A stretch of DNA of 63,781 nt, the filler included, from Octopus bimaculoides (Eukaryota): assembly GCF_001194135.2 (NCBI RefSeq). It is 5 parts of 4 records of this genome, joined end to end, with 100 filler letters (N's around TTAATTAATTAA, not from the genome) between each part and the next. Parts side by side here need not be neighbours in the genome. Positions count along the whole stretch, not along the records: positions 19,552 to 35,189 come from NC_068981.1; 4 more parts are not named here. One strand, given 5' to 3'. Both the position numbers and the translations under genes were made by a program. The notes beneath the pieces were generated by a model. The model did not search any database and was not told the DNA's origin. It saw only the letters and a list, made by a program, of their open reading frames with translations. Below, one piece after another: positions 1 through 63,781 of this stretch. The first letter of the stretch is position 1. Every line of letters begins with the position of its first letter.

Positions 1-312
1 AATTAACGTGCAAGTGGCTGAGCACTCCACTGACACGTGTACCCTTAACGTAGTTCTCGGGGATATTCAGCGTGACACAGTGTGACAAGGCTGGCCCTTT
101 GAATTACAGGCACAACAGAAACAGGAAGTAAGAGTGAGAGAAAGTTGTGGTGGAAGAGTACAGCAGGGTTCGTCACCATCCCCTGCCGGAGCCTCGTGGA
201 GCTTTTGGTGTTTTCGCTCAATAAACACTCACAACGCCCGGTCTGGGAATCGAAACCGTGATCCTATGACCGCGAGTTCGCTGCCCTGACCACTGAGTCA
301 CTGCGCCTCCAC
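1..312 (-). mobile_element. tRNA-derived SINE, family A (cut by window start)
   Basis: Minus strand starts GTGGAGGCGCAGTGACTCAGTGGTCAGGGCAG...TTTCGATTCCC (pol III A/B-box-like head); body matches copies at 17891, 21455 and 54323. Confidence 0.8.
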
Positions 313-696
313 TGGAGCTAATGATTAAATTATAAGTTTAAAAACAAAAAGAAACAAATAAAGGAAAAAGTATTGAAAATTTGCATTTTCCCTGGTACCC
401 AAGTTATAAGTTAACAATATATTAGTATTGTTGGATCTTTGTGATTTGACGGACAACACTTGTTTTCTTAACGAAACACTTTCAAACTTGGGACACTGGT
501 AGAATGTGTCATATAAAACAACTTCTTCTCTTAACCTTCTTAACAAAAAATTGTACATCGCAAGTTATTTCATGTTAAAGTTGTCGTATTTCTGTAATTT
601 CAACCAATCACTGACGTCTATTCAGCTGAATACAGTTAGTACTGTTCGGTGTCAAGTGTGTTATTCCCTGTTTAATTATATCATTATTCCCTAGTA

Positions 697-788
697 AGGG
701 TTTAGGGTTTTAGGGTTAGGGTTCGGGTTTTAGGGTTGGGGTTTTAGGGTTAGGGTTCGGGTTAGGGTTCGGGTTAGGGTTCGGGTTN
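697..788 (+). repeat. Interstitial telomere-like repeat (TTAGGG with TTCGGG/TTTAGGG/TTGGGG variants)
   Basis: Read directly from sequence; runs into N-gap at 789. Confidence 0.85.
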
Positions 789-1650
789 NNNNNNNNNNNN
801 NNNNNNNNNNNNNNNNNNNNNNNNNNNNNNNNNNNNNNNNNNNNNNNNNNNNNNNNNNNNNNNNNNNNNNNNNNNNNNNNNNNNNNNNNNNNNNNNNNNN
901 NNNNNNNNNNNNNNNNNNNNNNNNNNNNNNNNNNNNNNNNNNNNNNNNNNNNNNNNNNNNNNNNNNNNNNNNNNNNNNNNNNNNNNNNNNNNNNNNNNNN
1001 NNNNNNNNNNNNNNNNNNNNNNNNNNNNNNNNNNNNNNNNNNNNNNNNNNNNNNNNNNNNNNNNNNNNNNNNNNNNNNNNNNNNNNNNNNNNNNNNNNNN
1101 NNNNNNNNNNNNNNNNNNNNNNNNNNNNNNNNNNNNNNNNNNNNNNNNNNNNNNNNNNNNNNNNNNNNNNNNNNNNNNNNNNNNNNNNNNNNNNNNNNNN
1201 NNNNNNNNNNNNNNNNNNNNNNNNNNNNNNNNNNNNNNNNNNNNNNNNNNNNNNNNNNNNNNNNNNNNNNNNNNNNNNNNNNNNNNNNNNNNNNNNNNNN
1301 NNNNNNNNNNNNNNNNNNNNNNNNNNNNNNNNNNNNNNNNNNNNNNNNNNNNNNNNNNNNNNNNNNNNNNNNNNNNNNNNNNNNNNNNNNNNNNNNNNNN
1401 NNNNNNNNNNNNNNNNNNNNNNNNNNNNNNNNNNNNNNNNNNNNNNNNNNNNNNNNNNNNNNNNNNNNNNNNNNNNNNNNNNNNNNNNNNNNNNNNNNNN
1501 NNNNNNNNNNNNNNNNNNNNNNNNNNNNNNNNNNNNNNNNNNNNNNNNNNNNNNNNNNNNNNNNNNNNNNNNNNNNNNNNNNNNNNNNNNNNNNNNNNNN
1601 NNNNNNNNNNNNNNNNNNNNNNNNNNNNNNNNNNNNNNNNNNNNNNNNNN
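789..1650. other. Assembly gap (other large gaps: 13354-14227, 33347-33872, 41115-41482, 59291-59604)
   Basis: N runs, mostly bordered by microsatellites. Confidence 0.99.
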
Positions 1651-1699
<49 letters not shown>

Positions 1700-3049
1700 G
1701 TATGTCTATATATATATGCATATGTATGTCTTTATAAGCAGGTATGCTTATATGCAGGTGTGTATTAACTAAGCGTCTGTATGCATATATGTATGCATGC
1801 ATGTATAAAGTGTGTGGACAAGTGCATACATGCAAGTGCACTAATGTGGGCATGAGTACATATCTGTGTGTATGAAAGCGAGATATTGGATTACAAATAT
1901 ATGAGTATAAGCTTCGTAAGTTTATATTGTAACAAGAGGCAACACATTTGACTATTTTTGATCTTTTGAAGAAATGCATGCCGGGAATGTATGTATGGAT
2001 TAGTTTGAGGTTTTAGCTATAATCAGTTTAATAACAAAATAGAAAGCCGTCATTAAAGCTCGCTACATATTATATAAGAGCGCTAAGGTAGCCCTGCATG
2101 ATAAATGAATGAAAGCGATCAACGTTGAATGTTTGCAGCTCAGTGGTGAAGCTGTACAAGTAAACATTAAAACATAATGATAACGAATTCTGCCTCTCAA
2201 GGCAGGAAGCAGGATAGTTATGAAAATTATAAACTGAAACTAAATTTATTTTAAATATTTTAAATTCAAATTACAATAAACGTAAACAAACAAACGAAGT
2301 TTGCTTTTAGAAGCGTTGAGATGTCTTAGAAAGTTAAAGAAGTGATTTTAAATTCTCAATCGCAGGATAATGCTAATACTATAGCCTGAACAGGATAAAC
2401 TACCCCTATTTTGCCAAAAAAAAAAAGTGTAGGCGGTTGGCTTTATTTTAAGATTTATCAAGAGCTCAAAAAATACATCTAAAAACAGAAATAAATCAAC
2501 AAAAGCCATCGAGATATTAAAATTCAGATTATGAACAATTGGTTTGAAGAAATTAAATTTTTGTTCAAAATGGTGATTATCTATCGCATTACTTAAATAC
2601 TTGTTTATATCTCTGTATTTATGTTTTTGGCTGGTTTCTTCTCTCTGGATAAATTTAAGCAATTTAGGTTGTGATTAACATAAACATATTCTTCTTTGTA
2701 ATGGTATCAAATGATTTTGATAGACGTGTTATTCTCATTGTTGTCTCCTATATCTCCCGTATTTATTTACGTTAGATATTAATTTATTTACGTTACACAA
2801 GCAATACCAATCTAGCAGAAAGTCCAGTCCTTGTTGCAGTGTGGTGGCTTGCATGTTACAATAACCGTGAGAGCTTCGCCAGCGAAATCCAAGCTCCAGG
2901 TAAAATTTTCCTTACTGGACAGGTCAAAATATAGAGGCCAGATTAATATGGACCAGCTCTTCCAAGAGGTAAAAATGGATTTGAGCAGGGCCACCACCTT
3001 TACCTAGAAAAAGCAAAGTTACAGAAGCATTGATGATAATTCCAAACCA

Positions 3050-3245
3050 ACACGGTCTGGAGAATGAAGACCTTTCCTTAGGTAAACATATGACGTGATG
3101 CAGTAAAATCCGAAAGGAAGATGGAAACAGAACTGGAAATGCAAGGACCTAACTGGAAAGAAACAAAAAAGGCAATACTGAGTCGAGAACAGTAGCAAAA
3201 ATTGTCGATGGATTATATTCCAAAAGGAGCGAAGGAATTAAGTGG
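3050..3245 (+). mobile_element. Degenerate RTE-type LINE 3-prime end fragment
   Basis: Translation PNWKETKKAILSREQ*QKLSMDYIPKG resembles the RTE C-terminal W..A..R..W pattern; stops present. Confidence 0.4.
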
Positions 3246-3259
3246 ATAAGCAGGTAGTA

Positions 3260-3621
3260 GGGGAGACCGGGTCTAGTTGTTACACGGGTAAATTGTTACA
3301 AGCCCATTGTTTCCAGCTTCAAGAAATAGGTGGCACTCGGGTCTCTACCTCGTGAAGGCCAACTCTATAGCATCATGACTGCATATGTGTGTTGCACCGA
3401 CGGGCTGTCACCAGGAAAGGTATGGCTCAAAAAACGATTTTTTACTCCAAAAGTGAAATTTTGCCGCAGAGTTATTTCCTTAACTACTAAAGCACAAGTG
3501 GTGCTACTGAAGTAGTTTGTGGCCCATTAAGAAGTGTTGGAAGTTGCTTTCGATACATGAATGTGTGTCCTGGATACCATGCATTACTAGTGCTGTGTAC
3601 GAGGTAATATCCGGTCTCCCC
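3260..3621. mobile_element. Tc1/mariner-type MITE
   Basis: TA|GGGGAGACCGG...CCGGTCTCCCC|TA: terminal inverted repeats with TA duplication, no ORF. Confidence 0.75.
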
Positions 3622-4454
3622 TACTTGTTCAAACTCAAATTCCATCCAGATCAACTTTGCTTTTCGTTCTCTCAGAGTCGAGAAAAAAGTCTAATCAAAC
3701 GCAGTGGATTGACGGTACTGTAATAATCCTTTCTACTATAGGTACAATGCCTGAACGGTACTTGCATATGTTTCTGTTCTTGACCTTCTGGTTTCAAATC
3801 CCGCTATGGCCTCTTCAAATTAACCTTACCCTAATTAAATTATTATAAATGACTTGAGATACTCGTCCTGCCTTGGTTTTTCTGTCATTTTCCTCTAATG
3901 TAATCTGCTAACACAGAAGCCTAATATGGAGCCCTAGCTCCAGCCTCAGCTGTGAACTTGGGACTTAACGGATGACCAGTTATAGCACTTACTCAGCATA
4001 CTTATTTGTTTAGATCACCAGTGTACTAAACCCCTCATATCTTCTGTGTGTGTGTGTGTGTATGTGTTTAGACATACACGTATATGTATGTTTATATGCA
4101 AGAAACTGTGTACATAAAATAAAAAATCTTTTTATAACAGTTAAAATAATTTATTAAAATGAAAGTCATCTTTTTTGTTAAATAATTCATCTAAATCAGT
4201 TAATTAATAATTAATAATACATTAATTAATAATTTAGCGATGTAGGCGTCCACCCAAAACAGAGATCTAAATTCTTTCTTCTTCACTAATTGATTAGTTC
4301 AACTAATTTAACTAATAATTTATCATATTTAATTAACGATTTAAATGATCATTTAAGTTTAATAATAAAAAATTTTAGTTAATTCAATCAAATAATTAAT
4401 ATATTTGATAAACTTAATTTCATTATTTTAATTTATTAATCAGGCAAAGTGCAT

Positions 4455-4625
4455 AGCGGCATTTCGTTCGACCTCACGTTCTATGTTCAAATTCCACCGA
4501 GGTCGACTTTATCTTTCATCCCTTCGGGGTTGATAAAACGAGTACCAATTGAATACTGAAATTGATTTAATCAGCTTAGCTCTCCCCTAAAATTGCTGGG
4601 ACTGTGCCAAAATTTGAAACCAATA
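4455..4625 (+). mobile_element. SINE family B, partial
   Basis: GAGGTCGACTTTATCTTTCATCCCTTCGGGGTTGATAAAACGAGTACCA central domain shared with the other family B copies. Confidence 0.75.
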
Positions 4626-4989
4626 CAACTGTCAATGTAACTTAATTATCAGAATACTAAAGTAATCTCATTTTATCAATAACTTATCTAATTTCACTAA
4701 ACTACTCTTTTCTCTTTCATCAAGTGTTTTACCTCTGGTTGTCATCCGGTGCTCTTCTGACGGCTGCTAATTGAATTAGTTAAAATGCAAACTTTCAAAA
4801 AAAACAGTAAAGATTAGTTTGATAGTCTGATAAGTTCATATTTATTTATTTATGTGAAGAGAAGGAAAGTTGAATCAATGTTGTTTGATGCCTGAAATGA
4901 AATTATCTAGATTGCCATTTATAGGGATAAACTTACAAGTGAGACAGGAGATTTCAAATGGTTGCCCTTCTCTGAAAGAATCATTAATA

Positions 4990-5103
4990 ACGTAATCAAA
5001 ATTTGGGCATATGATTGATAACTGATGACGTAATCAATATTTTGAAACATGATCAATAGTTGGTGACGTAATCAATACTTTGGGACATGATCAGTATTTG
5101 ATG
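4990..5103. repeat. 38-bp minisatellite, three units
   Basis: ACGTAATC recurs at 4990, 5028 and 5066. Confidence 0.8.
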
Positions 5104-5201
5104 ATTAATGATTGTAAGTATATCTATTATCAGAGTATAACAGCAACTTCTATGTCAATCGACATATACTCTTTTTTGATTTCTATTTAGTGTAACATTA
5201 G

Positions 5202-5407
5202 TTTCAAGTTTTGGCACAAGACCAGGAATTTATGGGGATAAGGTAAGTCGATTCCATTGGCCCCAATGTTCAACTGGTACTTATTTCATCGATCCAGAAA
5301 GGATGAAAGACAACGTCTACCTCGACAGAATTTGAACTCAGAATGTAAAGATAGACGAAATGCCGTTAAGCATTTTACCCGGCGTGCTAACGATTCTGCC
5401 AGCTTGC
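5202..5407 (-). mobile_element. SINE family B
   Basis: Reverse complement of the GGCGAGCTGGCAGAATCGTTAGCACGCCGGG head plus central domain. Confidence 0.85.
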
Positions 5408-5520
5408 GGCCTTTATTTACTGTAATACTAATATTAATTAGTTAATACTAATATTAATTAGTTAACATATACCTTCCCAAACTGCACATACTGATTTCCA
5501 TTTGCTGTAACATCGATATT

Positions 5521-5766
5521 ACTCTTTTACTCTTTTACTTGTTTCAGTCATTTGACTGCAGCCATGCTGGGGCACCGCCTTTAGTCGAGCAAATCGACCT
5601 CAGGACTTACTCTTTGTAAGCCTAGTACTTATTCTATCGGTCTCTTTTGCCGAACCGCTAAGTGACGGGGGACATAAACACACCACCATCGGTTGTCAAG
5701 CGATGTTGGGGAGGACAAACACAGACACACANNNNNNNNNNNNNNNNNNNNNNNNNNNNNNNNNNN

Positions 5767-5797
<31 letters not shown>

Positions 5798-5903
5798 TTA
5801 TATAGGACGGGCTTCTTTCAGTTTCCGTCTACCAAATCCACTCACAAGGCTTTGGTCGGCCCGAGGCTATAGTAGAAGACACTTGCCCAAGGTGCCACGC
5901 AGT
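5521..5903 (-). mobile_element. CORE-type SINE family C (OR2-like), 5-prime truncated
   Basis: Minus strand GCGTGGCACCTTGGGCAAGTGTCTTCTACTATAGCCTCGGG resembles the CORE domain; tail GAAACAAGTAAAAGAGTAAAAGAG. Confidence 0.8.
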
Positions 5904-6655
5904 AATAAATAAATAAATAAATAAGAATAAAGCTTTCCCAAATTGTACCAACTGGTTTCTGTTTCCTGTAACATTGGCGTCAGGATCAACAACAATAACG
6001 AGTTTATTTTTTACATTCGAATGTTATGTCAAATTCTATCATTTTCTATCTGAGCAGCCATCCCACAGACAGTATTATTGAAAGTTTCAGCATATAACGT
6101 CATCTCTCAACTAGTTGACATATGAAGCAGTAGTTGATGATATATCTTCCACGTTATATCTTTCCATTATCCGTTTCATGTAACAGACACATTATCACTA
6201 TGCACAGAGGCTTTTCTCTCTCGTACATTCACGAAATAATTTAGTAGATTTTTTTTTTAATGTTTAGGCTTAGCGAAGGTGCATAGCTCAAAATGTGAAT
6301 TGATACCGCTGGTTAATCTACGATAAGCTGATTTGCTTTCTTATATTGATGTAATTATCCGTCTTATAGGATAATAAACAATGTAAAACATTAGTTGCAG
6401 CCCATGTTGGTAAAAACCAGTTCAACGAACTTCAACAAATTAAATATGATGAGGCGAGAATCTGAATTATGGGCCTGACATATCCTTATACGACTAATAA
6501 GCAACATTCAAAATTTGATCTTAAACTTCTTCACTTCGTATTCCGATGGTTGGTGAGGAAATTGACAGTGGCAATCAGTAGCATTCTTCAAGGGATATTT
6601 TTCGAACGTTTAATCAAATACCGCAAACATCGGTGCCAATATTAGTACTAGGAAA

Positions 6656-6866
6656 AGCGGCGAGCTGGCAGAATCGTTAGGATGTCGAGCAAAATGCTTA
6701 GCGGTATTTCATCTGTCTACGTTCCGGGTTCAAATTCTGCCGAGGTCGACTTCGCCTTTCATCCTTTCGGGGACGATAAAATAAGTACCAGTTAAGGACT
6801 AGGGTCGACGCAATCGACTTACCCTCTGCCCCCAAATTACTGTGCTTGTGCCAAGATTTGAAACCA
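6656..6866 (+). mobile_element. SINE family B, full length
   Basis: Complete head and central domain; TATTAGTACTA repeated on both sides (possible TSD). Confidence 0.85.
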
Positions 6867-8000
6867 GTATTAGTACTACAAGGCTGTTGCTCCATTTTGA
6901 ATCCTAACATAATAATTATTAGTTATTCTAGTCGTATTGCCCAACGATCTTATAGAGAACATTATTAATCTGTCCTAAGGTTTTATTTGATTTACAAATA
7001 TAAATGATATAAAGGTTATTGATAGTTTAACTGTCGCTTATGTGAAATCTTTTTCTGGACAGATTCCATTTGCAGTTCAGTGAAAACGTTTCTACTAGTT
7101 TAAATTGTTTCCTCGCTCCATTTTATTATTGATAAATTTTCAAGTCGTCAATGAAAATGTCTAGTCTAACATCAATGTCTTTTGTTATTAAGGAGCTTAT
7201 TTCCTTGAAAGCAACGACAGGAGCGTTTTTGTGCCAAAACAGACAATAACACGGCTATTTTCTCGGAATATTTCCCATTTAAGTTTTATAGTGTTGGAAG
7301 ATGATTGCTAGTTTTTCTATACTCAACAATAGAATGAACGACCTAATTTTGTAAAACCTTGAAATGCTTGGTATTTCGGTAAATTAAGATGATTCTGGTA
7401 ATCATGGATGATGGACTAAATAAAAAATCCTCTTTATCGTGCAGTGTCTTATTGCCTCAGCGATTACGTTTATATTGATAAAAAGTTGTCCAACACAGAC
7501 CCATATCCCCTTATCCACCAGCTGTTCGTCATTGATTATCTTGTTGGATTGCCAATGATCCCAGGAAATCTGATTAAGACAGCTTCTGTGTAATTTATAC
7601 ACGATTTAAAAAAATATCGTTACAATATAGCTCTCCAGCAAAATTGTCTTTTTACGCCGTCAAAAGAAATTATTACCATTGTCATGATATTCTTTGCTTC
7701 TTTTGTGATGTCTGGCATAGAAGAGAGTAACGTTTCCAGTTCAACTAGTCCGCGATTTGGTTTCGATTCTCGCTTGTAACTATTTTCAGTTCTTCATGCT
7801 AGCTGATATTTTTCGAAAAGTAAAACGGTACGACATAGGCTTGCATATGGCATATGGCTATGTAGCTCAGCAGTTTTTAACGCTGTGCTTCCGGGTTCAA
7901 GTCTACTGCGCAGTACTTCGGTTAAATGTCTTCAACCATAAATTCGGGCTGAAGAATGTCTTGTGGATGGAATTTGGTTGGTAGAAACAGTACGGAAGGC

Positions 8001-8228
8001 GGGGAGCTGGCAGAATCGTTAGCACGCTGGGCGAAATGCTTAGCGGTATTTCGTCTGTCGTTACGTTCTGAGTTCAAATTCCGCCGAGGTCGACTTTGCC
8101 TTTCATCCTTCCGGGGTCGATAAATTAAGTACCAGTTAATGACTGGGGTCGATGTAATCGACTTAATCCCTTTGTCTGTCCTTGTTTGTCCCCTCTATGT
8201 TTAGCCCCTTGTGGGCAATAAATAAATA
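8001..8228 (+). mobile_element. SINE family B variant nested in an older family C SINE
   Basis: AGAAACAGTACGGAAGGC duplicated at 7983-8000 and 8229-8246; degenerate CORE-like SINE at ~7840-8000. Confidence 0.8.
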
Positions 8229-8248
8229 AGAAACAGTACGGAAGGCTG

Positions 8249-8290
<42 letters not shown>

Positions 8291-9170
8291 TGAATAGTGT
8301 AAGGTGTGAATTCAGAGAATCGTGCGGCTATGACAGAAAGTTCATCATACGGACTCAACTATCAGTCCAAACGATAATAAATTACAAAACGTGTGATGTA
8401 GAGTATCCGTGTAACGGAAAATCCGAAAAATTCAGAAAATCCAAGCGATAAAATTATTTCATGGGATGTATATTAAAAACATAAAGTCAGGAAGCATAAG
8501 AGGTGAATATATATTTCTATCTAACCACATAACTTCTATAGGATTACAGCCGTTTCGCAACTTTCTTCATGTAATATTAACTTCGGTATGTAAAAAATTC
8601 TACATACGTTTGTATTAATATGCATGCTCAGCATTACGCAATATAATTTTCATATTCACAAATTAATGCATATAGAATGAAGAAAAAACAACACGTCAGA
8701 TTATCGGAACATTTTATATATATATGGAGGGTTATGATTGTATTTCCATTATTGTATAGTCATTATCTAATTTATAAATCTGAATTTATTTAGTCTGAAA
8801 CAAAAAGAAGACACACTAAGCTTTCATAATGATGCATAATTTTCATATCTTATCACATTTATTGATAGTTATTACTTCGGTTGCATTAAGTTTGGGACAC
8901 CCTGTGTATCTGTGTGTATGTTTGTGTGTATGTGTGTGCGTGTGTATGCGTGTGTGTGTATGCGTGTATGTATGTATGTATGTATGTATGTATGTATATA
9001 TATATATAAAAACAAAAGTAAATGAGTATATGCATATATACGTACAGGTATGTGCATACCGACATCCACCTGTATGTATAGGTGCATATCTGGGTACAGG
9101 ACATTGCAAACAAACGTAGACGAGAACACACGAGCCACATAGAGAACATTCTACTTCATCAGCTACCCAC

Positions 9171-9201
<31 letters not shown>

Positions 9202-10809
9202 TCAGAATTGTAATCCTTGGATTTTTAAACGTGGGATTTTTTTAAAATATCGAAAAAAGTTTGAAACAAAAAAGAGTAGGATTGAATAGTTTAAAAGGCT
9301 TGTTTGTTGGTTGCTTGGTTGGTTGGCTGGCTGGTTGGCTGGTTGGTCGGTCGGTCGGTCGGTTAGTGTGTCTGTGTGTGTGTGTGCATGAATGCACCTA
9401 TCGTTATCTCCGTTGTTGAAAACGTGACAATTCGAAGAAAATTTTGAAAAAAAAAATTGATGGCTGGGGTGCCTATTCGACATGTCCACCGGGATATTGC
9501 CGAACAGAATCAATATTTTCCACTTTTGTTTTGTAATCACAAGCCGAAATAATGCTAAAATATCAAATTTCTTGTCCGTCTAAGAAGCATTTATTACCAC
9601 AGTCTGTTTGAAGGTAGAAAATCTGGAGCGAAACTTTGTGCGATTAGATCACAAAAAAGTCGACCAATCAGGGGGAAAATTCTCCCGCGGAGAGATCTAC
9701 ACAACAATAACTACAAATATACACCATTGACAAAACTTGTCCAAACTCATGTCGTTTAACACTATGCGTATGAATCACTCACTGTTTTATTTATTTTTTC
9801 GCTTTATTTCGTTTCGTTCTGTTTGTTAGTTAAACCATGTGCAAATAAAGTGGAGAAAAGAACAATGAGAAAATCACCACTTCTTTTTATCTTTCTACCT
9901 TTCTAGATAGTTTATAGACAGTAATTGGCTACATATTTATTCCATGATACTATTTTGCAAAGAAATTATTAATGGTTTCTGATTAAGGCAAAATGCTAGC
10001 AATTTTTTTTGGCGGTGGGGGAGGAGTTAGTCGATTTCATCAATCCCAGTACTCGACTGGGCCTTAATTTTATCAACCCCGAGAAGATGAAAGGCAAAGT
10101 TGAGTTTGGTGTATAACAACTCAATCAAGTCATCACTCTATTATAGACAAATTATTAATACAGTATATCATTTCTCATGTTTATATCACCTAAATTAATA
10201 AATGTAATGCCAGGAATTAGAGATGAGCTGGCTCAATCATCTTAAATCCAATAATTTTGATTTAAGCTTGATTTTTACCAATCAACAATTATATGAATTA
10301 ATGAATGTAATACCAGGAATTACAAATTAACTGGTTCAATTATCTACTTATTATTTAACTTCCTTAAGAAAATAGTAGTTTGCTTGTTTTTTATGTCGTG
10401 CATTTGTAAACAATAGTGTTGTTTGGTTACACCTGTACTTAACAAAAATTGTGAGACCAAAGAGTAATCTGATAATTAAGAAAAATAAAGTGAATTTAAA
10501 AGAGTAGCATCTGGTCAGTTCAAGCTCATGAATGCTATTATTTTCATGCAAAGTAATAAAATCTATTACAGGGTTATGTCGTCGAACATTAAGTCATGCC
10601 CCCACCAGGCTATCCTAGTGACGAGGGCCGCTAGAAATGTAGTAGAGAACAGAACGATACCTTGTAGGTCATAGAGATTATTGTAAAAAAAATACTGGGC
10701 GGTAGACTTAACCTTGGGTGGTGAACTTAATCTTGAGTGGTTGATTTAATCTTGGGTAGTTTTTCAGTTAAGATATCACCATCTAGCATCTTGGGTACCT
10801 TTCGCAGAG

Positions 10810-11378
10810 TCCACGCTGATGCAAGCACTTCAGAGTAGGTCTCTGGTTTGAGGATAGTTCCCTCCCTCCCCTCTCTCCCCCTCATCCATCAAAGAGGCAT
10901 TGTAAAGGGTCATGGACATTGCTTTGTGTGTCGTTAACCACTGGAAAAGGCGTTTACCTGGGTTTAAAATGTAGTAACACAGTTCTGTAAAGAACATCCA
11001 TGTTATAGTAGCAAAAAAATGTTACCGTCTAGTATTGTTACTACTTATATCTCGTTTAGAGATTTTAGAACTAGCTACTTCGCTCGTTACGAGATCAGCG
11101 GCTGCCTGTCGCTTCTATGTTTATATATTGTGAGTAGGGCCGATTGACTGCCATCTCTAGCAGGCAGCTATCTAGTGCCGATGACGAGTAAAGATCTAGA
11201 AACCATGGTCTTCTGGTTTTGCCAAGCTGGAGGGGCGTGATTCGCTCCCTCACTCACAATATACTGGACACAGGTTGTGTGTCGTTAACTAGCTGGAAAA
11301 GACGTTTTCCTGGAGTTAAAATGTAGCAACACAGTTCTGTATAGAACAGACATGTTATAGTGGCATAAAAATGTTATA
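10810..11378 (+). repeat. ~351-bp tandem repeat (about 1.6 units), retrozyme-like
   Basis: TGTGTGTCGTTAAC at 10925 and 11276 (period 351); collinear homology to the flanks of the Tx1-like LINE at 25846-26125 and 31463-31729. Confidence 0.75.
11163..11223 (+). ncRNA. Degenerate type I hammerhead ribozyme
   Basis: CCGATGA (11178; U4C variant of CUGANGA)...GAAAC-CATG-GTC (11199-11210); stem I GGCAG../..TTGCC; stem II poorly paired. Confidence 0.55.
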
Positions 11379-11398
11379 TATGTGTGTGTGTGTGTGTG

Positions 11399-11451
<53 letters not shown>

Positions 11452-13220
11452 ACGTAATGACTTATAGTATATATATTTGTATGCATCTATGTGTGTATGC
11501 GTGTATGTGATATGTAGGTATGCATGTATAATAATATTAATGTGGCACAGTAAACGACAGAGGAACATGCGAAAAATACAGGAGAAAAACACAGAACGGA
11601 CGCGAACATGCTCAATCCTTCATCAGTGGTCGACCAAATATCATCACACTTTCGACAGCAGTATTTTAAGCAAACATCGGGAAACACCCAGTTAAAACAA
11701 ACCTATAAAAATGCTTTTCATCTTCCACTTGACCTTCTAAATTATGGAAACCATTGCAGATTTCAACTCAATAAATTTCCTCATTCAACGATGTTCTTTG
11801 TTTGCTTGTTTTTTCACGTAACCAAAATAGCGTTAGATTGCCGTGAAAAAGTTATGAAATCTCTGGATTAAGTAAAATTGATGAGGTGCTGACATATTAC
11901 AACATTTTTCTCAGTTTGCAGCTTATCTAATTATGTAACTCATAACACTGCTACAAACGCCATTCCAACAAAATAAAATATGAAAGCCTCGAGCCAGTGA
12001 ATAAGTCTCTAGACAAATAACGTACTGCATATTGTAACCAAAGATACAAAATTATTCAGAAAATTATGAGATGATCATGGTTAAAACATTTTTGATCTTA
12101 AGTCTGCTTAATCAGGATGAGCTGAGGCGAGGTAAGTGAGTCTCGTAAAGAAAATCCTCGGCTATCGCTAGCAACTAGTTCAGTCAAGCATAAAAAGTGT
12201 ATCTCGTATACATAAAATTTGTAGCAGTACTAATAACTTCAAAATAGTCCCAAGCAATAGGATTCTTGGTTTTGACAGTAAATATCAAAACAAACTAAAT
12301 AAAAAACAATAGAGATAAGGATAGAGTCTCGACAGTCGCGCTCCTAAAGTGACCACATCGTACGTGTCTTCTGAGCCCACATTAAGGACCTGCTGAGATC
12401 AAGAAACAAACTAGACTTGTGCAATTAGCGGTGGTTGAACGTTTCGTCACACTAACTGCGGCCGGGTCCCTTGACGCAGTCTACTGAGATGCAGTAGAAC
12501 TGCGTCAGTAACCAGGCCGCAGTCGGTGCAACGAAGATTTTGACTCGAAATAATAAAAGTTTAAGTGAAGTTAAATGAATAAAGGACGAAATTTTGATGG
12601 GTGAAATATATTTATCATAGGTCTGCTCCGTCAGGTCTAATCTGGACTAAAGAAACGAACAAACAACAAAAACAATAGGAACAAACAGACAACAAAAATA
12701 ACAATAAGAACAAACAAAACCACTAATGTATGAACAATACATTAGATCCATTATAAACCATGCAAGTCACAATGAACTACAACTAATCACGGTATAAATA
12801 ATACAATGTAGGCGATTTTTACTTTTAGATGGTAACAGGCTGCCAACACACACACACACACACACATAAATACACTGTCACCACCGCCACCACCACCTAC
12901 ACAATGAAACAAAAATACTAAAAATGAAAGACTACCTGGACAATGCGAGGGTACGGTTTGTCGCTTCAGTAAAGTCCAGTCCACACAGTCCTGGCTCCTG
13001 CATGTAAAATCATCTCCAAACAACCAAACACTTTTAAAATAAAATGATGTACCAATGGCTCACGTACCTTCCTTTTTTCATTAACTGACGATTGCGCTCT
13101 ACTTTAACCTTCAGTCTGATGGCCTTTTCTTTAATCTGCTCTGGTAAATATATATAATTATAATACACCCTCGTTCTTTCTCTCTGTCTCCTCACCTTTC
13201 ACTCCACCTTTTTCTACTCC

Positions 13221-13265
<45 letters not shown>

Positions 13266-13283
13266 ATTTATTTATTTATTTAT

Positions 13284-13333
<50 letters not shown>

Positions 13334-14227
13334 ATACACCACACACGCACATANNNNNNNNNNNNNNNNNNNNNNNNNNNNNNNNNNNNNNNNNNNNNNN
13401 NNNNNNNNNNNNNNNNNNNNNNNNNNNNNNNNNNNNNNNNNNNNNNNNNNNNNNNNNNNNNNNNNNNNNNNNNNNNNNNNNNNNNNNNNNNNNNNNNNNN
13501 NNNNNNNNNNNNNNNNNNNNNNNNNNNNNNNNNNNNNNNNNNNNNNNNNNNNNNNNNNNNNNNNNNNNNNNNNNNNNNNNNNNNNNNNNNNNNNNNNNNN
13601 NNNNNNNNNNNNNNNNNNNNNNNNNNNNNNNNNNNNNNNNNNNNNNNNNNNNNNNNNNNNNNNNNNNNNNNNNNNNNNNNNNNNNNNNNNNNNNNNNNNN
13701 NNNNNNNNNNNNNNNNNNNNNNNNNNNNNNNNNNNNNNNNNNNNNNNNNNNNNNNNNNNNNNNNNNNNNNNNNNNNNNNNNNNNNNNNNNNNNNNNNNNN
13801 NNNNNNNNNNNNNNNNNNNNNNNNNNNNNNNNNNNNNNNNNNNNNNNNNNNNNNNNNNNNNNNNNNNNNNNNNNNNNNNNNNNNNNNNNNNNNNNNNNNN
13901 NNNNNNNNNNNNNNNNNNNNNNNNNNNNNNNNNNNNNNNNNNNNNNNNNNNNNNNNNNNNNNNNNNNNNNNNNNNNNNNNNNNNNNNNNNNNNNNNNNNN
14001 NNNNNNNNNNNNNNNNNNNNNNNNNNNNNNNNNNNNNNNNNNNNNNNNNNNNNNNNNNNNNNNNNNNNNNNNNNNNNNNNNNNNNNNNNNNNNNNNNNNN
14101 NNNNNNNNNNNNNNNNNNNNNNNNNNNNNNNNNNNNNNNNNNNNNNNNNNNNNNNNNNNNNNNNNNNNNNNNNNNNNNNNNNNNNNNNNNNNNNNNNNNN
14201 NNNNNNNNNNNNNNNNNNNNNNNNNNN

Positions 14228-14260
<33 letters not shown>

Positions 14261-14384
14261 CGATGATGATGACGATGATGATGATGACGATGATGATGAT
14301 GATGATGATGATGATGACGATGACGATGATGATGATGATGATGATGATGACGATGATGATGATGACGATGATGATGATGATGAC

Positions 14385-14425
<41 letters not shown>

Positions 14426-14444
14426 CGATGATGATGACGATGAC

Positions 14445-14492
<48 letters not shown>

Positions 14493-14503
14493 AATAATAA
14501 TAA
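14228..14503. repeat. (GAT/GAC)n then (AAT)n microsatellite
   Basis: Read directly; source of the poly-His and poly-Met ORFs. Confidence 0.95.
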
Positions 14504-14504
14504 C

Positions 14505-14600
14505 CTAAGAATATTGGAGCTGTTGTCAGGCTCGAAGTGATCCAGAAGATAGCATTGTTGGGTACAGCTCGCATTTTAAGGAAAGTATTGTCTCCTTGAG
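14505..14600 (+). mobile_element. RLE-type (R4/Dong-like) LINE C-terminal fragment
   Basis: Translation LEVIQKIALLGTARILRKVLSP* matches the C-terminal QK..LLGTARI.RK.L motif of RLE LINEs; abuts (AAT)n. Confidence 0.6.
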
Positions 14601-14719
14601 TCACAGGAGAAGGCACTCCTTGAAACCTTTGGTGATTTGTTATTGCCTACTTTCAAGTAAAGAACAACCAGAAATTAAAAACTATCCGAGAGTCTTTCAG
14701 AATAATAACCAAGACAAAA

Positions 14720-15222
14720 CAATGTACATGATGGAAGTATTATCATGTACATTGCTTTGTCTTGGTATAGAAAATGGGCTACAGCAAATATTCTGCTCAA
14801 GACCACAGATTTGCTTGTCATTTGTTTGACCATAACCAGTTGAGCATGTCCCTTAGTGGCTGACGATATGTACATCTCTGATCACGAGCAGAAGTAGTCG
14901 GGGAGCATCATAGCTACGTGTTGAGAGAAATTCTTTGGGGTTTGGATAATTCACCTTTGGAAACATAGGTGTTTCGTTCAGCATCCTCAAACAACCCTTA
15001 TTCAGGGAGCTTTTTAGCGGGATGAGCTACTCGACCTGAAGAAAATTCTAACGGAGCCCCACCTGCAAGGTCATGCGCTGTTTATCTTGATATGAGGTCA
15101 TCATGTCACGCACTTATGGTTGTGATGCATGTACCTTATCAGACAGGTAGTTATGATGGGTATACTGGGCTTCGTATATTTTGCCCCAGTGTCACTTTGA
15201 TGGTATGCACTGCTCTCACTCA
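14720..15222 (-). mobile_element. Unclassified ~500-bp dispersed repeat (second copy 63289-63781, plus)
   Basis: Reverse complement is collinear with 63289-63781 (TGAGTGAGAG...CAATGTACATGATA). Confidence 0.8.
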
Positions 15223-15227
15223 ATAGA

Positions 15228-15310
15228 CCTGAGACCAAGGTGGATAATGATGAACTGGAAACTGTAGTGGAAGCGGATACATCTCAAACTAATTTAGCTG
15301 ATTCAGTAGC
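15228..15310 (+). mobile_element. mariner transposase N-terminal fragment
   Basis: RPETKVDNDELETVVEADTSQT resembles the mariner GRP..D.D.L...V..D...T segment. Confidence 0.45.
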
Positions 15311-15499
15311 GAAGACAGTGGAATACATCCAACTCAAAAACATTTTAAAATTACAATTGGCAAAAAATTTTGCTACTTTCTCAAAACTTTCGTTGAGCAA
15401 CAGACTATTCCCAACAAGAGTAAGAAAAAAATCCGACCGCTCTAATGTTCAAGGTTATCAACGATGTTGCTGGAGAATACATGAAATCATGTAAAGTTA

Positions 15500-16050
15500 A
15501 TTACTGGAATATTAATACTCCTATATACATAGCCGTTGTTACCCCTTAAAGAACACCTAGGAGAAATCTGAAGTAAACAAAGTAACGAAATTACTAAACG
15601 GAAACAACCTAAATGGAAAACAAAACTTGAAGAAAACATCAACAACGTGCGTCGCCATATTGGATAGTTAACTACAACAATAAAATGTAACCAGGAAAAT
15701 GAGTTTACGCCTCACCAACTCTGCCTTAGACAAAAATTCATGAAACTTTATGGCAACTCTTCACACCGACCTCTTGACGGAAAGCTAATCACTTTAAAAC
15801 ATGAACTCAGGACGATGAGCGAGAAACCCCGCTATTGCAAGCGAATTTTTGAACGAGCCAGTATCAATCGCACGTTTGCTTCCAATCCACAAGCATTAAA
15901 GAGAGAGATGAGGAACGAAAATATTACCATCAAGAAAGCTCCCTCCCAAGAAGATCTACAATCATTCTGGTCAAAAATTTGGAACGAAAAGTGGGATTTC
16001 AACCTGAATGCATCATGGTTAAATACAATTGAAAAAGGATACTGTACCAA
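15500..16050 (+). mobile_element. R4/Dong-clade LINE pre-RT region, degenerate
   Basis: PKWKTKLEENINNVRRHIG...INRTFASNPQ...PSQEDLQSFWSKIWNE...NLNASW pattern typical of R4-clade ORFs. Confidence 0.6.
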
Positions 16051-17505
16051 CACTAACAGTAAAACATACAAAATTGATGTATGTGTGTATGTATGTATGT
16101 ATTAAGTATGTATGTATGTGTGTGTGTATGTATGTATTAAGTATGTATGTATGTGTGTGTGTATGTATGTATGAATGTATAATTTTCTACACTTCCCACC
16201 AAATGTTTTGCCTTGAGCCATTGTTGAAAACATTTTTTTTAATGATGTTTCAACACAGTCTAAAACCGCTAACGTCCCTTAGTCACTATAGTTATGGTTG
16301 AAACCATAATTATTTCGCTACTTTTTGTGATATCTGTATACAATAACAACAGAATTATATTGAATTCCTTTTTTGCTCCAAAACTCCTCTTGATGGATAC
16401 ATCCGACCACGAAAGGCCAAGCAGTCAACGAATGGATTATGATTAATGTGTTACACAAACATAAAATATACGTCTTCCTATTAATCTATTCATTTATTAC
16501 TCTCTAAGATGGTGACTTATTTGATGCCAAGCAATTCACTTGGCTGGTAGGGTTGTATTAGTCCTTAGATTGAGCCATCTTGTAGATGGTAAAACAGTAG
16601 AATCCAGACAAACTATTGGCATTCAGCAGCGGCAGAATGTAAGAGAAACAGTTTAAACAACAGACATTTCATTTGCCGTGACAGTTGGATACACATGCGT
16701 TACCATCATTCAGACGTTCTATCTATAACATGTCTTAATTCTAAAATTGCTAAGAGAATTACGAAGGAACAGCTATTTTTTTTTTTTTTTCGTAACATCA
16801 GATTCGTCTGTATTATCACAACAGACAGATGGACAGTTACGTGAAACTCTGAGTAACATTTAGTGCAGTTATTTATTTTTATTTATTTTTTGCTTCAATA
16901 TTTTACTCTATCTTTGGTATTTGAGTACAATTTTGAGTATTTAATATTCGAGAAAGATTAAACCTAAACACGAGAGCATCTTTAATATTTTTTTTTTTCT
17001 TTTATTTGTTTCAGTCATTTGACTGCGGCCATATGTATATGTTATAGTAAATTTTGACTGAACAAGTAGCGGTGGTGTAATCAGATATGTTTTGTGATCT
17101 AATTTAAATGAAAGTCTAGATTATCCTTTTCAAGGATAATCTATTAAAGATGGGTCTATTATGATTAGTATTACACTACTTAATAGAATGAATTAAGCTG
17201 GAAAAACAAACGTTAAATCCACACACATACATGCGCGCACACACACACACATATTGATATTTAATATACACACAGATACATATATATTAAACACACACGC
17301 ACAAATACACACCATCAGAATACCCGACAATGCCCAGGCTATGAGTGGCCCTGAATTGTTCTTAACGAAGGTATATTCGATTTAACAGAACATTATTGGA
17401 TTTCTCTTAAAATGTTAGTTTTCATGACGGAAACTAAATCGTTTTCCAATACGTTTGTAAAAATCTGGTGATTAATACCATTTGCTACAGATACGTACGT
17501 AATAT

Positions 17506-17888
17506 GGCGAGCTTCCAGATTCGTTAGCATGCTTAGCGGCATTTCGTCCATCCTTACGTTCTGAGTTCAAGTTCTGCTGAGGTTGATGTTGCCTTTTATC
17601 CTGGTAACGTTAAAATAAATACCAGTTGTGTACTGGGGTCGATATAATACAAGTACCAGTTGAGTACTAGAGTCAATCTAATCAACTTACCCCCCTGCCC
17701 CTGAAATTACTAGCCTTGTGCCATAATTTAAAATCAATATTTATTTCAAATTTTGGTACAAAGCCATCAACTTTGAGGGAATGGTCCAAGTCGATTACAT
17801 TGGCCCCAGTACTCACTGGTACTTATTTTATCGACCCTGAAAGGATGAAAGGGAAAGTCAACCCCGGCGGCATTTGAACTCAGAACGT
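17506..17888. mobile_element. Two family B SINEs tail to tail (17506-17735 plus, 17742-17888 minus)
   Basis: Central domain seen in both orientations. Confidence 0.75.
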
Positions 17889-17890
17889 AC

Positions 17891-18115
17891 TCTGCTGTAC
17901 TCTCTCACCACAACTTTCTCTCTTTCGTTCCTCGTGTTTCTGTTGTACCTGTATTTCAAAGGGCCAACCTTGTATCACTCTGAATCTCCTCGAGAACTAC
18001 GTTAAGGTTACACGTGTCCGTGGAGTGCTCGGCCACTTGCACGTTAATTTTACGAGCAAGCTATTCCGTTGATCGTATCAACTGGAACCCTCGTCGTCGT
18101 AACCGATGGAGTGCC
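17891..18115 (+). mobile_element. SINE family A, 5-prime truncated
   Basis: Ends GGAACCCTCGTCGTCGTAACCGATGGAGTGCC, as in the other family A copies. Confidence 0.8.
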
Positions 18116-18130
18116 GTAATAATATTATAT

Positions 18131-18222
<92 letters not shown>

Positions 18223-19495
18223 GTCTTTTAAATTTGCTTGCGGGAAACGTTTTGAATATGCAAATAAAGTTGATATTCCACAGTCTAATGATGCTGACTG
18301 GTGAACCAGTTTTTTATGGATGCTCACAGTTTCAGGCTACTAAATTCACAAATTCATCCGCAAAGTACTGGTCGGCCCGGGGCTATTATTGAAAACACAT
18401 GTCCAAGACGGCACGCAGTAAAACTGAACCTGAAACCACATGGTTGCAAAGCGAGCTTCTTACCTATACAGCTGTGACTTTAGAGTGAACAATAAACTCT
18501 CTTCCAACGACATTGTCAAAACCAGACTTCAAAAAGGCCAACTTCCTTTCATTGTCTCCACTGTTTTTTGTTCCATATATATATATATATATACTATATA
18601 TGTGGAAAATCGGTGTGTGTTTCTTTGTGGCGTTGTTAGCTAACTCCTCCTACATCGTTTTATTGATTTTGATGAAACTTGACACGTGAGTAGAACTCAT
18701 GTCTGGAAACCCCGTGACATACTTAGATTGTTGAAAAGAAATCGATAATACGGCCCCTGGAAGGGACATTTATATCTACCTCATATAACTCATTTCTTTT
18801 TTTTTAAACACCCAAGGGATATAACCCATACCACCTGTAAAATATTTTTTAAACACTCTAGGGAAATAACCCATTTCATTGTTTATGTTCGATTACTCTG
18901 AATACTGATTTTTTTGTGTGTCCTATTTTTAATTTTTGCAGACAATATCACTTTTATACTTTATTTGACACGTGAGTAGAACTCATGTCTGGAAACCTCG
19001 TGACATACTTAGATTGTTGATAAAAATCGATAATAGGGCCCTTGCAATGGATCGTGCTATCAACTACATATTACTAATATTTTATTTAAACAACCCAAGG
19101 GAAATAACCCATACCACCTGCAGATTTCAGCCGACCTAATTCTGCATTTCACTACTCACAGTTTTGAACTGCTAAACATTATTGCACTTCCTTAATTTGA
19201 ATCTTAAACATTAAAGACTTCATTCATACATTTCTATACATATATACTTTTTTGAATGCCCATTACTCCGATAATTCTGCATTTTTACAGTTACACTTTT
19301 TCCATGACAGTAGATAATTTTTTTATTCCACACGTATTTGTAGTAGCTTCATACAGGCATAGCGTGGATTCGATCCTCGATTGCCAAATTTCACTTAACA
19401 CTTCAACAGCGCTTTTCTCACAGTAAAACAATAATTTATATATATATATATNNNNNNNNNNNNNNNNNNNNNNNNNNNNNNNNNNNNNNNNNNNN

Positions 19496-19507
19496 TTAAT
19501 TAATTAA
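19496..19507. other. Artificial scaffold linker TTAATTAATTAA (also 35234-35245, 53963-53974, 57944-57955)
   Basis: Each copy is flanked by exactly 44 N on both sides (100 nt total) and has stops in all frames. Confidence 0.95.
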
Positions 19508-19552
19508 NNNNNNNNNNNNNNNNNNNNNNNNNNNNNNNNNNNNNNNNNNNNG

Positions 19553-19673
19553 CCCTGCTTCTCACATGGACAACTGTATGTTGGCTGCTCAAGAGTGGGC
19601 AGCAACAAAAAACCTATTTGTATATGCTCCACAAGGGAAAACAAGGAACATAGTTTACAATGAGGTTTTATAA
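19553..19673 (+). pseudogene. Helitron Pif1-like helicase C-terminus with a +1 frameshift
   Basis: PCFSHGQLYVGCSRVGSNK/NLFVYAPQGKTRNIVYNEVL*; SHGQLYV.CSRV is the Helitron/Pif1 motif VI region. Confidence 0.85.
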
Positions 19674-20446
19674 TCACAACAGCAAGAAAGTATGTACATG
19701 ATCACCTTCTTTTACGAAACTTCATTGACTTTCATATATTTATATTGATATACATATATATACGTGTGTTTGGGTGCGTGTGTGTATATACATCTCTATA
19801 TATAAAGATGATGCGTAGTCTAGACGGCGTTTTTAGATTTCATTATTCTCTTTAACCCGGGCAACGCCGGGTATTTCTGCTAGTAACATATAAAAGAGTA
19901 TGTGATTATGGGGAATGTATGCAATGTGTGCACATAAAGGTAAAATAACCAAGTAGAAAAGATATTTGAAAACTTAGTTCTGCTACAGTCAGTTCACTGT
20001 TTTGTAGCAAGAGAAGGAGAGAGGAAAATTAGAGAAGTGATACTAGAAGGACAGTAAAATAGGTGATTACATACTTAATGTGAACCATGAAATTAAGTAA
20101 AATTACAACCTTAGAGATGAGGTTTCATTTCAGTCAAGGAAGATAAATGAGATAATCCTAGAATTTAAACTGATTAAAAAGAAATGGTAGTGGCAAGAGA
20201 ATTTGATCATTTTTAGTCCAGTGACGCTGCCGGACATGTTTTGGTCTTGCTAGAGAAGAAGATCCCTACCCAAAACAATCATTACTTTAATGAATTCTAG
20301 TCAAGAAATATAGGGAAAACCATACTGAAATTTGAATTATTGGCATATAAGATGCATTCTTGTATAAGACACACCTGTATTATACAAGTCTATTTTGTTA
20401 AAGTGGTTAAAGTGAAAGAAATGTATGATGCATACTTTTATTTTTA

Positions 20447-20805
20447 CTTGTTTCAGTCATTAGACTGTAGCCATACTGGGGCATCGACTTGAAGAAGTTT
20501 TAGCTGAATGAATTGACTCCAGTACCTTTTTTTAAGCTTGTTACTTATTCTATCGATCTCTCATTTGAACCATTAAGTTACAGGTATGTAAACTGGTGGT
20601 CAAGCTGTAGTGGGGGACAAACACAGATACAAATACACACACACACAAACACACACATATACAATGGGCTTCTTTCAGCTTTTGTCAACCAAATCTACAC
20701 AAGGCTTTCGTCAGCCTGAGGCAAGTATACTTGCCTAATGTGTTACAAAGTGAGACTGAACTTGGAACCATGTTGTTGAGAAGCAAGCTTCTTTACCACA
20801 TAGCC
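20447..20805 (-). mobile_element. CORE-type SINE family C
   Basis: Homologous to 55809-56215. Confidence 0.75.
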
Positions 20806-21275
20806 ACAATGTTGTGACAGTATAGTGGAATAAAGTATGAAACCATAATACATAAACTGTTATGGGACTACAGTATTTCAGCTTTGTCTTCTTTCAGATC
20901 AACTGTACAGTTATTTATATTTTGGTCAAGAGAATTGCCATATAGGATGTAAAACTCATATTTCTGGTTGTGTAACTACTTTTGGCCACCAGGAGTGACT
21001 TGCCACTGCTATGGTTTTGTTATCTACTCGTTGGAAATACCTGATAAACGGATGAAGGTTAAACATTCCATCCATTTTTCTGGAATTTTCATTTAGATAA
21101 TTTAATATAACATAGTAATCAAATAATGTAAAACATATGCCAAGTATGGATTATGTATACTAGAGAAGGAGGCATGAGATGGTTTTAAAAAAATTTAGAA
21201 AATAAACATTAAGAGGGAAGTACAAAAAGTCGAGGGACAGAAACAGCAATATAAAGTGAAGCTGAGAGAGAGAGA

Positions 21276-21355
<80 letters not shown>

Positions 21356-21454
21356 GAGGGAGAGAATTAAGAGAGAAAGGTTAAGGAAAACATGTGGGAA
21401 AATGAGAGAAAACAGTATTGTATGTTAACTGAGTATATGTTTGTGTAATATGCT

Positions 21455-21899
21455 GGCACTCCGTCGCTTACGACGACGAGGGTTCCAGTTGATCCGATCA
21501 ATGGAACAGCCTACTCGTGAAATTAACGTGCAAGTGGCTGAGCACTCCACAGACATGNNNNNNNNNNGGAACAGCCTACTCGTGAAATTAACGTGCAAGT
21601 GGCTGAGCACTCCACAGACATGTGTACCCTTAACATAGTTCTCGGGGATATTCAGCATGACACAGAGTGTGACAAGGTGGACCCTTCGAATTACAGGCAC
21701 AACAGAAACAGGAAGAAAGAGTGAGAGGAAGTTGTGGTGGAAGGGTACAGCAGGGATCGCCACCATCCCCTGCCGGAGCCTCGTGGAGCTTTAGGTGTTT
21801 TCGCTCAATAAACACTCACAACGCCTGGTCTGGTAATCAAAACCGCGATCCTATGACCGCGAGTCCGTTGCCCTAACCACTGGGCCATTGCGCTTCCAC
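21455..21899 (-). mobile_element. SINE family A, full length (55-bp assembly duplication around the 10-N gap)
   Basis: Head GTGGAAGCGCAATGGCCCAGTGGTTAGGGCA through tail GCGACGGAGTGCC. Confidence 0.85.
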
Positions 21900-22547
21900 A
21901 TGTTTGTGTGAAAATAAGGAGAAAAAGATTAAGAGAGAAGGCAGTCAAAGATACAATAGGGTGTGTATGAGAGAGAATGAGGGGAAGAAAGAAGTGTAAA
22001 GTCGAAGCGTAAAACTATACAAAAAGAGAAATGATAGTCATGAAAGAAAGGTTGTGTATGTGTTAGAGAGTAAATGAAAACAATAATGGAAAAATAAAGA
22101 AAAGAAAAGAAATGTGAGGTTGAAAGGGTGAGAGAAGTATGACGTGAATAGTGTTGTGAAAGATTAAGAGAGAAATAGTAATGGTGAGGGACAAGGATAG
22201 AAAAAAGGGAGAATTAAAAAGGGTAGGAAGAAGAAACTTCCAGAATATGAAGAGAGAGGCAGTGCTCCAGCATGGCTGCAGTCAAATGACTGAAACAAGT
22301 AAAAGAGTAAAAGAGAGCGAGAGAGACAGAAAGTGAGTGAGAGAGAGAGAGAGAGAGAGAGTGTAATAGAGCAAAAGAGAGCAAGCCTGAGAGAGAGAGT
22401 GAGCAAGTGAGAGAGAAAGGGAGAGAGAGAGTGAGAGGTAGAGATTAAAATGAGTTTAAAAGGGAAAAAAAGAAAGGGAAAATAGACAATAGTGAGATAA
22501 GAAAGAAAGAAATGAAAGGGAAAGAAAACTGCGTGAAATATTTGGAA

Positions 22548-22977
22548 ATATTGGCAAGTTTTGGCAGAGTAATTTTGGTGGAAGGAGTAAGTCAGTTTAA
22601 TCAACCCCAGGGCTTGCCCCCAAAATGGTTGAAAGGCAAAGATGATCTTGGCAGCAACTGAACTCAGAACATAAAAAATGGACAAAATACCACCATTAGT
22701 ATTTTGCTTGGCATGCTAACTATTCCACAAGCTTGCTGCCTTGGGCGCAAGAAATATTGGTTTCATATTTTGGCACAAGGCCAGCAATTTTGGGAAAGTG
22801 GGTAAGTCGATTAGGTCGACCCTAGCGTTCAACTGGCACTTATTTTATCGACCCTGAAAGGATGAAAGGCATAGTTGACCTTGGTGGAATTTGAACTCAG
22901 AACGTCAAGATGGATGAAATGCTGCTAAGCATTTAACCTGGTATGCTAATGATTCAGCTAGCTCGCCACCTTTGGGG
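22548..22977 (-). mobile_element. Two tandem family B SINEs
   Basis: Two consecutive reverse-complement copies of head and central domain. Confidence 0.75.
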
Positions 22978-23941
22978 AGAAAATTTTGAAGGAGAAACTA
23001 ATAATGGAGAGGACAAAAAATAATACATGTGCGCTCGCACATGTATGTGAGAGAGATAGAGNNNNNNNNNNNNNNNNNNNNNNNNNNNNNNNNNNNNNNN
23101 NNNNNNNNNNNNNNNNNNNNNNNNNNNNNNNNNNNNNNNNNNNNNNNNNNNNNNNNNNNNNNNNNNNNGAAAATGCAGGCAAAATAGAGATAAAAACGAG
23201 TTAGAGTTGTGTTGAGGAAACACTATAAATAAGAGAGATATTTATTGCTTGTCAGAGAAGAATATTAAATGACATGGGAAACACAAACTTGCAATAGTTA
23301 AATGAAATCTGAGAGGAGGAGAAAAGATATATTGAAATACTATTACAGAAATTACAAGAAAAAAAAAGGTGAGGAATGCATAAGGGATTGGAGAGGCTAG
23401 GCAAAAGGAAATTAGACGAGAAAATTACGAAAAAGAAGAAAAATATGAAATACTTTGAAGTAAATGAGACGAATATGAAAAATCGAGAAGAAAGAAAGAC
23501 TGAGATTTAGATTGATAGGTCAATGAAGTCTGTTTCGAATTTACATGGCCATTTGACCAGAGCTTTATCTCTTTTCGTGACGTTAAAGAGATGGAGAGCA
23601 TAAGACACTCCTGAACGAGTCGCCAGTCCTTTGCAGAGTTAACTCTAACTCCAACTGTCCCTGACACTCATTTTCAGCTGAGTAGAATTAACCAACATGA
23701 AACGAAGAGCTTTGGTTCATCTTCTTTCTGTCATATCTCTAAACCTGTTCTCTCTCACACACAAGACAGAAAAGAGACGATGATGATCGTGAAGAAAGAT
23801 GAAGATTTAGGAGTTAAAAGAGATGTTAGAACTGGTATTTTCAAAAATAGTATATAGGGAAAAAGATATAGAAAACAGAGTGACAAGCAAAATAACAATA
23901 AAAGGGAAATTTAGCATAGTAAAGGAGGTAGAGGCGTCAGA

Positions 23942-23982
<41 letters not shown>

Positions 23983-23992
23983 NNNNNNNNNN

Positions 23993-24037
<45 letters not shown>

Positions 24038-25451
24038 GAAAAGTCAAAAATAGGGAACAGAACTGAAACAGGGTGAAATAAGTAAGGAATGAGAAGTAGA
24101 AAATAGGAATGAAAGTAAGGGAGCAAAGCTGCAGTAGGCTGGCACCTTGGTTAGAGGACATGTATTGGAAATAGATACAAAGTAATTAAATAAATAGAAA
24201 AATAAAGTATTGACTGTAAAACCCCATCCAGGTTTTGGAGAAACACTCGAAGATGCGATAAAAAGGAGAAAAAGTAGGAGGAAAGAGGGCAGGAAGGTTC
24301 TTAATATTTTATTCTAAAACAATTTTTATTCCCTACTTTTACTTTAGCCTTCTTTTCATTCAGCACCAATGCTCCGAACCATAAAACTAAATTGCTTTGT
24401 ATGCAGTGAAGAGATGTGTTTACCGAGTACTACTAACACAAGAAAAATGGTGAAGCTCCCCAACTGAAGGGAACTGCTTTATTATGATGCAGATTTACAA
24501 CAGAACCAGTTATCCAAGACTAATCGACAGAATGCTAAAATCCACTTTCTCTCTCACCTATAGCGATATAAGTTAAGTTTTACAAACTGGAGAAATAGAA
24601 CTTTATTTATAAAGCAGAATATTCTATATTTATATTAGTGGTGGTAACACACACGTTGAGTGGAAGTGTGTGTGTCTGTGTTAGCTTTTACACATATTTG
24701 TTAATATAGTTTAATGCTAAAATTACATCCGCGTTCACACACACGCACGCGCACGCACATAAACATGCGCGCGCGCGCACATAAATACACGCACGCTCGT
24801 GTGTTTATGCACACGCACGCACACACACATACATACACGTTCTAACCCTTTCATGTATTAAGTTTGAGATTATGAAAAAGGGATACGATGATATCGAAAT
24901 AAGGTGGAAAAAACATGACTTGTGAAATGACGAGTTTACCTAACAGAATACTTAGTAAACATCTTACCAACTCTCTCCAGTCCCCAAAATAAGCAGTGAA
25001 AATCTTGATAAATTATGAAAGCATCATAAATTCTCTTTAATATTTTTAAACTGAGGGGAATAATAATAACATGGAATATTTATATAGCACGCAGAATCAT
25101 ATACGGTAAGTAATATTGCCTTTAAAGTTATTTGTTGTTTACATCCACCTTATCCCTGGTTCAACAGTCCTATGAGTAGAGACATTCTGTGACCATCTTG
25201 CTTTTGTTCAAAGTGTATCTTCGATTACATTCATGCGTCGCCGACGACTTTTTTTTAAAGTTAGTAATGTGTGATTTTATTCTTTTGTCAGACATTTTAG
25301 AGTGATTGTTGTGATACCTCACTTAATCGAATTTCCTCCTAACGATACTTAGCTTTACACATATACATACATATATGTATGTATACACATACACACACAC
25401 ACACACACACATGTAATAAATAGTAAATAATGTATGGTATATATACTCTCT

Positions 25452-25812
25452 CTTTTTACTCTTTCTCTTGTTTCAATCATTTGACTGCGGCCATGCTGGA
25501 GCACCGCCTTTTAGTCGAGCAAATCGACCCCAGGACTTATTCTTTGGAAGCCTAGTACTTATTCTATCGTTTTTTTTTGCCGAACCGCTAGATTATGGGG
25601 ACGTAAACACACCATCATCGGTTGTCAAACGATGCTGGGGGGACAAACATATACACACATACATATATATACATATATACGACGAGCTTCTTTCAGTTTC
25701 CGTCTACCAAATCTACTCACAAAGCTTTGGTCGGCCCGAGGCTATAGTAGAAGACACTTGCCTAAGGTGCCACGCAGTGGAAATGAACCCGGAACTATGT
25801 GATTGGTTAGCA

Positions 25813-25814
<2 letters not shown>
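25452..25814 (-). mobile_element. CORE-type SINE family C, head clipped at (TA)n
   Basis: Matches 55809-56215 up to TTAGCAAG, followed by (AT)n. Confidence 0.85.
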
Positions 25815-25845
<31 letters not shown>

Positions 25846-25848
<3 letters not shown>

Positions 25849-26125
25849 CTATATTAAATCTCTGAGTGAGATATAAATAGTAGCAATACGGAATCGTAAC
25901 ATATAACTGCTAACCAAGGGTGGCGTCCTATAAAGGATAGTGCTACTGACATTTATAGCCCCAGGAAGACATTTCTTCCAGCTGGCTAACGACACACATT
26001 CTGTGTCCGATTAGTATTTGCGAGGGGAGGTTATCACTCCCATCTCTAGCCTAAAGTGATACACACGGACTCGAGTTTCTAAGTGGTCACCCGTCCTCAG
26101 TGTGTGTTAATCACCAGTTAGTGAT
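25846..26125 (-). repeat. Downstream part of the ~357-bp retrozyme-like repeat
   Basis: 25846-26020 is a direct repeat of 31556-31729 (about 16 differences in ~175 bp by manual count); contains a hammerhead. Confidence 0.8.
26055..26115 (-). ncRNA. Type I hammerhead ribozyme (minimal, dimer-type stem III)
   Basis: GTGAT-TA-ACACACA CTGAGGA CGGGTGACCACTTA GAAAC TCGA GTC^CGTGTGT-ATCAC. Full core, GUC triplet, ~11-bp stem I with a 2-nt bulge, palindromic loop III. First pairs of stems I and II are mismatched. Confidence 0.75.
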
Positions 26126-26376
26126 TAATATTTTTATTATGATTATACAATCAGACACAGAGGGGGACATTACAGGACATTACAAACACACAAAAATGAT
26201 ATCTGAATTCGGATGAGTATATTTACAAATGACATTCATTTATGTACAATTAACTGACTTTGTTTTTTCCTTTTTGACACCACCTTTTTTTTTTACCTAA
26301 ATTAAAAATGAAATCAGGCAGATTCACCTGGCAGCCTGTAAGGCCCAGTGACTATCTATTTTCCTTTCATCAATGA

Positions 26377-29300
26377 TTAAGCTGGGTTACTCACACCCAC
26401 CTTTCTCATCATATCCTTCCATCTTTGCTCATATACCCTACGCGACAGGGTTTTCCACTCCAGCCCCATCTTGCTCTTCAGATGGTATCTGAAGTAATTT
26501 AGCAAACCTGGGCCAGAGATGAAGGATCCTGTCATGACACCTTCCATTCTTGTTCTCCATATGCACTCTTTCAGTACTGCAACTGTACAGAGAAAACATA
26601 CCTCACTTTCCTTTGAGAGTCTGGCTGGCGGTACCATCTTTATTATGGATCCAGCCAATAGCCGTACTCTTTCCAGATGTGGTAACAAGTGTTCCACGAA
26701 AACCATCAAGCTTGACAGCTCCCGACATTGTACAAAAGTGTGCTGGATGGTTTCATCGTCCAGCCCACATCTTGGACAAGTCGGTGGCACTGAAACTCCG
26801 TGCCTGGATAACTTTTTGAGAACAGGTAGAGCATTCCTGTAGCACTGCCAGGCTAGGCATTTTTGTAATTTTGGTAATTATCCAAATACCCCAGTCTAAC
26901 AGTCCTACTAAACAGGTTGGCGAGTTGGTTCTCGTTAAACCCCAGAGCCGCTCCTAAGACGTCATCGTTTCTAAACTCCACCAGTCCCCTATAGAACACT
27001 GAGGTGATATTCCTGCTGCCGGCTTTGCCCGCCTTTTGCCATTCAGTCAGGTTTCATCTTTTTATGAAACCAGGCTTAAATCTTACCATAGTGGTTGGTC
27101 ACTATGAAGAAACCCTCCACTAGCGGGCTCCACACCTTATCACGTTCCAGGTGGTGTCAGAAATGTCTCAGCCACAACGCATGTCTGCACATCATTAACC
27201 AAGGCATCCCTAACCCACCCTTTAATGGTTCCTGACAGCAAACAGAGCGCCTTACAAATGGCTTTCCTCCCTTCCACAAAAAGTAGAAAAGAAGTCGTTC
27301 CAACTTGTTTATCCATGAATCGGAGCAAGGGACAACAGTCAGGTGGTAGGTGATTACAGATGGTGTCCTTTCTCAACATCTGCAAGATGTCTACCTCATT
27401 CTCCTCAATGAATATAATTGCTGCATCTACCCACAACAGAGGTCTTCTGGACTAGTGCCTCCACCTTGCCTGCCACCTCACTCCAATTCTCCGTCTGGGA
27501 GTCTGGTCCAAACCAAACTCTAAGCAACTTAACAGGACCATCGGTCCAGTGCCCCATGACACTGGCCGATATCGACTTGCTCCTCCAGGTGCTGAGGTGC
27601 AAGCCGATTGACTTGTCCTTGTTAATTTTTGCTCCTGCCACCGCCTCGTATCCTCTGATAGCATCTTCTACACGAGGTACCTGTGCTTCGTTGGAGACGG
27701 TGAAGGTGACGTCGTCCACATAAGCAGAAACAGATTTATCGCCTCCGATTTCATCAGGGTTACCTCCCAACCTCTCCAACTTCCGCAGCAATGGCTCAAG
27801 AGCTAACACATACAGAAGCGGAGACAAGGAACACCCTTGACGAACTGAGTGTAACCGTTTATCTGGACTGTGGACTTGATGCCGCTGTACATAGCGGAGA
27901 TCCATCTGTGGAAGACCGGGTCCAGCCCAGCCGCTTTGATGACCGCCACCAGGTACTGATGGTCGACCCTCTCAAATGCTTTACTTTTGTCTAAATGGAC
28001 CATTGCCCCACTTTTGCTGGCTAATTTATCCACCCTGTCTAAGGTGTAGCGGTTAAGGTGAAGATTGTCCTGGATTGACCTGCCGGGTATTGCACATGTC
28101 TGTGCTTTCCCGACAAGTTTCTCCACGGCAGCCGTCAACCTTTTCACTAGTACCTTGGCCAAAATCTTTAACTCTACATTAAGTAGAGTTATGGGCTGGT
28201 AGTTACTTATATTATCCCCCTTGCTCGGGTCTTTCTGGACCAGCGTCACCACTCCCCAGCTCACAACACTGTGAATTCTCCCATTCTGTTGCCAGTTTGT
28301 ATAGACGCTGGCCAGTATATCCCCGAACAAGTCTGGCATGCTACGGTAAAACTCATAGAGCAGACCATCCAGCTCTGGCGACTTTTCCCTGGCACACTCG
28401 GCCAACAACTCTTTTACCTCTGCGGGAGAGATCAGTCCTTCACAATGCCCCACCTCACTTGCCGAGAGTTGCAGTCCACTGGCTAGGAAGTCCTTTAAAG
28501 CTTCCCCATGCTAAAGTGGACCACTCCCCCCCGAACAACTGTGCGAAATGCTGGTAGAAGACCTTCTGCATTTCCTCCTGTCCATAGATCTAGCGCCGCT
28601 GTTTGTCAGTTAAAGACTTAATGGGGGCATTTTTACTTCTCTGACACTCACTCGGCGTGCCCATCTGGCAACATTGATACCTTCTTGTTTCCCTACACGT
28701 AGCTTAGCTCTGACTCTGCAACGTTCATGCTTGGCATTGAGGTGATGGTGCAATACCGCTCTCGCCACCAGCACTCCAGGTGTAGAGCCAGACTCCACAG
28801 CCTCGTCTAGGTTTTTAACTAGTTCGCCCTCTTTTCTAGTCCTATCTAAACTTAGCTGTTTGCTAAATCTAATGAACTCTGAATGGATGGCTCTTTTGAG
28901 GGTGTGCCACCATCTATTATTAATGATGGTGCCACATAATGCCCTCTGTACTAATTCCTTAATCCGGGTACGAAAGGCTTCACAAGTCAAAATAGACTTG
29001 TTCATCTTCCAGTACCAGGGATCCTGTCTATGACATTTATCTAGATGCACCTCACACGTCACAAATTTGTGATCCGTGTAAGGTACAACAAAAAAATGTG
29101 GACAACTAAAAATATTCCTATCTCGTTGCCTAACGAATACCCTATCTAAGTACTATCTGCACAAGCCGTTGTTGTTACTCCAGGTCCACTGTGGAACGCT
29201 CGGCTCATCCAGTCAGTAATGGTCTACCAGATTAAAGCTCTCTAGTAGACCCTTGAGGCTAGGATTTCCCTTCCTATCAGTTGAGCCAACTCTATCCACT

Positions 29301-29736
29301 CGTGCATTGAGGATAGTGTTAAAGTCCTCTGATAAAACTACAGTTTTTGACGTCACTAGGTAGTGCTCCAGGTCTCAGAAAAAACCTGACTGCCTATGCT
29401 CGTTAGGAGCATAGACAACTACAAACCTGAAGGATTGCTTACTCACATACGTTACATCTAGGACGACCAGCCTACCTTCTGGGTCCAAAAAGACATTACT
29501 TACCTGTAAGTCCAAGTTCTTCCTAATAAGGACTACCACGCCCCTCCCTCTTCCTTGGCTAGGAGAAATAAATTTCTTGTAACCGTTGAGAGAGGTGAGA
29601 ATGCTTGAGGTTCGCTCATCTTGGACTCGGTTACAATGGCTACATCTATACTGTGTGCCCTGAGGTCGTTCAGGAAACAAGCTTGTTTCCATTTCGACCC
29701 CAGTCCACACACATTTATACAGCCTAACTTAATCAT
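26377..29736 (-). pseudogene. Tx1-like ORF2 (AP endonuclease, reverse transcriptase, CCHC zinc finger), frameshifted
   Basis: MIKLGCINVCGL, VVVYAPN, DFN, YLDRVF, TDHK (APE); PITLLNVELKILAK, DKSKAFERVDH, VRQGCSLSPLLY, AYVDD (RT); CPRCGLDDETIQHTFVQC. Confidence 0.9.
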
Positions 29737-29789
29737 CGATGAAAGAAAAATTAAACTTTCTACTTATGGTTGCGACAGGGTGCATGGCA

Positions 29790-31228
29790 GTTTCTGTCTG
29801 ACTGCCTCTCCCTCTCTCTCCTTAGTAGACATAGCCGCTGGGCTTTTTACCGGCATTGCCACCATGCTCTGGGTTGGTGTGGCTGCCGGAGTAATTATTA
29901 ATTTCCCATCTGCTATGTCTTGGATGATATCATTCACATCCTTTTTTTTTCAGGTGTTCTTGCAGAGTTCTGTCCATCCACCCATCATTGCACACCTTTG
30001 CATAGCGAACGTCAGACTTATTGTCTGACATTCTGCTTAAATATTCTTTCGTTTTTTGAGTCAAAAGAAATATATTTGTCTTTTTTTTTCCTTTCTGGGT
30101 TTATGGGGTAGGATTTGGTAAATTTTGTCCCCACGAACACAGTGCCAAAGGGGTAGGATTGGGGAATTTTTCATGTTGTCTGTTTGCATTGTTGTTTTTT
30201 TTTTTTGTTTGGGGAGGTGAGTCGATGGAACTGGACTTCTTCCTCATGTGCATCACTTGCGTGAACTCCATCTCACTGCTTTCCTTGTTATCGCTCTTTT
30301 GCCTTCTTGCTTCTTCTACAGTCTTTTCCGTCATTTCCTTATTTTCTGTTTCGGATTTTTCTATTTTATCTTTTTTTTTGTTTTCTCTGGCATATCTTTT
30401 GCCTTGCTTTGGGGAGGGGCTTCACTCTCATTTTTCTTCGCCGTCTTGGTGCAGGTGGAATGAATGTGGCCCTTCTACCCACATTTGAAGCACCTGGGCC
30501 TACGTCCTTCCACCAACACACGTATCGTGTGCCCCTCCTCTACAAAAATCCTATCGGGCAACTTCTCTAAAGTTTCATTGGAGGCTTGTACCACCATCTG
30601 CAGCGTCTGGCCTTTCCAATTTTGGGTGTCCTTTCTCAACATCTGCAAGATGTCTACCTCATTCTCCTAGTTGAATATAATTGCCGGTGCTACCCACAAC
30701 AGTTCGTAACCTACAGGTATTTCTCCCCCTACAATTTTGGCCATTCTGCGGCCCAGATAGGTGGGTAGCAGCATTATCTCCTTATTTTTCAGTGTTCTGG
30801 TAACTATTTCTTTTGCTACATTGGCCAACTGGAACTGTGCTTCCACAGTTGCACTACATATTCCTCAGCCAATGTAGCATATTTTGTTCCAGATAGGTGC
30901 CAAGCAGCTCTCCACTACCTCATTCTTCGCTTCTGTAATTTTTTTTTTCCTTTATACTATAAATTTTATATACTGCAGTTCTGGCATTTATTTCCACCAC
31001 CATTTCTGGCAGCGGAATTAATTTGGTTTTGCCGTCGACCTGCTTCACCATATTGCGGTAACTGAACAGTTGTTCCATTTTAAAAGTCATTTCTATTTCC
31101 TTGCCACTGACCGCGACAGAAAAACTGTTTTTTTCCTTGTTATCCTTAGATGCATCACTTTCTTTTCCCATAGCAGGGAAGTCCTTTCGAGAATCCAAAT
31201 TGAAATTCATATTTTCAGTATTTGCCAT
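29790..31228 (-). pseudogene. Tx1-like ORF1, disrupted
   Basis: Starts MANTENMN; zinc knuckle VEGRRPRCFKCG*KGHIHSTC near 30455-30510; followed by a K/E-rich linker. Confidence 0.75.
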
Positions 31229-31462
31229 AATGGCAAAAACAAAAACAACGCCCAGAACAGGGCAAAAATTAATTTTTCACAGAAGTTTTTCAACCAATAA
31301 AATATTTTTTAAACACTATTTTCGTCTCGCAGGGCGAAAATTACAGTTAACAAGGCAACAACAGTTCAAATTCAACAATAACTCAATTCAGCAATTTGTA
31401 AAATAGCATAAAACATTCCAAAAACAAACTCACATATCACGGCAATCAAAAATGCGGAGATG

Positions 31463-31729
31463 ATCACCAGCTAGTGATGAAAACTCATTCCACTCGCAAA
31501 ATACTATATGCTTTTTCCAGCGACAAACTGTCACTGATCTTGAAAAAGGAGAAATAAGCTGTATTAAATCTCTGAGCGAGATATAAACAGTAGCAATACG
31601 GAATCAAAACATATAATTGCCAACCAAGTGTGGCGTTCTATAAAGGACAATGCTACTGACGTTTATAGCCCCAGGATGACATCTCTTCCAGCTGGCTAAC
31701 GACACACATTTTGTGTCCAATTAGTATTG
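31463..31729 (-). repeat. Upstream part of the ~357-bp retrozyme-like repeat
   Basis: Homologous to 10913-11175 and 25846-26020; ends at the TSD; cut off at 31730 by a Helitron fragment. Confidence 0.8.
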
Positions 31730-31926
31730 TTTCACTTTTCACACGTAATACTGAAATAGTGTAAGAGATAAGAGATTGCTCTGGGCTCACATTAGGCAAG
31801 AGGTTGAAAAATTTTTTAACCCATGACACTGCATAGACCCTAAGTAAGGCATGTGTAAAATTTGAATGAAATCAGTTGGGTAATTCTCAAGTTTTAGTGA
31901 TGCACACATTCTCAGCTTTATATATA
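31730..31926 (-). mobile_element. Helitron 5-prime arm fragment
   Basis: Minus strand TATATATAAAGCTGAGAATGTGTGCATCACTAAAACTTGAGAATTACCCAACTGATTTCATTCAAATTTTACAC, a typical non-autonomous Helitron 5-prime pattern. Confidence 0.6.
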
Positions 31927-33346
31927 CTAGCAGACGTACCCGATGTTGCCTGGGGCGGTTTGTTTGCCTGGTCAGCATAGTCTCCCACAAAGTAGAACTA
32001 AAGAAACTGAGGCGAAGCAGCATCATGCGGCTGCAGGGAACCAATTCTATGGTAAATCTGCCCCTGCACTTTACAGGAAGGCATGATGTTGGAACCGAAG
32101 GAAGTCATTTGGAACACGCAATTGTAGGCACATATCTGCTTGAGAAAGTCATGAGAATAAGGAGACACTCCTGTCAAAAGGGGTAGAGGATCTTGCAGAA
32201 GAGGTACTGTAATCTTACCATTGGAGCAGCACATGCCGGGAGTTTCTCCAGGCCACTTTTTAGCTCCACAGCATTGGCAGATTGTGAATATGCAGCCTAT
32301 TTGAACATCAGGGTGATTACTGTAGTCAATTGTAGGATCGTAGTTGAATGCTGTCCTAAGTCAATCTGTGTGTTGTGCTGCAGTCTCTGAAGCTCGTGCA
32401 GCAGCAGTAGAGGAAACATTTCTTGTTCAGCGTGCTGAATGTTGCTCGTTGCCCTGGGTGGCTTGTTGTGCAGCAATACGTGCTAACCAATCACAATGCT
32501 GCTCTTCACTTTCCCTTCTTCACACTGAAACCATCTTAAGTGCATTGAGAGAGTCCCTCCTGGCGGCGTCCTTGGCAGATTCATTTGCACACATACGTTT
32601 ACTTTTCTTTGCAGCATTTGTTTGCCTGCCAATATTGGATCTTTTGCGTCAAGGCATGATGGAAAATTTGTAAAATGTAGTTGGCAAAAATGTTAATCAA
32701 ACAGACCGAATTAAGGATTTTTAATTATGGGTAAGAGTTTTGAAGTGGCTAGTTTAAGTTGGAATAATCATATGAAAAAGAGCGTTCACATCTAAACAGA
32801 GGCAAATTGTAACTCGCAAATGAATACTCCTGGCAGTACTGTGCAAGCAGTCGATAAGAACTCACCACAGCTGACAAAGTAAAGTAATGATTTTTCCAGC
32901 TGGGTGTGTGCTATGTTTTTTGCTGGCTTGAGCCAAATCTTAGGCAAATTGAGAGTAGTCTATTTACGTTGGGGTGCAGAATTTTGAGGAAAAAATTATA
33001 AGGAAAAGTATCCTAAGTCAAAGAGAGCACACATGTCAAATTTGGTGAAATTGGGTTGAAAATTGTAGGAGTAGAAGTGGTTCACATAGCACAGACAGAC
33101 AACTTGCCGTTTAATATATAAGGTCAAACACATACCGTTGCATAGACGTGGTAGGTTCAAATCCTAGGCGAGTTGAGGGTAGTCTATTTATGCTGGAGGC
33201 GCAGAATTTCGAGGAAAAAATTATAAGAAAAAGCATCCTAAGTCAAAGAGAGCACACATGTCAAATTTGGTGAAATTTGGTTGAAAATTGTAGGAGTAGA
33301 AGTGGTTTACACAACACACAGACAGACAACTTGCCTTTTAATATAT
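31927..33346 (-). mobile_element. Internally deleted Helitron with duplicated 5-prime terminus
   Basis: 3-prime CCCAGGCAACATCGGG hairpin then CTAG|T at 31927; ~227-bp tandem duplication of the 5-prime arm (~32935-33120 and ~33160-33346). Confidence 0.85.
32000..32657 (-). pseudogene. Helitron RepHel N-terminal region
   Basis: AFNYDPTIDY...CQCCGAKKWPGETPGMCCSNGK...YNCVFQMTSFG...KVQGQIYHRIGSL, with stop codons. Confidence 0.9.
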
Positions 33347-34143
33347 NNNNNNNNNNNNNNNNNNNNNNNNNNNNNNNNNNNNNNNNNNNNNNNNNNNNNN
33401 NNNNNNNNNNNNNNNNNNNNNNNNNNNNNNNNNNNNNNNNNNNNNNNNNNNNNNNNNNNNNNNNNNNNNNNNNNNNNNNNNNNNNNNNNNNNNNNNNNNN
33501 NNNNNNNNNNNNNNNNNNNNNNNNNNNNNNNNNNNNNNNNNNNNNNNNNNNNNNNNNNNNNNNNNNNNNNNNNNNNNNNNNNNNNNNNNNNNNNNNNNNN
33601 NNNNNNNNNNNNNNNNNNNNNNNNNNNNNNNNNNNNNNNNNNNNNNNNNNNNNNNNNNNNNNNNNNNNNNNNNNNNNNNNNNNNNNNNNNNNNNNNNNNN
33701 NNNNNNNNNNNNNNNNNNNNNNNNNNNNNNNNNNNNNNNNNNNNNNNNNNNNNNNNNNNNNNNNNNNNNNNNNNNNNNNNNNNNNNNNNNNNNNNNNNNN
33801 NNNNNNNNNNNNNNNNNNNNNNNNNNNNNNNNNNNNNNNNNNNNNNNNNNNNNNNNNNNNNNNNNNNNNNNNACATGTATATAAATATATACATGCATAT
33901 AAATATACATGTGTATATATTGTATGTATATATATATACATATATATGGGAGAATTTACAAAAAAAACAACAGACGAGGACAGGTGGTGTAAACAACAAA
34001 AGGATGTATTAGTTTAACGCTCGGGAATAGGGAAAGTTTTTAACGTTTTGAGCTACGCTCTTCAACAGAAAGAATACGGAGAAAAACACGGAGAAAAAAG
34101 AATTTGAATGTTGCGGTCAGCAATCTATCATGGTATATATATA

Positions 34144-34200
34144 CTAGCAGCTAAGCCTGGTTTCACTCAGTCTGTTTGAATGATGTGGCTGTGATCGTTT
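34144..34200 (-). mobile_element. Probable Helitron 3-prime terminus
   Basis: Minus strand CTGAGTGAAACCAGGCTTAGCTGCTAG|T: degenerate hairpin followed by CTAG. Confidence 0.45.
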
Positions 34201-35590
34201 TCGGTTAGGCATAATCTATAACAGCGTTTCTCAACCTTATCATTTCGGGTCCCCTGTTTCGATTGGAGCCTCCAGCTGTATGAAAATTTCCTGACTCCCC
34301 ACCCCTGTCAGAAAACAACTTCAGGAGTTGTGAAGAATGAATCTGTGCATAGTCTGTTTCTGCGAGCTATTCTATTGGACCTCTGTCTAATCATTAAAAC
34401 ATTAATTTAAATATGAACATAGAAAGAAATTATACATTAATCCCTATTTTTGTAAGCAGTTGTATCCATAAAAATTCTATTTGCAGAGAGCACAAATTGA
34501 AAGAAGATATATGAAATGGACGTGTGTATGTGTGTGCGCGTGTGTATGTGAGAGATAAAGAGAGATAGAGTTAGTGAGTGAAGGTGTGTGTCATGATGAT
34601 TGACGTCTTTTAAGGTACACACACATACATAGAAAATGTGAGGTCATCGTATAAAATTTTTACAATAGTTATGGAAAAGATTATGTTAAATTTTTGAAAT
34701 GCAAATATGTGAATGAAAATTAAGTTCAGACCTCTACATGATAGCTAGTCATGATAAAAATAGCAGCCAAATCTTCCTCAAAACACCCTACTGTCTTAAT
34801 CCAACAATTCAGCCTTATTATGTAGTTTGAATGAGAAACTGTAACTAAAGATTAAGATTATTAACCCCACAAAGAGGTGAAAGAAGAGAGACAGCATAGC
34901 GAAAGTTTTGGCTGACTGTCATCCTGTACTCTCCTTGTTGCTAGCAAAATGGTATATGCCGGCTGTGTGAGTAAGTGGTTGTTTTAATGGCGGAACAAAC
35001 AGGGGAATTCCATTAGAAAATTTTTTAGTCGATTTTCTCGGTAACTATGGCAGCTAGGAAAAAAATACAAACTGCATTCCAGTCTATGCACCCGTCTCCA
35101 CATGTGTGCCATTTTTCACGCGAATCCACCCAGCTGTTTGGCCGTGAACCTCAAGACAAGAAAGAATACAACGGTCGGCCAACTTCAATNNNNNNNNNNN
35201 NNNNNNNNNNNNNNNNNNNNNNNNNNNNNNNNNTTAATTAATTAANNNNNNNNNNNNNNNNNNNNNNNNNNNNNNNNNNNNNNNNNNNNATATATAACGT
35301 ACATATACTTAAGACTTAGTTGTGATCGTAATTGTGATACGCTGCTGACACAGAAAATGTGTCCTTTTGGGCATTCTATTTTCCTTGCTGGAAGGATTCC
35401 CAACCTATGGGCAAAGAGGGGTTAGATGATAGGGGTGGTGTTTTCAAAGGGCTGACATCTGTTGTTATGTCCTGTTATTATTCCTACCCTATTTGTGTAA
35501 CATTGTTCGTTTTTTTTTCCCGTCCTTGTTTTTGTATACATTCGCTGCTTTCTTCCAAGGAGTCTAATGCTCTTAGATTAGTTTTTCTTT

Positions 35591-35665
35591 GGGGCTGGCA
35601 AGATTAGAGCAATATCGAGAATAACCAGCCGAAATTGCAAGGATAATCTGGATCTCGACTGAAGA
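35591..35665 (+). ncRNA. Hammerhead-like motif in rearranged order (copies 36184-36258, 59103-59177)
   Basis: Stem III-UH-stem I, stem II-GAAA-stem III and stem I-CUGANGA segments are all present, with covarying helices; topology is non-canonical. Confidence 0.5.
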
Positions 35666-35910
35666 AAGAAAACTTTGAATGACCTGTCCGTGTTTTCTTT
35701 GTATCGTCTATCTGGATGTTTTGCCCCTTTCTTGTATTACCTAACTGTCTGGATGTTTTGCGTTCTTGTCCCATTCTGTATTATATATATGTACATTTGA
35801 ACACATAAGAAGTATCCGTCATAGCATTCCTTTCACGCTGGAAGGAACAGCTAAAATCCAAACCACTATTAGGGATAAACCTTCGAAGGGAATGAAAAAT
35901 AAAAACATCT

Positions 35911-35982
35911 ACCATGGACCATTGTTTCAGCCTTTTTCTAGCACATAAAATAATTTGCTAGTCGATGTCTTCATCAGCAGGT
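35911..35982 (-). ncRNA. Type I hammerhead ribozyme, partly decayed
   Basis: ACCTG CTGATGA AGAC..CTAGC..GCTAG..GGCT GAAAC AATG GTC^CATGGT. Confidence 0.6.
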
Positions 35983-36374
35983 GCGCCTAGATTAAACATA
36001 TAAGTACTTCCACACACGCTAGCATAGTTTAATTCGTCCTTAGTCGAAAGACACCTGTTATTATGTCCTGTTATTTGCATTTGTATTTGTGTAACATTTC
36101 TCCGTTTTTTTTCCGTCCTTGTTTTCGTATACATTCGCTGCTTTCTTCCAAGGAATCTAATGCTCTTAGCTTAGTTTTTCCTTGGGGCTGGCCAGATTGG
36201 AGCAATCCCGAGTATAACCAGCCGAAATTGCAAAGATAATCTGGAACTCGACTGAGGAAAGAAATCTCCGAATGACCCGTCCTTGTTTTCTTTGTATTGT
36301 CTGTCTGGATGTTTTGTTGCCCCCCCTTTTTTTTATTACCTAACTGACTGGATGTTTTGCGTTAGGTTTCAAGC

Positions 36375-36711
36375 GTTTCAAAGAAAAGCAGGAGTACAAA
36401 CCCTTACGATTGTTTCGAGGAACGCGTTTGTCTTGGGTGAACCATCCAATATATCCATACATTATCTAACCACCTCTGAAGTATCATTAATGGAGTGATT
36501 AAGGGAATTTCGATTAGATTATCAAACTTGTCGGGAAACCAAATAGTCTTTAATAACGTGGCGCCTATTCTTAACACAGCTTTGAGGAATAGTGGTTTTA
36601 AAGAAGATATATTTTATATTAAAGATACCCTATTCAAATACAGATTAGGTAAATTTTTTCCTAACATAGCTGAATCCAGTTTTGATATCTCGCTCGTAAA
36701 TAACCCTCGTA

Positions 36712-36744
<33 letters not shown>

Positions 36745-37418
36745 CAGCGGCAAACTGGAAGACAGCGAGAAAACGGGATGTTATATGGTTTAACCCCCCT
36801 TTCTCTCTCCAGGTTAAAAATTTCCCTAAAATGGTTTTTACTATCGTCGATAGGAATTTCCCTGTGGTCCATAAATATCGTTCTATTTTTAATAGATCCT
36901 GTCTAAAACTTTCATACTCAACTACACCTAATTTAGAATCGATAATCGCATGGAATAATAGATTTAAGCTTGGGAATAACGGGAATATGGGTAGTCCCAA
37001 TATGAGTAGGACTAATAATAACATAGATAAAGAACGCACAGGGATGAGTAACCGGAATAAAGCCTGGAATTGTCGGAACCGCAATTTATGTCTATTAGGG
37101 GGTTACTGTCTAAGGAAAAACGTGGTATACAAGACTGAGGTCGTAACTGACAATCAACATAAGAAGGTATACATAGGAAGTACCACGGACTTTAAAACTA
37201 GACAGAGAGGACACCTCAGCTCATCCTCGAACCCAGGAACAAAAAATGCAACGGCGCTAGCTTCATATGTTTATTAACTAAAAATGCGCGATAAAGAATT
37301 TAGGGCACTGTCAGAAGTGAAAGTAGAACTGACAAGGAACGTTACTGCTGGTTTGAGTTGATTCTTTGGCTACTGACTAGCCGGAGCTATCTATCTGTCT
37401 GTCTGTCTATCTCACTAT

Positions 37419-37477
<59 letters not shown>

Positions 37478-37665
37478 ACTCGTTCACCTCTGTGTCCGTA
37501 GAATTTATCAAATTAGAAAACGCAAATTTAATATAAAAATATATTTTCTGAAATTGCAAATTATTTAAAATATAAAAATATAATTTTCAACAGAGAGAAT
37601 TTANNNNNNNNNNTGGCTACTGACTAGCCGGAGCTATCTATCTGTCTGTCTGTCTATCTCACTAT

Positions 37666-37724
<59 letters not shown>

Positions 37725-38345
37725 ACTCGTTCACCTCTGTGTCCGTAGAATTTATCAAATTAGAAAACGCAAATTTAATATAAAAATATATTTTCTGAAA
37801 TTGCAAATTATTTAAAATATAAAAATATAATTTTCAACAGAGAGAATTTATCAAAATAGAAAACAAATGAAGTTTGAAGTTTAAAAATAATAGGATCGAC
37901 CACTCACGACGAGCTAGCGCGGACGCGCGACTGTGCGGACGCGCGACTGCGCGTTCGGGACCACTCTGTGTGTTTTCAAACGCATGGATATAGGTGTCGA
38001 ATTTGTTCCAATAACTTTCGAGTGATAGATAGAGAGAGAGAGAGAGGGAGAGAGAGTGAGAGATAGAGAGAGAGAGAGATAGCTCGCTCCGGCCAGTCAT
38101 GGTATTAGCTGTCAGTAGCCAAAGAATCAACTCAAACCAGCCAGCAGTAACGTTCCTTGTCAGATTTTTCTACTTTCACTTCTGACAGCTAATACCATGA
38201 CAGTGCCGAATTTAGATTAGACTGGTAAATTATAACGGAAACCACCCCCATATAGAACGTATACTGGAAGGTGTAAGTTAAATACAAAGGAAGAAATCAG
38301 TATACTTCGTACAGACAAGAACATTTTAATCAATAAAATCTGAAG
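36375..38345 (+). mobile_element. Penelope-like element 3-prime part (RT thumb and GIY-YIG endonuclease), split by a MITE
   Basis: IKGISIRLSNLS..ALRNSGF; NCRNRNLCLLGGYCLRKNVVYK...YIGSTTDFKTR..H; resumes after the MITE as W*II...PY...GRCKL...LINK. Confidence 0.85.
37304..38207. mobile_element. Non-autonomous DNA transposon (MITE), ~100-bp TIRs, 8-bp TSD
   Basis: GAATTTAG|GGCACTGTCA...TGACAGTGCC|GAATTTAG; superfamily (Merlin- or MULE-like) not resolved. Confidence 0.85.
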
Positions 38346-38949
38346 AATTTTCTGTGAACTTTGAAAAATACACTAAATTATGTGAAGCTTTGTTAGAAGA
38401 TTTTACCACCAGATTTTCTGACTTCAGAAAAATAGAAACTGAACTAAAATTGTTGAGTGATCCATTTTCATTTATTTATGTGGAAGCACCAGCCAAACAC
38501 CATTGAGCTTCAAAGTAGACAATCTTTGAAAACCTATTATAGAGAACATGCCTTTCTTGATTTTTACAAGAAATTGCATTCTTTCAATGAATTTGATCAA
38601 ATTGCCAATTTAGCTAGAAAACTATTGTGCATGTGGAGTAGTACATACTGCTGTGAGCAATTATTTTCGTGTACGAAAACCATCAAAACTGCTGAAAGTA
38701 GAGTAAGGAATAGTATCATGAAAGCAGATACATTTTTGCCAAAAATTACATCGATTTTATTTTGTGTAAGTGTAATTTCATTTTTACTGTCAATAACACA
38801 ACATTTTTTGAATTTATATTAGTTATTAAAAATATTTATTCACTATATTTTGAACTTTTTAAAAGTTTATATTTAAGTACCTGTGTGGCCCGGTGAATAT
38901 ACTTAAATTTATAATTTGGCCCACTAGGAAAAAAGGTTGGACATCCCTG
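38345..38949 (+). mobile_element. hAT (Charlie/SPIN/Buster-like) transposase C-terminus and 3-prime TIR
   Basis: RFSDFRKIETELKLLSDPF...MWSSTYCCEQLFS; ends GGTTGGACATCCCTG|GTCTATAA. Confidence 0.75.
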
Positions 38950-39542
38950 GTCTATAATATGTAGTGCACTACCTTATAATGAGGGTGAATTAAAATCAAA
39001 CTTATGTTTATAACAAATGAGAAAATTGAATTAACGGCAGAGGTTGAGTGTAAGCAGTTTTTTTCTTTATTTCTTCGGATTCCTGTTTTCGATATCGAAG
39101 ATTACGGTTTTGCTAAAAGAAAACTCGTTTTCAAAATTTTAACTTCTCCCTCCACGCCCCATTTTTAAAATTTTTCATTATTTTGCAATTTTTTTCCTTT
39201 CAATCCACGTGGAAAAATATGAAAATTACGAATCTGGAAAAAAAATTTTTTTAATTTCAAATTTTCTTAGAGAACATCCTATATCGCCCCTCCCCACATC
39301 TTCCCGTTTTCCAAAAGCACAAAACTGCGTATGTTTTATGCTTGCGGAAATTTCTGAAACAGCAGACGAAAAAATATTAAGCCCTCAACAGGAAACTTGA
39401 TACGCTAGTAAAACCAGCTAAATATCTAGAAAATAATTTTTCTCGGCTTAATGGAAACTTTTTCCTTCTAAATCTCACCTTCCCATATCTTTTTCAATTT
39501 GATGTCATACCACAATTTTTTTAATTTTTTTTTTATTTTTTA

Positions 39543-40340
39543 TGTATTATGTTTATAGCAAATAACTCGTACTGAAAGCTTTGTTACTTTTATGCATTTA
39601 TACTCTATTGATCCGTTACGAACCTCTGTGCGTGCGGGCGTGCGATTGAGAAGAAAAGAGCCAGGTACAACAGCGGAAAGAAACACAAGGACAAGAATTG
39701 TAATTGACTGCCACACTTTATTCAACTTCATTCGTTATGAAAGGTACAGAAAAAGTTGATACACCTTGAATGATACTGCCAGAAGAAAATATATACTTGG
39801 TTTCTCGCGCAGTTGAAACTTGGTGATGTATGCTTGGATAGAACAGGAAAACAAATACGTGACATGACTTCTGCTGGAGGACAGGAACAGACGTAACGCA
39901 TCAAGGCTACCTGTAAAATAAACCTCCTCTGCCGAGATCCGAACTCGACCGTGCCTTTCCACCACACTGAAAAATAGCAGGAAAGATTCTTCTTTTTAAA
40001 GCTGATTGGGATTCTAGCGAACAAACATAATTTGCTCGCGCTAGGGTGGTCTGTCACGTGATGGGATTGAACAGCCCGCGTAAAGCCAGTAAGACTCGAC
40101 CATCACGTGACTAAGTCATGAGACCACTTGTCGAAAACACGCGTATGAGCTAATATCAGGGTAATTAAGGCTAAACGGCCGAATGATAAACATACTTCTA
40201 TTACAACATAATTGGACGATCCTTGGGTATTGGTCTCCAGAGTGTCGGTATGAGGAGATGACGTCATTCGCCCTCTGTTTTAGCTTAGACTTTTTATCTA
40301 TGTCGTGAGGGAAGGTAGTGTGGGTGAACGATGTCATCTA
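39543..40340 (-). mobile_element. LTR-like segment, boundaries unresolved
   Basis: GC-richer non-coding block, AATAAA on minus, ends ..ATACA on minus; no TSD found. Confidence 0.3.
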
Positions 40341-40479
40341 CCAATATCGAAGGACTATCAAAATAATTTTCCTGTTACCTTATCTTATCACTTCAGTTAA
40401 ATTCCTAGATAAGATAGATAAAGGCCTCGGTGTACGTTAGAGCCTATCTGTGTACTGTCACTGGCTCGGGCTCTCTCAA

Positions 40480-40665
40480 TCTTATAGAATATCTTGATGG
40501 TGCTGGTAGAACAGCTCAGTTTTCGAAGTGTTGATCTTGAGACCAAACGCATCTGCTGCACAAGAAAGACTGTCCACAATGTGTTGCATGTCCTCAATAC
40601 TGCTGGCCTCGAGCGCTGAGTCGTCTACATAGAGCAGCTCTCTGATTTTGAAAGGTTTCTTTTAT
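40480..40665 (-). mobile_element. RTE/BovB-like reverse transcriptase fragment
   Basis: KIRELLYVDDSALEASSIEDMQHIVDSLSCAADAFGLKINTSKTE. Confidence 0.8.
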
Positions 40666-41482
40666 GTTCTAGTAAAGACTATAGACCTTGTGTCTTGAGC
40701 TTTAGAGAGACCCAGGACTTACCCACATTTCAAATGCTATTTACTGCGGTCGTGGGTTTCCCCATTCGTCGATTAGGACTGTAAAAAGTATTTGCGAACC
40801 GGAATTCCCCGTTCTCCATAAGATTTGCTGACCGGACCGGTCTAAGGGCAATAACCTGTCCCACTTAAGGCTCAAAGTGTATATTATTATTTTGTTTTTA
40901 CAAATTAGCTGACCGTAATGGTTTTCTACCTCCGGTTTAGAGAAAGGTTATATGCCCACAGTCATTGGAGTCTGACAAGTCGTCTCTAAAGCTAAGCGCT
41001 TTATGGATGCGAAACTGAATTTAACTTCATATAAATACACTACTGCTCTAACTTTTAGAGTGCGCTTCTTTTTCGGATGTATCCACTGACGATATATATA
41101 TATATATATATATANNNNNNNNNNNNNNNNNNNNNNNNNNNNNNNNNNNNNNNNNNNNNNNNNNNNNNNNNNNNNNNNNNNNNNNNNNNNNNNNNNNNNN
41201 NNNNNNNNNNNNNNNNNNNNNNNNNNNNNNNNNNNNNNNNNNNNNNNNNNNNNNNNNNNNNNNNNNNNNNNNNNNNNNNNNNNNNNNNNNNNNNNNNNNN
41301 NNNNNNNNNNNNNNNNNNNNNNNNNNNNNNNNNNNNNNNNNNNNNNNNNNNNNNNNNNNNNNNNNNNNNNNNNNNNNNNNNNNNNNNNNNNNNNNNNNNN
41401 NNNNNNNNNNNNNNNNNNNNNNNNNNNNNNNNNNNNNNNNNNNNNNNNNNNNNNNNNNNNNNNNNNNNNNNNNNNNNNNNNN

Positions 41483-42699
41483 AAAAGAATGTTTTCAACT
41501 CATATATGTTTATTAAGTAAATACACGTAATTCAAAAACGTTTTGTGTAGCTTATTTCGTAACCAAAAGACAAGTACAGAAAGGCCAATTTTGACCATTC
41601 ATTTGACAGTGGTAGTAGAGAGTCAATCCAATGATAAATCTGACCTTGAATCTTGAAAGTCTGCATGAATCCTGGCTCAGTTGAATCTTTTGTGGCTCTA
41701 AATGATATCATCTGTAGTGCAGCGTTGTATTGCCTAATTTTGTTTTGGAAGTGCTTGGAATCTTGGTCAGTTGATGAGAACAGTTTCTTCAATGGCTCTG
41801 GAGGTTGGGGTATTGCAGGGAGTTTAACCTTTCCACCACTGCAGCACAGTGCAGATTTCTCTCCAGGCCACATCCTTGCTTTATAATATATGCACTCAGT
41901 TGTCATGAACTGCTGAATCACAATTGAAAGCTGCTTCATAGAAGTTGCTTCTCTTAGCTTCCTGCAGCTATCTCTCTTTCCCTGGACAGAGAGAGACATT
42001 CTTTTGGCTGACCTTGACATTGTAGACAAATCTGACACTTTTCTTCTAGACATGGTTGTATACGTATGCAGAAATACACAGATGCAGAAGATAGAAAACA
42101 ATGAAAATAATTGGGTAACGAAAATTATATTTCTTAATACGAAGGGCAGAAAGTCAACAAGAAATTTTTACGGAAAATGAAGAATTGTATGGGATGAAGT
42201 GAAACTTGTCAGTGAACCGAAGAGCCAGTATCGAAGGAACCAGAAAAATGCCGTTAACAGCAGAAAAATACAAAACCGTTGCAAAAGTAAATAAGAAATT
42301 TATAGGGAAATTAACTGAGTATACGGATTTAAGTGAAATGTTTTAAGTTACTTCTATCAGAAAATCCTGAACCTACTTTTATCAGTAATTCTGTCAAAAA
42401 AAAAAAAAAACACAAAACGTTGCAAAAGTAAATAAGAAATTTGCAGGCAAATTTAACGAAGTGTATGGATTGAAGTAAAATTTATGGAGTTACTTCTGTC
42501 AGTAAATTATGTATGAAACTACTTTCATCAGTAATAGTTAACTTCTTCCTGTAAGTAATTTGTCGTTGTTGTTTGTAAATAGCGATTGAAAAGTTACAGT
42601 GATTGAAAGTCAATAGCGATTGAAATTAAAGTGAAGACAATAGAGACTGAGTGAAATATAGAGAAATGAGGAGAGAGAAAGCTAGCTAGTTAGACAAAT

Positions 42700-42750
<51 letters not shown>

Positions 42751-43097
42751 TGAGATATAAATAGAGAGATATTGACGTGAGTGACGCTAGAAAACCCGGA
42801 AGTAAATATTTTTAAAAAAAAGCAATATTTTATATATTTTTGTATGACCAATTAATATAAAGGAGACAATCAATTTCTGAAAGTTACTTCATAAAGAGTT
42901 ACCTCCCTTCTCCACGTAACCCAGGAATGGGTATTTTCTGCTTCTCATTATGTGAAAAATTTTGAGAGTCTAAAACTATCCCTGAAACATAAGTAATGTA
43001 TGTTCCCAGTTTGGAGATCAGTTGAAAAATGCAGCCGTTCTAATCTTTTACACAGACACATACACATACACACACACACACACAAACACACAGAAAG

Positions 43098-43110
<13 letters not shown>
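41483..43110 (-). mobile_element. Helitron 5-prime half with RepHel N-terminus
   Basis: ORF 41532-42101 contains WPGEKSALCCSGGKVKLP...RQYNAALQM...FKIQGQIYH; 5-prime arm homologous to 52058-52500; 3-prime end lost in the gap. Confidence 0.85.
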
Positions 43111-43135
<25 letters not shown>

Positions 43136-43235
43136 NNNNNNNNNNNNNNNNNNNNNNNNNNNNNNNNNNNNNNNNNNNNNNNNNNNNNNNNNNNNNNNNN
43201 NNNNNNNNNNNNNNNNNNNNNNNNNNNNNNNNNNN

Positions 43236-43750
43236 TTGTCGTGATGTTGAGGCTTCTATGCCGGGCCGGATTCTTAATACAGATGTATTCTCGCAGGTGT
43301 CGAATTCTGGCTGTTATTTCGTGTTGAGGCGATTCACACAAACAGGGTTGAGAAGAGAAGCTGCGGTGGCTGTTTGGTAGCTTGTGTACGTAGAGTCGTG
43401 TTGACGCTGGCGACGGTGCTAGTAGTACGTAGTTGAAGTGGTTGTTTATGTCGTCGCTGGAACTGGCTGGTTGGTTGGTGCTGTGTTACGCGTGTGTGGT
43501 CAACGACCAGATCTGTGAGGATCTGAGCCGCGACAAATTGCCGCAGATAATTTAGGCTATTTATAGGAAAATAGAGGCTCCAGAAAGCATTAGAAAAACA
43601 CTCTCTCACGTGACCTTATTAGTGGCTACGGTTGGTCGGTTTACGTCCTAGCGGCAAATGGAGTGGAGACAATTGCCGCTCAAATAATAGTCAGTCAGGT
43701 GATGACAGCGAAAGAGTTGTTTTCTGCTACGCTCGCATTTGTTAATATAT
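43236..43750 (-). mobile_element. LTR/DIRS-like regulatory segment, unclassified
   Basis: CTATAAATAG TATA box on minus (43556-43565) in a GC-rich non-coding block; no termini identified. Confidence 0.25.
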
Positions 43751-43789
43751 ATACCGTGAGAGAGGTAGTTTCACTACATATATAAATAT

Positions 43790-43993
43790 ATGTATGTGTT
43801 TGTCCCCCCCAACATCGCTTGACAACCGATGCTGGTGTGTTTACGTCCCCATAACTTAGCGGTTCGGCAAAAAAGACCGATAGAATAAGTACTAGGCTTC
43901 CAAAGAATAAGTCCTGGGGTCGATTTGCTCGACTAAAGGTGGTGCTCCAGCATGGCCGCAGTCAAATGACTGAAACAAGTAAAAGAGTAAAAG
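43790..43993 (+). mobile_element. CORE-type SINE family C, 3-prime half
   Basis: Ends GAAACAAGTAAAAGAGTAAAAG. Confidence 0.8.
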
Positions 43994-46011
43994 ATATATA
44001 TATATATATATATTCCCGCACACATCTCTCCCCATACTGATGTGCATACCTATAGTCATCACTATATAAATATATCCATAGATATATGCATATGTGTAAA
44101 TATGTACACACAAACATCTAGTCACATATCAGCTACGCACATACACACATATTTTTCTTCCGCTTTTGTTCAAGGAATAGATACATAATAAACTAAATAA
44201 AATATGCAGTCACAGATAATAAACCAAATGATGATGATGATGATGATAATGGTTTATTTGCTTCATGGGCATCAAACGAGGAGGACATGACAAGGAAAGT
44301 TTACAATTTGTGTGTGTGTTTGTGTATGTGTGTGTGTAGGTTAGTTACTGTGGAGAAAAAATCTCTGTTATGGTAAAACCTGATATATTGATACCATTCT
44401 TTTCTAGAAAATAATTGAACAGAAATTATAATCATGTGGTAAAAAAAAATACTTAAATTCTACTGAATGAACACGAGTGATCAAGAAAAAGGAAAATTTC
44501 AAATTAACTTTTTTTTTTAATTCTTGGTCAATTTTCTGTCAAATGCAGAACTTTATGATGTTTTATTTTGATGTTTTGAAGTTCTACATGTGCACATTTT
44601 CACATTCTTTGGCTTCTCATCCATTTAGCTATTAATCCATGCTATAGTGTTGATAAAATGGCAACTAGAGTGCTATATAGTCACATGCTAACAAAAAATA
44701 AAAGAGAGACAAAAGTTGTCCTGCAAGGCAGTTGAAAAAAAATTTGTCAAAAAAATCTTTAGGCCTAGTAAATCTCTCGTTAGTATTTATTCAGAATGTA
44801 CTAATTCCTAATCATCTGTAAACAAAGCTTCGTTTGGGGGATGTATCACGCTTGTGTCAAAAGTATATATTCAACCTTTTGGAATCTGAAACTATTTGTC
44901 ATTTTCTCTCAACACCCTTTTCCCCCATGTTTGTAACCATCATTTAAACTTCACTAGCCATTCTAAAACATTCACTGCTTCACTTCACTAAACAATTCTA
45001 GGTTATGGAACCGTTTTTATGCACTTTTTCCAATTCTAAATTCACTCAAACCTAATTTTCTCATAGACGGGAAATAAAGAGCTTTTATTTTCTTATGATG
45101 TTGACATTGCAGCACCATTTCCTCTCTGAGTTTTCTTTGAAATTTCACACCTATTTAAATTCATTCAGTGTCGCTTGTACTTATAGCAGTGAACTGAATC
45201 CCTTGGTGGTAATTAGTTTCTAATCTGAAGGAAGGACTGGTACTACTAGTTTGGCAACGCAAGAAAATAAGACCAAGTATTCAGACTGAAAGTGTTCTAT
45301 TACAAACGTGCTTAACTCAATGATAAGAACAACACCATCAAAATTTGCTTAGTTATTAACTACATGGAAAAATATATCAGAATAAAAACCAGATGTGAAT
45401 ATACTTAACATTTATTTTCAATTAGGAAATAGTCATTTCCTGAAGGATACCAAGTTTTAAAATTTGGTTCTAATCTATGACAGAATCTACTTAAAATGTA
45501 ATTAGGGTATTATGTCTAAGAATTTTATTTTATTTATTTATTTTTTTTTTGCTATGTTCCTGCTTGGCACAGTTTCTATCAGCATAAAATATGCTGATGG
45601 TAGGGAAGGTTTGTAGCTGCACTAAAACTACTGAAGTTGTTAGTATTGATGTTTTTATCGTTTATATCAAACTGATAGAAGAGAAAGTATCTGAAAAAGA
45701 GTGGGTAGCGTTGAACAAATTACGAAGTAATGTATCTGACACTTATTTACTTTGCTCTGTGGTTCATAGAGCAAAGTTTACGACAAACAGAATTTGAACT
45801 CAGAAGGTAGAAAGATAAAAATAAAGACTTTAATACTTTTAGTTTCATTGAACAATGTAAGGTTTCCACTTACTATTACTTTTATTAATTTCTAATATAG
45901 GCAAATCGTAGAAATTGAGTATAGTCTTCGCACCAACCTCAGTTCAAAACTATTTCTTATTTTGTTGAATATCTATACAAGAATAAATATATATGCATGT
46001 GTATGTGTGGG

Positions 46012-46170
46012 CATTAGCATTAGGAGGGGCATCCAGCCGTAGAAGCCATGCCAAAACAGACATGGGAGCCTGAAAAGGCCTTCATCTGCTCAGCTCTTGT
46101 CAAACCGTCCAACCCATGCTAGTATGGATAACGGACGTTAAATGATGATGATGATGATGATGATGATGAT
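46012..46170 (+). mobile_element. SINE 3-prime half with RTE-type tail
   Basis: GGGGCATCCAGCCGTAGAA...CCCATGCTAGTATGGATAACGGACGTTAAA(TGA)n. Confidence 0.6.
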
Positions 46171-46622
46171 AAATATACACACCCACAAAACCCCAAAGGT
46201 TGAACAAGTAGATGATTGCATTAGATTTAAACGCCTGAACCAGCGTATGATGATGGGCATGCTGCAGAAGGCGTAACTCAAGATTATAACCGGGTCAGCG
46301 GAAGTTTGTTGCAGTTTCATATCTCATTCTATGTATGCCACAGAGGATGGTCATGAAATCAAGTGCGTGGATCACTTCCTGGCAAGTTGAGGTCCATCTT
46401 AAACAAATCCACGCCATTGGCACTTTCTTTGACTTTGGCGATGACGATATATATATATAAACTTACTTGGAAATGGATGCGTAGCATTCAATCAAATAAT
46501 ATAAATTAGTAGACTTGCCAAGGAAGAATATATACTATCATTTTGCTCTTAAAATCTATTATCTAGCCCCCCCCCCCAAGATTTCGTCGTTGATTGCGAA
46601 ATAGATTTTGCGGTGAAAGGTT

Positions 46623-47076
46623 TGTAGTGGCGCCTAATACCAGTTGCCATTTTGGAGAGTTCGTCCACGCATGCGCAGGGACATGTCTTCTGGAAGGCAT
46701 GCAGGAAGTCCTCATGCGCATGCGCGGTCATCCTATATCTAAGCGTTCCCGCATTTTCTCGACCTCTTAGCGCTGAACTTTCGAGGACACCAGTCGTCAC
46801 TAAGAGCGGCTCCGTCAACTCTACCTTGAGTCAACACATCTACCACGGAGACAGTGAAGAATGACTTAACCATCCAGCAACTACACCGACGACGTCTTCA
46901 CACCAACCATAAAGGGTGACCTGGCAAAGCCGTTACCCCGAGATGTAAGGCTGAGCAACTCGTAATAAATATTTGTTATGCTGTTTTTCAATTCATTCAG
47001 CGTTTTCGTTTCTTTATTAAAGAAAATTGATTGTACGGGATAGGGTTACCCGAGGATGATGGCCCTATCACCTACA
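46623..47076 (+). mobile_element. Solo LTR (454 bp)
   Basis: TGTAG...CTACA inverted termini, flanks GGTT/GGTC (3 of 4), TATA-like CCTATATCTAAG near 46733, AATAAA near 46963. Confidence 0.7.
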
Positions 47077-47199
47077 GGTCATCCAGTCATCTTGTGATGG
47101 TACTAGGGCTTCAACAACATAATCTGAAAAACGTCGGGACCCGCAAGCTTTTCGACCCATGCATTCCTCAATAATATTAAATTGACTCATTTGTTTTAG

Positions 47200-48720
47200 A
47201 ATCTCATCAAATATTAAAGAGTTTCTTAGTTTGGTTATTTCACTCTTGGCAATCTTAAGAAACCCAAGGCCATGGTATATATCACATTTGTGACTCTGAA
47301 ATGTTTGTCTACTGGTCTAATGATATGCAGAAATTTGCTAAGAATAAGGGTTAGAAAAACAAACCTTTGGGAACGAACTTGATGTAAAATTCCAGTTGCT
47401 TCAATACACGTTTTTGAATCTGTGCATTCGGTTAGCAAACCAACAATCTTGGAGTGATTTTCTATTACAGAATCAATGGCAGTGAAATGACCCGACTACC
47501 TATTGCTCCATAAGACGTGGCAACTTCAATCCTTTGCAGAGACTAGCTATCTTTGGCCGTTTAATAAAATTATGAAGAATATTAACGGTGTCGAAGAACG
47601 TAGCTAACGTCGGAATCCGCTTTATTGTGTTAACCACGATACGGTGCAACTGATGATTAAGACAATGAACATAGAGTATATATTTCTCAAGTCGATTCTG
47701 AATCTTTCTTTGCACGCCACCTATTTTGCCAGACATCACAGAAGCACCATCATAGCATTGTGACAACGCTTTGGATCAATGCAAAGGTTGGTTTATTCCT
47801 TAATTATCAAGTCGGCCAATGTTTCAGCGTCATAATGTTGAGTAGTTGGCATCGCAACTAACTTTTCCAGAACCCTGCCGTTTTTAAAGTACCTAATAAC
47901 AATTGCAAGATTTTCAGTATAACTCAAATCACGCGTTCCGTCACATTTCAGCGTAAAATAAGGAACATCGGAACATTTTATTTCATCGACCACGAGGTTG
48001 ACTGTGTGTCTGCTCAACAATTCGATGGTTTCGTTTTGCATTGCTGCTGAGTTGTAGGTCACATTTTTTGGAATCGTGCTGTAACATTCCATTAGTTTTG
48101 AGTCTTTCTCTAATGTGTACTGGAATAATTTCATAAAAAGACCACAAGGCTGCGTGTCATATTCCGATTAAAGATCCTGAAAAGCTTCATTTTCGTTTCC
48201 TCGAAAATTCGTTTGCACAAAGAAAATGAACAATATCAACAATGGAACTGATATAATAACGGTTTTTGCTCAACTGATCGTTTTGCAAGATTGAAGACAC
48301 GGATGTTGCTGTGAATAAACGCTGTTGGCGTTCCTTCCATGTAACCATAGCCTGGATATGGGATGCAGAGTTTGCATGCTTATTTAAACCTTTGTTTTTT
48401 TCTTTTGCATGAGGCCAATTAGAATATCCATTTTTAATAAAACAAGTATCAGCTTGAGCAGAAGTATTAAAGTGCCGACAAGCAAATCAAAACAAGATAC
48501 CAGCTTGACGATAAGTCAATTCTCTGAACTGGCTGCACTGGTTGGCAGTCGACCTGTCCTGGATCATCCAACGAGGGTGTCAAAGACTTTGCAAGACCTC
48601 CCTTGAGCTGCGAAACTTCGTTTGCAATTCTCTTCTGTTTAGCATTATTAGATGAATCAGATTGGAAATTCAGCAATGATTGCTTCAGTTCTTTTTTTCG
48701 GTAGTGATTCATTATTTTTG
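47200..48720 (-). pseudogene. hAT transposase (DUF4371/ZMYM1-like), disrupted
   Basis: YFTLKCDGTRD...LAIVIRY...SQCYDGASVMSG...YVHCLNHQLH. Confidence 0.85.
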
Positions 48721-49887
48721 GGCACTGATATTCGCAATAATTAATTCTAAAGTAGAATATCGTAGTAAGAGTAACAAATTCTTAAAATTTATGTATTTTT
48801 AAATTAAACTCGCAAGAGATTTCAGCTCAAGCAATTTTTTTTCAATTTCTTCAAAGTTATGCTTTTTTAATTAAACACAAAATGATTTCAGTATAAACTT
48901 TGTTCAAAGAGTAAGAAAAATTATTCAGTGAAAGTTCTCACCTGAAAAATCCTTTCTGAATGTATATTTTCGGAAATTTCAAATTGTTTTTCCTTTTTCG
49001 CGAATAATAATCCTCTGACTAGTAGAAATAAAATGACTTTTTAATGTCCGTCTCTGTTCATATATATACGCGTGTAGTGATGCGTTTACTACCATAAATC
49101 TTTAACTACAGCAACAATTCTTCACATACTTTTCAACAGCGACAACGACAATCACCAGCATCACCGCCGCCGTCGCCACCACGACCACCACCACCACAAC
49201 AACAACAACAACTGACCCAGCGTCAGCCATTCCTTAATTCAACCCACAGTTGATGACCGGATCAGCAACCAATTCTGCGACAACAATTGCAGCTACAACA
49301 AACATTTTAACCAGCTCTAATTTACCCACGTTTTCATATCAATAACTACTAAATCAAAAGAAATTCAATTTATTGCATCTTTAACGACTTCAGATATTGC
49401 TTATGAGAAAAAAGAAGGCGGGGTGTGAGATTCTAACTGGGGGTGCTGAGCACAAAATAGCCTCCCCACCCCCCACGCCCCGTGGAGACATACAAGGAAA
49501 TCGAACGAAAACAAATATGGAGAGGGTCGTTAGACCAGAACGAAAGTAAAATAGCGAACGCTGGAGAAATATTTTCTTTGACAAGAGAAATGATAGAAGA
49601 GAGAGATAGGATATGTCTAGTCCTTCGAACAGCCCTGAAAGAAAAGAAAGATGATCACGTGAGGAAAACAAAGATGGACAATGGTCACGTGTGAGCAACG
49701 AGAGAGAGAGTAAAAGAGAAAGAGAGAGAGACATAGAAAATGGAGAAGGGGAGAAAAAAGGAATTAGAGAAAGGATGAGAGAAAAAACGATAGAGGGAGA
49801 TAACAGTATAGAGTAGAATCGCATCAAAAAGATTAAGATAAATTTACTTGGAAATGGATACGTGGCATTCAATCAAATAATAATATA

Positions 49888-49939
<52 letters not shown>

Positions 49940-49941
<2 letters not shown>

Positions 49942-52030
49942 TTACGGAAACTAACACCCTCACCTATCTTGGATGCTCTTCATCATGGAAATCTAGATTT
50001 TATAACCACAGATCTTCGTTTAGACTCAGACATAAGGCTAATAACACATCATTATCTCGTAGAATGTGGAAGCTTAAAGACGATAACATTAATTTTAGCC
50101 TTAGATGGTCCATAGTTGGATCGGCCCCAACGTATAAAGATAATAGAACTGGTTGCCAGTTATGCTCCCTAGGAGTATTGAAAATTATTAGATCCCCCGA
50201 TAAGAATAAGCTAGTTAATAAGAGATCAGATTTCAAACCTTCCTGTATACATAAAATGATTAAAACCTTTAGACATCATAATCCCTAAGTCCTCTCTTTT
50301 TAGTTATAAGCACTTCTAAACCTTCTCTCATTAGCAGCTCCCACGTCAGATCCTGCTTGCCACAATTCAGACATGGAATTAACGAAGCCCGTACTCTACC
50401 CACAACTTAACTATGTACCTTAATAATTCAGTTTACCCTCGAATAGCTAGATTCTGACCACATAATATACACACATATTTAATAACCTGGGATCCATAAT
50501 CTCACCTTTACAGAAAAATTTCTAAACCTTTCAGTCACTGACTCGAAGCTTTCGAATGACACAAAATACACAAAAGTAACATAAAATAACACTAATCACT
50601 ACAATGTTTTATTATAATAATATTATACTAGTAACAATTAGGAGATGAAAACCCAGGCTTCTCTATATTTATACACCAATACCCATTGATTAAAACACGA
50701 GTATAGTAATAGTTCACTATGCAATATAATTTACACTAATAGATAAACCGTAACTTCCTCTACCACAATATTCTTCTCATCATTGTACCGTTTCAAACCT
50801 CTATGTTTCTTTATATTCTTTATTTTTTGCATTATTGTTGTGGGTGTTATTATTTCTTATCACCATTACATTATGTAATACAATATTACTATTATACTAT
50901 ATTACTAAGGTTGAAGTGTTCCCAATACTCTGTATTTTGAATTTTAACGTCCAACCCTAGTTTTTTTCCCCTTTATAACCTTTTGTTGAGATTTTCTAAT
51001 TATTCATTGTTTTGGGTTTTATATGTTCTAATTACCATTTTCCGCTTCCATCACCCTTTTATCCTCTAGATAAGTGTATGTACCAATATAATAGATAAGT
51101 TCGTATACTTAAGTTGTAGTTCGCCTAAACTAACCACTCACCACAAGAATATCATATTTGAAGTTTACTTTAGCCTGACGTTATTTATTTATGACTCACC
51201 ACTGGTCTGGGCCGACACAGCATCATTGTATGTCTGTCATTTGCGACCTTTAAAGTCTCTTTATCTCCTTATCTATCTTTATTGTCTTCTTTTTCTACCT
51301 TTAGGTTTTTTTTTCTTATCCCCCTGCCTTTTAACTCTGTTATTTTATTCATTTAATTTTATGTTTCACCACCCTCCTCCAACCCTTCTAAATAGCTTAT
51401 ATGTATCTTACTTTACTATCCGGACTTTCTCTTATTGTTTCTTAGATTACCCTCCCCCCCCGATTTGACTTCTATTATTTTTGTATTAATATCTGTGTAC
51501 TTTTCTTCTTAATATTTTATATTGTTTTAACCGCCAACTTCTTCCTCCTTTGGACACTCTCCTTCTAGCTCATATAAGCTAGTATTGTTTATGTAGCATT
51601 CACTCTACTCTGAATTGTGGCACAATAGGGACAGATATCGGAGTACCGATGAACTTTTTTGTAAATATATCAACTTAAAGATATTGCAAGGTATATTACA
51701 ATGCATATCACAATGGACAAAACCAAGTGAACTCTCACCTTTTATCTCTCATGTTTCTCCCTCTTTTACTTTTTACTTTGTTCCTGGTGACTTCTTTCTG
51801 ATATAATACTTGGGTAAGAATATATTTGCGGCTGAAGATAGCTTTATACCATCTTGTATACCGATGATGCAACGACTATAAAGCTTGAAACACGTGTACC
51901 GCGGAATCCTTTGTGTTTTGTTTTTATTTTTACGTTTTTTACGTTTTTAATTTATCCTTTCACCCCGGCCACGATCTGGCATACACAGGTGCTTACAATT
52001 ATCAAGTATTACCTCTAACATTTACTTTAC
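49940..52030 (+). mobile_element. 5-prime truncated Penelope-like element: GIY-YIG C-terminus plus ~1.7-kb 3-prime region, between (TA)n tracts
   Basis: TYLGCSSSWKSRFYNHRSSF...WKLK...WSI...CQLC...LVNKRSDFKPSCIH; hammerhead near the 3-prime end. Assigning the whole 3-prime region to this element is an inference. Confidence 0.7.
51824..51906 (+). ncRNA. Type I hammerhead ribozyme
   Basis: GCGG CTGAAGA T-AGCTTTATA..TATAAAGCT-T GAAAC ACGT GTA^CCGC: 9-bp perfect stem II, palindromic loop III, GUA triplet. Confidence 0.75.
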
Positions 52031-52057
52031 CTATATATATATATATATATATATATA

Positions 52058-52500
52058 GTATAAATTCCGTTCTGTGTGTGTAAAAGATTATAGCTGCCGT
52101 ATTTTTCAACTGATTTTCTCCGAACTGGGAACATACATTATGTTCCAGGGATGGTTTTGGAGTCTTAAAATTTTTCACATAATGAGTAACGGGTCCCCTT
52201 GAGGGCAGAAAACAACCGTTCCTGGGTTACGTGAAGAAGAGAGGTAACTCTGTGCGGAGTAACTTTCAGAAATTGATTGTCTCCCTTGATCATAAAAAAT
52301 ATACAAAATATTGCTTTTTTATATTAGATTCACGTCTTTGAAAGTTTTTAAAATATTTACTTCCGGTTTTCTAGCATTAGTGACGTCTATATCTCTCTCT
52401 ATTCATATCTCTCTATCCATCTCTCTCTGTCTATCTCTATCTCTATTTATCTCTCTGTATCTTTCTGTCTATATCTTATCTATCTATCTCTATTGGTATT
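52058..52500 (+). mobile_element. Helitron 5-prime arm (same family as 42700-43110)
   Basis: Collinear with the reverse complement of 42700-43110. Confidence 0.7.
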
Positions 52501-52689
52501 ACAGTTAGTTGAATCGTGGTTCTAAAGTGTTTATTTATATTACAATTAATTGTAGCAGATCTGTTTATATTTTACTGTATGGAGTACATTATTTATTCAG
52601 AGGTATTTCACTTATTTTGGGTTTATACCCTTAATTAATATTATTGTTGTTATTATTAGTATTATTTGCATAAATATCATTAATTATCC

Positions 52690-53035
52690 AAGCATTATTT
52701 TAAGAAGTATAATTACAACAAATGGCAAGTTATGTTTATTTGAATCGTTTAAACGTACATTTTGTCCAGTGTGGGCATCTCATAGCCTGTTCTTGTCAGG
52801 TGTTTATAAGAGTAAATTTAGAAGTTAAAATTTGGTACATTTCTTCCACCCAAAAGTCATACCTATTATATAAGGCCTTACTAATTATTTCCCAAGTAAT
52901 CGAAAATACCTTGTTACTATCTTTTAGTGCCCAAATTAGCTTACTAAGATTGGTTGTATTCATTTTGTTCCAATTTTTAAACGAACTTCCTATATAGAAG
53001 TACTCCCCATTCTGTTTCTTGCACAATCGCATTTA
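52690..53035 (-). mobile_element. Penelope-like GIY-YIG C-terminal fragment
   Basis: YIGSSFK..TNLSKLIWALKD..WEII..LINT..MRCPH. Confidence 0.7.
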
Positions 53036-53139
53036 ATATATATATTTTTTTATTTGTGAATTAAGGCTACTATTGGTTTCATGTTAAGAAAAGTAGGAAA
53101 ATATCCTAGTATCTTAACAATTTGTTAAGCCAATCACAT

Positions 53140-53420
53140 GAAGAAAGTTGTTCGCCTCCATTCCACCAATGCGGTGTTGAGAACTCATTTTCATCGTTCG
53201 ACATTTACATATCAGAGTTTCCGATGTCAACAAACATCGGTTAAGCATTAAAAACGAACAGAGAATCAAAACAAACCATGGAAAAACACGAAATAATGAC
53301 AACACGGAAAAGTATTTCTATTACACCAAAGGAAGTATACATCAAACATCTTAACGACAAAGCAGGAAATGTTCTGAGGAGAATGAAATGGAAGGTCAAT
53401 TTTTTCGATAAAGTTGACGC
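53140..53420 (+). mobile_element. Penelope-like ORF N-terminal fragment
   Basis: RKSISITPKEVYIKHLNDKAGNVLRRMKWKVNFF resembles the PLE N-terminal KNIP..Y...L..K.....RMRWKA.FF motif. Confidence 0.6.
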
Positions 53421-54322
53421 TCGGGAAAGTAAGAAAGTCTTTTACGTTTCGAGCCTACGCTTTTCAACAGAAAGGAACACGACGAAATAAATACAGAGAG
53501 AGGATAAAAAAAACTTTTAGAGTTAGCGGTCAGTCATGGTGACTGGCTGCACAAACTTAGTTAGACAGGAGAGCTAGGAAGGGAGGGAGTCAATAAAGTA
53601 TTGGTGATCTCAAAATAAAGGTGCGCGTGCGTGTTTGTAAGTGAGAGTGTGTGTGTGCGTATAGATAGGGGCTGGTGACTTTGAGGTGTGGCTGTGTGCG
53701 TGTGTGCGTCTGTAATTGTCGGTGTGTGTATGATGGTGTGGGCGCTGGGAAGTAGTCAGTGCTAGTGTGTGCGGGATGATGTAATGTGGTGTGGAGTGGC
53801 GGTATTGGTGTGTAGGGATGTGAGGGTGGGGTGTGGGTTTGGGGTGAGGTGTGTGGGAGTGGGATGTGTGGGGTTGGGTTGTGGATGAAGGGTATCACTG
53901 AAGGGAGAAGGTGGGTAGNNNNNNNNNNNNNNNNNNNNNNNNNNNNNNNNNNNNNNNNNNNNTTAATTAATTAANNNNNNNNNNNNNNNNNNNNNNNNNN
54001 NNNNNNNNNNNNNNNNNNTATATATATATATATATATATGCACACACACATACACACGTGCATACACACAGACACACGCACACGTGTATGTGCATGTGTG
54101 ACATGTTTGTCGGGCCGATGAGGGCCATCTAGTCACCCTTCTAGATTACTGATGATTGATTAAACTGAACAAAATAAAGAAGAGTTGTGCACCATTGGTA
54201 TCACTCTGTTGTCCGCAATCGTCTTCAATTCAGTGGCAAGACCAAGTCAAAACGACCAGGGATGTAAAGAGACACATTGGTCGATCAAGATGTGTTACTT
54301 GCCTCATCTTGTTGTTATTGTT

Positions 54323-54652
54323 GGCACTCCGTCGCTCACGACGTCGAGGGTTCCAGTTGATCCGATCAACGGAACTGCCTGCTTGTGAAATTAACGTGCA
54401 AGTGGCTGAGCACTCCACAGATACATGTACCCTTATTGTAGTTCTCGGGGATATTCAGCGTGACACAGTGTGACAAGGCTGACCCTTTGAATTACCGGCA
54501 CAACAGAAACAGGAAGAAAGAGTGAGAGAAAGTTGTGGTGAATGAGTACAGCAGGGTTCGCCACTATCCCCTGCCGGAGCCTCTTGAAGCTTTAGGTGTT
54601 TTCGCTCAATAAACACTCACAACGCCCGGTCTGGGAATCGAAACCGCGATCC
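54323..54652 (-). mobile_element. SINE family A, head truncated
   Basis: Matches 21455-21899. Confidence 0.85.
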
Positions 54653-55167
54653 CATTCGCCTTCTTTTCCGCCGAATTATGAATGTTTCTTCCGTAAAATC
54701 TGAACAATTTCGTTTTATATTTGCCATTTATTGGTTTTTAGTCTTAAATTTATGCCTGAAAATCGTTGAAGTATTACTAAAGAACATGTATAAATACAAA
54801 GGAAATGTGTTTATGGCGCAGCTTATTTCTGTATTCATTGACATATAAAATCAATGAAACGTTTAGGTGCGTAGAAGTTGAATATGAATGCATGAAGTTT
54901 GAACTCAATGAAGAAAGAAAAAAAAGAGAGAGAGAAAGAGAAAGGAAAGAAGATAGAAAAATAGAAAGGAAAAAAACGAATGAAAGAATGTGGGAGAGAG
55001 AAATTAGCAAGCTACCAAGATAGATAGATAACTTTCTTTTATTAGCCACACAGGACTGCACACAGAGGGAACAAATACAACTGTAGAGCTTTTCTTTAAA
55101 AATAAAAAAGAAAATAAAAGAAAATTTTTTTAAAAAATCCGATCAAAAGGGATCGGTAGGGGCAAAA

Positions 55168-55229
<62 letters not shown>

Positions 55230-55808
55230 GGATAGATAGATAGACAGATAGATAGAAAGGATCAAAGGAAGAAAGATCGGATTAATATGTATGATGTATT
55301 TAAGGGATAATATAAAATTAAAAGAGAAGAAAAGAAATATATGAATCCAGAGCTAATCCTTGTTAAGTTGTCTTAGCATGGTTTCCAGGTAAGCAATACT
55401 TAAACAGGACACAAGCTAAAGAAAGACTTGCGAATAACGTTAGACGTCGATATACTGAACGCTTTAAAGGAGGATAAAATCCATGTCTCGGACGATGGTC
55501 CTTTCTCAAAGCAAGAAGTAGAGGGGAAGGAATGGACATGAAAAATAAGGAAACAGTGAATTTAGTTATTCAACGATGCAGGAAGCTCGATCAGTAGGCA
55601 AGAAATAGAGATGTTTTTAACAGAGATTAATGGAAGTAAGCTTTACAAGCGGCTATGATAGAAGGTAGGTTGGTGAAGAAAAGTGTGCGTAAAGTATGTT
55701 CATGTGTATGCATGCGTGTATGTAGCATAAAGTAACGTAGCGGGATAAAATATTTGCAAGATACTTTTAGCTGAATGTTATTAGGTAAGATGTGTATCTT
55801 TTGTCTTG

Positions 55809-56215
55809 TACTTGTTTCAGTCATTAGACTACGGCCGTGCTGGGGCACCGCCTTGAAGAATCTTTAGTCGAATGAATCAACCCCAGTACTTGTTCTTTTG
55901 TTAAGTCGGGTACTTATTCCATCGCGTCTTTTGCCAAAACGCTTAGTTATAGAGACGTAAACACACCAACACTGGTTGTCAAACGGTGGCTGGGAACAAG
56001 GAAAATACACGCATACACTCACATACACACACACACGCACACATATATGCACGACGGGATTCTTTCAGTTTCCGTCTATCAAATTCACTTACAAGGCTTT
56101 GGTCAACCCGAGGCTATAGTAGAAGAAACTCTTCTCAAGGTGCCATGCAGTGGGACTGAACCTGGAACCATGTGGTTGGGATGCAAGCTTCTTTACACAC
56201 AGCTACGCCTGCGCC
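55809..56215 (-). mobile_element. CORE-type SINE family C, full length
   Basis: Head GGCGCAGGCGTAGCTGTGTG..GGTTCAGTCCC plus CORE-like domain and tail. Confidence 0.85.
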
Positions 56216-57575
56216 TATAAAAGTTAAGAAATAGTCTTATGTGAATAAAGTGGGAGGGTGTGCATTTGGGTAGAGCGAAAAATACAACTTTCGAAATTGG
56301 TAACCAAGTATCGATATTTTATTGCGAATTAGGGTTAAAAGAAAGGTGGATAAAGAACTTTGTGGTTCAATATTTTTTCAAGCTCCGCTACGCAATTGAA
56401 AATTTTTTAAATCACTATTTTTGGTTGAATTTTGTATTTCACAGATTATAAGTCATAAAAGTTGCTTTTTTACAAGTCTGTCTGATAATTCCGTCTTGTT
56501 TTCAGTTATAATGTACCCAATACTGTTTCTCTTTTACAGTAGTGTGTAATTTCAAGACAGTCGGTTATATTTTTAGCTCTCAGTTGAACGACTCAGTAGA
56601 AAGTCTCCCGTTGACTCGTAGTTCTAATTGTTGTTGTTCTTGTTGTTGTTGTTTTGCCCTTATTGAGAAGATCTATAAAAACTCTTGTTCTAGCCATGAC
56701 CATCCCATTTATTCCCAGTCTTAGTTTATCAAGAACTGCATCATATTCAATGTGTAATTATTATTTACTTTTGTTCCATTGGAATTTGAAAGAAGTTTTA
56801 TTTGGTGCCTTGTTCTAAACATATAAATCATTAATACTGCTATTATTACTTCTGTATTTAAATAGCAGTATAAATAGCAGTATTTTGGATTAATACTGCT
56901 TCAGTTGCAAATAATTATTTTTTAAATAATCCTGCAGTCTATTTACATCAGTAGCTGAAACGTCACTCGGATTCTATATATCGTAGGCAGTGAGAGTTGA
57001 CTGGTATGGGGCTAACGGACAGCTCTCACTGAGGGGACACAGTACGTTGAAATCTCGTGATCTGGCCGTTCCGACACCCGTAGATGACGGTTCCCGTCTG
57101 CCAACGATATAGATATATTTGCTTTTATGTACCATGCGTACATATAAGAAGTCCTTTCAAGGTAAATACTGCAATATTCTGCGCTCTAACAAAACATCAA
57201 CGTTAACTTGAATATAAAGATTATCTTTTAACAAACTAACATTAATCATTAAGAGAAGCACATCGCTCCATATATAAGTTTTCGCTTGTGAGAGATTTAT
57301 TATTCACTTATCCGGAATTTGAAGTAGTAGAATCGGTAGAATATGAATTATACATAAATTAACAAAACAAAAGAAGCAGGTGATACGTGGACTATAATAC
57401 CAGACTTCGTCTAGGTGTCTTTTCTTACATATTCGAATTCAAAAGGTGTCATAAATTCGGTTGATTCCTATAGCAATATAAATGATAAATTGCATACATA
57501 AATATGTGCGTGTTTGTACTTACGCGCTTGTGCGTGTTTGTATGTTAAACAAGCACAGACACACCCACACAAACA

Positions 57576-57622
<47 letters not shown>

Positions 57623-57999
57623 ACACACAACAGTGATGGAAGTCAAATTACTTGAATTTGGTAATTAATTCTGTTTTGCAATTAAAGACGTTTCCATGAA
57701 TTCATTTCCTCTAAGGCATTCGAACATTATCTAAAACCTAATAGTACTTCCGGTTTTATATTTTACAAAAATACCATATATTTCTTGAGGAATGTTTAGG
57801 TAATTAAATTTGCCCTCTTGTCTTCGATATCGACCTGAAATTACAGGGACAGACAGCAAGAAGAACGGCGAAATTGAATCTAGTAAAATTTAAATATCAN
57901 NNNNNNNNNNNNNNNNNNNNNNNNNNNNNNNNNNNNNNNNNNNTTAATTAATTAANNNNNNNNNNNNNNNNNNNNNNNNNNNNNNNNNNNNNNNNNNNN

Positions 58000-58130
58000 A
58001 GCAAAATGATGAAGTAATATTGTTCCATTCATTTTTCAATAATTTCCAGAATTCATCTTGGTTCTTTGGGTTTCTCCTTCGAGCCCCATCTCCAATAATC
58101 TTCCAAACTTGGAGTAAGACATGCTTTTCA
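58000..58130 (-). mobile_element. Tc1 transposase C-terminal fragment
   Basis: VWKIIGDGARRRNPKNQDEFWKLLKNEWNNI. Confidence 0.55.
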
Positions 58131-58299
58131 TTATAAACCAGTAATGGTTGTCTGGTTGATCCTGAAAATACGTTTGAAATTTTGAAGTTTGTATTTCTCT
58201 GAATGGAGGCATGTTCGAAAAATTTCTTTCCTCTTATTTAAGATGTGGCTGAGGATTTCTTTAGTTTTTTAAACGCACCTATCTAACGAACTTCCACCA

Positions 58300-58575
58300 A
58301 CTACTCTGCCTACATATCTGTGCACACCTTTCAATGCCGTGTATGCCATAAAGTCTGCAAGCCTAACGAAGGCCTCAAAAGATATCTTAAGATCCACAAA
58401 GATCAGAACTTAACTGCAGTTCTTGGTGGTCCGAATCAAATATTCAATTTATGCGGGTGTCTTTCCAATGCATTGTCTAGTTTAAAAAGCCACATCAGAC
58501 GCCATGATGGATCTAAGATGTAAGTACAGGAGGTGGTCAGATTCTGCATAAGGAGTAGACAACCATCATATAGTA
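58300..58575 (+). mobile_element. Probable RTE-type LINE 3-prime end with two degenerate C2H2 fingers
   Basis: FQCRVCHKVCKPNEGLKRYLKIH and NLCGCLSNALSSLKSHIRRH; no TGEKP linker; RTE-like 3-prime tail follows. Confidence 0.5.
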
Positions 58576-59739
58576 AAAGAGTCGTACATAATTTAGATAT
58601 TACTCTTTCTTTTAGCCCCCTTCACTCTTTCTTCGTCTTTTCCACTTTTCTTTTTCTCGCTCTCCCTCTCTCACATTTCTTGCCTTCCCTTCATTCTCAT
58701 CACTTTCCCTCTTCCTTTACCTCACTCTGTCCCTTTCCTTTTTTTTTCTCTCTTTCTTGTCCCTCCCTAATTCTTCAATTTTTCTTCCCTTAACTCTCTC
58801 CTCTCCTTTCACGTGACCGGTGTTCCGCCAAGCCTGACCTTTCTTGGTTCGACTACTATCCGTGTAGCATCTCTTACATTTCTTCCCATGACTCTAATCT
58901 CTTGTGTTCCTGCCATAAGGCTTTACTTCCACACACGCCAGCCTAATTTAATTCGTCCTTAGTCGAAAGACATCTGTTTTTAATATCCTGTTGTTTGTAT
59001 TTGTAATTGTGCACCATTTCTCCGTTCTTTTTCGTCCTTGTTTTCGTATACGTTCGCTTGCTTTCTTCCAAAGAATCTAGTTATCTTAGCTTAAATTTTC
59101 TTGGGGCCGGCCAGATTGGAACAGTCTCGAGTGTAACCGACCGAAACTGCAACGACGATCTGGAACTCGACTGACGATAAAAAGCTCCGAATGACCTGTC
59201 CTTGTTTTTTCCTGTCCTTTTTTTGTTTCACCTGTCCAGATTTTTTGTTGTCGCCTGTTACGTTCTTGTTCCATTTCTTATTTTGTTTATNNNNNNNNNN
59301 NNNNNNNNNNNNNNNNNNNNNNNNNNNNNNNNNNNNNNNNNNNNNNNNNNNNNNNNNNNNNNNNNNNNNNNNNNNNNNNNNNNNNNNNNNNNNNNNNNNN
59401 NNNNNNNNNNNNNNNNNNNNNNNNNNNNNNNNNNNNNNNNNNNNNNNNNNNNNNNNNNNNNNNNNNNNNNNNNNNNNNNNNNNNNNNNNNNNNNNNNNNN
59501 NNNNNNNNNNNNNNNNNNNNNNNNNNNNNNNNNNNNNNNNNNNNNNNNNNNNNNNNNNNNNNNNNNNNNNNNNNNNNNNNNNNNNNNNNNNNNNNNNNNN
59601 NNNNGGAAGAAAGTTGACATTTTGCATCCATCAGAAAAACGGTGAAAAGATAACACGTGCGTAGTTTCCTGCGTTTATTCAGCTAATATTTTATACTTTT
59701 TCAAATTACAGAACATCCTTTTTTGTTCATTGTATGGCC

Positions 59740-60830
59740 AATAGATTAATTCTAGTTCTGTCTCAAGCGGCTGCAAATATTCAAGAACGAGATATTTTTT
59801 TTTTTTCACAAAGTTTTTTTTTTTCGTTATTTCTTTGTAAATCGACCAAACGCGTGCATCCATTAGATACTGAAATTAAAAAGCATTTTCAAAAAATGGT
59901 GCCAACTCGCTGGAACTTGAACCATTCGTTGGTAGAAGCAGTTCGTGAATATCATGGGCAACTTGCTGATTTATTCCTAAACATCATTGATTATTCAAGT
60001 AAATGGGTCATGGAAAGCTATACCTAGGCTCAGGCGTTGTATTCTAATTTACAAAATTGTGAATTCAGTTTTTTTGTTAAATGTGTTTGGAGATGTTTTT
60101 ATTTACATAAGTGCAGCAATTGACATCCTCCAGAAAAAAAAAAACATCTGACATATCCTAGTGTATTCGTAAAGTAAATGAAATTGTGAAAGTTTTGAAA
60201 GAAAAAAAGCATGATTTTCTAAATTTTGGGATAACGTTGATGGTATTTATCCTCAAATGAAGAAAATAAGAAATGCGTTTGAAAGAGAAGAAAGATACAG
60301 AGAGCTGTTCTACAAAATTATAGATTTAATTTGCGAGCAAATTGAGATACGATTTCAAACTTTTAATGAATTACATTTTTCAGCACTTCTCGATCCAATG
60401 AGACGAAATAACGACGTCCAGGAAACATATCTAACTTGCTTTAAGCATTTTTATGGAGACCATTTCGACAGCTAAAAGTTAAGAAGCGAACTTACTGCTT
60501 TGTATAAAGATGCTGAATTAAAAGGAAAATCCGTTCAAGATTCACTTTATGCATAATAGTGGATTAGATGAAACTTTGCTCCAGTTAACGACGCTTTGTG
60601 AACTAATATCATTAACACTACAAGCAACAAATGCTACAGTGGAACGCTCCTTTTCATACCTAAGGAGAATTCATAATTATACAAGAAATTCGCAGGGACA
60701 AGAAAGGTTGAGCAGTTTAGCTCTAATTTGCATAGAAAAAGCCGTTTTAAAAGCATTAAGAACAATACCTTCTACAATGATGTTATCCACAATTTCAACA
60801 AGAAAGAGAGAAGGATTGAATTAACATTTA
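59740..60830 (+). pseudogene. hAT transposase C-terminal half, disrupted
   Basis: PTRWN motif; dimerisation domain TNATVERSFSYLRRIHNYTRNSQGQERLSSLALICIEK. Confidence 0.8.
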
Positions 60831-60992
60831 AATGAAATAGGTAAGTTTTAGTTGTGAATTTTTTTTAATTTTAAAGATAGCTGCGTAATATGAACATGTC
60901 AATTTGATTCAAATATCTATGTAACAGAAAATTTTGATCATTGCTTCCCCATGACTAAAGGAAAAATGTTCAATAGATAACGTAAAAATATG

Positions 60993-61040
<48 letters not shown>

Positions 61041-63004
61041 GTAGACATATTTTTACAATATCTATGAGTACTTTTCCACTAATCATATTAACAGACACAC
61101 ACGTGTTATTCACTGAGTTACTCGATGAGAATTTTAAGCGTGAGTGATCTCGTTTATTTCATGTGATTTAACCTCCAGTCGTTGAACAGTAGTTGACAAT
61201 TTCCTTTATTCTCTTAATTTTCTGATGTTAAGTCTGATGTTAAGTCTGATGTTTTTGAAAAATATTGAATAATTCACGTTATAAAAATATTTTGGAGAAA
61301 ATATTTTCGTTTTGTTACATAATGAAAATATATTCTTGTATTTTAGCTCATAAAAATTATTCACTTCAATATTTTTTATTGTTTTACCCCAATAAAAATT
61401 CCCTACCAAACAAATTGATATCGAAACTCGATAAACTTCAAAAAGATATCACCATTAGCTAAAGAAGCCGGTTGTTAAACGGCATAAAAAGTTACTTTCA
61501 TCGACCCTCGAAATAAATTTCTAGTATTAAGTATTTTTTGAATAAACAAATACTAAGAGTATTTGTAAGTGTGTGAGATGGTGTGAAATGAGAAACATTT
61601 GGCTGATTTTTACAGTAGGCCAATCAAATTTTTATGCGGAAATAGCGAAATATAGAGAGTGTCGGAAGGAACACGAAGCAGAGACAGTTTTAATATTTTT
61701 ACATCCTTACTTTCATAAAATATTTTCTTTATTTTCTTTATTTTCTTCAACGTGTTTCCTTTATATTTCTGAACTCAACAGAAACAAATGTACTTAAAAT
61801 GGTGTCTACAATGTATAATTATATCTATCATAAAATCAATTTTAGCAGCTTCAAAATGGACTTTATAATAACTGGTCAAACAAATTTTTATATTTGAGTC
61901 TACTCTCAGTATTGAGTCTCGTCATTGGTAAATATTTGTTGTTATTCTAGAAGTTGCTTTCAAATAACAACCTTAATTTATCATTTAATTATGTAAATAA
62001 AATATTAACCATAATTTGACATCTAATTATACTAATAAGGGTAATCTTTATATTCACCTTAACAAAGATGCTTTGTTAAGTTGGGTATAATGATTACTCT
62101 TTGGTATTAATACTACTTCCGTCACAAATAATTAATTTATACTAGTAAAGCTTTTACATCAATATATACCTTTACAATGACAGCTTCAAGTGAACTTCAA
62201 GCTGTCATAGTAAACATTAATTTCCCCGCATAACATTATTAAGTTATATATGCTACTTGAGACGTCAATATTAATACATTTTTCTATACTGCACTTCAAC
62301 AAAAAAAAAAAAAAAGTTAGAGCAAATTACTACTACAAGTAAACCTTTTGCATAAATGACTGCAGTCTCAACAACGATGAAAAATATTCCATCCTCACAA
62401 AAAGGGGTGGGGCAGACATTTAAAAAGAACTGAGAAAATTTCTAAATGTAGGCATCGGAACAAGTCACATTTTGCAACCTGAAAACAGTCGATCGTTGAG
62501 GCATACACTACACTCCTTTAACATGGTTGAGAAGGCATATCAAAGAAGGGCAATACTACCTGTATCTTGTAGTAATGGCGAAAGAAGTTGTGTAGTAAAA
62601 TGCTGAAAAGGTTAAAGGCAGACATTTTCCTCTTTGGTCAAGCTTTCATCGATTTTTCAAGGTCCACCTGGAAAGGAAGATGGGAGTAGAGAAGGGAGTG
62701 TTGTTATCCAGTAAATTTGTCAAATGTTGTGTCACTGAGACGAAAATAGAATATATAGACTTACACTGTACCGGTAGATCGGAGAGCAACAGTCTGGAAT
62801 ACATCTGTGTACCAGGAGGACTGTATCATCCTTGTAGTCATATATTCTATACACTATATATAGTTTTTACTTTATGTTCCTTCTCCTCATTTTCTTCTCA
62901 CCCGATTTTATGTAAACTCTCACAAAAATCGTAACCTATGTTTGTAACGTCTCCTTCATTCAATGTTTCTGGTTTTAAAAAAATGTTGTTGTAATTGTTA
63001 TTAT

Positions 63005-63199
63005 TGCCAGAAACGGTCGCACGCCAGACAAAATACTATCATTTTTTCTGGCTTTACGTTCCGAGTTCAAATGCCGTTGAGGTCAACTTTCCCTTTCATC
63101 CTTTCGGGGCCGATAAAACAAAGTACCAGTCAAGTACAGGGTTCGATGTAATCGACTTGCTCCCTCCTCAAAAAACTGCTGGAATTGTGCCAAACTTAG

Positions 63200-63200
<1 letters not shown>
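63005..63200 (+). mobile_element. SINE family B followed by (TTA)n
   Basis: Central domain GAGGTCAACTTTCCCTTTCATCCTTTCGGGGCCGATAAA. Confidence 0.75.
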
Positions 63201-63279
<79 letters not shown>

Positions 63280-63288
63280 TATTATTAT

Positions 63289-63781
63289 TGAGTGAGAGAC
63301 CAGCGCATGCCATCAAAGTGATACTGGGGTAAAATATACGAAGCCCATTATACCCATCATGACTACCCGTTTGATAAGGGTACACCAGGCGCATGCATCA
63401 CAATCATTTGTGCGCGACATAGTAATCTCATATCAAGATAAACAGCACATGATCTTGCAGGTGGGGCCCAGTTAGAATTTTCATCAGGATGGGTAGCCCA
63501 TCCCACTCAAAAGGTCCTTGAATAAGGGTTGCTTAAGCATGTTGAATGAAACACCTGTTTCCAAAGGTGAATTATCCAAACCCCAAAGAATTCCTCTCAA
63601 CACATGGCTATAGTACTCTCCCACTACTTCTGCTCATGATCAGAGATGCACATATCGTCATCCACCAAAGGACATGCTCAACTGGTTAAGGTCAAACAAC
63701 TGACAAGCAAATCTGTGGTATTGAGTAGAATATTTGCTGTAGCCCATCTTTTTATACCTAGACAAAACAATGTACATGATA
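63289..63781 (+). mobile_element. Unclassified ~500-bp dispersed repeat (copy of 14720-15222)
   Basis: Collinear homology; starts immediately after (TTA)n. Confidence 0.8.

Follow-up and report, generated by a model that had tools for sequence, protein, structure and literature searches.

The window is a 63,781-nt stretch of Octopus bimaculoides DNA joined from several parts of the genome assembly. Its NC_068981.1 piece (15.6 kb) contains a coding retrotransposon lying inside a short repeat that carries a hammerhead motif (Table 1). By sequence, the coding element is an APE-type LINE of the L1/Tx1 group. Its frames matched the Pfam families Exo_endo_phos (APE, 33.2 bits) and RVT_1 (52.6 and 41.3 bits), and a C-terminal zf-RVT match fell below the cut-off (19.4 bits); C1022, C1025, H1034 and C1039 are invariant in alignment A1. 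Comparison with a PDB reference set that includes L1 and R2 but no Tx1 ORF2 placed ORF2 collinear with residues 55–743 of human L1 ORF2p (E = 6.5e-34). When the stitched ORF2 was used in a protein search and in a profile search, the closest database relatives were unnamed metagenome proteins of at most 29% identity, or 35% in one short stretch. The relatives P0001–P0003 and P0008 served as tblastn queries onto the LINE. Exact look-ups of two window ORFs gave no record, and a clade assignment from source names was dropped because these were only generic or automatic. ORF2 contains at least 4 frameshifts and at least 11 stops, the 3′ end has no poly(A) tail, and the copy is dead.

Table 1 Features of the locus in window coordinates
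Feature	Position	Strand	Basis or remark
(TA)15 microsatellite next to the hammerhead element, at its minus-sense 3′ end	25816–25845	.	Sequence
Repeat copy A	25846–26018	-	3′-terminal 173 nt, in minus sense, of the 1.5-unit copy
Unit segment D, 91 nt, single copy, contains the hammerhead	26019–26109	-	Sequence
Type-I hammerhead motif	26062–26106	-	Own descriptor and sub-threshold Rfam RF00163 match
Target-site duplication (TSD) at LINE 3′ end, ATCACCAGTTAGTGAT	26110–26125	.	15/16 identical to the other copy
Degenerate L1/Tx1-group LINE, apparently full-length, 5,337 bp	26126–31462	-	Pfam domains; L1 ORF2p collinearity; tblastn with relatives
LINE AATAAA	26138→26133	-	Sequence
LINE ORF2 (APE, RT, zf-RVT)	29736→26380	-	Pfam
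LINE ORF1	From 31228	-	CCHC knuckle near 30519–30451
LINE 5′ UTR	About 234 nt, upstream of ORF1 start 31228	-	LINE layout
TSD at LINE 5′ end, ATCACCAGCTAGTGAT, 16-nt near-palindrome	31463–31478	.	7/8 pairs palindromic
Unit segment C, 77 single-copy nt from repeat copy B to the target site	31479–31555	-	Read from sequence
Repeat copy B	31556–31728	-	5′-terminal 173 nt, in minus sense, of the 1.5-unit copy; 91% identity to 25846–26018

A 357-bp unit split by the LINE

The two direct repeats are 90.8% identical over 173 nt (16 differences, 13 of them transitions; blastn E = 6e-65) and are spaced 5,710 nt apart. Subtraction of the LINE and one TSD from this spacing, 5,710 − (5,337 + 16), gives a unit of 357 bp, the same length as the initial annotation had obtained. 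The 16-bp TSD can be extended on neither side. The 173-bp repeats are the stretch of a 357-bp element that is present twice in a copy of 1.5 units; a LINE flanked by its own TSD split that copy. They are not LTRs, in agreement with what the initial annotation had said of the repeats of ~175 bp. The description of the locus as a hammerhead tandem repeat stands in so far as the unit bears a hammerhead, but 'tandem' is generous for 1.49 units (~530 bp) with a single hammerhead.

With the LINE and one TSD removed, the rejoined 357-nt unit (42% G+C) has a predicted circular minimum free energy (MFE) of −107.7 kcal/mol, a value that not one of 200 dinucleotide shuffles reached (z = −5.0). In the predicted fold, segments C and D form a continuous rod that crosses the rejoined target site. 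A TSD or a continued SINE spanning the whole hammerhead element, either of which would define its own insertion, was looked for and not found. The (TA)15 tract may mark the integration of this element; a (TA)n bias has been reported for some Penelope-like elements (PMC8557442).

The hammerhead motif and the insertion site

The conserved hammerhead core is complete, with CUGAGGA, GAAA and GUC in type-I order (26100→26068, minus strand). Helix I is the 6-bp ACACAC/GUGUGU, and helix III consists of an A–U and a C–G pair with the loop UCGA; this 2-bp helix is a palindrome, ACUCGAGU, a type that forms between two hammerhead copies. Helix II is weak, its 4 bp including two G·U pairs and adjoining a C·A mismatch. 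An outer 5-bp closing stem, GUGAU/AUCAC (26114→26110 with 26060→26056), overlaps the target site of the LINE. The GUC site occupies 26070–26068 on the minus strand and cleavage is predicted after the C at 26068, 58 nt past the LINE's last base at 26126, which agrees with the earlier placement of the hammerhead on the strand of the LINE with its GUC ~58 nt beyond the LINE end. Our type-I descriptor found one site in the 15.6-kb piece, and a scan of both strands of 300 simulated pieces yielded no hit, indicating that the motif is not a chance occurrence. When only 65 nt were searched, the full Rfam model RF00163 gave 17.9 bits (E = 0.023), short of its gathering score of 34, and Rfam searches over 301 nt and over the whole piece reported no hammerhead. 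The matches to mir-297 and similar Rfam families in the piece are CA/TA microsatellites. The predicted hammerhead fold has −8.3 kcal/mol compared with −18.1 kcal/mol for the MFE, placing the catalytic fold 10 kcal/mol above the minimum, and hammerheads with a palindromic helix III cleave poorly as monomers (PMC4209133). Pattern scans for the hammerhead segment returned nothing from viral contigs and, from metagenomes, only L003, a contig of bacterial-coding-like character that is probably a chance match.

The duplicated target of the LINE is the 16-bp near-palindrome ATCACYAGCTGGTGAT, in which both strands were nicked just after GTGAT; the piece has 16-nt near-palindromes this good, microsatellites aside, at a frequency of about 8e-4 per position. 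The LINE entered 10 nt upstream of helix I in the orientation of the hammerhead and left both the hammerhead and its closing stem intact, the duplicated 16-mer providing the 5′ strand. Its nick site, GTGAT^GAAAA, is unlike the TTTT^AA consensus of L1 (PMC1950540). The near-palindromic TSD, the absence of poly(A) and the non-L1 nick site are more readily explained by an endonuclease selective for sequence or structure than by a promiscuous one, although they are suggestive only.

Probable nested insertion and competing explanations

The locus is probably explained by an ordinary nested transposon insertion, in which a LINE entered a 1.5-unit hammerhead-bearing element. In a first step, a non-coding element of ~357 nt would have settled beside the (TA)n tract as a copy of 1.5 units (~530 bp); a 1.5-mer would be the expected product if a circular or multimeric RNA underwent rolling reverse transcription. 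Later, an apparently full-length L1/Tx1-group LINE inserted by target-primed reverse transcription, duplicating the 16-bp near-palindrome. Both elements have since decayed, leaving the 173-nt copies 9% apart and ORF2 frameshifted and stopped, and the locus now holds no active element. The neighbourhood is dense in transposons, including SINE copies and Helitron-like ends, so nesting is to be expected. For the choice of site, we clearly favour chance, or at most a preference for a short motif or structure, over family-specific homing.

Such homing, which the initial annotation had put forward as target specificity for retrozyme arrays and in which the LINE endonuclease recognizes the palindromic site beside the hammerhead of this repeat family as Tx1L does in Tx1D, appears unlikely. 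In its fuller form, read-through LINE RNA carrying the downstream target, perhaps trimmed by the hammerhead 58 nt on, would anneal to the nicked target as a primer. The near-palindromic TSD with both nicks after GTGAT, the lack of a poly(A) tail and an insertion that shares the hammerhead's orientation while sparing its structure would all suit this explanation, and many Tx1-clade families insert into other repeats or transposons, among them Tx1D, Mariner-N4_AMi, LTR elements, U2 genes and microsatellites (PMC4494074). However, there is a single insertion, by a LINE of the L1/Tx1 group whose placement in the Tx1 clade, as in the initial annotation, is putative, the shared orientation has a prior of one half, and the palindrome argument is post hoc. 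The hammerhead copy, moreover, is of the dimer type, weak in helix II and alone at the locus. No hammerhead motif was found near the LINE on the contigs (L001 and L002) of the two closest looked-up relatives, P0001 and P0002, but at 27–29% identity these are too distant to matter. The most specific version, in which the LINE homes to the closing stem of a retrozyme family at its target 16-mer, rides on retrozyme transcription and has its read-through RNA trimmed by the hammerhead at 58 nt so that the 3′ tag primes reverse transcription, is more doubtful still.

Two further explanations deny the nesting or the ribozyme. The hammerhead could be no more than a chance or decayed likeness, in which case the 357-bp unit would be a short tandem duplication of ordinary kind, or part of a satellite, unrelated to ribozymes. 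The sub-threshold Rfam score, the mismatch and G·U pairs of helix II, the energetic cost of the catalytic fold and the lack of a second copy that would show conservation all point that way, but they have to be set against the co-occurrence of all core positions with a helix I of 6 bp, a closing stem and a palindromic helix III of metazoan type, against the empty simulated pieces and against the z-score of the unit fold; we consider this explanation very unlikely. Extremely unlikely is that the 173-bp repeats are the terminal repeats of one LINE-containing composite element, in the style of LTRs or Penelope pseudo-LTRs. An RT-encoding body does lie between direct repeats, and hammerheads do occur in the pseudo-LTRs of Penelope-like elements (PMC4209133), but here the body is an APE-type LINE rather than an RT with a GIY-YIG endonuclease, and it has its own TSD inside the repeats. 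The 77 and 91 nt of single-copy DNA that separate it from the repeats rejoin into one well-folding unit, and the hammerhead lies in this single-copy part, not in the 173-bp repeats. On the inner TSD, the APE LINE body and the rejoinable single-copy segments, we rejected the LTR or pseudo-LTR reading. The Pfam matches of the searched LINE frames did not include GIY-YIG; the remaining frames in the piece were read by eye only.

Release, mobilization and known systems

The initial annotation had further suggested that flanking hammerheads could release the complete LINE within one unit. Upstream of the LINE, the partial unit (31728→31479) ends before the hammerhead segment, leaving one hammerhead, downstream only, and because only one is present, a LINE-containing circle is not releasable at this locus. 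Nor did we find support for the suggestion that the LINE could mobilize the retrozyme: the local score of the LINE 3′ UTR against the unit was 15, compared with a shuffle mean of 18.7, so that a shared 3′ tail of the kind seen in SINE–LINE partnerships was rejected. The 3′ end of the unit itself adjoins the (TA)15 tract, which we also counted against LINE-driven mobilization.

In size, G+C content, tandem layout (1.49 units here), self-pairing and its type-I hammerhead motif with a short helix III and a palindromic loop, the 357-nt unit matches published metazoan retrozymes (PMC7229834, PMC4209133). It resembles the animal 'non-LTR retrozymes' described by Cervera & de la Peña 2020 (PMC7229834), and we use the label as putative, on the basis of one copy of the hammerhead segment. 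Its length falls within the reported 170–400 nt, its G+C content is below 50% and its monomer is strongly self-paired in the predicted fold; like those elements, it is arranged head-to-tail in more than one unit, has no LTR, PBS or PPT features, and has helices I, II and III of 6, 4 and 2 bp, respectively, the last with a palindromic tetraloop (PMC7229834). Unlike them, it comprises 1.5 units with one hammerhead and a weak helix II, is interrupted by a LINE and is known from the DNA of one copy. A literature search found no account of hammerhead repeats in octopus.

The hammerheads of Penelope pseudo-LTRs are likewise of type I, have a minimal palindromic helix III and are believed to work as dimers (PMC4209133; PMC8557442; bioRxiv 10.64898/2026.07.22.740005), and Penelope-like elements share with this locus direct repeats that arise from partial tandems and an adjoining (TA)n tract. 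They differ in their coding element: between the repeats of this locus lies the APE LINE, and neither an RT of Penelope type nor a GIY-YIG frame was seen here. Animal retrozymes have been tied to Penelope-like elements (PMC7229834; bioRxiv 10.64898/2026.07.22.740005), of which they are proposed to be non-autonomous derivatives. Current work points to Penelope-like elements as the autonomous elements that mobilize animal retrozymes, and nothing at this locus speaks against this.

As Eickbush and Eickbush reportedly described in 2010, the HDV-like ribozyme of R2 processes the 28S co-transcript. R2 thus offers a conceptual precedent for a target-specific LINE with RNA ends set by a self-cleaving ribozyme in a co-transcript, although its ribozyme is element-encoded, 5′ and of HDV type, whereas the hammerhead here is owned by the target and lies 3′ of the LINE, and processing by it is only hypothetical. 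For the insertion itself, the nearest parallels are Xenopus Tx1L in Tx1D and crocodilian Tx1-Mar in Mariner-N4_AMi (PMC4494074; PMC1950540), which are also APE LINEs of the L1/Tx1 group at a defined site in another repeat. Those families are represented by many same-site copies, and Tx1L also by in vitro nicking, in contrast to the one copy here, and their targets are DNA transposons, whereas the target here would be a ribozyme-bearing retroelement.

The locus cleanly illustrates how two known kinds of element can be nested, here an L1/Tx1-group LINE within a hammerhead-bearing, retrozyme-like repeat. If the LINE family does home to this site, a ribozyme-bearing retroelement would join the list of LINE targets, and the effect of target-encoded ribozymes on LINE RNA ends would become testable. 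If the hammerhead also trims the read-through RNA as in the most specific version above, this would be the first LINE with a ribozyme-bearing retroelement as both its target and its 3′-end processor.

A LINE nested within a repeat unit bearing a hammerhead motif

Near the LINE, the sole long dispersed direct repeat in the piece from NC_068981.1 (19552–35189) is a pair of 173-nt copies that are 90.8% identical, lie 5710 bp apart and differ at 16 positions, 13 of them transitions. Protein similarity between the copies lies on the minus strand throughout. The element is flanked by a target-site duplication (TSD) whose two copies match at 15 of 16 positions and cannot be extended; because the TSD marks the element ends, the LINE measures 5337 bp. 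Subtracting the LINE and one TSD copy from the repeat spacing leaves a unit of 357 bp, and the pre-insertion element reads, in minus sense, B, C, 16-mer, D and A (unit segments, see table), for 530 nt in all, equivalent to 1.49 units. The 173-bp copies are only that portion of the unit which occurs twice. The initial annotation had correctly held that they are not LTRs and that the LINE lies within a hammerhead repeat unit; its observation and its arithmetic were confirmed, with slight corrections to the coordinates.

The rebuilt monomer has a G+C content of 42% and a predicted circular fold of −107.7 kcal/mol, against −83.7 ± 4.8 in dinucleotide shuffles (n = 200; z = −5.0; 0/200 as low). Here the 16-mer target is in unbroken pairing with the stretch immediately 3′ of the hammerhead, which makes the rejoined, LINE-free junction look native in the model.

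Features of the locus and its surroundings (TSD, target-site duplication)
Feature	Position	Strand	Details
Segment B (repeat copy)	31556–31728	−	173 nt
Segment C	31479–31555	−	77 nt
TSD copy	31463–31478		ATCACCAGCTAGTGAT, 16 bp
LINE	26126–31462	−
ORF1-like region	from 31228	−	CCHC knuckle VEGRRPRCFKCGxKGHIHSTC
ORF2	29736→26380	−	APE endonuclease, reverse transcriptase (RT), C-terminal zinc motif
78-nt repeat in LINE	27362–27439; 30625–30702		91% identity
TSD copy	26110–26125		ATCACCAGTTAGTGAT, 16 bp
Segment D	26019–26109	−	91 nt
Hammerhead motif	26106→26062	−	ACACAC-A-CUGAGGA-(14 nt)-GAAAC-UCGA-GUC-C-GUGUGU, then outer stem GUGAU/AUCAC
Segment A (repeat copy)	25846–26018	−	173 nt
(TA)15	25816–25845
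SINE-like repeat, three copies/fragments	20442–20787; 25462–25814; 22257–22321	+; +; −	67–90% identical
Helitron-like 3′ ends	19856–19883; 31954→31927	+; −	GC-rich hairpin, then CTAG in each
Helitron-like N-terminal ORF fragment	32360→32001	−	CCSNGKITVPLL...YNCVFQMTSFG...GQIYHRIGSLQP
Tandem duplication	32934–33119; 33158–33346		189 bp, 90% identical
Exact duplicate	21503–21557; 21568–21622		55 nt
N gaps	21558–21567; 23062–23168; 23983–23992; 33347–33872
GA and CA/TA microsatellites	21260–21360; 22300–22440; 23930–24040; 24720–24840; 25350–25420		long

The CCHC knuckle of the ORF1-like region can be aligned to that in ORF1 of the closest relative. ORF2 matches Pfam Exo_endo_phos (33.2 bits) and RVT_1 (52.6 and 41.3 bits); its zinc motif scores 19.4 bits with zf-RVT, under the cut-off, and the Cys/His columns of this motif are invariant across the relatives. 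Residues 55–728 are collinear with human L1 ORF2p 55–743 (E 6.5e-34). Because the stitched ORF2 contains at least 4 frame changes and 11 stops, this copy is, judged by its sequence, dead. An AATAAA lies 7 nt short of the 3′ end. Of the two copies of the internal 78-nt repeat, one lies in ORF2 directly past the RT, and its partner is in the ORF1 region; since the length of ORF2 remains collinear with that of the relatives at this point, a patch conversion or a template switch seems a better account of the repeat than an insertion.

Hammerhead motif and proposed mobilization

A descriptor demanding the core, at least 6 of 7 pairs in helix I, at least 3 bp in helix II and a short helix III matched a single site in the piece, whereas 300 simulated pieces, searched on both strands, gave no match. 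In a search of 65 nt, Rfam Hammerhead_1 aligned end to end (17.9 bits, E 0.023), below its gathering score of 34, and the match was filtered out of larger searches. Helix II is limited to four pairs, of which two are G·U, beside a C·A mismatch, and the catalytic fold is predicted to lie ~10 kcal/mol above the minimum free energy of the 61-nt segment. Helix III and its loop form a perfect palindrome, ACUCGAGU (26069–26076), an architecture described for those metazoan type-I hammerheads that function as dimers within tandem arrays and are weak cleavers as monomers (PMC4209133; PMC7229834). The unit fits the published animal non-LTR retrozymes in its length and G+C, its tandem arrangement, here of 1.49 units with one hammerhead, its self-pairing and the type of its hammerhead, and by this likeness would be a candidate retrozyme-like element.

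Hammerhead and LINE share a strand, as previously noted, and the predicted cleavage site (after 26068) lies 58 nt beyond the final base of the LINE. In the unit RNA fold, the TSD 16-mer is the stem closing helix I, and the insertion spared the ribozyme because the duplicated 16-mer provides the 5′ strand of that stem. The proposed release of a circularizable, LINE-containing RNA by two flanking hammerheads is impossible at this locus, which has only one, because the partial unit on the upstream side (31728→31479) does not reach segment D. By analogy, a lone hammerhead of the dimer type is expected to be a poor cutter. The suggestion that the LINE mobilizes the repeat is likewise unsupported: its 251-nt 3′ UTR has no similarity to the unit (local score 15 versus a shuffle mean of 18.7), neither element carries an A tail, and the 3′ end of the unit itself adjoins (TA)15. 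Some Penelope-like elements have a reported (TA)n bias (PMC8557442), and such elements have been argued to be the partners of animal retrozymes (PMC7229834; bioRxiv 10.64898/2026.07.22.740005).

Probable chance nesting and proposed target specificity

With 7/8 pairs, the 16-nt TSD ATCAC-C-AGCT-A-GTGAT is nearly palindromic, so the nicks fall right after GTGAT on both strands; comparable non-microsatellite 16-mers occur at ~8e-4 per position in the piece. On the first strand the nick lies at GTGAT^GAAAA, which does not resemble TTTT^AA, the L1 consensus (PMC1950540). Together with the missing poly(A) tail, these features point, circumstantially and after the fact, to a selective endonuclease, and would suit a LINE family whose enzyme recognizes the palindromic site beside the hammerhead throughout the unit family. 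However, the palindrome argument is post hoc, a preference for short motifs or hairpins explains the same features without specificity for the unit family, and such homing rests on one dead copy. We regard family-specific homing as unlikely and chance nesting in the hammerhead unit as probable; nested insertions are expected here because the piece is dense in transposons.

In two protein searches for close relatives of the LINE, identity did not exceed 29%, or 35% within one short segment; exact look-ups of two ORFs from the window gave no match, and neither of the two closest relatives that were looked up had a hammerhead on its contig. Public pattern scans for the hammerhead segment returned one contig only, which resembles bacterial coding sequence and is, by our reading, a chance match. 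If homing were true, most LINE 3′ ends would be expected to carry ATCACYAGCTGGTGAT, then TAACACACACTGAGGA downstream. Tx1 families, the putative clade of this LINE, are already known to target other transposons, namely Tx1D, Mariner-N4_AMi and LTR elements (PMC4494074), and homing, if real, would be a new target for known behaviour. Our literature search found no paper joining hammerhead or retrozyme repeats to Tx1 or target-specific LINEs. The retrozyme-targeting system put forward by the initial annotation is a hypothesis from one dead copy, with two mechanistic steps that fail or lack support at the locus; the finding is of modest importance unless most LINE copies genome-wide share such flanks.

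Transposon-rich surroundings

The SINE-like copy at 25462–25814 is truncated at the (TA)15 tract adjoining the hammerhead element. The Helitron-like ORF fragment, without a Pfam match, resembles the N-terminal part conserved in Rep/Hel proteins of Helitrons. The 189-bp tandem duplication directly precedes a 526-N assembly gap. Sub-threshold Rfam matches to mir-297 and mir-3149 are explained by the GA and CA/TA microsatellites. The exact 55-nt duplicate brackets a 10-N gap and is most likely an assembly artefact.
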